Below are positions 1 through 64,000 of a stretch of DNA of 64,000 bases, piece by piece. Each line of letters opens with the position of its first letter. The first letter of the stretch is position 1. Position numbers and translations under genes: made by a program. The stretch is from Macrostomum hystrix (taxonomy: Eukaryota > Animalia > Platyhelminthes). Below the pieces are notes generated by a model, which saw only the letters and a program-made list of their open reading frames with translations, did no database searches and had not been told where the DNA came from. The stretch is taken from the NCBI GenBank assembly GCA_950097015.1, contig CATNEN010000039.1, positions 19,778,001-19,842,000 on the forward strand, read 5' to 3'.

Positions 1-804
1 TTATTGAGTGCACTTGTCATATAACTTGTCATGCGCCGCGGTGTGGTTGAGTAGCTTCAAGTGATATTTGCTAGTCTTGTTAGTTTCTGCTTTAACTTAA
101 GTTGTTTTTTGATGTTAGACTTATTAGTAGTGAGAAATCAATTATCTAGAAAATTTTAATTACCGAAAGCAATTGGTTAAAATAATGATTCACAGTTCGT
201 TATTCGATCAATATTCCTTAATTTTGTGAATGAATGTGAGTAATCGGAAAAATACGAAATGAAACTGAAATTAATCGATAAGCTAAATCATAACAAACAA
301 TTCATCCGACAATATACGTGGTTCCTCTTTAGCCTTATGGTGAAAGAAAATATCAGTTGTTATAAACGAATAAGACACACTAAAGCAGGAAGAAACCTAC
401 CCCGCCGTCAAATTTTGATTGGTCGACGTGATTCACGCTGTTTCTATTTTTAGAAAACCGAACTACGTCACTGACAGCTCAGCCAATCAAAAGTTTCAGG
501 GTGAGTGCCAACAAAATTCGAGTATAAGTCCGTCCCGATGAGCAGAGTTTATAGTTTTCCTAATATTTTTCCCTACGTAAAATATTCCCTAAGCAAATTC
601 ACACAAGAATCAAACAATTTTAACATAAATTTCACCTTAGAGTAAAGCGAAGGAATGATGATTTGCTTGGCTATTTTATTCTCAGCTTCAAGTGATCAAA
701 TATGAAATAAAATTAGAAAAACTCTTTGAAAAAAGTAACGAAACGAAGCGACCCGTGCTTAAAAAGCGTTAAATATAAGCGCAAAGATGGTCGGGGCTTT
801 ATAC

Positions 805-864
805 CTCGTCGGGACTAAGTCTTGAACCGATTGGTGATGGCAGAGCGACTTTAGTTGAATTTAC
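805..864 (-). CDS. Candidate 60-nt C-terminal exon (VNSTKVALPSPIGSRLSPDE)
   Basis: CTAAT branch, CTGCAG acceptor, GAG|GTATAA donor, phase 0-0 open frame; no homology support. Confidence 0.4.
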
Positions 865-1393
865 CTGCAGTTACAACGACACAGATTAGGTAGTGACAAA
901 GATCTATTCTGTTTCAATATTACCTTACAAACGATTCTAAAATCTAGCAGTTTCTTGAGTTCCATAATTGTGAGCTATCTAACAGTTTAAAAGCAATATT
1001 AAGAAAATTTAAGCATATTCAGGGTAGCAAATGCACTAGACTAAAATCGTCTAAAGGTAAAAAAGAAGCCATGAAAATGTTTTATTCAACAAGAGAAAAT
1101 TAATCAAAGGTATTACACTCGAGGCTAAAATCTTCAAGCGGGTCAAAAGCAAGGTTAGCAATAGTGAATGGTACTCGTATGTACACACAACAGTGAACTA
1201 CATTTCACTATTTTAGCCTAATCTTGTATCAATTATTTACACGTTGACTCGATAAAAAATTCTGCCCGCGCTTTTAATATTTCCCCGAATGATTTTTATT
1301 GGTACATGCAATCGAAATCAATATAAAACTTCCAATAACACTTGTTAAAAAAGATTTAGTCGCGCGAATTAAAAAACCATTCGACAGTCTTAC

Positions 1394-1500
1394 CCCGTGA
1401 CCGTGCTTATCCTTGCTGCTAGATTTGAAAGCGCGCCAATTTTCCACGATTAGAAGGCCGGCGTAGATTTTACCCACTGTCATCTGGAACTCCTTCAGTT
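1394..1500 (-). CDS. cac: Cav2 exon IQ-like domain ([36 protein letters not shown])
   Basis: CAG/GTAAGA; TVGKIYA motif. Confidence 0.94.
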
Positions 1501-4500
1501 CTGGAACAGTTTGATACAATTTGACATTAGTGGCTGCTAGCAAATGTCCACGTCCCGAAAAAGACTGAGGAAAAACATACAAAAACCGATGACCGTTGTA
1601 TGAACATCTCTTTATCTTCGGAAAAAGTTGCTTCACTGGGAGGCAGTCTTCAACAGTAGAAAGATCACGCTATTTTTCCCCTGGGGAAGGACCACGGGGA
1701 TATTTTAAATACCCATTGCCTACTTCACGATAGTTCGCAATCAGAAAGACTAACTTTGAAAGCAATCCGACGTCAGCATTGTTGAGATGTTTAGCGATTG
1801 GTGTCAAAGACGCTGGTGACAAGGACAAGTAAAACTCATAGTTAATCTTAGAGTATAGATTTACTCTGTAAATAAACTCAGTAAAACTTTGCTGTGTACA
1901 AACCTTCATGGCTAATTCATAATGGTTCAGTAATATGAGTCCATCTATCGGAGGGACCATTGTTCTCAGCATCTCAGTCACCAGAATCCCCTCCATTGCC
2001 GTCTGAAGCATCGTCGGCAACCGTCGGACCTTCATCAAAAGCAGTCGTCTTTGAGATGCTGATCGAGTGCTTTTCTTGAATGTCCCGACGGTGGCCGCGG
2101 ATGCTCCAGACGGTGATGAAGGGGACCCTGGTGACTGGGATGCTGAGAACAAAGGTCCTTGTTACTGATTGATAAAGTTTAGGGGGCCGACGAAGTTCCA
2201 TGGTGAAATTTTGTGAGCAGATAAACTATGCCTATTTTTTGGTTTTGCCACATGACACCCCTAAGAAATCGTTTAATATCTCGAAGATGCCGATGTTTTC
2301 GAGGAGCGATCATAAATTTCTTCAACCTAATCTTCAATTAAATGATCCTTACCATCATCTGGTGGTACGAGCTTGTTCAGGCACTTCTTCGCCCGCAGCG
2401 GCCACATCTTCTGGATGCTCTGACGCAGCTCTTCATCCTTTTTGTCCATCAATTCGGCTGCGTCAACTTTGATGCTTAGAGACTCGCGGATTAGCGCAAA
2501 CAGGGTGGTGGTGAAGTGTACGGTGCCATTCTCGTCAACTGGCATGTTCATTCTGATGAGCTTCCGGTACGCCAGTCGGTACGGACACTTCTTGCCGAAG
2601 CCAACGGGCGGCTCCATGTTTCGCAGCATCTCGTACATGTCGGTGTAGCTAATTCGGCCCGTTGCACCGGGATCAAACTCGGCCCACACCCGGCTGTACT
2701 CGTCCAGGTGGTGCGGCCCCAGTATGGACGAGTCGCGAGTCAAATAATCGAAATTGTCCATGATGACGGCGACGAACAGGTTAAGCATCAGGAATGTGCA
2801 GAAGAAGATGAATGAAACAAAATAGATGTAGGAGATATTGTTGCCGCAGGTGTTTCCAGCGTCGTCTGATGCTGAAGGCGGATTGTCTGGTGTCGACGGT
2901 GGAGTTTGGCATGTCTTGCCGGCTGAGCAGGCCAGCATGATCGTCTGCCACGACTCTCCCGTAGCGCAACGGAATAATAAGACGAGACTTTTTAGAAATG
3001 TTTGAAAATTATTGTGCCGATTGATGTCAGTGTCATTGTCCAGGTTAATGTTGCCGAACACCTGCATGCCGATGATGGCATAGATAAAGAAGAGCATGAT
3101 GATGAGCAAGCAGACGTAGGGCAGAGCTTTGATTGACTGGATGAAGGTCCAGAGCAGGATGCGAATCGTGTAGCCCTGGCGAAGTAGTTTGATCAGGCGA
3201 GCCGCACGGAACAAACGCAGGAAGCCGAGGTTCAGAAAGTTTTGTTGCTGCGTGAGAGGAATGGTTTAAAGTATAATAATAATAATTGCACAAAAACAAT
3301 TTACTTTAAAAAAGTATCGCCTTAAAGCGATATTCCGATACCGATACTCTAAAAGTTATCGGCGATATTTGTTGGTCCGATACCAAAATTTGAGTATCGC
3401 CGATACTTATATCCGATACTTAGTCCGATACATCATTTTTTCTTGTTTTCTGCATCTGTGAAGCCAGCTTAAATAGAAGAAGTATCGCGCGATACCATGG
3501 TCCGATACTGAGAAAAAAAGTATCGAGGTCCGATGCTCCGATACTCAAATGGTACCGGCGATACTATCGGAGTATCGGAGTATCGGACCTGTGCCCAACA
3601 CTGTCATTTGGTAACACTAGACCCTAAACCGGCGAGAAGGCAACTCCGCGGCCATTTCACTGACTCCTGAGCACACACGCACACATATACAGTAGGCAGA
3701 CACACATTCACACAGGTGTGTACATCTGCCTGACTCATAACACAGCTATAGTGTTGAAAAATTGGTTCAAGTACCTGATTTAATTTGACTATTTTGTAAA
3801 TTTCTCAGTTTCAACAAAAAATAGCGGCTATCCTTACCTGTAATCCAGACACCAGAACATCTGTGATGCTACCAATAACAGTGATGAAATCAAATATGTT
3901 CCATCTATCCCGGAAGTAGTTCTGGCAAGAGAATGAAATTTTTGTCGATCATGCTCTTTTTCAATGCTAATTACTCGTAGTTTAAATAGCCACGTGTTTA
4001 TTGGTGTAAAAACTTAATACGTTCTATAATATTGTACATACTCACGTAAAAGATTTTTCCTGAAATGAAACCAGGGTTCCTTATTTGCGTCAATGTAATG
4101 GCAAACAGTCACATACTACTGAGGAATACACTCTCTCCACTCTAATGACGTAATAAGATGGATGTAAGTCTAGGTGGAAGCGAGTATTTTTTTAAATCCC
4201 ACATCTGAATTATCGTTTTCTGAAATGTTATGCAAAAAATCACCAGAACATTAGATACAAATTATGAGACAATGTGACAATGATATAAGTAGTTTAGAGT
4301 GGGACTTTATTAAATTACATACACTGAAACTTGCATTTGGAACAGTTTTATTGTTTGAACAGTCAATTGACACAACAGTGGCAGAGGGCTTCACCTAAGC
4401 ACTTAGTCTAAAAATTCTAACCACAATAACATAGCTTATGTTACAATAGCTTTGCTAGTATGTCATTGTATATGGCAGACAAGGTTACAGCTCATTCTAT

Positions 4501-7500
4501 ATCTTGGAAAGTGGTAATTTAAATTTAATCGAGTTAATTAATCTACGAGAAGTTAAGCGTGTCTACGAGTAAGAGCCATTTCTGAATATATTTACTTTAA
4601 CGATTATAAATTAATTGATGTGTTAAAACAACAGTTAACTCATTGGAGTGGAGCTATAGGTGAGTGTAAGGTGAGAGTCGTACTCGTATAGCTAATATTG
4701 TTGATTTGAATTCATCACTTTGACCTTCCAGCTAATGACCTAAGCTGCTTTAACATCTCAGCTTAAATAGAGCATGCACCATAGCACAATGGATCAGTGC
4801 TTGGTTTTTTGTAAGGTAAAACTTGCACCGTTGGAGTCAGGACGTACAAATTGAGACAGTTGGGGGTGGTGGCCAATAAGTCAGGAACACCAAAACACTG
4901 AGCGAAAACTAAAAAAAACAAAAGTGCACCACCAAAAAAAAATTCGCAGCGACCAAAATGTCGCGCCCAGCAGTTGCACGGTCAAGAGCTTCACCTTTGG
5001 TCCGAAGGCCAATATCTTGAGAATGCATTCAACAGAGAACATGACGGTGAATGCGGAATTAAGGTACACCAGGGTACTACAATAGTGCTTGTAGGCCTGG
5101 TGTTCGGGATCTTCCAGACCGTCCAGTGTCTGGCTCTCGCGCCTGTAGTACTGCACAGGCGTTGGCAAGACAGGGAGAAAGGCAAAGATGAATATATAAA
5201 CATATATAGGCTAGCTTGAAAGGGACATGCAAATTATTGAGTTTTACTGATTTCGTGCATCAGTTTGCAGTTAATGAAAATCTTAGGTGCACAAGATGGC
5301 AGCCAGGACTGCTATATAGATTCGCAAGAATGAATTTAGTTTAATAACAATTACTAAACTGCAAGGTTGTTTAAATGTTCATAGCGACGGCACTTAGTCA
5401 ATTTACGCGAAAAAAATATGCATGACACAATTTGAGATATTTCATAACTAATTGGTTTTTCTTACGAATAAAATTACAGTTGATTGAAGTGCAAATCCCA
5501 TGAGTCACAACTGATCCCCTACGATCAAACTAATTCTGTCAACATGGCAACAAAATAATTGATTTAGGAATTAAAAGAAACAAAATCTACTGAAATAATT
5601 CACGAGAAAACTTCATGAACAACTACTTGAGAAATAGTTAGGCTTGAACTGAACTCGTATTAAGCTGTCAAGCAGTCAAGCTAATATTCGTCAAATTAAA
5701 TGATGCAACAATGAACTGCAGAGAGGAAATAATTACGAATTTTTGAGTAGATGATGATTTTACAAGCTGACTTTGAGGCATATTCTTTCTTTAATTGACG
5801 GCAGTAGTTAGCGGGGGCTTAACCCACTTCAGAAATTTTTGCTGCGCTTCTAGGCCCAGCTAAAAATCTGGTATCAGTTCAAAAACAATTTCGCTCGATT
5901 GAAATGAGACATTGTGCCAAGCAGATCAGTTTTGCTCTATGAGTTCTGCTGAGTCAGTCAAGTTATTCAAGAAGAATGTTAAAAAAGAGTAAAGAAACAA
6001 AGAAAAACAGAAATAGTCAGAGGAAGTTCTTTAAGTCTCGTAAATAGAAATTATAGCGATAAAATGTTCTTGAAAGGGACGCTATTCGTTGACATTTAAC
6101 CTGATGAGGGCAAATCCTTACCCTAATGTCTAAACCAAGCATTTTCAGTAGGCACTCAATGCTAAACACCACTGTGAAGGCGATGTTAAGATTTCGCATA
6201 ATATCGCTGTACGTTTGACTGGCACCGTGAAACTGAAATTGGTGATTGCGTCATCGAACAGGTGTGAGACCTGATTCATCATTTATTTATTTGGTTTGTT
6301 CCGTTCGCTAAAATCAATGCAATCAAAAGGCAAAAGTATATCTGATCTTGTCACTTATTAAAAGTATGGTAAATTAAAAAGCAATAATTGTTATAGCATA
6401 AATCTTATTGCACAATATATAATATTTTAATAGCATTTCTGTTGGACCTCCAAGGGCTACAACAGGTGGAACTAGGCCACTATGGACACCCTGACGCAAA
6501 TTTCTCCAATTTCACTGATCACGCCTAAGTACTGGGCGTAGCTCAACCACAGGACACCTTCGCCTAGTCTGTCAACCAATCAGTCACCACCCAACGCTGT
6601 CAGCGTTCAGGCGATGCCAAAAAAGTCATTTTTTAGGGAAATCCCCCTTTGTATAAAAACGGGCGGCAAAATGGCTTGATGGTCCAACTGTTAAAGAAAC
6701 AATAATTAAACAAAGCGCCTACCTTCATCATCAGGATCAAAGTGTTCAACGCAATCATCACCATGATGAAGTACTCGAACGGGGTGGACACAACCAGTCG
6801 CCAGATCCTGTACTTGATGGAGTTCTTGTTCTTGGGCATGTAGCGGCACAATGGTCGAGCGTTAATGGCAAAGTCGATACACTGGCGCTGTTAACGAGGT
6901 TTAGTTGATGAAGGCTTTATTTGGAAATGATCGAACTCGAACAACCGTGTAATCGGTTTCCAGTGAACTGTGTACTAACCTGGTTCTTGTCGATCTCTTG
7001 ATCAACTAGCTCGTTCTCGCCTTGCTCTTGAAACGTAATAATGATCAACGCAACGAAGATGTTCACAAAGAAGAATGGAAACACGATGAAGAAGATTACG
7101 TAGAAGATGGCCATCTCTTTGCGGTAGTCTGGTACAGGCCCCGTGTCAACGTGAGTGGCTGCCATTGAATTCTTAAGCACTCTGAAATTTATTTTCAGGA
7201 AAAAACCACAGGTTCGGCTTGAGGTGCTTCAAATTAGAAGGCAAAAAGAGACTTAATTCTTCACGCATAGACAGTCTATTCTAAAAAGAAAAAAATGGTA
7301 GACAAAAACATACAACGGACGAAACTTCTTCACGATTTCAGAGGAAAAAAATTGTGTCCTTTAGCAAGACCTTTAGCATTAGGTCGAATATTTGGTTGGT
7401 TGAATATTTTCGGAGAGAGTGGGTGTGCCGTCCCCCCAGTCCATGGACTGATGGCGCCTCGCAATAGCTGCGGCTGCATATCAGACCCCATGGGGGCAGT

Positions 7501-10500
7501 TGTAATAAATTATTATTGCTAATATAATTATTCTCCTCATAAACGATGTTGGCATCGTAAACTAGAAAATTGGTGAATCAGGGGTTGAATAAGGTTGGTC
7601 GTATCCTAAACTGAATATTCTACTTCTAAAATAAATATAAATTATATAACAAATACTATGAATATATGTCACATATAATCTGAGTTCATCTCAGATTTGA
7701 GTACTGACAAAAATAGATAAAGAGTGCTTCGATTGACAACAAATCGTGCAGAACAACACAAATATCTAATAAATTATGATCAAATCAGGTGTTTACGCTG
7801 GCCAGCCTTCTCCAGTAGATACTGTGAACAGAGTCAGCATGGAGTTGTAGATGTTGTCATAGTGGAAGCTCTGATTCTTCCACTCTCGCTCCTTCATCTC
7901 CGGCTTTTCAGCGTCGCCGTCGTAGTGAAAATAATATCCCCTAGTGGGATAAAAGAGAAACGGCTAATTGCAGGAAAATGTACGTACAAAATGAGGTAAA
8001 ATCCAACACCAACAGCTCTGCGGCACCCTTTGATGCAGGGGTCGGGAACGTTGAATACCTCACGGGAGATAAGAAAGGGGAGACAAGACAGGAAGAGATG
8101 AGACAGGGAAGAGATAAGACAGGGGAGAGATGAGACAGGGGAGAGATGAGACTGGGGAGAGATGAGACTGGGGAGAGATGAGACAGGGGAGAGATGAGAC
8201 AGTGAAGAGATGAGACAGGGGAGAGATGAGACAGGGAAGAGATGAGACAGGGAAGAGATGAGACAGTGAAGAGATGAGACAGGGAAGAGATGAGACAGGG
8301 AAGAGATGAGACAGGGAAGAGATGAGACAGTGAAGAGATGAGACAGGGAAGAGATGAGACAGGGGAGAGATGAGACAGTGAAGAGATGAGACAGTGAAGA
8401 CATGAGACAGGGAAGAGGTGAGACAGGGAAGAGATGAGACAGGGGAGAGATGAGACAGGGAAGAGATGAGACAGTGAAGAGATGAGACAGGGAAGAGATG
8501 AGACAGGGAAGAGATGAGACAGGGAAGAGATGAGACAGGGGAGAGATGAGACAGGGAAGAGATGAGACAGGGAAGAGATGAGACAGGGAAGAGATGAGAC
8601 AGGGAAGAGATGAGACAGGAAAGAGATGAGACAGGGAAGAGGTATTATAAGGAGTCAGGAGCCTGATTTAGTATCATCGAGGACAGTATCTGCCCCACGG
8701 TCGAGAAGTTGCCGACCCCTGCAAATTATATCATCATGTAATTTGTTATCCGTCAACCGTTAGCGTTTAAGCAAAATGCCACCATTCCACACCAGAAGGA
8801 AAGGTCAGGGTCACAGGTCCGGCTCAACCTACAATGCCCAGCCCTCTCCGGAGGTGACAGTGAACAAAGTCATTAGCGATATAAAAACGTCGTCGTAGCG
8901 GAAGCACTGGGCGCGCCAGCTTCGGGCATCGACAGACAGGGAAGTTTCCCCCTTCGGCGAGGTTTGATAGTTGAAGAAGTAGCCTCTGCATGCGGTTTGT
9001 GTTCGGCAATTTTTTGTATAATATCGACAGAAAAGTTCTGCTCAGTGTTTAACAATAGTCTAACTTGCCTCTAACTAAGTCTCTATGCGAAAGTCCTCAA
9101 TCATTTGTGTCATAACACAGAGAATGCTTGGGGGACTGTTGCGCAGTGAGAGCTTGTGTACACTGACCGACAATGAGAAAGGCAGGGCAGATGTACACAC
9201 CCGATGGTCAGCGGAATGGGCAGAATGTCGCCAATGAATGCGTGCTGTGCCCGCAGCACCCCACAATGGCAAATTTTGCTACCATTTGTGAAGCTTAGAA
9301 ATCTGGACCTTTAACAGTTACAAAGACCAAGCAATTTCCCCACCTGGAGAAAGACCACGGGGGGGTAATTAAATACCAAATGGCTACTTCACGATAGCTC
9401 CCAAACCTAATGACCGATTTTAGTGAAAGTCCACAATATGTATCGACGTTTTCCGCCCTTTACGAAGAACTACTTTTCAAAGCCGTCCGACGTCAACATC
9501 GTCGAGGTATTCAGCAATTCTTATCGAAGACCCGGATGACAAGGACAACTAACATTGCTTTGTATAAACCCCCTATCGCGAATCCATATTGGTTCAGCAA
9601 TATTATTATCAGCAATATTGGCCAATATTGGTGGCTTTTGCCATCAGACACACCGAAGAGAATCGTTGAATATCTCGACGATGCCGATGCTTGGCGATTC
9701 CGAAAGTTGTTTCATCGGTTAGAGCGGAAAGTTGTAGCTCCTGTTCTGGATTTTCATGGCAATTGGTTGAATAGTTTGGGAGATACGGAAAAAATGTGGG
9801 TATTTAAAATAGCTCCCAATCGGCTTTCCACTTTTATGATAAATGTAGGTTGAGTTCTGTTTAAAATTTTCATATTTTACGAGTAATGGCAGCTGCTTCG
9901 CAAAAAAGCAATACGATAAAATTAAATCAGAATTAACATATTCTGCAAAGTATTGAACTCACTGGCACTCGCTTCTCGTCTTCTTAGACGCGTCTGTGCA
10001 GTAAAAGAACTTTCCTTGAAATAGCTGGACCGCAATGACCGCGAAGATAAATTGGAACAGGCAGTAGACAATGAGGATGTTGAATACGTTCTTCAGTGAG
10101 CTGACGACGCAGTTGAAGACGGCCTGTAGGTTTTTTGGTTGCGTGTTTTATTAGCTTCAAAAACGAACGTCTGTCTTAAACAACAGCTTTTTGTCCGATT
10201 AAAATGACAGTTGCATATATTCATAGCATTTCGTGACAGTAGACCCGCAGCCAGGCGATACCAACCATTTCGCAGACTCCTGAGCACTTTTGAGGGTGCA
10301 CTGCCTTTGTGACTAGTGGGTTGGCCCACCGAGTCGTAAATTGAACGTCTTTGTGGCTGAGCCCAAATCAATGTAAGATTGCTCCGGAATCAAACTCAGG
10401 GACCTTGTCGCTAGGGGCAAACACGTTAACATTAAAAGTGGGTATTTAAAATGCCCAAATATTTCTTTTTAATGTATCTCCTAAAATATTCAACACATCG

Positions 10501-13500
10501 CCATGAAAATCTAGAAAACGGGCTAAAATTTTCCGCTCTATTCGATGAAACAACTTTCCGAATCGCCAAGCATCGGCATCGTCAAGATATTCAACGATTC
10601 TCGCTAGACTTCCTCTGGAGGCAAAAACTACCAATATGGACATAATTTTTCTGCTCACACAATTTCACCATGCAATAATTTCGGAAATCATTTTTTACTT
10701 TTTTAAAAGAATTTGGATTCGCTATATAAATAATTGTTATTCGTTATTGTCACCAGGGTCTTCGACAATAATTGCTGAATATCTCGAAGATGCTACCCTC
10801 GGACGGCTTTGAAAAGTAGTTCATCGTAAAGGGCGGAAAATTTCGATCCATATGGTGGACTTTCAGGGAAATCGGTCATTCGGTTTGGGAGCTATAGTGA
10901 AGTAGGCAGCGGGTATTTAAAATACTCCATGGTCATTCTCCTGAAGAAAAATGGCGTTGTCTTTCTACTGTTTACAAACAGTCTACAAGCCGCACCTTCA
11001 GCTTTGGCACTCGATTGATGGTCTTCAACGGCCGCAGAACGCGCAGAACACGGAGGCTTTTGATTGTGCTGAAGTTCTTGGCGTTGCCCTGAACCGGCGT
11101 TCGACTGTGGAGATTCGAGTTGGGTGGACGACAGTGCGGTGTGAGAAAAAGTTTTTGAATCTCGTGGCAAGAGTTACTCGTACGGATCATGGTAAAAGTG
11201 CATATTTTAGAGCTGTTCAATTTCATTCGCGAAATTGAGTGTGTTTCATGCAAAATGGATTTTAAAGTTTCTTTTACTGAATATCTGAATCGATAAATTA
11301 TTTTTTTAAGAATCAGACGTGCGTTAAGACAGTTATATTTTACATTTCGGCCTTGACTAAAATTAAAATATTATATAGCATAAATAATATGGACATCCTA
11401 GCAGTGTGTGAGTTTATGATGCTTTAATCTGCGACTCCGCTATGTTGCTAGGTCTAGTCTACCGCTCATTTAATTCCAAATTTTCTAGGTGCTGACTATA
11501 TGATAGGTAAATTTTCCATACAAAAGTTAAAGCAACTCATCAAGTTAAAAATGGAGGTGTGCAATTATTTATTTTGTTTAAATTCGTCTCTAACGCACTA
11601 TAATATATGAAGCTAATGCAAAAACACTAGGCTATAAATTGAATCTAAGTTTACTCTTAGTCTTACTCTCCCGAATGCTGCACAATAACGGCTCTAGCAA
11701 AAAATGGAAGCAAAAAAACTGTCATCGGAAATGTTTGAGACCATGGATATGCACGGGCTGAAATTTTAATCCTGTCTCAATTTTGGGAGGTTTTGCCTGA
11801 CAACACTACTGTCAGCGAACGGTTGCAGACATATTTTGATTCGTAATTAAACAGTCACTCCCATTTTCTAAAAAATCCTCGGTACTAAAATTCTTCATTG
11901 TTCAGTATGCACTTTAACTACATTGCATTGTAACTCAAGCCTGGTCCATAAAGTTATCGACGGGAACACAGAACCCCTGATAAAATAACGTCTGGACTTT
12001 CAGGACTCGACTAAAATTTAGGTAGTGAGGGCGAAAGAGAGAGGGACTATAGTGGGAATGGCGAAAATCAATCACCTGCGTCACAGTAGCGGCGAGGATC
12101 GGAGGAAGTAGAAAAAGAAATCGATAATCCACCCAGACCCCTATTCCCCACCGTTGTTGCTTATCTTGTTCACTGAAGCTAAGGTAAGCCGTCCAAGCTT
12201 GCTACCCCAAGTGTGTCCGTGCTAAACTGTGGCTACAGCTGCATTGCATTTTGAGCATAGCTGAGCCATTTGAGAACGGAGAGGGGGAATGCATAGGGAG
12301 CGTGGGGTGCTGTTCCACCCACCGATTTAGCGACCCCTCGCCCCGTTGCCAGCATTCCAGCAGCGACTCTCTGTGGGGGTTGACAAATATTTCATGCCAG
12401 CACTGTAAGTGTGTGTTCAGTTGCTATAAAGTAGTTTCAGCTACTGGTTTACGAGTCGGCGAGAATGCCTAATTTTAGCAACATAAGCTGGCTTGCTCGG
12501 AGAGCATAATAAAACTGGTGTGGCTTCCGGAACGAAGAAAATATATAGGAGATTTTGCACATTTTGTTAAAAATCATAAATGTCTAGGTTGTAATTTTTC
12601 TCGACTCAGCCACTTAAAATTATTTTAGTTTCAATATAAAAATCTACGAGCTACATAAATAACATCTTGTCGTCATGAAAATGTAGCTCGTAATGATGCA
12701 TTCTTCGAAAATGCTAAACACAAAATTAAAAAAAAACATTTACAGAATTGCACCAAGCATACTGCTTTTTGTGCCTAGAAACAAAAAATTAACTCTGGGT
12801 TCTCAAGTATTGATTTGACAACTTATTGGGTATTTAATCATTTTTTATTGATTAATTAAAGTGTTCGGCTTTGGCTAAAATGTGCATTTGTGCATTTTCT
12901 GAACAAAAAACATCTACATGGCGATTATAGAGAAACTTACTATTTATTATTATGCAATGTACATTTCACTTGGCTTTTGCTAAGCAAGACGTTAACCATC
13001 TGATAGACAAGTACAGTGACGATACCCACGTGTTAAACAGGTACACTAATTATACCCAACCCACCTGCTCGACAACTACATTGACGATACACACCATTAG
13101 ACAGGTACAGGATGATACCCATCTGTTTAAATAATTATTGTGACTCAACCAGCTGATTCGAAAAAAATGATTTTTGGCTCGCATTGGTTTTGTTCGAAAT
13201 TTTTCAGAAACCTATTGGCCCAGGTTAACATGACTCAAAGTAATGCAAATTGTCAATGGTTTTTCCAAGCGAAGCAACAAATTAAATACGAATGGATTTA
13301 ATAAAAACAATCAAAGCTTATGATTGCTGTAAAAATCTTTTTTTCGATGCAATCTGTGAAGCAACCACATCATTCTGTTGATAGAACAAAGTTCATTAAC
13401 TTTTAATGAAAATGTTCTTTAAAAACGTGCCGCTAACTTAAACTGACTTGCACTTGGAAAACGTTTAATACTGAATAACAAATATCGGTGCAAACTGTTG

Positions 13501-16500
13501 TTTCGCGCTGCTATGAAATAAAAGTCGAAGGCTAGGATTCAGTGCTTTAAGAACTTGTTTTCTCGCATATACTAAATGCTGATTGCATCTCAATAATCAA
13601 TAGTCAGGTATCGAGAACAACTCAGGAGGCAATGGATATATGATAATATGCATTGCAGGTAACACGGTTAAGATAATTTTATCTGCGTGTAAGCAAATAA
13701 TATGAATATACGTTTGTTTATCTCATAGACTGGAATTAACAGGTGGACTGATTTCAGTCTCTAGATCATCTCATATTAAAAAAACAATGCCTTATGTCTG
13801 AGGCATCTAAAACTGACAGCTAGGACACACCGTGGTTTTACATACAAAAACAGTCAAGTGCAATTTACTTGAAGTAACTCAAATTACAACCTTCAGTTCG
13901 AGTGCAGGGTCTGTCACGCTTCTAACTTAATTTGATTCGTTTAAAATGGACACTAGCTTTTACAAGCCAGTCGAGCTGTTGAGAAAAAAATGCATGCGAA
14001 AATTTCTTCAGCTGTGTCATCCTAGCTTAGTTGTATTTAGTTCTCACATTGTGAGCTCGACTGGCTTGTGAAAGTTGCCATAATCAAGTCAGTGAATTGC
14101 ATGCACTGTTCTGCAACGCTTCTGGATATTTTAATATATATATTGAGGATAAGTTGTGCAGATAGATGTCTGCGTTTCATGGCTGATTGCAGTCCGTTGA
14201 AAATACATAGTAAACATTTGAAATTTACTACGAGCGTATGTTGCAAATCGGGTTTATTACTTACGAGACTGTTGCCGCCTTTGGTGTGGATGAGCTGGGT
14301 GTGTGAGAATGAGAAACGAGACGAAAATAGGACATTCTTTTACTGGTTGTAGCACAATTTGCTTAAATAATTAGTGCTCCCAGAGTTGGTTGGTGTACTA
14401 AGGAAGATTCACAATGAATCAAAATATTTTAGTGACCGGCACAGCACATCCTTAGTGAAGTATTTTTTACTTTATGATTTAAGTTGAGAAAAGTTATTGG
14501 TTTGAAACAAAAGCAAAGAAAAAACACCACTATGGAGTTCAAGCACCATGAGTTGGGTAAGTGGATCTAATAATAAAGTTATATCTTTATATCCAAACCA
14601 GTTTGCTTCAACTTTGAAAGTCCTATGTAGTAGAAGCTGTGTAAGTATTATGGAAAATAACTCGCACGAGCTATCTAATGCCCGATTAACGGCAATAATC
14701 AGCCCTTAATAAAATAGCAAATAACTCAAGCTGCACACGTAAGCGTTAGTGGGCTACGAATGGCTATTGTTAATTACTGCATGATACGAGTATGACCTAT
14801 TTAGAATCAGCTAGCGAAAGTTGAATTAATTGCAGATGCTTGCAAGTTGCACACATTAGATAATCAATTAGATTCTGCAGCGTTCGCTTTAACTACTGGC
14901 TTTTGCGCTTAAGACATTTGCCTTATTACGAGCCTTAACATTTGTTGCGATGAAAGGCTAATTAGCCGTATTAAGATTAAGCACAATGTTCTGCTAGCAC
15001 AGCAACTGAGGCATCTGCGTTTGGGCGAATGCCTGCGCTAATTAGAATGACGAGGCATCTGTACTCTCTGACCTCGACTTAACCAACTCACTCACATGTC
15101 AGCTCCAATTTGGCCTGAAAGTCTGCAAGGATTGCATCGCCGAATCACCATATCAAATATTGTTTAGCCGACCTTGAAAACTAATTTAAAAAGCATCCGG
15201 CTTGGCTAAGTTTCCAAGATCAGTTTAGTTTCCAAAGTTAAAGGGTCCTATAATGTTACTATCTGTGAGTGCAGAAACTAACTTCTGGTCCTCTGTTATA
15301 ATCTTAATCACTAACGATTTTTTAAACTCAGTCTTCATATTTAATAAGGCCCCCATCTTTTTCGCTGAAGTCTCATTTCACTGTGTTGGGCATCTGTATC
15401 AATTTTTCTGTTGGTTGTATCTTCAGAAACTTCTGAATATTAAGCTACAGTTGCATCTGAACTTTAAACATGCTTTCTAAAGTTTCAGCCTTTTGATTGT
15501 GAAATCTTGTGAAAAAAACGCAATTCTGGAAGAAATCCTACACCAGAAATTTCCCATTACCAGACGGTCGAATAATTACAAAACGTAGCCAAATCGCTTT
15601 CGATTGGTGGTTAGAAACCAAAGGACTATACAATGTAAATACGAATAAATTCTAGATAAAAAGAAGAAAGATTTTTTTCGTTAATTAATAGCACTGTACG
15701 CAAACTCACTTGATTATGAATGCGAAGAGAGCGCACAACACGACCGTGGCATCCAGGATGTTCCATAGATCACGACAGTAAGAACCCGGATGCAGAATGA
15801 TGCCCAGATCGACAATCTGAATAATTTTATGATCAGTTATGGTAGCATAGGTGAATTACCTATATTATATGTAAAGAAATGACACTTTATCGCTCAGAAA
15901 CACTTTATTAAATCTGCTTTAGTTAGAGTTTAAACTGAGAAATTAAAACTCTCCATGCTATTAATCACACCTTCAGCAGCATTTCCACGGTGAAGACCAG
16001 CGTGAAGGCGTAGTCAAAGTAGCCCAGGTAAATGTTCTTTAACGTCACATTCTTGGTGTCAACGGGGTCCTCTGCGGCTAATGCGATGCTGCTGGCACAG
16101 ATTATGATCATGATGAATAGGTCGAAGTAACGCAGGTTGACAACGAAATGGCAGAACTTTCGAATTCTGGTTGAAAATGCGTTGTAGAATTTGGTGGTAT
16201 ATAGGGCTTTGTCAATTTTCAATCATAGTTATTAATAATAAATAATAATAATAATAATAATTGCAAGAGGGCTGCGAGCAGTGGCACAGCATTAAGTGAC
16301 ACTAGACCCACAGCCAGCGAGGAGGCAATTCTGCCCATTTCGCTGACTCCTGAGCTCACACACACACAGATACTGTACGCAGGCATACGCTCACACAGGT
16401 GTGTACATCTGCCCTGACTTTCTCATCGTCAGGCAGTGTACATTTCACTGTGCCTTGGAGGTTGGTCCTCAAGGGCTCCTCAAATTGCACGACAAGCCCT

Positions 16501-19500
16501 CAAGCCTTCTCTCCGCGGCTGCGCCCCAAATAAATGTGGCCTCGCCGTGGAATCGAACTTAGGGACCTTGGTGCGAGAGGCAAACGCGTTAACCGCTCTG
16601 CCACCGACCCCCTCTCAAATTATTATTAATAGGCACATATTAAATTGGACGTCATTTACTATTGTTTAAATCCGACTTTATTACGTACTATCTTGTCTAG
16701 CGATGAGTGAATGCGCTGGCATATTTGATTGTCTAAGGATAGATAAATAAAGAATTCGATAGTGCAAATTAGAAACCAGGATAGCGAGACTGCGGCTTGG
16801 CAATGCGCTTTCATGGCTGCGCGTCCTTCAGTCTATCGCTTCAATTATTCAGACCCGGATGGACCGACCCGCTGCCAGCCAAGCCTACAAAATCCCGCCG
16901 CTTCAACCATCTACAGCCCGAGACAGCGATTTAGTGTACAGGCGCTGTGAGCCTGTCTTGTGTGGCTCTACTGCCTCTCAACGCACACAATATGAGTCGA
17001 AAAACAGTGCCAAGGGACAAGACAGCGAGAGAAATTCTCTCCATCCCCTGTAGTCCCCAACCCAGTCACACAGTCTGAGACGAAACCGCCATATGTGGAT
17101 GAAAAGTATAAGCTTTGAGCGCCTGGGTTAGACTTTTTCTTCAAAGCAATTCGCTCTCGCTTCTTTCGCCTGCTCATGCACAGACAGTTTTTATTATGCA
17201 GCTCTCTCTTTCTTTCTTTCCCTCCTAAAAATCAGAAAACATCTCAGTTTTACATAGGGCGCATGTGGAAGCGAGAAAATAAGAGAGGAAAATGCGCGCC
17301 GAAATGCGCTCAGCCGTCAGGAGACCATTGGGGCGAAGCTATTGAAAGATGAGGCCATGCAGACTGATTTCCTTTGAGTGACTGGTTTGTCGCCTCCTGA
17401 CTGTCTCTGATGAGACAGAAAGATTTGGCTACAATTTATTTGGGCTGCTTTGATCTCTACTATTAAGCTGGCATCTTTCAAGAGCAATCTTTGTTAGAAA
17501 ATACTAACGGAGGAAGATTCGCTATCTTCAAAAGATCAACAAGCAAACTTAGCTGGAGGGATATCCTTGAATATTCAACACCTAGGTTTACACATTGTCA
17601 TTTGGACTAACGGGTTTGTTGGCCGCAGGAAGAACATTGAGCTGTAGGGCAGGATCGGTTTGCCAACGCCAATCAGCATGTCGCCAGTGTCCTCCGGATT
17701 CGACGGCGGTTGTACTGAAGTATCGGATTCTAGAGTGGGAGGGTCATGGGAGACGGTGGTTATCGGTATTTTAGTGTCTGGATGATGAGCAGTGATGTGT
17801 GAGCATTTGCTGCCGGACTCACTTTGGCTGACTATTCGAGAGCCGACTCCGTTCATCTTCTTGCCAGTAGTGTCAGTATCACCGGAATTGCTGCAAGATT
17901 TTGGCGGTCATATGGATGATGCAGAAATAGCAGATGGTTTTAACCTGAGTATCTGTAGTTATCAACCTGAGTGTCTGTATTTATCAACCTGAGTGTCTGT
18001 AGTTACCAACCTGACTGTCTGTAGTTACCAACCTGAGTGTCTGTAGTTACCAACCTGACTGTCTGTAGTTACCAACCTGAGTGTCTGTAGTTACCAACCT
18101 GAGTGTCTGTATTTACCAACCTGAGTGTCTGTAGTTACCAACCTGAGTGTCTGTAGTTATCAACCTGACTGTCTGTAGTTACCAACCTGAGTGTCTGTAT
18201 TTACCAACCTGAGTGTCTGTATTTATCAACCTGAGTGTCTGTATTTATCAACCTGAGTGTCTGTATTTACCAACCTGAGTGTCTGTATTTACCAACCTGA
18301 GTGTCTGTATTTATCAACCTGACTGTCTGTAGTTACCAACCTGAGTGTCTGTATTTACCAACCTGAGTGTCTGTATTTATCAACCTGAGTGTCTGTATTT
18401 ATCAACCTGAGTGTCTGTATTTACCAAGCTGAGTGTCTGTAGTTACCAACCTGAGTGTCTGTAGTTACCAACCTGAGTGTCTGTATTTACCAACCTGAGT
18501 GTCTGTATTTATCAACCTGAGTGTCTGTAGTTATCAACCTGACTGTCTGTAGTTACCAAGCTGAGTGTCTGTATTTACCAACCTGAGTGTCTGTATTTAC
18601 CAACCTGAGTGTCTGTATTTATCAACCTGAGTGTCTGTAGTTATCAACCTGACTGTCTGTAGTTACCAAGCTGAGTGTCTGTATTTACCAACCTGAGTGT
18701 CTGTATTTACCAACCTGAGTGTCTGTAGTTATCAACCTGAGTGTCTGTATTTATCAACCTGAGTGTCTGTAGTTATCAACCTGAGTGTCTGTATTTATCA
18801 ACCTGAGTGTCTGTAGTTACCAACCTGAGTATCTGTAGTTACCAACCTGAGTGTCTGTATTTATCAACCTGACTGTCTGTAGTTACCAACCTGAGTGTCT
18901 GTATTTACCAACCTGAGTGTCTGTATTTACCAACCTGAGTGTCTGTAGTTACCAACCTGAGTGTCTGTATTTACCAACCTGAGTGTCTGTATTTATCAAC
19001 CTGAGTGTCTGTAGTTATCAACCTGACTGTCTGTAGTTACCAAGCTGAGTGTCTGTATTTACCAACCTGAGTGTCTGTATTTACCAACCTGAGTGTCTGT
19101 ATTTATCAACCTGAGTGTCTGTAGTTATCAACCTGACTGTCTGTAGTTACCAAGCTGAGTGTCTGTATTTACCAACCTGAGTGTCTGTATTTACCAACCT
19201 GAGTGTCTGTAGTTATCAACCTGAGTGTCTGTATTTATCAACCTGAGTGTCTGTATTTACCAACCTGAGTGTCTGTAGTTATCAACCTGAGTGTCTGTAT
19301 TTATCAACCTGAGTGTCTGTAGTTATCAACCTGAGTGTCTGTATTTATCAACCTGAGTGTCTGTAGTTACCAACCTGAGTATCTGTAGTTACCAACCTGA
19401 GTGTCTGTATTTATCAACCTGACTGTCTGTAGTTACCAACCTGAGTGTCTGTATTTACCAACCTGAGTGTCTGTATTTATCAACCTGAGTGTCTGTATTT

Positions 19501-22500
19501 ACCAACCTGAGTGTCTGTATTTATCAACCTGAGTATCTGTAGTTATCAACCTGAGTGTCTGTATTTATCAACCTGAGTGTCTGTAGTTATCAACCTGACT
19601 GTCTGTAGTTACCAAGCTGAGTGTCTGTAGTTACCAACCTGAGTGTCTGTATTTATCAACCTGACTGTCTGTAGTTACCAACCTGAGTGTCTGTAGTTAC
19701 CAACCTGAGTGTCTGTATTTACCAACCTGAGTGTCTGTAGTTACCAACCTGAGTGTCTGTATTTATCAACCTGACTGTCTGTAGTTACCAACCTGAGTGT
19801 CTGTATTTACCAACCTGAGTGTCTGTATTTATCAACCTGAGTGTCTGTATTTATCAACCTGAGTGTCTGTATTTACCAACCTGAGTGTCTGTATTTACCA
19901 ACCTGAGTGTCTGTATTTATCAACCTGAGTGTCTGTAGTTACCAACCTGAGTGTCTGTATTTACCAACCTGAGTGTCTGTATTTATCAACCTGAGTGTCT
20001 GTATTTACCAACCTGAGTGTCTGTATTTATCAACCTGAGTGTCTGTATTTACCAACCTGAGTGTCTGTATTTATCAACCTGAGTATCTGTAGTTATCAAC
20101 CTGAGTGTCTGTATTTATCAACCTGAGTGTCTGTATTTATCAACCTGAGTGTCTGTATTTATCAACCTGAGTGTCTGTATTTATCAACCTGAGTGTCTGT
20201 ATTTACCAACCTGAGTATATGTATTTATCAAGCTGAGTGTCTTTATTTATCAAGCTGAGAATCTGTATTTATCAAGCTGAGTATCTACATTTATGAACCT
20301 GATTATACTCGTATGTCAATGTCAAACCGAGTACATGTCAAATTGAAATCCGTGGGAACCAAAAGTGTCTGATGCTATCAGCTACTCACTAGGCGAATTG
20401 GCCTCCAGTTTTAGTTTGGCCCGGTGACGGCGGCTCGACTTTCACCAGCGGTGGCAGGGCGCCTGGCAGCTGCACTGCGTCCATTTCCCGCATCATTTCT
20501 TCCTTTTTCTAAATTGATAGGCGAATTAGATCAAGTGGCTGTGAATCGGCTGTTTCATCATCGATCAATTGGAGCATGCAATCTTTATTTTATTAAAATG
20601 ATTCCCATTGAACGTTGATGAATAATCATCTAGGCCAGGTAATTTGATATTTTGAACGATTTGCCCTGGAGCAATTGCAAAACAATAGCGACAGCTTTTC
20701 GAAATTGACCGCGCCCCAAATGCTGACTGCAACAGCAATGAATTTTCTATTTTCGTTCAAATTGCGTCATTTACTTTCTTTAGCCAAACGAGAGTAGAAA
20801 AAAACAGGAGGCGGAGGGCTTGACAAGTTGACTATTTACGTTGTGAAACATTTGTCTTGAGGAAAACTGTCGCACAGGGCACCCAACCCAAAGCAGCATT
20901 TTTTTTAGTATCACAACTCAGGGCAAAATAAAAATATCAATAGCTAAAGTTTTTTTCGGCTAAACGTTGGGTAAGGCGCAAGAGCAGTGAAATATCCAGC
21001 AAACGGGCAGAGCTGGTATTGATCTCTGCGTCTGAAACTTAGTCGAAAAGTTCCGCTCTACTTGTTTTCAGCACAGTTCACAATCAGTCTGTGAGTATTT
21101 TTTTAGCACTCAACATTTTTGCTGCAACAAAAACTGTGGCAGGCAAAACGCTGAAATAGGAAAAAACGGTTTCTCATTATAAGAGTAGTCTAGAAATTGA
21201 ATTTAGGAACTCTGACGAAGAGGTCGGAAGTTCGTTCACAGCTCAATGAAGCAAAAGCAAATGTCCTTAAGCCAGAAACGTAGTTCCCTATAGTTTTTCC
21301 GTTTACCGAGCTACGCAATTGGTTCCAGCAGCCAAACTACAAAGGCCCTAGAGTCCCGATTCCCATCGTTAAGCGCTCACTCACCTCGTTCTCCTCCTTA
21401 GCCTTCTGCTCCTCCATCGCTGTCAGCTCCTGCGCATTCGCCAGATTGTCCACAGCAATGGCCAGGAAAACGTTGAGCAAAGTGTCTATAGTTGTGTTTT
21501 TGTCGCCATTGTCGTTTTTGGCGGTTTCGTTGGTTAAGGAAAATTTGGAATGAAAAATATACAACAGCGGAATCGTTTTTCAAGTTTTGAAATGGTGAAA
21601 AATAAAGCGATATACAAGCAATTAAAAATAAAAAGATAAGTGGCTTTCTTGTTTTTCATGGCATCGAAAATGAGCACTTTGAAGCAAGGCTTCAAGGACT
21701 CTATCTTCAGAATCAGATTAGACATCGAAAACTTAATTGTCAATGATTGTGCACGCTTATCCAGAGTAAGAATAATAACAGTTTAGATTGACAACAGCTG
21801 CTCAAGCAGGTATAGTTCATATAGAATGGCACACTGAGTGTTGCACTTACCTTGACTCGGAAAGATAATGAAGAAAAATAAATAGTGCAAACTAATAGTT
21901 CCAAGCAACTAAAACATTTCTATGCTAAGCGCAATGAATAAATAATAGAGATCAAGTGGTAAGAGGTGGTGGAGGGCATTCAATTAAGGATACAATTTCC
22001 AAAAAGCACTAGCAAGATAAAATAAACGGCGAATGCCATTCCCTTGCCAACGCCGCCCTGTGATCGAATCCCATAGTACATGACGAGATTCCAGTCTTCA
22101 CCAGTCAGGATCTGTGCACAAATGAGTCATGGTTAGGAACGATAGATTCTGGGTTTATTGAACAAAACTTTTTTCGCTGGCTACAAGCACCCAAAAAAGA
22201 ACTTTGACGCTTTAAAGTTCATTAGTCTGAGTCTACTAAATGTACAACTTTGCAAGATGTGTACACATCAATAAGCATTAGTAGCGATACGTAATTTACA
22301 ATGTTTAGATATTTATTTGGGCTTGTGTTAACTTTACGTCTCAGATGTATAATACTTATTGCTTTAACCGCAATCAAAATGTTAATTCGTTATTTATAAC
22401 TTTCGGTGTCTAGGTGTCTAGCTAGAAAACAAAGGTAGAACCACTCATGAAAAGTTTTATGGTAAACGTTTCCTCAACCGGGAAATAGTTCGCTTGAAAA

Positions 22501-25500
22501 TAACTTTGCTGCATTTTGTTAGCACAGTTGCTGCCACCACCGATTTCGGGTCGTTATGACTAGACGAATAGAAACAATTTTCGCGACAATACGACATGTA
22601 CTCTTATGGAAACCAATATTTTTATAACTCCATCCGTGTTGAAAATAAGCAAATACCGTAGTAAGTACATTAAAGAAAGGATACACTTTCCAAAGATCAT
22701 CAATATAACAAAATAGGCGGCGGCCCACATGCCGTTACCACCGCCATCATCTCGCTGTGAGCGGATTCCAAAATACATCAATGCGTTCCAGTCTTCGCTG
22801 GTAAGAATCTGAGCGAGAATTTCGGATAGAAGCAAAAGCAGTGTACTTCACCTCTATATAAACTTTTAGGTCACTTGAATTTCTCAAATCGTGTGTATGG
22901 CAGCGCGTTCTTAAAATAGGCTAATTAAAAATATGACAAGTGACTTACCTGGAACACAGTCAAGAGGCCTTTGACAAATGTGTCGAAGTTCTGAGCGGGT
23001 CGTCCTTCTGGGAAATTAAATCTGCAAAGCGAGAAGCGTAAGCTAATGTCTTACATTTCTATTTATTAATTATATCAACTGTTACAAAAGACTGTCGTTT
23101 CGCAATATATTTCTGTGAACTATCATTGATCACATTGAACACTTACTCGCCGCCAAAAAGTTGCATGCCGAGTAGAGCAAAAATAAGTATGAACAGAAAC
23201 AGCAGGAACAGCAGAGAAATGATGGAGCGCATAGAGCTGAGCAGGGAAATGACGAGGTTTCGCAGCGATGACCAGTATCTGAAATTTTAAAGTTGCTTTC
23301 TTGTCAAAATGTGCAAATCTAAGTTTTCTCAATGTGAACATATCAACACCTGATGCTGACAACATCCATATCTTTTTTCTTTTATAAAGTTGTTTGTACT
23401 CTCTTAAGCTCCTGCACTTGATCCCCTCTTTGATCCTGAGTACGTGAGCTAGCTTTCAGCTTTATTAGAATAAATGCTAATAAGGTCTAAAGCAGACGCA
23501 ACAATATTTTGTACTTGTTCCCTGACGCAAAGATTACGTTACGATTTCTACTAAGCCCTACTAGGCGATTTGTATTTTGATTTTTCCGCAGAGTAGAATA
23601 TGGGAAAACTTTTCACCGTCAACAACTAGCTACGGACAATCAGAGGCAGTTTGAGGTTAATAGCTTGTTTTGTCGAGTGCCGCGCATTTAAAATTAGGCC
23701 TCATTATACCTACAAGGACTTTCGTGCTCCATAATCACCTCGAAAATATGGCAGTGAACAAAAATAGGCGAATATTAGTCCATCTGAGGAGACCCGGATT
23801 CCATTGCTAACTGACCTAGTAACCTTGAAAGCTCGCAACAAGCGCAGGGCTCGCAGCGCGCTGACACCGAAGGAGGCGTCGGGTCTATAAAATTGCCACG
23901 CAATCTCTAGTGCGCTGGCAATTATCACCTGGTGGCAGCGGTGGGATTTCATGATATGTGTAGAAGGCAGAGTAGATGCTAGAAAACATGTTCTTAGTAA
24001 TGGCTGCACATCAAGTCTTGATACACATTCTTTCGCTTCGTTTTACAAGCGTAACTAATGACTATACTATTTTCATGAATTTAGTTTCGAAAAATTTTAT
24101 GGCACTTTTTTCTATCTAATAAATTTCAAATAAATACTTTAACTTGGCACAAACCTTGCACCCATCATGCTCCCGATCCAGTTTCAGTGTTTTAAACTTC
24201 CTCCGCATTGCTGGCTTCCTATTTCAGTTGGGAGGGAGTCATTTTTCTCTGGTCGAATTAACCGCCCCCTATCGGTTGCTTATCGCCGACAGCAACGCTT
24301 CCCTACGACACAAAATTGCTTACATCCTCTTGGTCGACAGTTGTGGGGTAATCTTATTAGAGGAAAAGTGTGTCCCACTTTGAGCCTCATGGGAAATCGA
24401 CTAGATGCTCTACAGAAATGGGGAGAGGGGATATCTCAGTTTCATGTGTGCATTAATGCATGGACACACCATGCCTGTCTAGATAGTTGACAACTTTCGC
24501 ACATAGGACGAGTATACACAGAAATTTTTGGCTTGCAGCTAGTCATTTTGTGAAAACACGGCTTTTTTAGAGACATTCTAGAACCGATAACTCGATCTAG
24601 TGCTGTCCGTTAGGAACCAATAGATGAAGCATTCCCCCCCCCAACAATATATAAAAGCAATCACGCGGTTAGGGAATAGAAAACAAACGCACCAACGAAA
24701 TCCAAGAGTAAAAATTAAGAAACTGTTTTTGTTACGTGTATTAAGAAATCAGAGGAAGTTTCGTGCACTATGCATTTTTTATCTTGGGTGTTAATAAATG
24801 TGCTTTTAATGAAAGCTTTGTTAAGCCAGGCCGTCATAAGATCTAGTGGGTTTAGCACACAGGCTCATTTCCAGACTTATTAAGCGGTTGCGTTGGGGAT
24901 GACATGGAGGTTGTCTAGACTTGGCAGTCTTAGCCAGGCTTGTAATACCTTGTGACCTTAAATATTCTCAATAGTCGGATACTTCTCAGGGCACTGAATC
25001 CGAAGGACTGGCCTCCGTGCATGTTTTGCCAGATAACCTCAAACAAGCTGGCAATAACAACCTGTTAAAATTATCAAGATAGCGTTTTGCACAAATGCCT
25101 GCCGAGAAACTCTTCTTAACAGTCTTGTCCGGTGAGGATTGAAAAGGCCCAACCAATGCCAAAACTTTAAACGTAAATCTGGTGTTCTGCAATTGGTTTA
25201 CAATTTTTTCGACGGTAGTTTGTACCGGTCACAATGCAATCACAAGGACAATATCACAAGCTAATAACAAAGTACACTGATATTCACAATGATGCGCAGA
25301 TAAAACAAACCGATAGGATTAATGACGAAAGACTAAACTAATAAGCGAAAATAATTTGATTAACTAGTTTCATACGGCATGCTGCTCGATCGAGCTTATG
25401 TTAGAGCGATAGTGAAATAGTCTCAGGAAGTAAACGCTCGTATACGCTCGTAAGTGTGAAATATCAAAATAAAATTGACACAAGTGTGAAGCCAATAAAC

Positions 25501-28500
25501 GTTATTTGCAACACGAAAAAATTCTAGAGCTACGTACTTCAGCTCTTTCTAGATGGGGCGCGTGCAGGAAACTTAACTTGCGATTAAGTAATTGCGAAGG
25601 CGACAGAAAAGGTGACAGAATCAAACAAAACTAATTAAGGCCACAAACATCGACATGGATAGCTCATGAATTAGGAAGCAAAGCTCCACATGCTGTCGAC
25701 CTTTGCTTTCAGACCACTTGCCTAGTTACTTTGAAAATTCGCAACAGTCTGAGCGCTCTCAAAACGCTCAGACCAAATGAAGTTAATGGGTGAAAGACGG
25801 TCCAGACTATCTCGAAGGTGCTGGCCAAAATTACCTGGAATGGTGTGCCCCAGATACGATGGCAAAGATTCAGGAACAAGCTCCGGACAAAAAATGACAA
25901 GTTTTATATAATCGAAGTCCTACACCAGTTAAAATACAAAATTCATTAACACTTCACGGTGCGGCATTTTTAGACTCATTTAGTGCTCAGAAATGCTCGA
26001 TTGTGAGGACGTAGCGCAGCAGTTTCTTTAGTAAATATATAATGCAACACGCTTTCACTTACAGTACAGTCGAAGATGTTGAAGGACGACTTGAAGTATA
26101 TCCGAATGCCTAGGCCGTACATTTTTATGCACATCTCGGACATGAAGAGACCCAGGAATACGAATTCGGCATAGTCTGAAAATAAATGAATAAATACTTT
26201 CTGGCTAATTACGGCTCGTACTTGGCAACAGTTAGTTGGGAGGCGCATCTGGATTTCGCTGGCTACTTAGCTCACACGCTCGCAGATACGGACACAGGGT
26301 GCTCACTCACTCGAAACTTAATTATTCACATTTGGCTGTAGTTGACATTTGGCAGTTGGCAGCTGGATTGCAGTATACTTTCATCAACTGATCCAGAACA
26401 GCCCACTGTCAACTGCCATCAACTGCAGGCCTTGCGTGAACTAGCCCTTATTTGCCCGCCCGCCCTTGACTTTCCGATCGTCACACAGTGTACACACTCA
26501 CTCCGTTTTGGGTTCGGCCCTCATGGTCGCAAATTGCACGAATAGCACCAAGCCCCAACTAAATTTCGGTCGCACGCCGTTCCTGCTCAGCTTCACCTCT
26601 AATCCAGAAATAGTATGTTCTAAGCACTCATTTGGGCACTTTAACTTTGACCAGATTTATATAACTTGAAAGGAATTAGAGTTAAGCTTACACAGGAAAG
26701 AGCTGAGCCAGTCCGGCTGCCGGTAGTGCTCAACAGAGACGCAGAGGGTGTTCAGAAAAACCAGGATAATGACTACCCAATAGAAGGCCTGGCTTTTCAC
26801 CATGCGCCGAATGGAATAACGGAAGCGCTTCTCGGTACGCCAGCACCAGGCGCAGCGCTTCGGTTGACGCTTCTTGCGACTGCTGCCGCCACTGGTTGGC
26901 TCGCCTAATGGTTCGATGGGTTACAATACTATAATAACAATCAGTGAACTCAAATGAGCAGTAATTTATTAGTGACTCCAAGAAAGATATAAAAATATTA
27001 CCCTTGAGAACACTCAAGCATACAAGGTGCGAGCGTACGTACGCAAGCATCTCACCCTTTAGATGGAAAATTGATAGATTAGAAAGACAAAGCAGACAAC
27101 GCTTTTCAAAAAGCGTTTCAAAAAGGAAGGAATATGGAGACGAACTTCCTAATTTATAAGCACCCGTTGAAGTCGCTTTCCATAATCGTCCATATTGGAA
27201 AACTTGGACGCTTGATTTCAGTCTTCTCGCTCTGAATAAAACTAACTCGAGTGATTCTGCAGGTAAACATGCGGTTCAGGTCCGCTATTTGCTTAGAAAA
27301 TCGCGGGAAGTATCCTTATCGAGGGAGATATTGCCTTCCAGCAGATAAGAATTAAAAATCCTTAGAAATTCGTGCAACATTAGTGGGCAGGTATGAAACT
27401 CTACATTTATTCGATTCTTAAATATACTCTTACAGATTGTTCTCTCGGATGAAAATTGCAAGTTCGTCTATAACTGATTATTACAAACTAGTGATCATAG
27501 TGCCTTATGTGTTTGCAGATTAGTAGATTAACAGGTATTAATCATCTAAAGGATGATCCAGCCGAGACACTATACTCGAGAAAATAGCATATTATTGAAG
27601 CGGCTCAAACAGGCAACTCACGGATATCATAGAGGTAGTCCTCTCCGTCTTCGCCTTGAGCCTCTCGCAGATCGGACGACTTGCTTTTAGATTTGCCGCG
27701 TTTGAAACGCCTCGATGCCATGCGGCCGCGATCTTCAGGGTGAAGAGAAAAACTTGATCACGAATTCAAGGATCTGCTACTAGTGAACTTTCTACTCCGA
27801 GGACGTTAAAACAAACTTATAAGAAATCACTGTTGCGCCAAAACGTTGGATTCTATTCTCACCTTCCATTATTTTCATCTTGACATCATCCGGCGCGCTG
27901 TCCTCGTTGAGGGTGACCTCCTCGGCTTTGCAGATCCACTCCATATAGCCGTTGAGTTCGCGCTCAATCTGCTGCTGTCGGCGCAGTTTGAGAAATGCTC
28001 GCCGATTTTCAACTCGCTCTCGCTCCTTGGCGAACTCTCTGCAAATCAGAAAAATTAAGTTTGCAATTTCGCAGCAATTTCCAACTCCGGATATCTCGGC
28101 GAGGAGCGCGATGATGTATCAAATGGACTAAAACCACTGGACATAGGTATGTTATTCAGGTACGCAGGCATAATGTCGCTCTGTGTTATGTACATCTGCC
28201 CCGATTGTCTCATTGTCGGGCAGTCGGACACTTTTACCGCGTCCAGGAGGAGGTTGACCTTCAGTGCGCATATATATGGTCTAATAATGCGGTCTCGCAC
28301 CGGATTCGAACTCAGGGACCATGATGCGAGAGTGAGACACTTATAGCCACTCCATGACTCAACCGTCCTTAACAGAAAATCAGACCTACTATTCCTGCCT
28401 AGTTCACAACGGCTCTATAAGGCATTCGATGATTCGAAATCCTTTAAGGTAGAGAATAGTTTGAGTACAACTGCGTCTCTTGGAACAGTAGCCTAGGCTG

Positions 28501-31500
28501 TAGCGCAGTCTGAGTGACTGTGAACATGACACTCATCCCCACACACCATAGATAGACATTATAAGCTGCGTTCGATACATCACAGGGCACGTGGAAGTGG
28601 GCCTAAGGGCAACAAGTATTTATTATTAATGAATACTCACGATGCTCAATCATAAAACCCTAATAACTTTCTTTCTGACGAAGCCATTTATTTAATATAC
28701 TTAAAACTCTAGGGTCAAGATTTAAATAGAATCTGTTATGCTTTGGCGCACATCAGCTTACCCGCTGAGGACACCGAGAACTAGGTTGAGCATGAAGAAG
28801 GAGCCCAGGATTATCAGGATAATAAAGTACACCAAGTTGAAGTTCACCGATGACAAATAGACGTCGTCTGTCTGGAAGGATTTATTCGGTAAAAATCGGT
28901 AGTTTAAAACGATGGACTATGTTTGTTTGTTTTCGCTGTGCATATAAATGAAGCACTTATACTTGTTACTGGGAAGCATTTGACACTTACAGCGTACATG
29001 ACGTCTGTCCAGCCCTCCATAGTGATGCACTGGAACACTGTCAGCATAGCGTACAGTATGTTGTCAAAGCTGGTGATGCCATAGTTGGGTCCCTCCCAGT
29101 AGGCTTTGCACTCGTAGCCCTCCGGGCACTGGATGCCCGTGGCCTGGCTGACGTTGCCGTTCATTTGAACGTCGCAGGGCACGAGATTTGGGAAGCCTGG
29201 TATGCTGTCTGGCAGTTCGTTGCTGCCTGCAGGTCAGGAGGCGGATGCGGATGCATAGATTCGGGCATGGAAATGCTTCACAGTTTTTAACCAGGGCTGC
29301 TGTGCGGACAGCAAGTTTACAAAATTCGCGTACCGGGTAACGGGTAATATTTTTTCAAGCGTTTCGGTAATTTGGGTATCGAGTTGCTAAAATCAGACCG
29401 AGTATTCACTTTTTACCATACATCATCATCCCAATGCCGACCCCTTTACAAATTGTTGCTTTTTCACATAACAAAAGACCAACATATTTTGCTAATTTTT
29501 GTGTCAATTTAAGTAAGCTTAACAGTTCAGAACTTTACACGTCAGTTTGTAACTTTGTGTGACACCACTCATCTCGGGCGATGAGTAGCAAAGCCTTTAA
29601 CCAAGGTCCCTATAAGCTCGATTCCGCCGCGAGGCCACGTTAATTTGGGGCGCAGCCGCCGAGAGAAGGCTTGGTGGCTTGTCGTGCAATATACGCCCTT
29701 GAGGGCCAACCTCCAAGGCACAGTGAGAGTGTGTACACTGGCTGACGATAAGAAAGTCAGAGCAGATGTACACACCTGTGTGTGTGCCTGCGTACAGTAT
29801 CTGTGTGCGTGTGTGCTCAGGAGTCAGCGAAATGGGCAGAATTGCCTCCTCGCTGGCTTTGGGTCCAGTGTCACCAAATTATGTGCAGCCTGCAGCCCTC
29901 CTGCAATTATTATTATTATTAGTACTTTTTTATCGATAATCTCTCTCTACTCTCCTCAACTTTACTTAACTCTACTCTACCCTTCTCTCCTCTCTTCACT
30001 TCTGCAGTTTCACTTTATGAGAAATCCATGCTGCTTCCCTATTTTTTCTATTTCCTTAAAAACAGTTCTATAAAATACAATGAAAATGCAATAATTTTAT
30101 GACACAAATGACAAATCTCACTGGTTTTTGTTAACTACCCGGCTCATTATCCGGTGAAAACACAGCCCGGGTTTAAACTCATTCAATCGAGCTTACCATT
30201 TTTAAAGCAGGTTTTGTGAAAGATTCCGCTGAAAAACTCCAGGCCGATGATGGCAAATATGAGGATTGCGAATAGCACCAAGACAGCGATTTGGAGCAAG
30301 GGAGCCATTGCCCGGATGATCGACTTCAGCACCACCTGAAGGCCTGCAGTGAAAAGCAAGGTATGGGACATGCTGCTGGATGTTGGAGAATGCTGTTCAT
30401 TAATTGAGTAACTGCAGACACCGCTTGTGCTAGTAACTTGGTTAACCTGAAGGCAATATATCTCAGGGATACAATAACTCGCTGATCTCTGAAAACCATA
30501 AAAAAACTTATTTGAGTGCAACTCTTCGACACATGCGAGCTTCCTAGATCTCTATCACATCTAAAGTCTAAAGCTCTTAGTAAAATATTGATAATAATAA
30601 AAGGTACAGATAACCCGATATTCTATGAAAAATAAGTCATGCACTAAAATTTCCATGCAACCTGTTAATAGACGAGTAATTTGTAACAAAAAATACAATC
30701 CGCACCATGCATAATGCAAAGCTTGAAATTAATTAATACTTGTACGAGATTTTAGCGAACTGTTTCTGTCAATCCATGCAACCCAAAAATTTCATGTCAG
30801 ATTTCGTTTCCATAGTTCAGAGCAATTGTCGAGGGATTTCAAAACTAGCACAGATTTTATTTAGTAATTATTGATGAGCGAAGAAAACTGTCACTTATCA
30901 AAATGGATTTATCTCTAAAAATATTTTTTGGTTTCTGCTTCTGGAGTGAATGTTTCTGAATATTGAAATTAAAACCATGCGCCAGATACATTCTCTTCTA
31001 GAAAACCTATTGTTTAAGTAAAATAGACCAACCTATTGAATTAGAATATTGTGCATAGCGGAGTAAAGTTATTTATCAATGCTGACTTCACCTGTGCTGC
31101 TTTGTGCGGTGAGACCAAATTAAGGTCGTTTGTGAGGAATATAGGATGCAATGAATCACATTCAAGATGGAGTGGAATGAAACACATTCAAGATGGAGTG
31201 GAATGAATCACATTCAAGATGGAGTGGAATGAATCACAGTCAAGATGGAGTGGAATGAATCACATTCAAGATGGAGTGGAATGAATCACATTCAAGATGG
31301 AGTGGAATGAAACACATTCAAGATGGAGTGGAATGAATCACAGTCAAGATGGAGTGGAATGAATCACATTCAAGATGGAGTGGAATGAATCACAGTCAAG
31401 ATGGAGTGGAATGAATCACATTCAAGATGGAGTGGAATGAATCACATTCAAGATGGAGTGGAATGAATCACATTCAAGATGGAGTGGAATGAATCACAGT

Positions 31501-34500
31501 CAAGATGGAGTGGAATGAATCACATTCAAGATGGAGTGGAATGAAACACATTCAAGATGGAGTGGAATGAATCACAGTCAAGATGGAGTGGAATGAATCA
31601 CATTCAAGATGGAGTGGAATGAATCACAGTCAAGATGGAGTGGAATGAAACACATTCAAGATGGAGTGGAATGAATCACAGTCAAGATGGAGTGGAATGA
31701 AACACATTCAAGATGGAGTGGAATGAATCACATTCAAGATGGAGTGGAATGAAACACATTCAAGATGGAGTGGAATGAAACACATTCAAGATGGAGTGGA
31801 ATGAAACACATTCAAGATGGAGTGGAATGAATCACAGTCAAGATGGAGTGGAATGAAACACATTCAAGATGGAGTGGAATGAATCACAGTCAAGATGGAG
31901 TGGAATGAAACACATTCAAGATGGAGTGGAATGAAACACATTCAAGATGGAGTGGAATGAATCACATTCAAGATGGAGTGGAATGAAACACATTCAAGAT
32001 GGAGTGGAATGAATCACAGTCAAGATGGAGTGGAATGAATCACATTCAAGATGGAGTGGAATGAATCACAGTCAAGATGGAGTGGAATGAATCACATTCA
32101 AGATGGAGTGGAATGAATCACATTCAAGATGGAGTGGAATGAATCACAGTCAAGATGGAGTGGAATGAATCACAGTCAAGATGTTTAGGTTTCTAATCTT
32201 GAGTTGAGCTCAAGCTAGTCTAGTTGAGTCTAGCTGAGACGCGGTGTCAAAGTAAGTAAAGTCAGCAGCACTATGTTAAAAAACGGAAGTAGCACAATAA
32301 AAAGTAGTGATAAGCTCGTAAAAGAAAGAGAGCGATAGGAAAGCTGCGGCCAACGTTGTTTTGGGCCAAACCGTACTGGGTATGCCGGAGACCAGTTTCA
32401 GCGGTCTGAGCACGCGGACCGCTCTCAGTGTCCGCAAGTCAAAGTTGCTCTGATTTGACGCGAACAATGTGACAAACCTGAAAACGATGCGCCATGTTTT
32501 TAAATAAAGTATTAGACTTCATTTACCCATTACACATGCACTCTGTTGGTTGGACGGATAGGATAAAACGAAATCACGTTTAAAAAACAGACAGGCATTC
32601 AGGCATACTACAGTCTTCTAAAATAGCGTCCTAAACTTACAATAATGTCAAAATTGCATGTTGGCTTGTTTTACAAAAAACTGTTAAGCCATTAGCAGTA
32701 TGGTGTAACAAGCGGTGAGTGCACTTTTCATATAAAATCGGTAACTGTACACAGCGGGTTAGGAAACTTTTGCTCGATTTTTACACAACAAAATGAACAA
32801 TTAGGTTAAATATTGTGATCGTTTGAGTCAATTGAAACTCTACGCGGTTCCTTGACACTTCAAAACGTCCAATTATGTTTCAAACAGACAACTAATTATT
32901 ATGACGAGGTAAAAACCATAACGAAAAAGAGCTACGCGTATAAGTCTGTGAGATTGCTACTTCTAGGCAAAGTACTAAAAACTAATTAAATTAATCTTGT
33001 TTGTTTTCTTTGCTGTTAAATTCAAACACGAACATAGGTCGACTAAGGGAACACGAGGATTAAATTGGTCGCTTGATTGCTGGGGAATAAAACGTAATCT
33101 TTGCTGACAATAGGTTCAGTTGCGGTACAGTTGCCACGCAGTGAATAAGGGAGGACTGAATACTTTCGGTGCAAGGTAATATAACTTTTTTTCATATTTT
33201 TATAACGGAATTTCCAGGGAAAAGAGGCAAACTGTGAATTATTTTTTTACAAAACTTTTGATTTTTTCTGAACTAATCCCCCCCGAGGTGGGTGTAGACA
33301 GGCCGAGACTGGCAACTTACTCTCGAAACCTGTGACTAGTTTGAGAGGCCTGAGTACTCTCAGCGCCCTCAGGGCCGGCTGGTCAAAGGTTGGCAGGATA
33401 AACGCTAAAAGTCTGAAAGCAAGCGGAGATTGTGAGGTCACTGCGAAAACAAAAATAAACGATTGCACCCACCACCGCTAATTAACTGAGGCGAAATTCC
33501 CCCAGTGCGAAAATTCTAAGGAAATCGTTTGTCGTAAAGTTCAAACAAGTAACAAGTAACTTTTTCGAGTCATTCGACAGATTTCTAATCGAGCGAATCA
33601 TTCTACAGATTTCCAATCGATCGAGCGAAGACCTAGCGAATCATTCGACAGATTTCTAATCGAGCGAATCAGTCGACAGATTTCTAATCGAGCGAATCAT
33701 TCTACAGATTTCTAATCGATCGAGTGAAGACCTAGCGAATCATTCGACAGATTTCTAATCGAGCGAATCATTCGACTAATTTCTAATCGAGCGAATCATT
33801 CTACAGATTTCTAATCGAGCGAATCATTCGACTAATTTCTAATCGAGCGAATCATTCTACAGATTTCTAATCGATCGAACGAAGACCGAGCGAGTCATTC
33901 TACAGATTTCTAATCGATCGAGCGAAGACCGAGCGAGTCATTCTACAGATTTCTAATCGATCGAGCGAAGACCGAGCGAGTCATTCTACAGATTTCTAAT
34001 CGATCGAGCGAAGACCGAGCGAGTCATTCGACAGATTTCTAATCGATCGAGCGAACACCGAGCGAGTCATTCGACAGATTTCTAATCGATTGAGCGAGGA
34101 TCGAGCGAGTCATTCGACGTATTTCTAACAAGGTGAGTTTTTTGACAGACTCTTGCTCTGCAAAGCGATTCGTTCGACAACTGTTCGCGTGATCGTGCAA
34201 TTTCTCGGGAACTTCATAAAAAAATTTCCAAGTGCACAAAGTCAGCTTGCTATTTGAGATTATTTTGGTGTATGAACTCTACGACAAACTTGAAGCTACA
34301 AAGTAGCCACGCTGGTTGAGAAGCACGCAATGTTTCGCTATCTAAGAGCGTGTAGTTTATGATGACTTGGGTTTGTAGCTAAGGTTTGTGCGCGATGCCG
34401 CATGCACCAAAGATGAGGTAAAAATATGAAGTAAAATTATGTACGAGTAGTTCGTTGGCTGCTAAACTTGACTTGACGATTTTAATTTTGTGACGCATCC

Positions 34501-37399
34501 ATCTACAAGCATAATTCTACGATAAGTTATAATAAAAGTACTCATAGTTATTCGAATGTCAAATAAAAGTCTAGCAGAATAATGTTTATTGGTAAATTTT
34601 CTCCATAAAAAAGAGTATTTCGGTTATTAATAAAACGGTGCCGTGCAATCTAATTTTTGTGATAAAAAGTGTCAATCTTTCTCCGATTTTTGAGATCTGG
34701 GAGGCGACTTGTTTTTTAATTACATTTTTTGAAATGATTTGAGACGTTTAATATACAATGCTCAATGTGGATATAAAAGGTAAGAACCATTTCCTGTAGT
34801 GTCAGGATATTTGTTCGAAAACTTTTTTCTGAAACTGAAACTTAGGTTAAAATGCTTGAAACATTAAACGTTTTTAAACTTTTTTCTAGCGGTGATGGCC
34901 TCATTATCTCGATATAATTAATCATTAAAAAACAGTCACACGGCTCACACTTTTCAATAGAAAGTTAGGATTTCTCAGACTTACCCAGTGACAACAACAA
35001 CAAAGTCCATGATGTTCCAGATGTTGCGCAGGTAGGCGCCTTTGTGCATCACAAAGCCTAAGGCGACAATTTTCAGCAGGGCTTCAACGCAGAAGATGCC
35101 GAGGAAGTAGCGCTCTGTCATGTCCTGCAGATTGCGAGCACAGTAAAACATCACTTACAAGCGACCATTTAGGGCACTAAGTACATGGTTTTTCTGACTA
35201 TCCTTCAACGAGACACTCAGGACATTAAGCTACTTTGAGCATCCTTCAACGAGACACTCAGGAAATTAAGCTACATTGAGCATCCTTCAACGAGACACTC
35301 AGGACATTAAGCTACATTGAGCATCCTTCAACGAGACACTCAGGACATTAAGCTACATTGAGCATCCTTCAACGAGACACTCAGGACATTAAGCTACATT
35401 GAGCATCCTTCAACGAGACACTCAGGACATTAAGCTACATTGAGCATCCTTCAACGAGACACTCAGGACATTAGCTACATTGAGCATCCTTCAACGAGAC
35501 ACTCAGGACATTAAGCTACATTGAGCATCCTTCAACGAGACACTCAGGACATTAAGCTACCTTGAGCATCCTTCAACGAGACACTCAGGACATTAAGCTA
35601 CATTGAGCATCCTTCAACGAGACACTCAGGACATTAAGCTACATTGAGCATCCTTCAACGAGACACTCAGGACATTAAGCTATACATTGAGCATCCTTCA
35701 ACGAGACACTCAGGACATTAAGCTACATTGAGCATCCTTCAACGAGACACTCAGGACATTAAGCTACATTGAGCATCCTTCAACGAGACACTCAGGACAT
35801 TAAGCTACATTGAGCATCCTTCAACGAGACACTCAGGAAATTAAGCTACCTTGGTCATCCTTCAACGAGACACTCAGGACATTAAGCTACCTTGATCATC
35901 CTTCAACGAGACACTCAGGACATTAAGCTACCTTGATCATCCTTCAACGAGACACTCAGGACATTAAGCTACCTTGATCATCCTTCAACGAGACACTCAG
36001 GACATTAAGCTACATTGAGCATCCTTCAACGAGACACTCAGGACATTAAGCTACATTGAGCATCCTTCAATGAGACACTCAGGACATTAAGCTACATTGA
36101 GCATCCTTCAACGAGACACTCAGGACATTAAGCTACATTGAGCATCCTTCAACGAGACACTCAGGACATTAAGCTACCTTGATCATCCTTCAACGAGACA
36201 CTCAGGACATTAAGCTACATTGGTCATCCTTCAACGAGACACTCAGGACATTAAGCTACCTTGGTCATCCTTCAACGAGACACTCAGGACATTAAGCTAC
36301 CTTGATCATCCTTCAACGAGACACTCGGTAGATTAAGCTACATTGAGCATCCTTCAACGAGACACTCAGGACATTAAGCTACCTTGAGCATCCTTCAAAG
36401 AGATACTCGGTAGAAGCTAGGTTACTGACAATTCATCAGCGAGACACTAATTGTATTTAGCTACGCTAATGACCACCTTTCAAACAACAATTGGCTATAA
36501 AAAACAAAAAAACGAATTACGACTTTAAAGTGACGTCAAAGTCAGAACAGTCCACTTACCAGCTTGGTGGACAGAGGTGTTTTGTCGCCCCTGGGTAGGT
36601 GCTCTTCGGCACCGAGCACAACACAGTTGGCAATGATGGTGAGCAGCACCATGTACTCGAAGGGCGTACACAGAGAGATAAAGGCACAAATATGCCAGTT
36701 CTTGGTTAAGGAATAAACTGAGAGTTTGCTGACAGAAACACTACTGTTTTAAGACATATATTTGAATATATTTTTTTGTATAGCAAATACCCCTTTCTAC
36801 ATCTGTCTCATCTCCCATCTTCTTTTCCACACGCTGTCTTAGTCTTTTCAGTAAAAAATTTACTGGCAGCATTTTCCTAGAAACAAAACTACAAAAACTG
36901 AAATTTAAACTACAAATATTTATTTTCGATTAAAAGGATATCCCCACTCGATGATGATCTTGGCGTACTTCCTGATAATGTTCTCTTCAGAGAAGATGCA
37001 CAGGGAGCGGGTCGGCGTGTTGCCAAGGCCGGGTAGGCCCATGTTCAGGGTCCGGCGTGCGATGTTGCGCAGTGAAGCATTCTTCGAGTCGCCGCTGCCA
37101 CCGCCGCCCATGCCGCCGGCGCCTGCGCCGCCTCTGCCAGCACTGTCGTCCAGCGACTCTCCGCCGTCGACAGTCAGCGTGGCCATTCTGACAAGGTCGT
37201 TGCGACGCTGGTGCACTGTCATTGCTGGCTGGTGCGTGTTCTCTCTACTTTGGATTAGAATCTGGGCCAGAGACAAAATATACTAAACTCTAACTACGAA
37301 GCTGATTAGCGTTAATTTAGCTGCAACAATTGCTGCAGCTGCTGCTGCTTCTACCGCGGCGGCGGCTGCTGCTGCTGCTGCAGTTGCAGTTGCAGTTAG

Positions 37400-37449
<50 letters not shown>

Positions 37450-40400
37450 CTGTTTCTGGCGCTAACCGGTGGCATCCTCAAAAAAGCCCCTAGGCTTGAA
37501 GATGACGCCACGCGTGGCGCTTAGTATAGCATCCAGCAGGCCGATCTCGAATTAATTCAGCTGTGTCAATAGTCCGGCGATGATAGTATAGGACACAAAT
37601 TTATTGTTCTACACAGAACAGATTCTAGATGTCTGGACCAGAGGTGAAGTTTTAATGAAGACAATTATGTCTGCGCTTGCGTGTCACCCGGCGGGTTCTA
37701 TCTCTGGTCTCTGTGTCTCCTCGCCTCTTTCCTGCTCTGACTAGCAAAGTAGATCCGGCGCGTTTTTTGGGGGACAAACCGATATAAGGCGAGGAGGTGG
37801 CGAGGACGAGAGTTAGGGCAAAATTTGGGGAGGTTGGCGCTGAGGGGTACTGTTGCGGAGGACGAGAAAGAGGTGGCTGGGTGAGGGGAACTATAAGTCC
37901 GGTCCCACAACTGAAAGCTTGGCTGGTTGGCTGTAGTTGGTCCTCACTCACATTATCCCCTCTGCAGAACTCCCCTAAGTAGAAAAAAAATTAAAGGCGC
38001 AGAAAGCTTTGAGAGAGGAGGAGACAGAGAGACGGAGAGAGGGGAGAAGGTCCGGACCCCACCTCGTGTTGTTTCACCCAATGGTCTTTCGGTCGTCGAC
38101 CCTTCTTTTCCAAACTATACATCCCCGGTATCGTCACTGCCCAGCCTACTGCGGGAATAAGAGCGATTGGAGGATGAGGTGGCTGTGGAGCTGCTAGAGA
38201 GAAATGCAATAGGCTAGATAGGCGCGGTACTCTTAAGGAATGCGAACGGAACACGCTCCCAATGAGACTAAGGGAAGTGAGCGCGTGGAGTGGGTGTGAT
38301 GGCGGAGGTGGCTGTCGTTGGGGAGTGGGGCGGGATAGGAGGCAGCGGGGCTTAGGGTTAGTTTCTATGCGAAAAGTCCAGCCAGCCGACCCACCGGCTG
38401 CCTATAGCTCATAGCTTGGCTATCTGCACTGGAATGCCAGAGAAACAGAGAGAGAGTTTGTGTGTAAAAGAACTACACAGCTACAGTTCTTCTGTCTAAA
38501 CTATTCTCGGATACAGTTCTAGGGGAGTCGTGTACAGCAGCAGCAGCCGGCAGGCAGGCAGTTGGTTTTTCAGGCCTGGTATTTAGTTTAGACAAAAACA
38601 AGTGCAAAGTCTGTTAAACTAATGGCTTTGGTCTGTTTGCTTGAGTCGCATTCCAAATTGCAGGCAAGAACTGCTTGATGATTAAATCGAGGTTGAAGAA
38701 GGGAGACAGAAAGAAGAAGAAGAAGTATTGGGATAAATAGGAGATGGCATAGGAAGGTGTTGACAATGAGCTAATGATGGGATTTTGGCATGCATGCGAA
38801 AGTGACAGTCATCTTGGCTAACGCAGGCAGTACAGGAAATGCAGGAAAGCTTGGTGTAACAAAATTGCACTGACGGGTGAAAGAGTTAAGATGTTGTAGA
38901 AGGGAGTTCCAGTGCTTAGGAAGTTAAGAGCCTCCTAAATTCACTGAGTTAGACAGGAAGAGATCGAGTAGGAATAGAAGACTAGAGGTGATAGACGGGG
39001 ATAGGTCGAAGCAGTGAAACTAAGGACAGGGCGAGACACTCGGAGAGAGACAAGACAGGGAGATAGAGACAAGTGAGAGAGACAGGGGAGAGAGACAGGT
39101 GAGAGAGACAGGTGAGAGAGACAGGTGAGAGAGACAAGTGAGAGAGACAGGGGAGAGAGACAGGTGAGAGAGACAGGTGAGAGAGACAGGTGGGAGAGAC
39201 AGGGGAGAGAGATAGGTGGAAAAGACAGGGGAGAGAGACAGGTGAGAGAGACAGGTGAGAGAGACAGGGGAGAGAGACAGGGGAGAGAGACATGGGAGAG
39301 AGACAGGTGAGAGAGACAGGTGAGAGAGACAGGGGAGAGAGACAGGGGAGAGAGACATGGGAGAGAGACAGGTGAGAGAGACAGGTGAGAGAGACAGGGG
39401 AGAGAGACAGGGGAGAGAGACAGGGGAGAGAGACAGGTGAGAGAGACAGGGGAGAGGGACAGGGGAGAGAGACAGGGGAGAGAGACATGGGAGAGAGACA
39501 GGGGAGAGAGACAGGTGAGAGAGACAGGGGAGAGAGACAGGTGAGAGAGACAGGGGAGAGGGACAGGGGAGAGAGACAGGGGAGAGAGACATGGGAGAGA
39601 GACAGGTGAGAGAGACAGGTGAGAGAGACAGGTGAGAGAGACAGGTGAGAGAGACAGGTGAGAGAGACAGGTGAGAGAGACAGGGGAGAGAGACAGGTGA
39701 GAGAGACAGGTGAGAGAGACAGGTGAGAGAGACAGGTGAGAGAGACAGGTGAGAGAGACAGGTGAGAGAGACAGGTGAGAGAGACAGGGGAGAGAGACAG
39801 GTGAGAGAGACAGGTGAGAGAGACAGGGGAGAGAGACAGGTGAGAGAGACAGGGGAGAGGGACGGGGGAGAGAGACGGGAGAGAAGACAGGGGAGAGAGA
39901 CGGGAGAGAAGACAGGGAGGATGAGACAGTGAGTGAGGCAGGCACGGAGGCAGGTAGGGAGGCAGGGATGGAGAAGGAGAGAATGAGATGCAGGAGACTA
40001 GTTGGGAAGTGAACGGGAGGGTAAAGTGGAGTAGTGCGGAGTACGGGGTGTGTGAGAAAAGGAAAACGGTTGAAGAGACATAAATAGGCAACAAGTTCCA
40101 ATGGCAAGGCTTGAATTTGGTTAAATTTTTCGCGCCTAGAACTTTTTCCCAGGTTTTAAATGTTTTTTTGGTAGTTCTTTACGTGGCCATGAAAACCCTT
40201 CTTCTATAGGAAGTGTTCTGTATGCTGTGCTCCTGCTTTAGTTGTTTAGTAATTAGACGAATGAGCAACCCCTCCTTCTCTCATCTCTCTACCCCTCTAT
40301 ACCACACTCTTCATTCTCTTTCCCTCTCTCGCCCCTCTCTCACACTCTACCTCTCTCCCTCTCTCTCCCCTCTCTCACACTCTACCTCTCTCCCTCTCTC

Positions 40401-43400
40401 GCCCCTCTCTCACACTCTACCTCTCTCCCCTCTCTCACACTCTACCTCTCTCCCTCTCTCGCCCCTCTCTCACACTCCACCTCTCTCCCTCTCTCACACT
40501 CTACCTCTCTCCCTCTCTCGCCCCTCTCTCACACTCTACCTCTCTCCCCTCTCTAACACTCTACCTCTCTCCCTCTCTCGCCCCTCTCTCACACTCTACC
40601 TCTCTCCCTCTCTCGCCCCTCTCTCACACTCTACCTCTCTCCCTCTCTCTCCCCTCTCTCACACTCTACCTCTCTCCCCTCTCTCACACTCTACCTCTCT
40701 CCCTCTCTCGCCCCTCTCTCACACTCTACCTCTCTCCCTCTCTCGCCCCTCTCTCACACTCTACCTCTCTCCCCTCTCTCACACTCTACCTCTCTCCCCT
40801 CTCTCACACTCTACCTCTCTCCCTCTCTCATTCACCCTCTCACACACTCTACCTGTCTCAACCTTGCCCTCGCCTCCTTCGACTCTCTCTCACCCTCCGT
40901 CATCAATTCCATTCGCAGATTTTTCAAAGCAACTTTTCATCCCTAAAATTCCCCTCCCCAAAAAAGCCCGGCCTATAGAGTGACACTATAACCCAATTAT
41001 CTGAACAGATGTCTAGTCTAAACCTTCCGCATAGTATAGGCAGAAAGTTTAAGGCGTCACCGTATCTCTTGCGAACTGATGAGGACCAGCTATCCCAGAT
41101 GTCCCAGACTCCAGCCCTCGTCGTTTGCACTCCAACTCCTCACTTTGGGATCTCATTCCTCGCAATTGCTCAGCCTCTAAACCTCCTATCCGCACGGACC
41201 AATCAGCGTTTGTCCAAACCATCTCGTCTCCACTCCTATCTCTCATTCCTCTCCAGCTTCTCCCTGTCTTCTCTACCCAAACTGCAGCTTCTCTCCACAA
41301 CGTCCTTTTCCTCTTCTAGGAGATCGACTCTCGTATGACCGAGACACGCACACACACACACCAGCAGTCAGCGTATGCGGATATCGAGGGCCGAAAAATC
41401 TTCTTCTTTTCGGCTATTTCTCTCTCTCCTGCCCTGCCTCCTTCAATAGCCAAAACCCTATTCGCCGACAAACTGATGGAAATCTGTCTCAAGCAAGACT
41501 CTGAAGAGCAAAAGAAGGGATGGCAGAAGTCGCTTCTATAAAAAGTGCATTCGGTAGAGACTGCTCCGCGTCAAATTTTCGCCACTTTTCATTCATCACT
41601 TGGCTTTTGTCACCCCCCATCCAAATTCTCCCAAGAGCTGATATTTAAACAATTCAAGTTGTTTTCTTAGAAACCACTGCTTTATGGCAATTGTGAGGAG
41701 GTAATGATTTTCGAATCCAGCCCTGACCCCACCCTAGAACCGACAGGAAGTGGTTAGTAATTGTTTTTTTTCAAACGCATTTTCCGACGTCAAAATGTAT
41801 TTTTCCGGCTATCACTTGTGACGGCCGGAAGTGAGAAAAACGTGCTTTTGAAATGTCAGACAATTTTTTCAACTGACCCCGCACCCCTCTGAATTCCATT
41901 CAGCTTACTGAAGGCTTATCGTTCGCCATAGAAGTTATCAACTTGTTTTGGCATAAGGACGATTTAACTCTGTGCTCACAAATCGTCATTGACGAGTTAT
42001 GCGAGAGTTCGGAAGCACTTTTATGATGCTAAAAATTCTCACTGCTTTTCTAACTTTACTCATTTGAACACAAATATCTGCGTCACTACTGAGTACTCTA
42101 CTTGTAGTAGGACGTGCAACATATAACTTTAACACTAATAATATCATTTTAACAAAGGGGGGTGAGTTGCACCAGGGTCCCTGAGCTCGATTCCGTGGCG
42201 AGGCCACATTTATTTGGGTCGCAGCCGCGGAGAGAAGGCTTGGGGGGCTTGTCGTGCAATTTACGCCCTTGAGTGCCAACCTCCAAGGCACAGTGAAAAT
42301 GTACACTGCCTGACGATGAGAAAGTCAGGGCAGATGTACACACCAGTGTGAGCGTATGCGTGCGTACAGTATCTGTGTGCGAGTGTGCTCAGGAGTCAGC
42401 GAAATGGGCAGAATTGCCTCCTCGCTGGCTGCGGGTCTAGTGTCACCAAATGATGTGCCATTGGCTACAGCCCTCTTGCTGTTATTACTATAATTAATAT
42501 CATATAAACAAAATCAATATAAATTCCAAATGAAATGCTCTTAATCATAGTAATGTTCAGGAGAACTATACAGACTTCAAAAAACTGATTTTTGCATACA
42601 TGTTGGGTCCATATTTGGTTATATTTAATGCTGCAAAGTACGAGTAGGAAAAACCTTTTTTTCACTAAAGAAGCGATGGCACATCATTTTCGTGACACTA
42701 GACCCACAGCCAGCGAGGAGGCAATTCTGCCCATTTCGCTGACTCCTGAGCACAAACGCACACAGATACTGTACTCAGGCACACGCTCACACTGGTGTGT
42801 ACATCTGCCCTGACTTTCTCATCGTCAGGCAGTGAATACTCTCATTGTGCCTTGGAGGTTGGCCCTCAAGGGCGTAAATTGTACGACAAGCCCCCAAGCC
42901 TTCTCTCCGCGGCTGCCGGCTGCGACCCAAATAAATGTGGCCTCGCCACGGAATCGAGCTCAGGGAACTTGGTGCGAATTTTAGAAGGTTCGAATGTTCG
43001 ACAAGTATACTCAGCAACAGCTAAACCCCCCCCCCAACTCACGCTGTCACACGGCCCAAAAGTTTTGTATGCCATCGGTGACTCAGAAATGTGTGAAATG
43101 GCTGGCATCGCACTGAATGGCAAAACAGAGCTTGTCATTCTGGAGCAGAATGTAACTGGGCAGCCCTATGCAGAGCTGCTACAGCAGCAGTTTCTGCCAT
43201 TTGCTACGACAACCTTTGGCGGCCCGCAGAACTGCATGCTTCAAGACGACAACGCTGCGCCACATCGAGCAGCACACGTGCAGCTGCTGAAGGAGCAGCT
43301 CGGCATTCGCACATTGAACTGGCCGTCAAAGTCTCCAGACATGAACCCCATCGAGCATGTCTGGGACTTTGTAAAGCGAAGAGTTCAGCAGGATGCCCCA

Positions 43401-45229
43401 CAGAATGCTGAACAGTTGCGACTGGCGGTGCTGGATGCCTGGCAGCAGCTGCCCCAAGAGTTCATCAACCGGCTGGTGATCAGGATGCCACGACGAGTCA
43501 CGGCACTTTTGCATGCTCGTGGTTCCTACACACGATGCTGAGACTAGAATTAAAGACATTGCTTAGACAGCGTGAGTTGGGGGGGTTTAGCTGTTGCTGA
43601 GTATTTTAAAGTCTGCTATCAGCCAGAATCTAAAGCGGATTTTAAACAATCATTCGACTGTGTAAGTAGTTTGCGTCGCTCAATTTTGCTAAACCGTTAG
43701 AAGTGCATATGCACTGAGAGGGGGTCACTCATTTCTCTGGCTGTCTGTTCTGACAGACGCACACAGAGATGAAGCTGGCAGCTCTCGGACTCATTAATCT
43801 GATGGTCTAGTGGATCTAGCGGTGAAGAAATTATTCATCTAGAAAGCTTCGAAGATTCTTATCGTCTCGGATAATTCAGTCTACGAATGAAGAACGAAGA
43901 ATTAAAGAGTTCTTCATGTGGAAACCCGCCGCCTTTGGCGACCCATTCAGAAAATGAAATTGATACCGCCTCCTCCACCCAGAGGACTATTTGCGTCGGG
44001 CCTGTTTCATACAGCTCAAATCTGAAGTGAATGTGCCGTCTGGCATTGTTAGTCCGTCAAACAGAAAGATTGCCAGCTATTATATTATATTTCTATGCAG
44101 TTCAGGTTTAACCTCTACAAATGGATGACAGTTGTAACTAGTTAAATTGAACTTCTGATTTAAACTTGTGAATAGGGGGGGCGAGTGTCAGAGCGGTTAA
44201 CGCTACAAGACAGGGGGAAATATTAGACAGGGGTGAGATAAGACAGGGAGAGGGATGAGACAGGGGAATAGATGTGACAGGGGAATAGATGAGACAGGGG
44301 TGAGATGAGACAGGGGTGAGATGAGACAGGGGTGAGATGAGTCAGGGGAATAGATGAGACAGGGGAATAGATGAGACAGGGGTGAGATGAGACAGGGGTG
44401 AGATGAGACAGGGTAGAGATGAGACAGGGGTGAGATGAGACAGGGGTGAGATGAGACAGGGGTGAGATGAGTCAGGGGAATAGATGAGACAGGGGAATAG
44501 ATGAGACAGGGGTGAGATGAGACAGGGGTGAGATGAGACAGGGTAGAGATGAGACAGGGGAATAGATGAGACAGGGGTGAGATGAGACAGGGTAGAGATG
44601 AGACAGGGGTGAGATGAGACAGGGGTGAGATGAGACAGGGGTGAGATGAGTCAGGGGAATAGATGAGACAGGGTAGAGATGAGACAGGGGTGAGATGAGA
44701 CAGGGGTGAGATGAGACAGGGGTGAGATGAGACAGGGGTGAGATGAGTCAGGGGAATAGATGAGACAGGGGACTAGATGAGACAGGGGTGAGATGAGACA
44801 GGGGTGAGATGAGACAGGGTAGAGATGAGACAGGGGAATAGATGAGACAGGGGTGAGATGAGACAGGGTAGAGATGAGAGATGTTAAATTTTCGCTATTT
44901 GCCGTTTTGCTTGATTGTTTGAGACCAGTGTTATTGATTCACTAAGATGTGCTACTAGACACAATGACACCCAGTGAAACTCACTCCGGGTAGGCTCGAA
45001 CATTTTTTAGCTGCGTCTGCAGCAGCGCGCAGGTCCTGAGGTCGCTAGTGTTGACTGCTCGTCGGCGAAACACCTTCCTGCCTGCGAATCGGTCCTCAGC
45101 GCCACCATAGGCGCCGCCACCGCCGAATTCATTGGCAGCATAGCTTGACGCCGCAGCCACTGCCGAGGCACGCTGGAGGCCTCCCAGCATGGTGGCAACT
45201 CCGGTTGCGTCCGAGTGTCGCATCGTCAT
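1394..45229 (-). CDS. cac: Voltage-gated calcium channel Cav2 alpha1 subunit (cacophony/UNC-2/CACNA1A-B-E orthologue); multi-exon gene, 3' end continues beyond window start
   Basis: About 30 phase-consistent exons give four 6-TM repeats and pore loops TMEGW/TGEDW/TGEGW/TGESW (EEEE). AID is [18 protein letters not shown]. The C-terminus has [14 protein letters not shown]-hand and IQ-like [12 protein letters not shown], which is Cav2-type rather than Cav1-type. Confidence 0.97.
1672..2310 (+). mobile_element. Third foldback/MITE copy with internal GC-rich hairpin
   Basis: Ends homologous to 9341-9811; internal inverted repeat at 1954-2158. Confidence 0.65.
2353..3247 (-). CDS. cac: Cav2 large exon IVS4-S6, P-loop IV, EF-hand, pre-IQ
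   Basis: 895 nt; [37 protein letters not shown]; CAG/GTAAGG. Confidence 0.97.
3314..3603. repeat. CCGATAC/GTATCG-rich DNA-transposon-like relic
   Basis: Many direct and inverted CCGATAC motifs, ending ...GTGCCCAACACTG. Confidence 0.5.
3605..3737 (-). mobile_element. SINE 3' fragment; further diverged fragments lie near 9150-9210, 10320-10432, 26455-26545, 28183-28365 and 44176-44203
   Basis: Shared CACTAGACCC...GACTCCTGAGCAC...TGTACATCTGCC motifs. Confidence 0.7.
3838..3921 (-). CDS. cac: Cav2 exon IVS3 ([28 protein letters not shown])
   Basis: CAG/GTAAGG. Confidence 0.95.
4995..5150 (-). CDS. cac: Cav2 mutually exclusive exon IVS1-S2-b ([52 protein letters not shown])
   Basis: CAG/GTGAAG, 156 nt, phase 0-0. 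Confidence 0.9.
6122..6232 (-). CDS. cac: Cav2 mutually exclusive exon IVS1-S2-a ([37 protein letters not shown])
   Basis: TTTCAG/GTAAGG, 111 nt, phase 0-0. Confidence 0.9.
6723..6887 (-). CDS. cac: Cav2 exon III-IV linker/IVS1 ([18 protein letters not shown]...[19 protein letters not shown])
   Basis: CAG/GTAGGC. Confidence 0.96.
6980..7181 (-). CDS. cac: Cav2 exon IIIS6 (...[32 protein letters not shown])
   Basis: CAG/GTTAGT. Confidence 0.96.
7797..7940 (-). CDS. cac: Cav2 exon domain III P-loop (GYYFHY...[23 protein letters not shown])
   Basis: TAG/GTAAAC; filter glutamate of domain III. Confidence 0.95.
8036..8721. mobile_element. hAT(Charlie)-like TIR element enclosing a 16-bp minisatellite
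   Basis: CAGGGGTCGGGAAC...GTTGCCGACCCCTG (13/14 inverted match); no 8-bp TSD visible. Confidence 0.55.
8076..8642. repeat. Minisatellite, 16-bp unit GAGATGAGACAGGGAA
   Basis: ~35 tandem copies. Confidence 0.95.
9341..9811 (+). mobile_element. Foldback/MITE-like repeat with long degenerate inverted arms
   Basis: Arms of ~170 bp are degenerate reverse complements; homologous to 10437-10945 (inverted) and 1672-2310. Confidence 0.72.
9963..10123 (-). CDS. cac: Cav2 exon IIIS5 ([53 protein letters not shown])
   Basis: CAG/GTGAGT. Confidence 0.95.
10437..10945 (-). mobile_element. Second copy of the foldback/MITE family
   Basis: Reverse-complement homolog of 9341-9811 (the ORF track shows the shared [14 protein letters not shown] pseudo-translation). 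Confidence 0.75.
10996..11104 (-). CDS. cac: Cav2 exon IIIS4 ([36 protein letters not shown])
   Basis: CAG/GTGCGG. Confidence 0.95.
14265..14294 (-). CDS. cac: Candidate 30-nt cassette microexon in IIIS3-S4 linker (SSTPKAATV)
   Basis: Pyrimidine/CA-rich tract plus CAG, GTAAGT donor, 30 nt symmetric phase 2-2, open frame. Confidence 0.62.
15710..15816 (-). CDS. cac: Cav2 exon IIIS3 ([35 protein letters not shown])
   Basis: CAG/GTGAGT. Confidence 0.95.
15971..16166 (-). CDS. cac: Cav2 exon IIIS1-S2 ([35 protein letters not shown]...FTVEMLLK)
   Basis: CAG/GTGTGA. Confidence 0.95.
16235..16611 (-). mobile_element. tRNA-derived SINE, full length
   Basis: Head GGGGTCGGTGGCAGAGCGG (A box)...GTTCGATTCC (B box); (ATT)n tail; many copies in the window. 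Confidence 0.88.
17612..17890 (-). CDS. cac: Cav2 II-III linker exon (...[18 protein letters not shown])
   Basis: CAG/GTTAGT; conserved PYSSMF. Confidence 0.92.
17941..20302. repeat. Minisatellite, 22-bp unit CAACCTGAGTGTCTGTA(G/T)TTA(C/T)
   Basis: ~107 copies. Confidence 0.97.
20390..20508 (-). CDS. cac: Cav2 II-III linker exon ([39 protein letters not shown])
   Basis: TAG/GTGAGT; phase 0-2, which is exactly what is needed to join the flanking exons. Confidence 0.82.
21385..21485 (-). CDS. cac: Cav2 exon IIS6 end ([34 protein letters not shown])
   Basis: U12 acceptor, GTGAGT donor. Confidence 0.96.
21486..21993 (-). other. U12-type GT-AG intron (shared U12 acceptor for both II P/S6 exons)
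   Basis: GTATCCTT donor, branch point TTTTCCTTAAC (core 21533-21541), no pyrimidine tract, TAG acceptor. Confidence 0.92.
21994..22111 (-). CDS. cac: Cav2 mutually exclusive exon II P-loop/S6-b ([39 protein letters not shown])
   Basis: CAG acceptor, U12 donor T|GTATCCTTA, canonical sequence. Confidence 0.93.
22685..22808 (-). CDS. cac: Cav2 mutually exclusive exon II P-loop/S6-a ([41 protein letters not shown])
   Basis: CAG acceptor, U12 donor T|GTATCCTTT, phase 0-1, intact frame. Confidence 0.88.
22949..23021 (-). CDS. cac: Cav2 exon domain II turret/P1 ([24 protein letters not shown])
   Basis: CAG/GTAAGT. Confidence 0.95.
23147..23278 (-). CDS. cac: Cav2 exon IIS5 ([43 protein letters not shown])
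   Basis: CAG/GTAAGT. Confidence 0.96.
23816..23928 (-). CDS. cac: Cav2 mutually exclusive exon IIS3-S4-b ([38 protein letters not shown])
   Basis: CAG/GTCAGT; 113 nt, same phases as its paralog. Confidence 0.9.
25722..25834 (-). CDS. cac: Cav2 mutually exclusive exon IIS3-S4-a ([38 protein letters not shown]), GC donor
   Basis: TTCCAG acceptor; AG|GCAAGT non-canonical GC donor; 113 nt. Confidence 0.9.
26063..26175 (-). CDS. cac: Cav2 exon IIS2-S3 ([37 protein letters not shown])
   Basis: CAG/GTAAGT. Confidence 0.95.
26692..26904 (-). CDS. cac: Cav2 exon IIS1 (...[47 protein letters not shown])
   Basis: TAG/GTAAGC, phase 1-1. Confidence 0.93.
27622..27732 (-). CDS. cac: Cav2 I-II linker exon ([37 protein letters not shown])
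   Basis: Pyrimidine tract plus AAG acceptor, GTGAGT donor, open frame, phase 1-1. Confidence 0.8.
27863..28038 (-). CDS. cac: Cav2 exon I-II linker with AID ([40 protein letters not shown]...)
   Basis: CAG/GTGAGA; beta-subunit-binding AID consensus. Confidence 0.96.
28762..28871 (-). CDS. cac: Cav2 exon IS6 ([37 protein letters not shown])
   Basis: CAG/GTAAGC, phase 0-2. Confidence 0.95.
28991..29226 (-). CDS. cac: Cav2 exon domain I turret/P-loop (...[34 protein letters not shown])
   Basis: CAG/GTAAGT; filter glutamate of domain I. Confidence 0.95.
29575..29920 (+). mobile_element. SINE copy (same family)
   Basis: High identity to 16235-16611; (ATT)n tail. Confidence 0.85.
30197..30343 (-). 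CDS. cac: Cav2 exon IS5 ([48 protein letters not shown])
   Basis: CAG/GTAAGC, phase 1-1. Confidence 0.95.
31150..32183. repeat. Minisatellite, 26-bp unit AATGAATCACATTCAAGATGGAGTGG
   Basis: ~40 copies. Confidence 0.97.
32377..32477 (-). CDS. cac: Cav2 mutually exclusive exon IS4-b ([34 protein letters not shown])
   Basis: TTTCAG/GTACGG, phase 2-1, canonical Cav2 IS4. Confidence 0.93.
33321..33412 (-). CDS. cac: Cav2 mutually exclusive exon IS4-a ([31 protein letters not shown])
   Basis: TTTCAG/GTAAGT, phase 2-1, S4 basic repeat. Confidence 0.88.
33566..34128. repeat. Composite minisatellite (GAGCGAATCATTCGACAGATTTCTAATC-based, 28-bp and longer units)
   Basis: Tandem variants. Confidence 0.9.
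34985..35124 (-). CDS. cac: Cav2 exon IS2-IS3 ([47 protein letters not shown])
   Basis: CAG/GTAAGT, phase 0-2. Confidence 0.95.
35200..36412. repeat. Minisatellite, 41-bp unit CATCCTTCAACGAGACACTCAGGACATTAAGCTACATTGAG
   Basis: ~29 copies. Confidence 0.97.
36560..36665 (-). CDS. cac: Cav2 exon IS1 ([35 protein letters not shown])
   Basis: AC acceptor, GTAAGT donor, conserved sequence. Confidence 0.95.
36666..36941 (-). other. U12-type AT-AC intron
   Basis: 5' ATATCCTTT, branch point TTCCTTAAC (36705-36713), 3' GTAC|G; splicing restores IIEWG/PFEY. Confidence 0.93.
36942..37187 (-). CDS. cac: Cav2 exon: N-terminus/pre-IS1 (MATLTVDGG...[22 protein letters not shown])
   Basis: Conserved pre-IS1 sequence; ends at U12 donor GG|ATATCCTTT. 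The 5' boundary is uncertain: phase-2 acceptors give exon starts at 37187 or 37244, and it may also act as an alternative first exon. Confidence 0.9.
37331..37448. repeat. (CTG)n/(CAG)n trinucleotide tract upstream of the second coding exon
   Basis: ~16 pure CTG plus interrupted flanks. Confidence 0.9.
39045..39930. repeat. Minisatellite, 13-bp unit GACAGG(T/G)GAGAGA
   Basis: Purine-rich tandem array. Confidence 0.95.
40310..40850. repeat. Pyrimidine-rich minisatellite (CTCTCTCACACTCTACCTCTCTCC...)
   Basis: Tandem array. Confidence 0.93.
42157..42495 (+). mobile_element. SINE copy (head partly deleted)
   Basis: High identity to the family. Confidence 0.85.
42672..42975 (-). mobile_element. 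SINE copy, inverted relative to 42157-42495
   Basis: High identity to the family. Confidence 0.85.
43010..43601 (+). mobile_element. Tc1/mariner (DD34E) non-autonomous deletion derivative
   Basis: ~40-bp TIRs (CTCAGCAACAGCTAAACCCCC..AACTCACGCTGTC) flanked by TA on both sides. The transposase C-terminal half has QDDNAAPH...[12 protein letters not shown] with 34 residues between D and E. Confidence 0.93.
44205..44880. repeat. Minisatellite, 16-17-bp unit GAGATGAGACAGGGGT (related to 8076-8642)
   Basis: Tandem array. Confidence 0.95.
44985..45229 (-). CDS. cac: Cav2 first coding exon (N-terminus [17 protein letters not shown]...[21 protein letters not shown]...YP)
   Basis: Acceptor TTGCAG with exon start at 45379; in-frame TAG upstream of the ATG; donor GA|GTGAGT (phase 2). 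The RRRAVxTSD..CAL.QT.LK motif resembles the N-terminus of arthropod Cav2 as I recall it. Confidence 0.75.
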
Positions 45230-45400
45230 CGCTGCCCAGCCGTCGACCAACCGGTGGTCGCTGCCGCTGCCCCGGACTCTGACGCGTTCGCCGTTTTTGT
45301 ATAAGTCGACGCTCCTAGCGGCGAGTTCGCTGAGACGCCCCGCTCAACTGGCGTCCTGGTCAGAACTGAGGCCAGGAGCCTGCAATGAGACATAAGATGT

Positions 45401-46702
45401 TGACCTGTTAGACACTGGAAATCAAGACCTGTTAGACACTGAAAATCATGACCTGTTAGACACTGGAAATGATGACCTGTTAGACACTGAAAATCATGAC
45501 TTGTTAGACACTAGAAATCATGACCTGTTAGACACTAGAAATCATGACCTGTTAGACACTAGAAATGATGACCTGTTAGACACTGAAAATCATGACCTGT
45601 TAGACACTGGAAATCATGTCGACCTGTTAGACACTGGAAATCATGACCTGTTAGACAATGGAAATCATGACCTGTTAGACACTGGAAATCATGACCTGTT
45701 AGACACTGGAAATCATGTCGACCTGTTAGACACTGGAAATCATGACCTGTTAGACACTGGAAATCATGACCTGTTAGATACTGGAAATCATGACCTGTTA
45801 GACAATGGAAATCATGACCTATTAGACACTGAAAATCATGACCTGTTAGACACTGAAAGTCATGACCTTTTAGACACTAAAAATCATGACCTGTTAGACA
45901 CTGAAAATCATGACCTGTTAGACACTAGAAATCATGACCTGTTAGACACTAGAAATGATGACCTGTTAGACACTGAAAATCATGACCTGTTAGACACTAG
46001 AAATGATGACCTGTTAGAAATTGGAAATCATGTCGACCTGTTAGACACTGGAAATCATGACCTGTTAGACACTGGAAATCATGTCGACCTGTTAGACACT
46101 GGAAATCATGACCTGTTAGACACTGAAAATCATGACCTGTTAGACACTGAAAATCATGACCTGTTAGACACTGAAAATCATGACCTGTTAGACACTAGAA
46201 ATGATGACCTGTTAGACACTGAAAATCATGACCTGTTAGACACTGAAAATCATGACCTGTTAGACACTGAAAATCATGACCTGTTAGACACTGAAAATCA
46301 TGACCTGTTAGACACGAAATGATGACCTGTTAGACACTGGAAATGATGACCTGTTAGACACTGAAAATCATGACCTGTTAGACACTGAAAATCATGACCT
46401 GTTAGACACTGAAAATCATGACCTGTTAGACACTGAAAGTCATGACCTGTTGGACACTGAAAATCATGACCTGTTAGACACTGAAAATCATGACCTGTTA
46501 GACACAGAAAATCATGACCTGTTAGACACTAGAAATGATGACCTGTTAGACACTGGAAATCATGACCTGTTAGACACTGAAAATCATGACCTGTTAGAAA
46601 TTGGAAATCATGACCTGTTAGACAATGGAAATCATGACCTGTTAGACTCTGGAAATGATGACCTGTTAGACAATGGAAATCATGACCTGTTAGACACTGG
46701 AA
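45401..46702. repeat. Minisatellite, 24-bp unit GACCTGTTAGACACTGAAAATCAT
   Basis: ~53 copies, abutting the first coding exon's acceptor. Confidence 0.97.
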
Positions 46703-47757
46703 TTGATTTATTTCCCAAGCGATAGGAAAACCCGCAGATCAGATACATGATCAGATATTTTCCGCTGCGGTTCCGAGCTGACTGCAAGTAAGTCCGGGCC
46801 ACAGGGTGTGAGACAAGGCAGAATGGAATATGAAATTTATGAATAGACATTTAGAGCAGGCAATCTTCTTACGCATTCATGCATGGTTCTAGATCATAGA
46901 TAGCAGAATGCTGGAGTGAAGCAATTTAGAATTCAATGCAGTTGTTTTTTTACTGTACGTATATAGAATATTGGCAAGTGGTGCAACTAAAATTGTGACA
47001 ACATCAGCTGCTCAGCTTGATAAAAATTGAGGAAGGAATTGGCGGGTGGAAGGGGGATAAGACTGAGTTGTGTGTAGTTATTCCCAAAACTCGCTTTCAC
47101 GTAGACCTCGCGACGCGCGCAGGAAGCAGTACCTTCCACTCTCTCTCTCTTTCTCTCTTTCTTCAGTTGGCTCGGTAATTGCATTTTGGCACACGCAATC
47201 AAACTAAGGCAATGGCGCTGGACGTATTATAGGGATGGAGCGATGGGAGAAACGGAGAAAGTAAGATTGCGAGATTTAGTTGAGGCTTAGACAGCTAAAA
47301 GCTGTTTTTGGTCATTATTTTTTGGCGATATATATTAAAAAAACTGCAATACGTTTTTATTTTATAAATGAAACCTGGACAGCATCCAGTATGGACAACT
47401 TCTACATTTGGTTTCCCCTAGAGGACGCACAAGTGGACTGGCAAGTCTCTATTGGTTAAGAGGTTCAAAATATTATATTGATTTTACAAGTTGTGCACTT
47501 TCTACTGGAAACATTTTTTGTTGAAGTTGGAAATTTCCCTAGGAGAGCAATTTATCTGCTTTGATTTTTGGTAATACTGCCTGCCTCTTGAGATGCACCC
47601 GAATTCAAGTAGCTCTTAATATGAATACTGAACAAGAGAGCATTTCTATTCACAATATCGACCTACTTCAACGATTTAATAACTCGCCCGAAATGTGCAT
47701 AGGTATTTTTAAAGCTTTTAATAAAGATTCTTTTCGAATGTACGTAGCTGCGGGTCA

Positions 47758-48325
47758 TTCCATTCCTGCCCCACCGAGTGTAAATAGCTCCGAGACACCC
47801 AATTCCTCCGAGACACTCCAAGTGTACATATTATAGCTCCGAGACCCTCCTTTCCTGCCCCCCCAGAGTGTACATAGCTCCGAGACCCTCCTTTCCTGCC
47901 CCCCAGAGTGTACATAGCTCCGAGACCCTCCTTTCCTGCCCCTCAGAGTGTACATAGCTCCGAGACCCTCCTTTCCTGCCCCCCCAGAGTGTACATAGCT
48001 CCGAGACCCTCCTTTCCTGCCCCCCAGAGTGTACATAGCTCCGAGACCCTCCTTTCCTGCCCCCCAGAGTGTACATAGCTCCGGGACAATACATTCCTGC
48101 CCCCCAGAGAGTACATAGCTCCGAGACACTCCATTCCTGCCCCTCAGAGTGTACATAGCTCCGAGACACTCCATTCCTGCCCCCCAGAGTGTACATAGCT
48201 CCGGGACAATACATTCCTGCTCCCCAGAGTGTACATAGCTCCGGGACAATACATTCCTGCCCCCTGTGTGTACTTAACTCCAAGACACTCCTTCCTATCC
48301 CCCGAGTGTACACCGAAGCTCCGGA
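47758..48325. repeat. Minisatellite, 40-41-bp unit GAGTGTACATAGCTCCGAGACCCTCCTTTCCTGCCCCCCA
   Basis: ~12 copies. Confidence 0.93.
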
Positions 48326-49506
48326 AACAGAAACTGTCGCATTATTTATAAAAAAGATATTCCGCAAGCGTATTTTTAAGTGATGCAAAGCAAACAAGTG
48401 AGTTGCTTTTATTGCTTCGCACAATGGCTTTGCTCACACAACAGAACTCCCTTGCTCTTGCTCATGGCTCTATCTCGACTCTCTCATCGACAACGTTTTT
48501 GTTAAACAAAAAAACTGCACCCCAAATCCTTCTCCCTGTGACTGCACGATCCGCTTAGATTTGGCATCGAGATGAGCTTACAAGGCCTCAGAAACCAATT
48601 CCTTCACCCCACCCCTAGGGAGCCCGGAGGCAGAGATTTTCCCAGCGGCCCGGCGTTCTCATTTGCCATTCTTAGAAATAGGCTTGTATAGAATGATAAA
48701 TAGCAACAGAAATCATCGCTGTGTCTGAGTGTGAGCGCGTGCCCCAGTTGTAGGTAGAAATTCATAGATTACTAGGCAATTCATTTCTATTTGTCTAATA
48801 TTACACGCTGGTCAGGCACAGCTTTCCGACGCACCAAATTGACATACCATCTCTCCAGCCCTCAGGCGCATTGATACAAACATATATATATGTCTAGGTG
48901 AATCAACTATTTGCTCACCTATCTGATACATCCCCTCTGGGCTACATGCGTGGGACAATTACGAGTACTCGCCTCGTCCTGTACCCATCATTGTCACACA
49001 GACGCGGCATCTCTGGGAGACTCTGATCGCCCTAGTCACCTTCATCCCTTATCCCGTTTCTCCTTCCTGCATGCCAAGAATAACCGTTTTATCCAGCTGC
49101 GCAGAACTGTCCCGGCCCTAGGCATTCAGGAGTCGGCCTTCTTAAATTTATTTTCCAAAGCTGACACCACGCCCTCACACGGCTTCAGTGCCTGGGTTGG
49201 GTATTAGTCAGGGCAATTAGATCCGCCTAATGATCTGCCGCATGCATATACTAGCTGCCTGTATATAATTGTCGAATTTGAATTATTCCTTTAGAATTTG
49301 ATTACAGAACAGATTTTTGGCTGATTGATGAAAAATTCATCTTGGAAGCCGCCCTTAGGTTGTGATGTTAATTACTGGAAATTATTGACTAGAAATTTTT
49401 ATCGGAATTAGAAAAAATGGTGGCATATTCAATCTGTGCTAAATTTGAAAAAAAATCTTGATTTTGAACCGGTAAAGTTATAATAGATATATCTCTTACC
49501 CACGTG

Positions 49507-50355
49507 TTCAATTCTCATCCTCGCCTTCCCACTCTCATCCTCGCCTTTAATTCTCATCCTCGCCTTCCCACTCTCATCCTCGCTTTTAAGTCTAATCCTC
49601 GCTTTCAATTCTTATCCTCGCTTTCAATTCTCATCCTCGCCTTCCCACTCTCATCCTCGCTTTTAAGTCTAATCCTCGCTTTCAATTCTTATCCTCGCTT
49701 TCAATTCTCATCCTCGCCTTCCCACTCTCATCCTCGCTTTTAAGTCTAATCCTCGCTTTCAATTCTTATCCTCGCTTTCAATTCTCATCCTCGCCTTCCC
49801 ACTCTCATCCTCGCTTTTAAGTCTAATCCTCGCTTTCAATTCTTATCCTCGCTTTCAATTCTCATCCTCGCCTTCCCACTCTCATCCTCGCTTTTAATTC
49901 TAATTCTCGCCTTCAATTCTCATCCTCGCCTTTAATTCTCATCCTCGCCTTCCCACTCTCATCCTCGCCTTCCCACTCTCATCCTCGCCTTCCCACTCTC
50001 ATCCTCGCCTTCCCACTCTCATCCTCGCTTTTAAGTCTAATCCTCGCCTTCAATTCTCATCCTCGCCTTTAATTCTCATCCTCGCCTTCAATTCTTATCT
50101 TCGCCTTCAATTCTCATCCTCGCCTTCCCACTCTCATCCTCGTCTTCAATTCTTATCCTCGCCTTCAATTCTCATCCTCGCCTTCCCACTCTCATCCTCG
50201 CCTTCAATTCTTATCCTCGCCTTCAATTCTCATCCTCGCCTTCCCACTCTCATCCTCGCCTTCAATTCTTATCCTCGCCTTCAATTCTCATCCTCGCCTT
50301 CCCACTCTCATCCTCGCCTTCAATTCTTATCCTCGCCTTCAATTCTTATCCTCGC
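49507..50355. repeat. Minisatellite, 19-bp unit ATTCTCATCCTCGCCTTCA
   Basis: Tandem array. Confidence 0.95.
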
Positions 50356-50888
50356 ACAAAAGCATTGCGACCAGCAAAGACACAAGCTCTCAAAGCCGAT
50401 GCGATACACAATGGCCCTAATACAGTTAATCAGGTTCCTAATCAGACTTTAGGATACGCTCAACATGGACTACCATAGCCAATATTCTAGTAAGAAGTTT
50501 ATTGGACACTATTCCCCCTACTGGCCGATATCTTTCTTGCCGTATCCTCCACTTCTAAGTTCCTGTTTGATCATGACTAATTGCAGACACACACACACTC
50601 TCTCTCTCTCTTTCTCGGTATTTTTGCTTCTAATGCAACGCCAGACCGGCTAATTTCATTTGCTGGCCTTGTGCCCAGGCCACTTTCCTCACACCCAACC
50701 AGCCCCCACAATGTTACTCTTTGTTATTGGCGAATGCGTCTAAATCTAGTTAGCTGGAGAATTACAAGCTCTCTCTCTGGCGGTTACTTTCACGCGACTG
50801 AAAGTCAAAGAGCAACAGATAAAATAGAATTTGCTGGCACGGAATTGTTGTCAGAATCAGATATTGCCGGGTTTACTGTCACACAGAA

Positions 50889-51838
50889 AGTAGACTGGGG
50901 GAGAGTAGACTGGGGGAGAGTAGACTGTGGGGAGAGTAGACTGCGGGAGAGTATACTGGAGGAGAATAGACTGGGGGAGAATAGACTCGGGGAGAGTAGA
51001 CTGCGGGAGAATAGACTGGGGGAGAGTAGACTGCGGGAGAGTAGACTGTGGGGAGAGTAGACTGTGGGGAGAGTAGACTGTGGGGAGAGTAGACTGGGGG
51101 AGAGTAGACTGAGGGAGAGTAGACTGGGGGGAGTATAGACTGGGGGAGAGTAGAATGGGTGGAGAGTAGACTGTGGGGAGAGTAGACTGGGGGAGAGTAG
51201 ACTGAGGGAGAGTAGACTGGGGGGAGTATAGACTGGGGGAGAGTAGACTGTGGGGAGAGTAGACTGTGGGGAGAGTAGACTGTGGGGAGAGTAGACTGTG
51301 GGGAGAGTAGACTGTGGGGAGAGTAGACTGTGGGGAGAGTAGACTGCGGGAGAGTAAACTGTGGGGAGAGTAGACTGTGGGGAGAGTAGACTGTGGGGAG
51401 AGTAGACTGCGGGAGAGTAGACTGTGGGGAGAGTAGACTGCGGGAGAGTAGACTGCGGGAGAGTAGACTGGGGGGAGAGTAGACTGTGGGGAGAGTAGAC
51501 TGTGGGGAGAGTAGACTGGGGGAGAGTAGACTGTGGGGAGAGTAGACTGCGGGAGAGTAGACTGTGGGGAGAGTAGACTGCGGGAGAGTAGACTGTGGGA
51601 GAGAAGACTGTGGGGAGAGTAGACTGCGGGAGAGTAGACTGTGGGGAGAGTAGACTGGGGGGAAAGAAGAATGTTTTAGAATAAAATAGAATGTCAAAGA
51701 GAAAACTAGCACTTGTGACTGAAACTGGTTGGAGAGTAGACTGGGGGGAGAGTAGACTGGGGGGAAAGAAGAATGTTTTAGAATAAAATAGAATGTCAAA
51801 GAGAAAACTAGCACTTGTGACTGAAACTGGTTGGAGAA
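50889..51838. repeat. Minisatellite GAGAGTAGACTG(T/C/G)GGG (16-17 bp) plus ~105-bp terminal duplication
   Basis: Tandem array; unique flank duplicated at about 51646-51838. Confidence 0.93.
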
Positions 51839-52459
51839 GATCAAACTAGCAGTGAGAGAGTAGAGGAGAGCTTAAGAGCTCTGCAGGGGGTAAGGAAGGG
51901 AAGAAAAGCAAAGAGAGAATAGGATAAGCGGAAATTAAATCTCTGCACCAGCTAGCCGCTTACGCTCAGTGTGGCAAGTACAAAAGCAGTCTTCAATCTG
52001 ACTTCGAACTGGCCCTGTGTTTCCCGCCATGGCCTGGTATAGATGGGCTTCACAACAGACTTTGCTGGACTGTCTTCTTTTAGAAGCAAAGATAGAGAGA
52101 GGAGAAATAGACGGCAGGACTCACCTGACAGCAGTTCAAGTTGAGAGGCAGGGGGGGGGGGCAAAAGGGCTATGAATGGGATGCGAGATCTGCTACCACG
52201 CTACCCATCATCTAAATCCCATTATTTGCCTTGCAGCTACACAGCGGCTACGCAAATAATGTTAATAGTTCTTTTCAAGACTGCGATACCCCAGATGAAA
52301 CTTAGCCCGACCCGTGCAACTTGGACTTTGATTATATAGATTTTTGTTCAGCGATTCTATACATTTCAAACATATTCTTGTTCTACTTCTCTCTATTTCT
52401 ATATCTCCTCTCTCTCCTCTCTCTTCTCTCCACTATTTTATAATCTCTATTCTCGCTTC

Positions 52460-52590
52460 CATCTCCTCTCTCCTCCCTCTCCACTCTCCTCTCTCCTCTC
52501 TCCTTTCTCCTCTCTCCGCTCTCCTCTCTCCTCTCTCCTCTCTCCTCTTACCTCTCTCCTCTTACCTCTCTCCTCTCTCCTCTCTCCTCT
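52460..52590. repeat. (CTCCTCT)n microsatellite
   Basis: Simple repeat. Confidence 0.85.
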
Positions 52591-52895
52591 GAGAAATCTA
52601 TCTAAGAAATTTTTTTTGAGAAGCTTGCCTTGACAACTGAAAATAATTTTGGTCACCCAAAATTGTTCTAAAACATTGTTCAAATCAATAAATAAAAAAC
52701 ACGGATCCATAAAGCTAATTTTATGCCAGCACCATAAAGTCGGATTTACTTCACTAGATTTTGTTTCATCCGGTCAAAAAAAATTTACGAACTTCAAAGA
52801 CAGCCCGACAATGCACCGGAATTAAAAACAGAATTGCGCAAAACTTTAAATTCAAAAGACTGGTCATGGCTGATCATTCTAATAAATATACGTCA

Positions 52896-53950
52896 TTCGC
52901 CTTTCCACTCTCATCCTCGCCTTCTCACTCACATCCTCGCCTTTCCATTCTCATCCTCGCCTTCTCACTCTCATCCTCGCCTTTAATTCTTATCCTCGCC
53001 TTCGATTCTCATCGACGCTTTCGATTCTCATCCTCGCCTTCTCACTCTCATCCTCGTCTTTAATTCTTATCCTCGCCTTCGATTCTCATCGACGCTTTCG
53101 ATTCTCATCCTCGCCTTCGATTCTTATCGATGCCTTCGATTCTCATCCTCGCCTTCGATTCTTATCCTCGACTTCGATTATAATCCTCGCCTTCGATTCT
53201 CATCGACGCCTTCGATTCTCATCGTCGCCTTCGTTTCTCATCCTCGACTTCGATTATAATCCTCGCCTTCGATTCTTATCCTCGACTTCGATTATAATCC
53301 TCGCCTTCGATTCTCATCGACGCCTTCTCCACTCTCATCCTCGCCTTCGATTCTCATCGTCGCCTTCGATTCTCATCCTCGCCTTCGATTCTCATCCTCG
53401 ACTTCGATTATAATCCTCGCCTTCGATTCTTATCCTCGACTTCGATTATAATCCTCGCCTTCGATTCTCATCGACGCCTTCTCCACTCTCATCCTCGCCT
53501 TTGATTCTCATCGACGCCTTCGATTCTCATCCTCGCCTTCGATTCTTATCCTCGACTTCGATTATAATCCTCGCCTTCGATTCTCATCGACGCTTTCGAT
53601 TCTCATCCTCGCCTTCGATTCTTATCGACGCCTTCGATTCTCATCCTCGCCTTCGATTCTTATCCTCGACTTCGATTAAAATCCTCGCCTTCGATTCTCA
53701 TCGTCGCCTTCGATTCTCATCCTCGCCTTCGATTCTTATCGACGCCTTCGATTCTCATCCTCGCCTTCGATTCTTATCCTCGACTTCGATTATAATCCTC
53801 GCCTTCGTTTCTCATCCTCGACTTCGATTATAATCCTCGCCTTCGATTCTTATCCTCGACTTCGATTATAATCCTCGCCTTCGATTCTCATCGACGCCTT
53901 CTCCACTCTCATCCTCGCTTTCTCCACTCTCATTCTCGCCTTCAATTCTC
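52896..53950. repeat. Minisatellite, 19-bp unit ATTCTCATCCTCGCCTTCG (same family as 49507-50355)
   Basis: Tandem array. Confidence 0.95.
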
Positions 53951-54795
53951 AAATTTGCCTACAGTTACCATCCTTGAATTCCTGATCTCACCTGTGTATA
54001 GACGAGCTAGTACTGAAATTAACTTATATAGTTTTTTAATTTAATTAGCTTTCAGTAACACGATTAAACATAAATTGTCTCACATTTGTCGAACGCAGCG
54101 CTTTCTTAGAAATATAGGCAGTTAGCAGTTTTCAGATGGCAGCTACATGACAGCCAGTAGTTGGCCTCTTAAGAAGTAACAGAAATATAACCACGCTTTC
54201 TTGAAGCCCTTTTGAAATTCAACTGGGACACAAGAGAAATTCTGGGACCTAGTTTATCGATGCAATTTATTAGTTTTTGTTAGGTTTTAGACGCTAAATA
54301 TTCGATGGGGATTTTTAGATTTTGCTCTACCGGAGGCCAGGCAAAAATATTTGAGTCTCTGTTTTAATGGCGACGACAGTAGCAGCAACGGTAAGCGACA
54401 GCTGCAGAAAAGGATTGTCAGTTTAGAGATGATTTCGCGTAATCCTCTCCTCGCTCAGTGCCAGTGAGGAGTTCTGATTGGCTGCTGAATTGCTGTCCAA
54501 TTGTGTTCACTTTGGCTGCTACAGATGAAATACCTCCGGATGGATAGATGGATACTGCAGATTGATGATTGATGAATGGTAGATTGATTGATTGATAGAT
54601 TGATAAATTGATTGCCAAATAGTTAGATCGATACTTTGGCGAATTGATAGATTGATAGACTGATGGATTGATATATTGTTGGATTGATAGACTAATAGAT
54701 TTCTGGATTAATGGATTGATAGATTTATCGATTGAAAGGTAAGTGAATTGATGGATTGGTAGTTTGGTGATGCTTGAAAGGAAAATATTATTAAA

Positions 54796-55145
54796 AAATA
54801 ATAATAATTGCAGGAAGGCTGCGGGCAATGGCACGTCGTTTAGTGACACTAGACCCGCAGCCAGCGAGGAGGCAATTCTGCCCATTTCGCTGACTCCTGA
54901 GCACACACGCAAACAGGCACACGCTCACACAGGTGTGTACATCTGTCCTGACTTTCGCATCGTCAGCCAGTGTACACTCTCACTGTGCCTTGGAGGTTGG
55001 CCCTCAAGGGCGTAAATTGCACGACAAGCCACCAAGCCTTCTCTCCGCGGCTGCGCCCCAAATAAATGTGGCCTCGCCGTGGAATCGAACTTAGGGACCT
55101 TGGTGCGAGAGGCAAACTCGTTAACCGCTCTGCCACTCACCCCCT
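54796..55145 (-). mobile_element. SINE copy, near full length
   Basis: A/B boxes and (ATT)n tail. Confidence 0.87.
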
Positions 55146-55764
55146 TGCTTGAAAGGATTAGCTCGCAACATTTTAATATGTTTATGGATAATTATTAGAA
55201 AATACAAACCAATTGATGGATTGATAACAAAGTCTGTTGATTAATGAAAGAATATTAACGATATGTGGATTGAGGAACAAATAGGGGATTGGATTTATCG
55301 CATAAATTGACGGATGATAGACAGGTTTTTGGTGTACCTGTCAAAGCTGGGACAGCGTCTATGGCCGGAAGTCCAACTGACCGGAACCCCCCCAATAGGC
55401 CATAATTTTAGGCGCGCATTGTTATTGGGATTTCCTTTTAGTGCTAAGAAAACCTGTCAGTCTCGTACTGGCTTTTATTCCCCAGTCCCAAACATAGGCC
55501 TCAACCCAGGAGATGGCATGTCAGAAGACTGCAAGGACCTTCGTCCCAAGCAGCTGCTGCTGCATGGCACAATGCCTCGGCTAAATTCATGCGCACATTT
55601 ACAATGGACCTCTCTTTCTTGATTTTTATTCCGGGCTTAAAAGAACTCTATGACTGACTTGAAACGTTTTCAAAAAGGTTTGGCTGGCTTAAAGTGTACT
55701 AAATATTGACTTAACTAAAAGGGTATTTATAGCTTGTGCTTGCGATATTTTTCATCAATATATT

Positions 55765-56222
55765 TCTGTCTGTTCTAGATGTCTGTCTGTCTGTTCTAGA
55801 TGTCTGTCTGTCTGTTCTAGATGTCTGTCTTTCTGTTATAGATGCCTGTCTGTCTGTTCTAGATGTCTGTCTGTCTGTTCTAGATGTCTGCCTGTCTGTT
55901 ATAGATGTCTGTCTTTCTGTTATAGATGCCTGTCTGTCTGTTATAGATGTCTGTCTGTCTGTTCTAGATGTCTGTCTGTTCTAGATGTCTGTCTGTCTGT
56001 TCTAGATGTCTGTCTGTCTGTTATAGATGTCTGTCTGTCTGTTCTAGATGTCTGTCTGTTCTAGATGTCTGTGTGTCTGTTATAGATGTCTGTCTGTCTG
56101 TTCTAGATGTCTGTCTGTTCTAGATGTCTGTCTGTCTGTTCTAGATATTTGTCTGTCTGTTCTAAATGTCTGACTGTCTGTTCTAAATGTCTGACTGTCT
56201 GTTCTAAATGTCTGACTGTCTG
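55765..56222. repeat. Minisatellite, ~21-bp unit TCTAGATGTCTGTCTGTCTGT
   Basis: Tandem array. Confidence 0.93.
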
Positions 56223-57390
56223 TTAATAATGTTTGTTCGTTTGAAAAACCGCAAGCTGTTTTAAAAAAATAGCTAAAACAGTGCAGTCTACAGTTGAAAA
56301 AAGCAGTGTCTCTAATCTCTAAACAGGATAACTTGCTACTGTACAGACCTATTAGAAGCAGCAGAACAAAAACCTATTCTGACAAAAAGTGACATACATT
56401 GCAGTATAGCGAATTCGAGTGCTTAGTTACTTTATGTCCCACTAAACTGCCTGTCTGTTGCTTTTTCAAGTTCAATCAACTTATCAAAGTGATACGAGTG
56501 ATATCAAAGTGATATCAACGTAAAATCGGAAGCTTTTGAAGTCAGAAGTACTAGAAGTACTTCTACAGCTTTGTTTTGACTGACAGACTCATAGATTGAT
56601 AGCAAATATTCACTAACTGTACTTTTTTATGATTAATTGCTGATATAAGTAAGTCGTGTCATCATGGTATATAATGACAACCAAGTTACAACTCTATAAG
56701 TTAAACAAATTGAACAGATTTTTACTTACCATTATATGCGAATTTAAACTTGAATAAAAAACGACACGAAAGTCAAGAACGAAATTTCTATAGTCAGACT
56801 GCCAGATTTGGGAGCACTTTTATTGTCGACTTTCTTGTCAATCCTAATCCAGGTTTTATAAATTAAGGTAGGCAGCGTTTTTGCAATTTGTTGTTGCACT
56901 ATATGAGAAGTGTGTATAGTTGGGTCTGACAGTTTTTTATGACAGTTTTATATAATGACAATGTCTTCTTCTGTGGAATGAAAGTCTGCTTTGTCTATTG
57001 TCTTGTCTATTATAATGCTTAATCTCGCTCAGCCGAATCTACTTTGAAATCTCATTTTTAGGAACAGCAGTTGAGCATACACCGTGTGCACAGCTGGGAG
57101 CAGAAATTATTGAACATACTTCCGCTGTTGGTCTCAGTTTTCAATTCACAATGCACTGAAAAAACCTAACGGAACTGAAATGTGAAAAGTAACGAATTAA
57201 AGTAACGATGTTAAAAATTAACGGAACTTCGTTTAAGGAAAGTTGAAATATGCACAAAAAATTGAAACTGAAAATCAGTAACCACTTACCCTGCAGTTTT
57301 CGATAAACAAAATTTAGACTCAGTAGATAAAACAGAAATAATTGTTTTTCATTTACAATAACTTGCTGGAGGGCTGTTGGCATTTCATTT

Positions 57391-57635
57391 CGACCCGCAG
57401 CCAGCGAGGAGGCAATTCAACCAATTCCGCTGACTTCTGAGCACACGCTCACACAGGTGTGTACATCTGCCCTGACTTTCCCATCGTCAGGCAGTGTACA
57501 CTCTCACGGTGCCTTGGAGGTTGGCCCTCAAGGGCGTAAATTGCACGACAAGCCCCCAAGCCTTCTCTCCGCGGCTGCGCCCTAAATAAAGAAATGTGGC
57601 CTCGCCGCGGAATCGACATCAGTGACATTGGCGCA
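57391..57635 (-). mobile_element. SINE copy, truncated
   Basis: Identity to the family body. Confidence 0.8.
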
Positions 57636-58499
57636 AAAGAAATACAAATTTCTGTTTAATTGGATTTATGAAAACGGTGTGCCTGTCAATCTAAATAAAG
57701 GTTAAATAATTTTTTTTTCATTACCCTCCCGCTAACTCTCAATCTTATAGATAATAAAATTAGATAAAAAAGATTAAAGCCGCTTAACTTTTAAAACTTC
57801 TCCAACTGAAAAGTAGGATTAATAATTGGATTTCTATTCCAACTGCCCTCTAATCGTTGTTAAATTTCATTTGAAAGGTTAGGGGGTGAGATTTCGCGGA
57901 ATAAATTGACTTCAAAATCACCGTCGCTTCATTTTAGCCTTTCATTATTAACTGCCAAAGCAGTTGTGTACTCGCTTTGATGAAGGCCCGTACGGCAGAA
58001 TCTTCAGCCAAGCATAACGACTGTTATATAGGCTCAGTGGCAATATTAGCTAGAAGCAAATATTTAATAGTCTGGGTAGGTTAGGTTTCACGGGTGGTTG
58101 GTTCTGTATTAAGGGCGGCAATTTCTCATTTAATGTTTGTAGTCGTCCGGCAAACTATAAATTGAGTACCAAATTAAATTGGTGCAGCAGTGGTATTGTG
58201 AAATGATTATTAAGTTCGCTCTTAGCACTGGAAAATGCTAGAGTGCATGGTTCGTGAACTAATTGTCAATGTAATTGTTGGATACTAAAATCCAAATATT
58301 TTAATGCTGGAACTCTTAGAGGTATTGTTCGTTAAAATGTGTTTGTCATTTAATTAAACTTTGCCTAAAATTAATTCAGCTCAATCAAGAGTACTAGAAA
58401 GGACTAAGAATGGATTAAAATTGATTGCTTCGCTCTAATTAGCGGAAGGATTCATGCACTAACAAAAGATTGCCTGGTTTGGAACTTTCGGTACTTTCA

Positions 58500-59310
58500 T
58501 GGGAACTGACGCTTCATGTACGGGAACTGACGCTTCATGTACGGGAACTGACGCTTCATGTACGGGAACTGACGCTTCATGTACGGGAACTGACGCTTCA
58601 TGTACGGGAACTGACGCTTCATGTACGGGAACTGACGCTTCATGTACGGGAACTGACGCTTCATGTACGGGAACTGACGCTTCATGTACGGGAACTGACG
58701 CTTCATGTACGGGAACTGACGCTTCATGTACGGGAACTGACGCTTCATGTACGGGAACTGACGCTTCATGTACGGGAACTGACGCTTCATGTACGGGAAC
58801 TGACGCTTCATGTACGGGAACTGACGCTTCATGTACGGGAACTGACGCTTCATGTACGGGAACTGACGCTTCATGTACGGGAACTGACGCTTCATGTACG
58901 GGAACTGACGCTTCATGTACGGGAACTGACGCTTCATGTATGGGAACTGACGCTTCATGTACGGGAACTGACGCTTCATGTACGGGAACTGACGCTTCAT
59001 GTATGGGAACTGACGCTTCATGTACGGGAACTGACGCTTCATATACGGGAACTGACGCTTCATGTACGGGAACTGACGCTTCATGTACGGGAACTGACGC
59101 TTCATGTATGGGAACTGACGCTTCATGTACGGGAACTGACGCTTCATTTACGGGAACTGACGCTTCATGTACGGGAACTGACGCTTCATGTACGGGAACT
59201 GACGCTTCATCGATGGTAAATGATGCTTTATCTACGGGAATCGATGCTTCATCTACGAGAATCGATGCTTCATCTTTGGGAACTGCCACTTCGTCTGACG
59301 CTTTATCTAT
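58500..59310. repeat. Minisatellite, 21-bp unit GGGAACTGACGCTTCATGTAC
   Basis: ~34 near-perfect copies, degenerating on the right. Confidence 0.97.
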
Positions 59311-60185
59311 GAAATAAGCTAATAAACACAGGAACTCACACATCATCAATGGGAACTGAAGTCTATTGGGAACTTCCGCTTAGCCATTTAGGAGCTGTGA
59401 TGCCTTATCTGTTGAAACTGACGCTCTGTGTTTAGGAACTGACGCTTTACAATGAGTACGGAAGAATCATCGAGGTTTATGCGTCAATTTTTACTTACTT
59501 GTATAACAGACGTATAACATTTGTATACTAGACAAATAATATAATGTTAATTCTATCTATCTTCGTAAATTGCCCGTAAATTTGCTAATTTCCGAGCTAC
59601 ACGCGGTTGGCGTTTTTTTTGTCGTATTCATACCTTTGATTTCGTTTCCACTCTTTCGAAAACATATACACACAGGCTGCTGTAAGCTGTCACGCAACTT
59701 AACAATCGCCTTCAGCCTTATAAATTGAAAAATTTTTATCACGCAACACCTTGTCGGCATGTCCCGCGAGACATCTGAACCCAGCTGCTATAGCTATAAG
59801 ATAATGGTGATAGATTTGCAAGAATGGTCTTTGAAAGAAGCGTCATTGCCATCAGCAATGCATCAGTGAGTCAAAGACGCAGATTAATTGTCCAGCATAA
59901 CAGATGAGATCACCGGAGCTAGCTAATTAGAAGAAGATAATAATAACTTAGTCACGCCTTTGACTAATCAACATTATAGAAAAGCGGTGAAAATCTGTTT
60001 CAAAAAGCTAAAAAGCAACTACATTTTTTACTAAATTTTACTAATATTTTACTAATAAAAGTTAAAAAAGGAATAAAATTTTTTCTGGAGTTGTTGTGCG
60101 ACCAGCTTTTGGAGATGGTGGCCTTTACCTAGCCGATGTTTGTTAGCCGGAGCTTAAACTGACTAGCCGAAGTTTCCTTATCCCG

Positions 60186-60848
60186 GCAAACGCCGGTTAG
60201 ACAAACGTCGGTTAGACAAACGTCGATTGGGCAAACGTCTGTTGGGCAAACGTCTGTTGGTTAAACGTCTGTTGGGCAAACGTCGGTTAGACAAACGTCG
60301 GTTAGACAAACCTCGGTTAGACAAACTTCGGTTAGACAAACGTCGGTTAGACAAACGTCGATTGGGCAAACGTCTGTTGGGCAAACGTCTGTTGGTTAAA
60401 CGTCTGTTGGGCAAACGTCGGTTAGACAAACGTCGGTTAGACAAACCTCGGTTAGACAAACTTCGGTTAGACAACCTCGGTAAGACAAACGTCGGTTGGA
60501 CAAACGTCGATTGGGCAAACGTCTGTTGGGCAAACGTCGGATAGACAAACCTCGGTTAGACAAACGTCGGATAGACAAACCTCGGTTAGACAAACGTCGG
60601 ATAGACAAACATCGGTTAGACAAACGTCAGTTAGACAAACCTCGGTTAGACAAACGTCGATTGGGCAAATGTCTGTTGGGCAAACGTCCGTTATGCAAAC
60701 GTCAATTAGACAAACGTCGGTTAGACAAACGTCGGTTAGACAAACATCGATTGGGCAAACGTCTGTTGGGCAAACGTCCGTTGGGCAAACGACAATCAGG
60801 CAAATGGTGGTTAGGGAACGTCGGTTAGGCCGACGTCGGTTAGGCAAA
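60186..60848. repeat. Minisatellite, 15-bp unit GGTTAGACAAACGTC
   Basis: Tandem array. Confidence 0.95.
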
Positions 60849-63800
60849 CTAGCAAAACTAATGAACAATAATGAGCAGAGGCCGTTATTCTAATGCTTTT
60901 GTAGGAAAAAATAGTTATTATATTTTGACTAGATCTTTCCCATCTTGTGAGGAAATATTTTTGGTATCATGTGATATGATCGAGAACTAAGTAAAACATC
61001 ACGCATGCTTGAAGCCCGTAAATTAAAAATGTAAATATTCTCGTGACCTTAATTCATGCGACAGTTTTGCTTCAATAATTATCCTAGCTGAAATTCTTGC
61101 TTTAAATTTGAGAATTCCAATTTAGCTTTTAGTGGATGAAAACGTGAACCGACAATTTAATCTATCACGACACGTGCGTGCAGTTTTCTTGCACCTATGC
61201 CCTTAAACTCATAAAGGTACTCATACGTATAACTAAGCATTTAAAAATTTGACCTTTGACAAAAATTTGAAAATTCGAAGATCATCAAAAATAATTAAAA
61301 ACTTCTTAAAAGCAATTAATTCGTAATCAAGATTTTTAAAGTAAATTCTACATCGAATTTACCTTAGGACGTCGTGGCTTAAAAAGGACTGCATGCTATC
61401 GGGCACAATTTTTACAATATACTGAGAATTAAACTTTAGTATTAAAAGATTACTAAAGTAGTCTGTATTGTGCTTGATGTGGGTACTTCTGGAGTTTTTG
61501 TATTGGAATTGAATGCAGACGACGCACCACATTACATTGCAGTGTGAACGCTATATATACAAATTGAAGTTTAAACCGAGGCTTCGTATATGTACGTCGT
61601 TTTCAAGGAATCTTTGATTAAAAAACAGAAAAACGACACACATTCTTTAGTGCTAGCTAGCTGCACGCTGTATTTACTATATGTATAGCCGAACAATTCA
61701 AGTTCCCCAATAGTTACACAGTAGAAGAGTTTACGAGCGTGCTCATATATAAGGACGCATTACAAGATGTAGTGTAATACATCATGCGTTGCATATTCGT
61801 TGTGGATTGCAGTCAAATAAATGCTAACGCCGATGCGGCATTGAAGCATTGTGGGGCCCTATTTAATAGTGCAAACTTTAAGGGCACAGGCAGCGCGAGA
61901 GAACGAAGAACAAGAGTGTAAAAGACGTACTACGTTTCGTATGAATGGGCGTATCTGCTTTGGGGAACAGTAAAGGCTGAAGGACTACTAGCCATTTTGG
62001 TCCATAGACTGCAGACAAAAGCGAGACGCGTTTGAGAACCATATAAATATGTGTTAATCGTTGAAGGACCACTGTACCGATGATGTACATATAGCAGAAC
62101 TACTTAATACCAGCGCGCGTGCAGTGGTCCTTATAAACTTCATTAGCTACATGAATAAGTACAAAAACAATATCACAGGTGTGTTAGGGATTCTTGAGAA
62201 GCTTTTATTGCCATCGAGGAGGCAATTTGCTGACCCAGCAGACACCGACTTTTATAGCCACTATTACATACTACTAGTTTCTTGTATCTATATATGCGCA
62301 TAGCTTCAGCCAGAGCACATACACTCACTGTACACCGTGAGCGTTGGCCTCTATGTATGTAAACTCCATTTTGGCCTTTTTTATTGTGGTTACTAACAAC
62401 AATACCAACTAGTTATTGCATTTGCGGCATCGTCGCGGATTTGTGTTTTAAGATCAACAGCTTTGTTATAGCTAGCGCTCCGTTTCTTGGAAGTGATTCA
62501 AGATTCTTGGTAATCTTCAATTCCAGACATGAAATCATACATGAAGGCTGAAATACGACATGCATGTCTAATTTATTTGTCTTGAAAGCCCTGTAAAGCT
62601 TTAAATGATGAAACGTTTTTTGGACGTGCTTTTAGAAGATAAACTACTATATTTATTGTATCGTACTCGTACAATGAGGTAAAGGGCTCTTCTTGAACTT
62701 TAATCCTTATTAAAAGTTCGAGTTTTAGTAGTTTCATAAAACTGTGCTCATATGCTAATGATTTTCAGAGGTGCTAGGTAAAAAATATAACATTTGTTCC
62801 ATATACAACCAGTTTCTATGAAATTGACTTCCCTTTCACAGGATGACCACACTTTTTGGTGCAAGCCATATGTAATGTATAGGCCTAGCTATATTAATTG
62901 TCAATTATTAACTAATAATAATATTATGTAGTTAGTGAGTAGGCCTAACAATCTTCGTAACTTCTAAATATATATTTCTTATTGAACTGAAGTTTTATCA
63001 AGGAGTCACAAACTGAACATAATGTATTATTATTTAGGCCTAATTTAATTCGTAGCACTATTAATTGATTAAAAACAAAGAATAGAGCCTACACAATTTT
63101 TTTCTCTACTAAACACAATATTAATACGCCACATATACATTTGAACTGCTCTAGTGAAAAAGTCAGTGAATTGTTTGTTAGTAGGTGTATCTACAGGTAG
63201 GTGTATATTTTACTAAATATTTTGGTGCACACAGCAGATTTTTTAGCCCACATGGCAAAATTAGTGTATACAAAACCATTTAGCCACCTACATGGTATAA
63301 TTTGGTGCATATGACACATCTCAAATTTCTGTGTTTAATTTTTAAGTTTAATTTTTTAAGATATTGAATATTTTATGAGAACCTTACAATTATCTACACA
63401 TGTACCTTCAACAAAAAATACAATAAGATAACTAGGCCTACTGTCATTGCACAAAGATTCACATTTTCACATTTTGTAATAATGTGATTACATCTTACTA
63501 TATCACTATATTGAAGTACACTTTTTTGACAAATAACAAACAATTTAACAAATTATAATGTTTCTTACATGTAATTTTTGCTGCACACATTCTCTTTAGC
63601 ATCATTTTTGTATGGTGCATAGCAAAAAATCCAAAGAGTTTTGTTTTGTTTGCATATACTTCCTGACTATGATCAGCAAGCTATAAATTTTTCATTTCTG
63701 ATTAATGCTTGGGTTTAGCCTCTGAATCAGATTGCTTCTCTGAGCATGAAACACAAAATAAAAAAGAAAGAAAAATTCAAAAAAGAATTAAAAAAAAAAC

Positions 63801-64000
63801 AAAGTATTGGAAAGAATTAAGCAAAAATGTATTTTAACAGGTAGCTTATTATAACTATAAGAGTATATTTTTCGAAATTGAATTGACAAATAATTATTAT
63901 TTATTGCTTTTAAATCAAATGGCTGTTATAGAATTGGGTCAAAACTAAAAGCACCAAACATTATTAAAAAAGAAACAAGTTAGTTGTGTTATCACACATT

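Follow-up and report, generated by a model that had tools for sequence, protein, structure and literature searches.

Tandem Domain II Pore Exons with U12-Type Donors in a Flatworm Cav2 Gene: A Probable Either/Or Switch Based on Spliceosome Incompatibility

Introduction

What could ensure that only one of two neighboring exons for the same pore segment of a calcium channel enters the mRNA? The question is raised by the DNA analyzed here, a window of 64,000 nt from Macrostomum hystrix, the minus strand of which carries a Cav2-type calcium-channel alpha-1 gene with the exons of domains I–IV strung along it. The first-pass annotation had proposed that the duplication of a pore exon across a U12-type intron created a built-in either/or switch. 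The exon layout, the RNA contigs, a paralogous gene, the minor-spliceosome snRNA genes and the ancestry of the intron all fit this proposal, and we think that tandem duplication combined with U2/U12 incompatibility probably makes the choice, with a probability of about 0.7; that the incompatibility is the enforcing step is what we infer from these data taken together.

The Two Pore Exons

The assignment to Cav2 is based on exon b, which scores 48–49 bits with Cav2.1–2.3 and 27–32 bits with Cav1; Cav1-like and Cav3-like loci are separate and lie elsewhere in the genome. The peptides of exons a and b align to residues 659–697 of human Cav2.2 and 653–691 of Cav2.3 (PDB alignment), a part in which the domain II P-loop, including the filter Glu, is followed by the first half of S6. 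The two paralogous exons that had been described for this segment are in place, and all of their coordinates hold (Table 1). Both are preceded by CAG and have stop-free translations with an amino-acid identity of ~61% to each other; exon a is 124 nt and exon b 118 nt long, and each starts in phase 0 and ends in phase 1, both lengths being 1 mod 3. The following exon c completes a Tyr codon. The filter Glu and the next Asp are unchanged in both exons, and the differences consist of a G>S replacement adjoining the filter Glu, the P2–S6 loop and S6 itself. Exon a reads TSEDW beside the filter Glu, has an acidic loop (RDDGGGNG) longer by two residues and carries FGK in S6 instead of FGN. We infer that channels built with exon a differ from those built with exon b in their pore properties. 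An IS4 exon pair is apparently also present in the window.

Table 1. Features of the domain II pore region in window coordinates
Feature	Position	Strand	Description and basis
Constitutive upstream exon	22949..23021	-	End of IIS5-P1 region, ...LLTVFQ; ends CAG; sequence, RNA joint 23021>23147
Upstream U2-type donor GTAAGT	22948-22943	-	Sequence
U2-type intron, upstream exon to exon a	22809..22948	-	140 nt; sequence; joint 22808>22949
Exon a, divergent pore exon	22685..22808	-	Translation, alignment to Cav2.3/Cav2.2, RNA unitig
Exon a U12-type donor GTATCCTTT	22676..22684	-	9/9 consensus matches
a-b hybrid intron	22112..22684	-	573 nt; U12 5' splice site, U2-like 3' end
TTCCTAAC / TTCCTAACC	22131..22139	-	28-20 nt 5' of exon b; strong U2-type branch point (perfect CTAAC) and U12-box look-alike with 2 mismatches
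Exon b, canonical pore exon	21994..22111	-	TGEDW ... FGN; translation, alignment, RNA
Exon b U12-type donor GTATCCTTA	21985..21993	-	8/9 consensus matches
U12-type GT-AG intron, exon b to exon c	21486..21993	-	508 nt; joints 21485>21994, GT..AG ends
U12 branch box TTCCTTAAC, exact	21533..21541	-	Sequence; exact box also in paralogue
Constitutive exon c	21385..21485	-	101 nt; second half of IIS6 and start of II-III linker

Splice Signals

The two exons combine an acceptor of one class with a donor of the other, as had been claimed. Their acceptors are pyrimidine-rich and end in CAG (pyrimidine fraction 0.73 for exon a), and no U12 branch box was found in the intron that precedes exon a. Their donors share the core GTATCCTT, exon a ending at T|GTATCCTTTC and exon b at T|GTATCCTTAA, and both match the U12 consensus /RTATCCTT(T) closely. 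Downstream there is one U12 3' end common to both exons, also in agreement with the first reading: the acceptor tatAG at 21486, with exon c starting at 21485 and an exact TTCCTTAAC box upstream. Used from exon a, this 3' end delimits an intron of 1199 nt (22684-21486) with GT..AG ends. The stretch between branch box and exon c is AG-free and both purine- and A-rich, with a pyrimidine fraction of 0.30 and a longest pyrimidine run of 2, and thus contains no pyrimidine tract.

The statement that no U12 branch point precedes exon b holds by a narrow margin: there is no exact box, but a weak look-alike, TTCCTAAC, is found there, which could in principle serve U12. Over the whole window, the counts of the 8-mers GTATCCTT and TCCTTAAC and of RTATCCT are at or below chance. 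The U12 signals, judged by consensus matching, are therefore supported by their position and conservation and not by window counts.

In mammals, the distance between the U12 branch site and the acceptor is usually ~10–20 nt. The branch A of TTCCTTAAC lies 49 nt from exon c and the corresponding one of the paralogue 32 nt from its acceptor, so that the short mammalian-type spacing is not found. This objection is softened by the N-terminal AT-AC intron, a textbook U12 intron, in which the distance is 41 nt in this gene and 33 nt in the paralogue. In the two Cav2 genes, four U12 3' ends were checked, and the long distance is present at each; the case adds evidence that U12 introns of this genome function with branch sites 30–50 nt from the acceptor.

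The genome also contains genes for minor-spliceosome snRNAs with canonical pairing boxes, namely U12 (85.7 bits), U11 (70.4) and U6atac (47.5); no U4atac was found among the 50 of 5408 candidates that were scored.

RNA Evidence

The RNA data consist of spliced assembled contigs from four runs (X1–X4), a format from which rare isoforms drop out. The four junctions that the switch predicts were looked for in these contigs, and all are present. Those of exon b, 22949>22111 and 21994>21485, occur in all four runs; those of exon a, 22949>22808 and 22685>21485, in three, the upstream one in X1, X2 and X4, and a single unitig carries exon a joined to both neighbors. Exon a is absent from the X3 contigs, and its depth is about half of that of exon b. 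Neither the a>b joint (22685>22111) nor the joint that skips both exons (22949>21485) appears in the contigs of the four runs. Depth is zero in every run over the 384 nt in the center of the a-b intron (22210-22593), with no sign there of hybrid products or intermediates. The contigs show both exons in use, one at a time.

The missing joints do not prove that such transcripts cannot be made, since contigs lose rare forms and, as each exon has a length of 1 mod 3, NMD would hide transcripts with both or with neither.

Paralogous Gene and Ancestry of the Intron

A second Cav2 gene (C10), located on another contig, keeps the exon pair (a' and b') together with the U12 donor type and the branch box. 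The donor of exon a' is the identical 9-mer GTATCCTTT and that of exon b' is GTATCCTC, both at the same codon, and the common acceptor has the exact TTCCTTAAC; since the signals match in this way, their placement is not a matter of chance. The paralogue has TTCCGCAAC at a place similar to that of TTCCTAACC. When the two genes are compared, only the U12 consensus boxes are conserved within the introns, the rest of which is unalignable. Synonymous sites are saturated (pS 0.75–0.80), whereas pN is low (exon a, 0.20; exon b, 0.07), so that selection acts on both exons and on their splice signals. Exons a and a' also have derived residues in common. By this sequence comparison, the second gene is an old, anciently diverged paralogue that retains the exon-pair design.

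Cav genes had been said to conserve a U12 intron at this IIS6 position, and for Cav2 this is borne out by unspliced ORF fragments from other animals, including vertebrate Cav2.2-like and Cav2.3-like, tapeworm and fluke ones: 75 of 79 have the donor GTATC at this codon, the reading after FGN being C-I-L in 70 and C-I-x in five. The claim does not extend to Cav1 and Cav3, whose genes in this genome have no intron at this codon. The fragments mark the U12 donor at this position as an ancestral feature of Cav2.

A protein-homologue search with a 95-aa frame around exon a gave no match in a collection of 52–166-aa candidates that excluded frames of the same genome. The first exon of P0002, a UniParc record, cannot clearly be called an orthologue of exon a, as its identity is 49% to exon a and 54% to exon b, and it may share an origin with exon a or stem from a separate duplication; if it is an orthologue, the arrangement may date far back within flatworms.

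Proposed Mechanism and Alternatives

We propose that a tandem duplication, located 5' of an ancestral U12-type intron, copied the exon that encodes the domain II filter and the outer half of IIS6, so that each copy would have kept a U2 acceptor and a U12 donor, with one U12 branch site and acceptor in common. For the upstream GTAAGT donor, the only possible partners would then be the U2 acceptors of the two exons, and for the GTATCCTT donors of both exons the U12 3' end alone. Between a and b, the intron would have no compatible pair of ends, because a U12 donor faces a U2 acceptor, and neither would the route that skips both exons, because a U2 donor faces a U12 acceptor lacking a pyrimidine tract. 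The exon lengths would provide a second safeguard, as a transcript with both exons or with neither would be frame-shifted and sent to NMD.

This second safeguard might, however, be the main one. Exclusion would in that case stem from reading frame and NMD, transcripts with both exons or with neither being made and then degraded, and the U12 donors would be inherited and non-causal. The two lengths of 1 mod 3 and the loss of rare forms from contigs are compatible with such an explanation, and lengths not divisible by three are found in 60% of human clusters of mutually exclusive exons (PMC5740500). The same gene contains, moreover, an IIS3-S4 cluster of 113-nt exons that is exclusive in the contigs and has no U12 donor. 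Against it, the a>b joint would have to be made from a GTATCC donor and a U2 acceptor, and skipping both exons from a U2 donor and the tract-less acceptor described above. Both combinations are poor splicing substrates. The zero depth in the center of the a-b intron also speaks against transcripts that are made and then removed, and we consider this explanation unlikely.

Competing RNA structures, of the docking/selector type of Dscam or ATE1, or regulators such as Nova or PTB might instead choose the exon, the splice-site classes being incidental. The window does contain a weak inverted repeat that joins the exon b donor (21981-22002) with intronic positions 21718-21739 (22 nt, 73% complementary), but a search of 21380-23030 revealed neither strong complementary elements nor several of them, and between the paralogues the introns are conserved only in the U12 consensus boxes, so that we regard this explanation as very improbable. 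It is hardly credible that exon a is noise or in decay and lacks a separate function: it is the more divergent one (its identity to vertebrate Cav2 is 56–59%, while exon b reaches 74% with Cav2.2 and Cav2.3) and is missing from the X3 contigs, but its frame is intact, it is correctly joined on both sides in three runs at about half the depth of exon b, and it is kept in the paralogue with its derived residues and a low pN against saturated synonymous sites.

Spliceosome incompatibility thus remains our preferred explanation. A further step would be that the gene yields two functionally different Cav2 pores, with the a:b ratio set per cell and minor-spliceosome activity tuning the pore of a neuron; such tuning would follow from both routes passing through the slow minor spliceosome. 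We find this extension conceivable but doubtful.

Significance

The switch would be built on an ancient minor intron of Cav2 channels, and it involves two naturally occurring Cav2 pore variants that differ beside the selectivity filter and in S6 and could be compared by electrophysiology. Macrostomum-type flatworms are amenable to RNAi, which would let the enforcement by the minor spliceosome be probed. Spliceosome incompatibility is the rarest of the mechanisms proposed for mutually exclusive exons; one survey lists a handful of human clusters, mostly in MAP kinases. In the literature, we have not found a JNK-type either/or switch based on the minor spliceosome reported for the Cav2 channel family.

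Comparison with Known Systems

Minor introns are not new to channel genes. Conserved ones have been described in voltage-gated calcium and sodium channel genes (Wu and Krainer 1999, as cited in PMC6865273 and PMC8767276), and for rat Cacna1c two are reported, introns 2 and 13; in this respect the gene studied here is similar, with one at IIS6 and the N-terminal AT-AC intron. The minor introns described in those genes are constitutive and flank a single exon, whereas here duplication seems to have turned the minor intron into a switch.

Tandem alternative exons that alter the domain II pore of invertebrate channels of the 4x6TM type are also known. Exon 15a/15b of NALCN swaps the domain II filter between EEEE and EKEE (PMC3557258) and exon 12a/12b of LCav3 swaps the domain II turret (PMC9694082). 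These swaps replace the turret or a filter residue, with a shift in Na/Ca selectivity, unlike the present pair, in which the filter Glu and the Asp are kept. The NALCN paper considers U12 sites only as a heritage common to channels and not as a splicing mechanism (PMC3557258). Within Cav2, the Drosophila gene cacophony is likewise diversified by mutually exclusive pairs, IS4A/B and I-IIA/B (PMC11828482); these affect the IS4 voltage sensor and the linker between domains I and II and not the domain II pore, and the abstract of that work makes no mention of U12 donors.

The closest parallel comes from kinases. JNK exons 6a/6b are reportedly a case treated by Letunic in 2002. In MAPK8-10, they are separated by a U2-U12 hybrid intron (Chang et al. 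2007, PMC1874599; Hatje et al. 2017, PMC5740500), and the human genes listed for such incompatibility are MAPK8, 9, 10, 14, CEP170 and CRTC1, with no calcium channel (PMC5740500). The arrangement described here agrees with that of JNK in the U2 intron upstream, the tandem homologous exons with U12 GT donors, the hybrid a-b intron and the common U12 3' end, and it agrees with MAPK8/9/10 in having the U12 site on the 3' side of the mutually exclusive exons. It differs in concerning an ion-channel pore instead of a kinase, in another phylum, in a branch site 49 nt from the acceptor, and in being known here from sequence and RNA contigs. It is a further and independent case of the JNK type, supported by RNA and retained in evolution, in another gene family and another phylum.

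The Pore Exon Pair and Its Paralogue

A calcium-channel alpha-1 gene of Cav2 type lies on the minus strand of the window, its domains I to IV encoded by successive open frames from ~37280 down to ~2300. Two tandem exons of this gene, a and b, encode alternative versions of the domain II pore and lie between an upstream exon and a common downstream exon c (see table). Both translate cleanly, and the last T of either one forms a Tyr codon with the start of exon c. Their alignment to human Cav2.2 (residues 659–697) and Cav2.3 (653–691) covers the P-loop of domain II, where the filter glutamate sits, followed by the P2-S6 loop and the first half of IIS6, and they score higher to Cav2 than to Cav1 chains. 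Exon b is the canonical copy (TGEDW...FGN), and vertebrate fragments of the Cav2.2- and Cav2.3-like kind are 74% identical to it. The divergent copy, exon a, has TSEDW, an acidic loop longer by two residues, and FGK, and its identity to the same fragments is 56–59%. The pair, its coordinates, and its flanking signals read in the sequence exactly as the first-pass annotation had described them.

Features of the Cav2 gene and its surroundings (window coordinates)
Feature	Position	Strand	Remarks
Upstream exon	end 22949	minus	...LLTVFQ, CAG/GTAAGT
Exon a	22808-22685 (124 nt)	minus	CAG before, GTATCCTTTC after
Exon b	22111-21994 (118 nt)	minus	CAG before, GTATCCTTAA after
Exon c	start 21485	minus	behind tatAG
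IIS3-S4 exons, three tandem	25834-25722, 25061-24949, 23928-23816 (113 nt each)	minus	open frames and RNA contigs
Candidate alternative IS4 exons, two	~33423-33319, ~32488-32375	minus	sequence
Candidate alternative domain III P-loop/filter exons, two	~8987-8838, ~7942-7802	minus	sequence
Candidate alternative IVS2 exons, two	~6229-6150, ~5102-5020	minus	sequence
AT-AC U12 intron	36941-36666 (276 nt)	minus	textbook; after first coding exon; GG/ATATCCTTTT at 36941, TCCTTAAC at 36712-36705, end ...gtgtAC/ at 36666
Long minisatellite arrays	60889-60181, 59379-58462, 51871-50808, 46738-45229, 44938-44141, 40178-38944, 8667-7897	–	open frames on the minus strand

With exon b as query against the window's own 220-Mb assembly, a second Cav2 gene was found on another contig, C10 (L002/L005, G000:C10:1304627-1308598) with a matching exon pair, a' and b'. 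TSEDW, RSQR, and GMWAAAYF are common to exons a' and a, and exon b' shows 90% identity to exon b. The donors of the second pair are T/GTATCCTTTG and T/GTATCCTCGA, and an exact TTCCTTAAC stands before the acceptor that they have in common. Synonymous sites between the two genes are saturated (pS of 0.75–0.80), and pN is 0.20 for a/a' and 0.07 for b/b'. The presence of the pair in both genes, the saturated pS, and the low pN argue that the exon duplication predates an old gene duplication and that both exons are under purifying selection. The introns of the two genes are otherwise unalignable, the only conserved stretches seen in them being the consensus boxes of U12-type (minor-spliceosome) introns. 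On C10, a (GACCA)n-type microsatellite adjoins exon a' directly upstream.

Splicing of the Pair in RNA

Four RNA sequencing runs (X1–X4), all from a single study, were examined over 21250–27000 as assembled contigs, a form of data in which rare variants are dropped and each contig has one depth figure. The contigs are plainly spliced RNA; their joints are minus-strand GT..AG throughout, save one GC..AG in the IIS3-S4 cluster. Joints 22949>22111 and 21994>21485, which include exon b, were present in all four runs, and joints 22949>22808 and 22685>21485, which include exon a, in three (X1, X2, and X4), where the depth of the a-form contigs was about half that of the b-form. All four junctions named in the first-pass annotation are thus found, those that include exon a among them. 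The exon-a unitig (181 nt in X4, for example) has 28–29 nt of the upstream exon at one end and of exon c at the other, the form of bubble that mutually exclusive exons should give. Neither an a-to-b joint (22685>22111) nor one skipping both exons (22949>21485) was seen in the assembled contigs of the four runs, from which rare variants are dropped, and the depth in the middle of the a-b intron (22210–22593) was zero in every run.

Minor-Spliceosome Signals

The donors of exons a and b match GTATCCTTT at 9/9 and 8/9 positions, and they make poor targets for U1: positions +4 to +6 read TCC, in place of the AGT of a U2-type (major-spliceosome) donor. The branch box before exon c is an exact TTCCTTAAC, and the stretch from this box to the acceptor is free of AG. 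The 3' end before exon c has only 30% pyrimidine in its last 30 nt, where no pyrimidine run exceeds 2 nt; at exons a and b, the acceptors are 73% and 63% pyrimidine. The 8-mers GTATCCTT and TCCTTAAC are not commoner in the window as a whole than in shuffles; the argument is one of position and conservation. Besides, the genome encodes U12 (85.7 bits), U11 (70.4), and U6atac (47.5), all above the Rfam gathering scores and with the canonical boxes GUAAGGAA, AAAAAGGG, and AAGGAGAGA. U4atac was undetected in a genome search in which 50 of 5408 candidates were scored.

One feature of U12 introns departs from the usual pattern. The branch-to-acceptor distance is usually 10–20 nt in mammals, whereas 49 nt separate the branch A from exon c, and 32 nt in the paralogue. 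The distance is also long in the AT-AC intron of the same gene (41 nt from branch A to exon) and in the equivalent intron on C10 (33 nt), and therefore it looks like a habit of the organism and no sign against U12 identity. The acceptors of the Cav1 paralogues at the position of this AT-AC intron are ordinary AG ones.

How the Choice Might Be Enforced

We think that the switch most likely works through U2/U12 incompatibility, as the first-pass annotation had proposed, with the enforcing step drawn from what is established about the two spliceosomes. The upstream U2 donor would pair solely with the acceptor of exon a or of exon b, and either U12 donor would be joined to the distal U12 3' end only, which would leave the hybrid a-b intron and the route skipping both exons with no compatible ends. 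A second safeguard comes from exon length: both exons are 1 mod 3, and double inclusion or skipping shifts the frame, so that the product would be removed by NMD.

Other means also work in the same gene, as the IIS3-S4 cluster has no U12 donor and its exons are exclusive in the contigs all the same. Its first two exons are joined to both neighbours in either/or fashion in the RNA contigs, the first having a GC donor (GCAAGT); the acceptor joint of the third was found in one run only, in a contig that continues into the downstream intron.

Incompatibility might also be leaky. The absence of a branch point before exon b, claimed in the first-pass annotation, holds for an exact U12 box, but a look-alike with two mismatches to it, TTCCTAAC, is present 28–20 nt upstream of the exon, with TTCCGCAAC similarly placed in the paralogue. 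Low-level a-to-b splicing by the minor spliceosome may thus occur. The simpler reading of TTCCTAAC is as a U2 branch point, since it holds CTAAC, a perfect match at the usual U2 distance.

As for RNA structure, no convincing competing structure was found around the exon pair. A weak inverted repeat (21718–21739/21981–22002; 22 nt, 73% complementary, core CTTAATTG/CAATTAAG) might allow the U12 donor of exon b to base-pair with sequence that lies 241 nt inside the downstream intron, and may be due to chance.

Ancestry of the U12 Intron

Exon a was searched with HMMER against 1.84 billion representative proteins, and the matches are mostly short open frames on unspliced genomic contigs. These frames read through the donor, and therefore the residues after FGN reveal its sequence. 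Among 79 such fragments, which take in the vertebrate Cav2.2- and Cav2.3-like ones and proteins of Taenia, Hymenolepis, and Paragonimus, 70 continue with C-I-L (T/GT ATC CTN), 5 with C-I-H, C-I-F, or C-I-R (GTATC), and 4 with C-K or C-E (GTAAG or GTGAA, U2-type). The idea that Cav genes conserve a U12 intron at IIS6 is thus borne out for Cav2 (GTATC in 75/79) but not for Cav genes at large. In this genome, three Cav1-like loci (L004, L006, and L007) and all four Cav3-like loci (L009–L012) have no intron at the FGN/Y codon and retain a phase-0 intron before ILT(G/Q)EDW; the partial Cav1-like match L008 stops short of that codon. The multiple Cav1-like (three or four) and Cav3-like (four) loci suggest an old large-scale duplication. 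The QNFDTFVK signature of the upstream exon is common to the Cav2 fragments of Taenia, Hymenolepis, and Paragonimus, in keeping with a flatworm (Macrostomum-type) origin.

The protein record P0002 (UniParc UPI00060F11D9, 138 aa) is an open frame in which the domain II pore exon occurs twice in tandem, with ~115 nt between the copies; C-I-L, from a GTATCCT donor, follows both. The same switch design is thus present in one other genome at least. The first exon of P0002 is no clear orthologue of exon a, so the two pairs may be of common origin or independent duplications. A word-based protein search with the exon-a frame, a test of little weight, gave no match. Another record, the stick-insect gene model P0001 (Timema bartmani CAD7447876.1), has four successive copies of the domain II pore segment ahead of domains III and IV; an artefact of assembly or annotation is the probable cause, local tandem amplification the alternative.

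Other Features of the Window

The candidate IS4 exons are reminiscent of the IS4A/B exons in fly cacophony, and the candidate domain III P-loop exons have a long minisatellite between them. The minisatellite arrays yield open frames of 100–400 codons, in several minus-strand frames, and are the source of the strong swings in GC skew along the composition profile.

Comparison with Known Systems

Minor introns are conserved in calcium and sodium channel genes, according to PMC6865273 and PMC8767276. Pore-swapping exon pairs have been reported in NALCN (PMC3557258) and Cav3 (PMC9694082), and PMC11828482 describes exon pairs in fly Cav2. Human genes with exclusion by U2/U12 incompatibility are MAPK8, 9, 10, and 14, CEP170, and CRTC1, none of them a channel (PMC5740500 supplement). 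Our full-text literature search found no published report of U2/U12 either/or pore exons in a Cav2 gene. The layout is the same as that of JNK exons 6a/6b (PMC1874599; PMC5740500), with an upstream U2 intron, two homologous exons with U12 GT donors, a hybrid intron between them (U12 5' splice site, U2 3' end), and a single downstream U12 3' end. Each ingredient is already known, and the Cav2 case is a sound, tidy example that brings no new principle and offers a possible experimental system.
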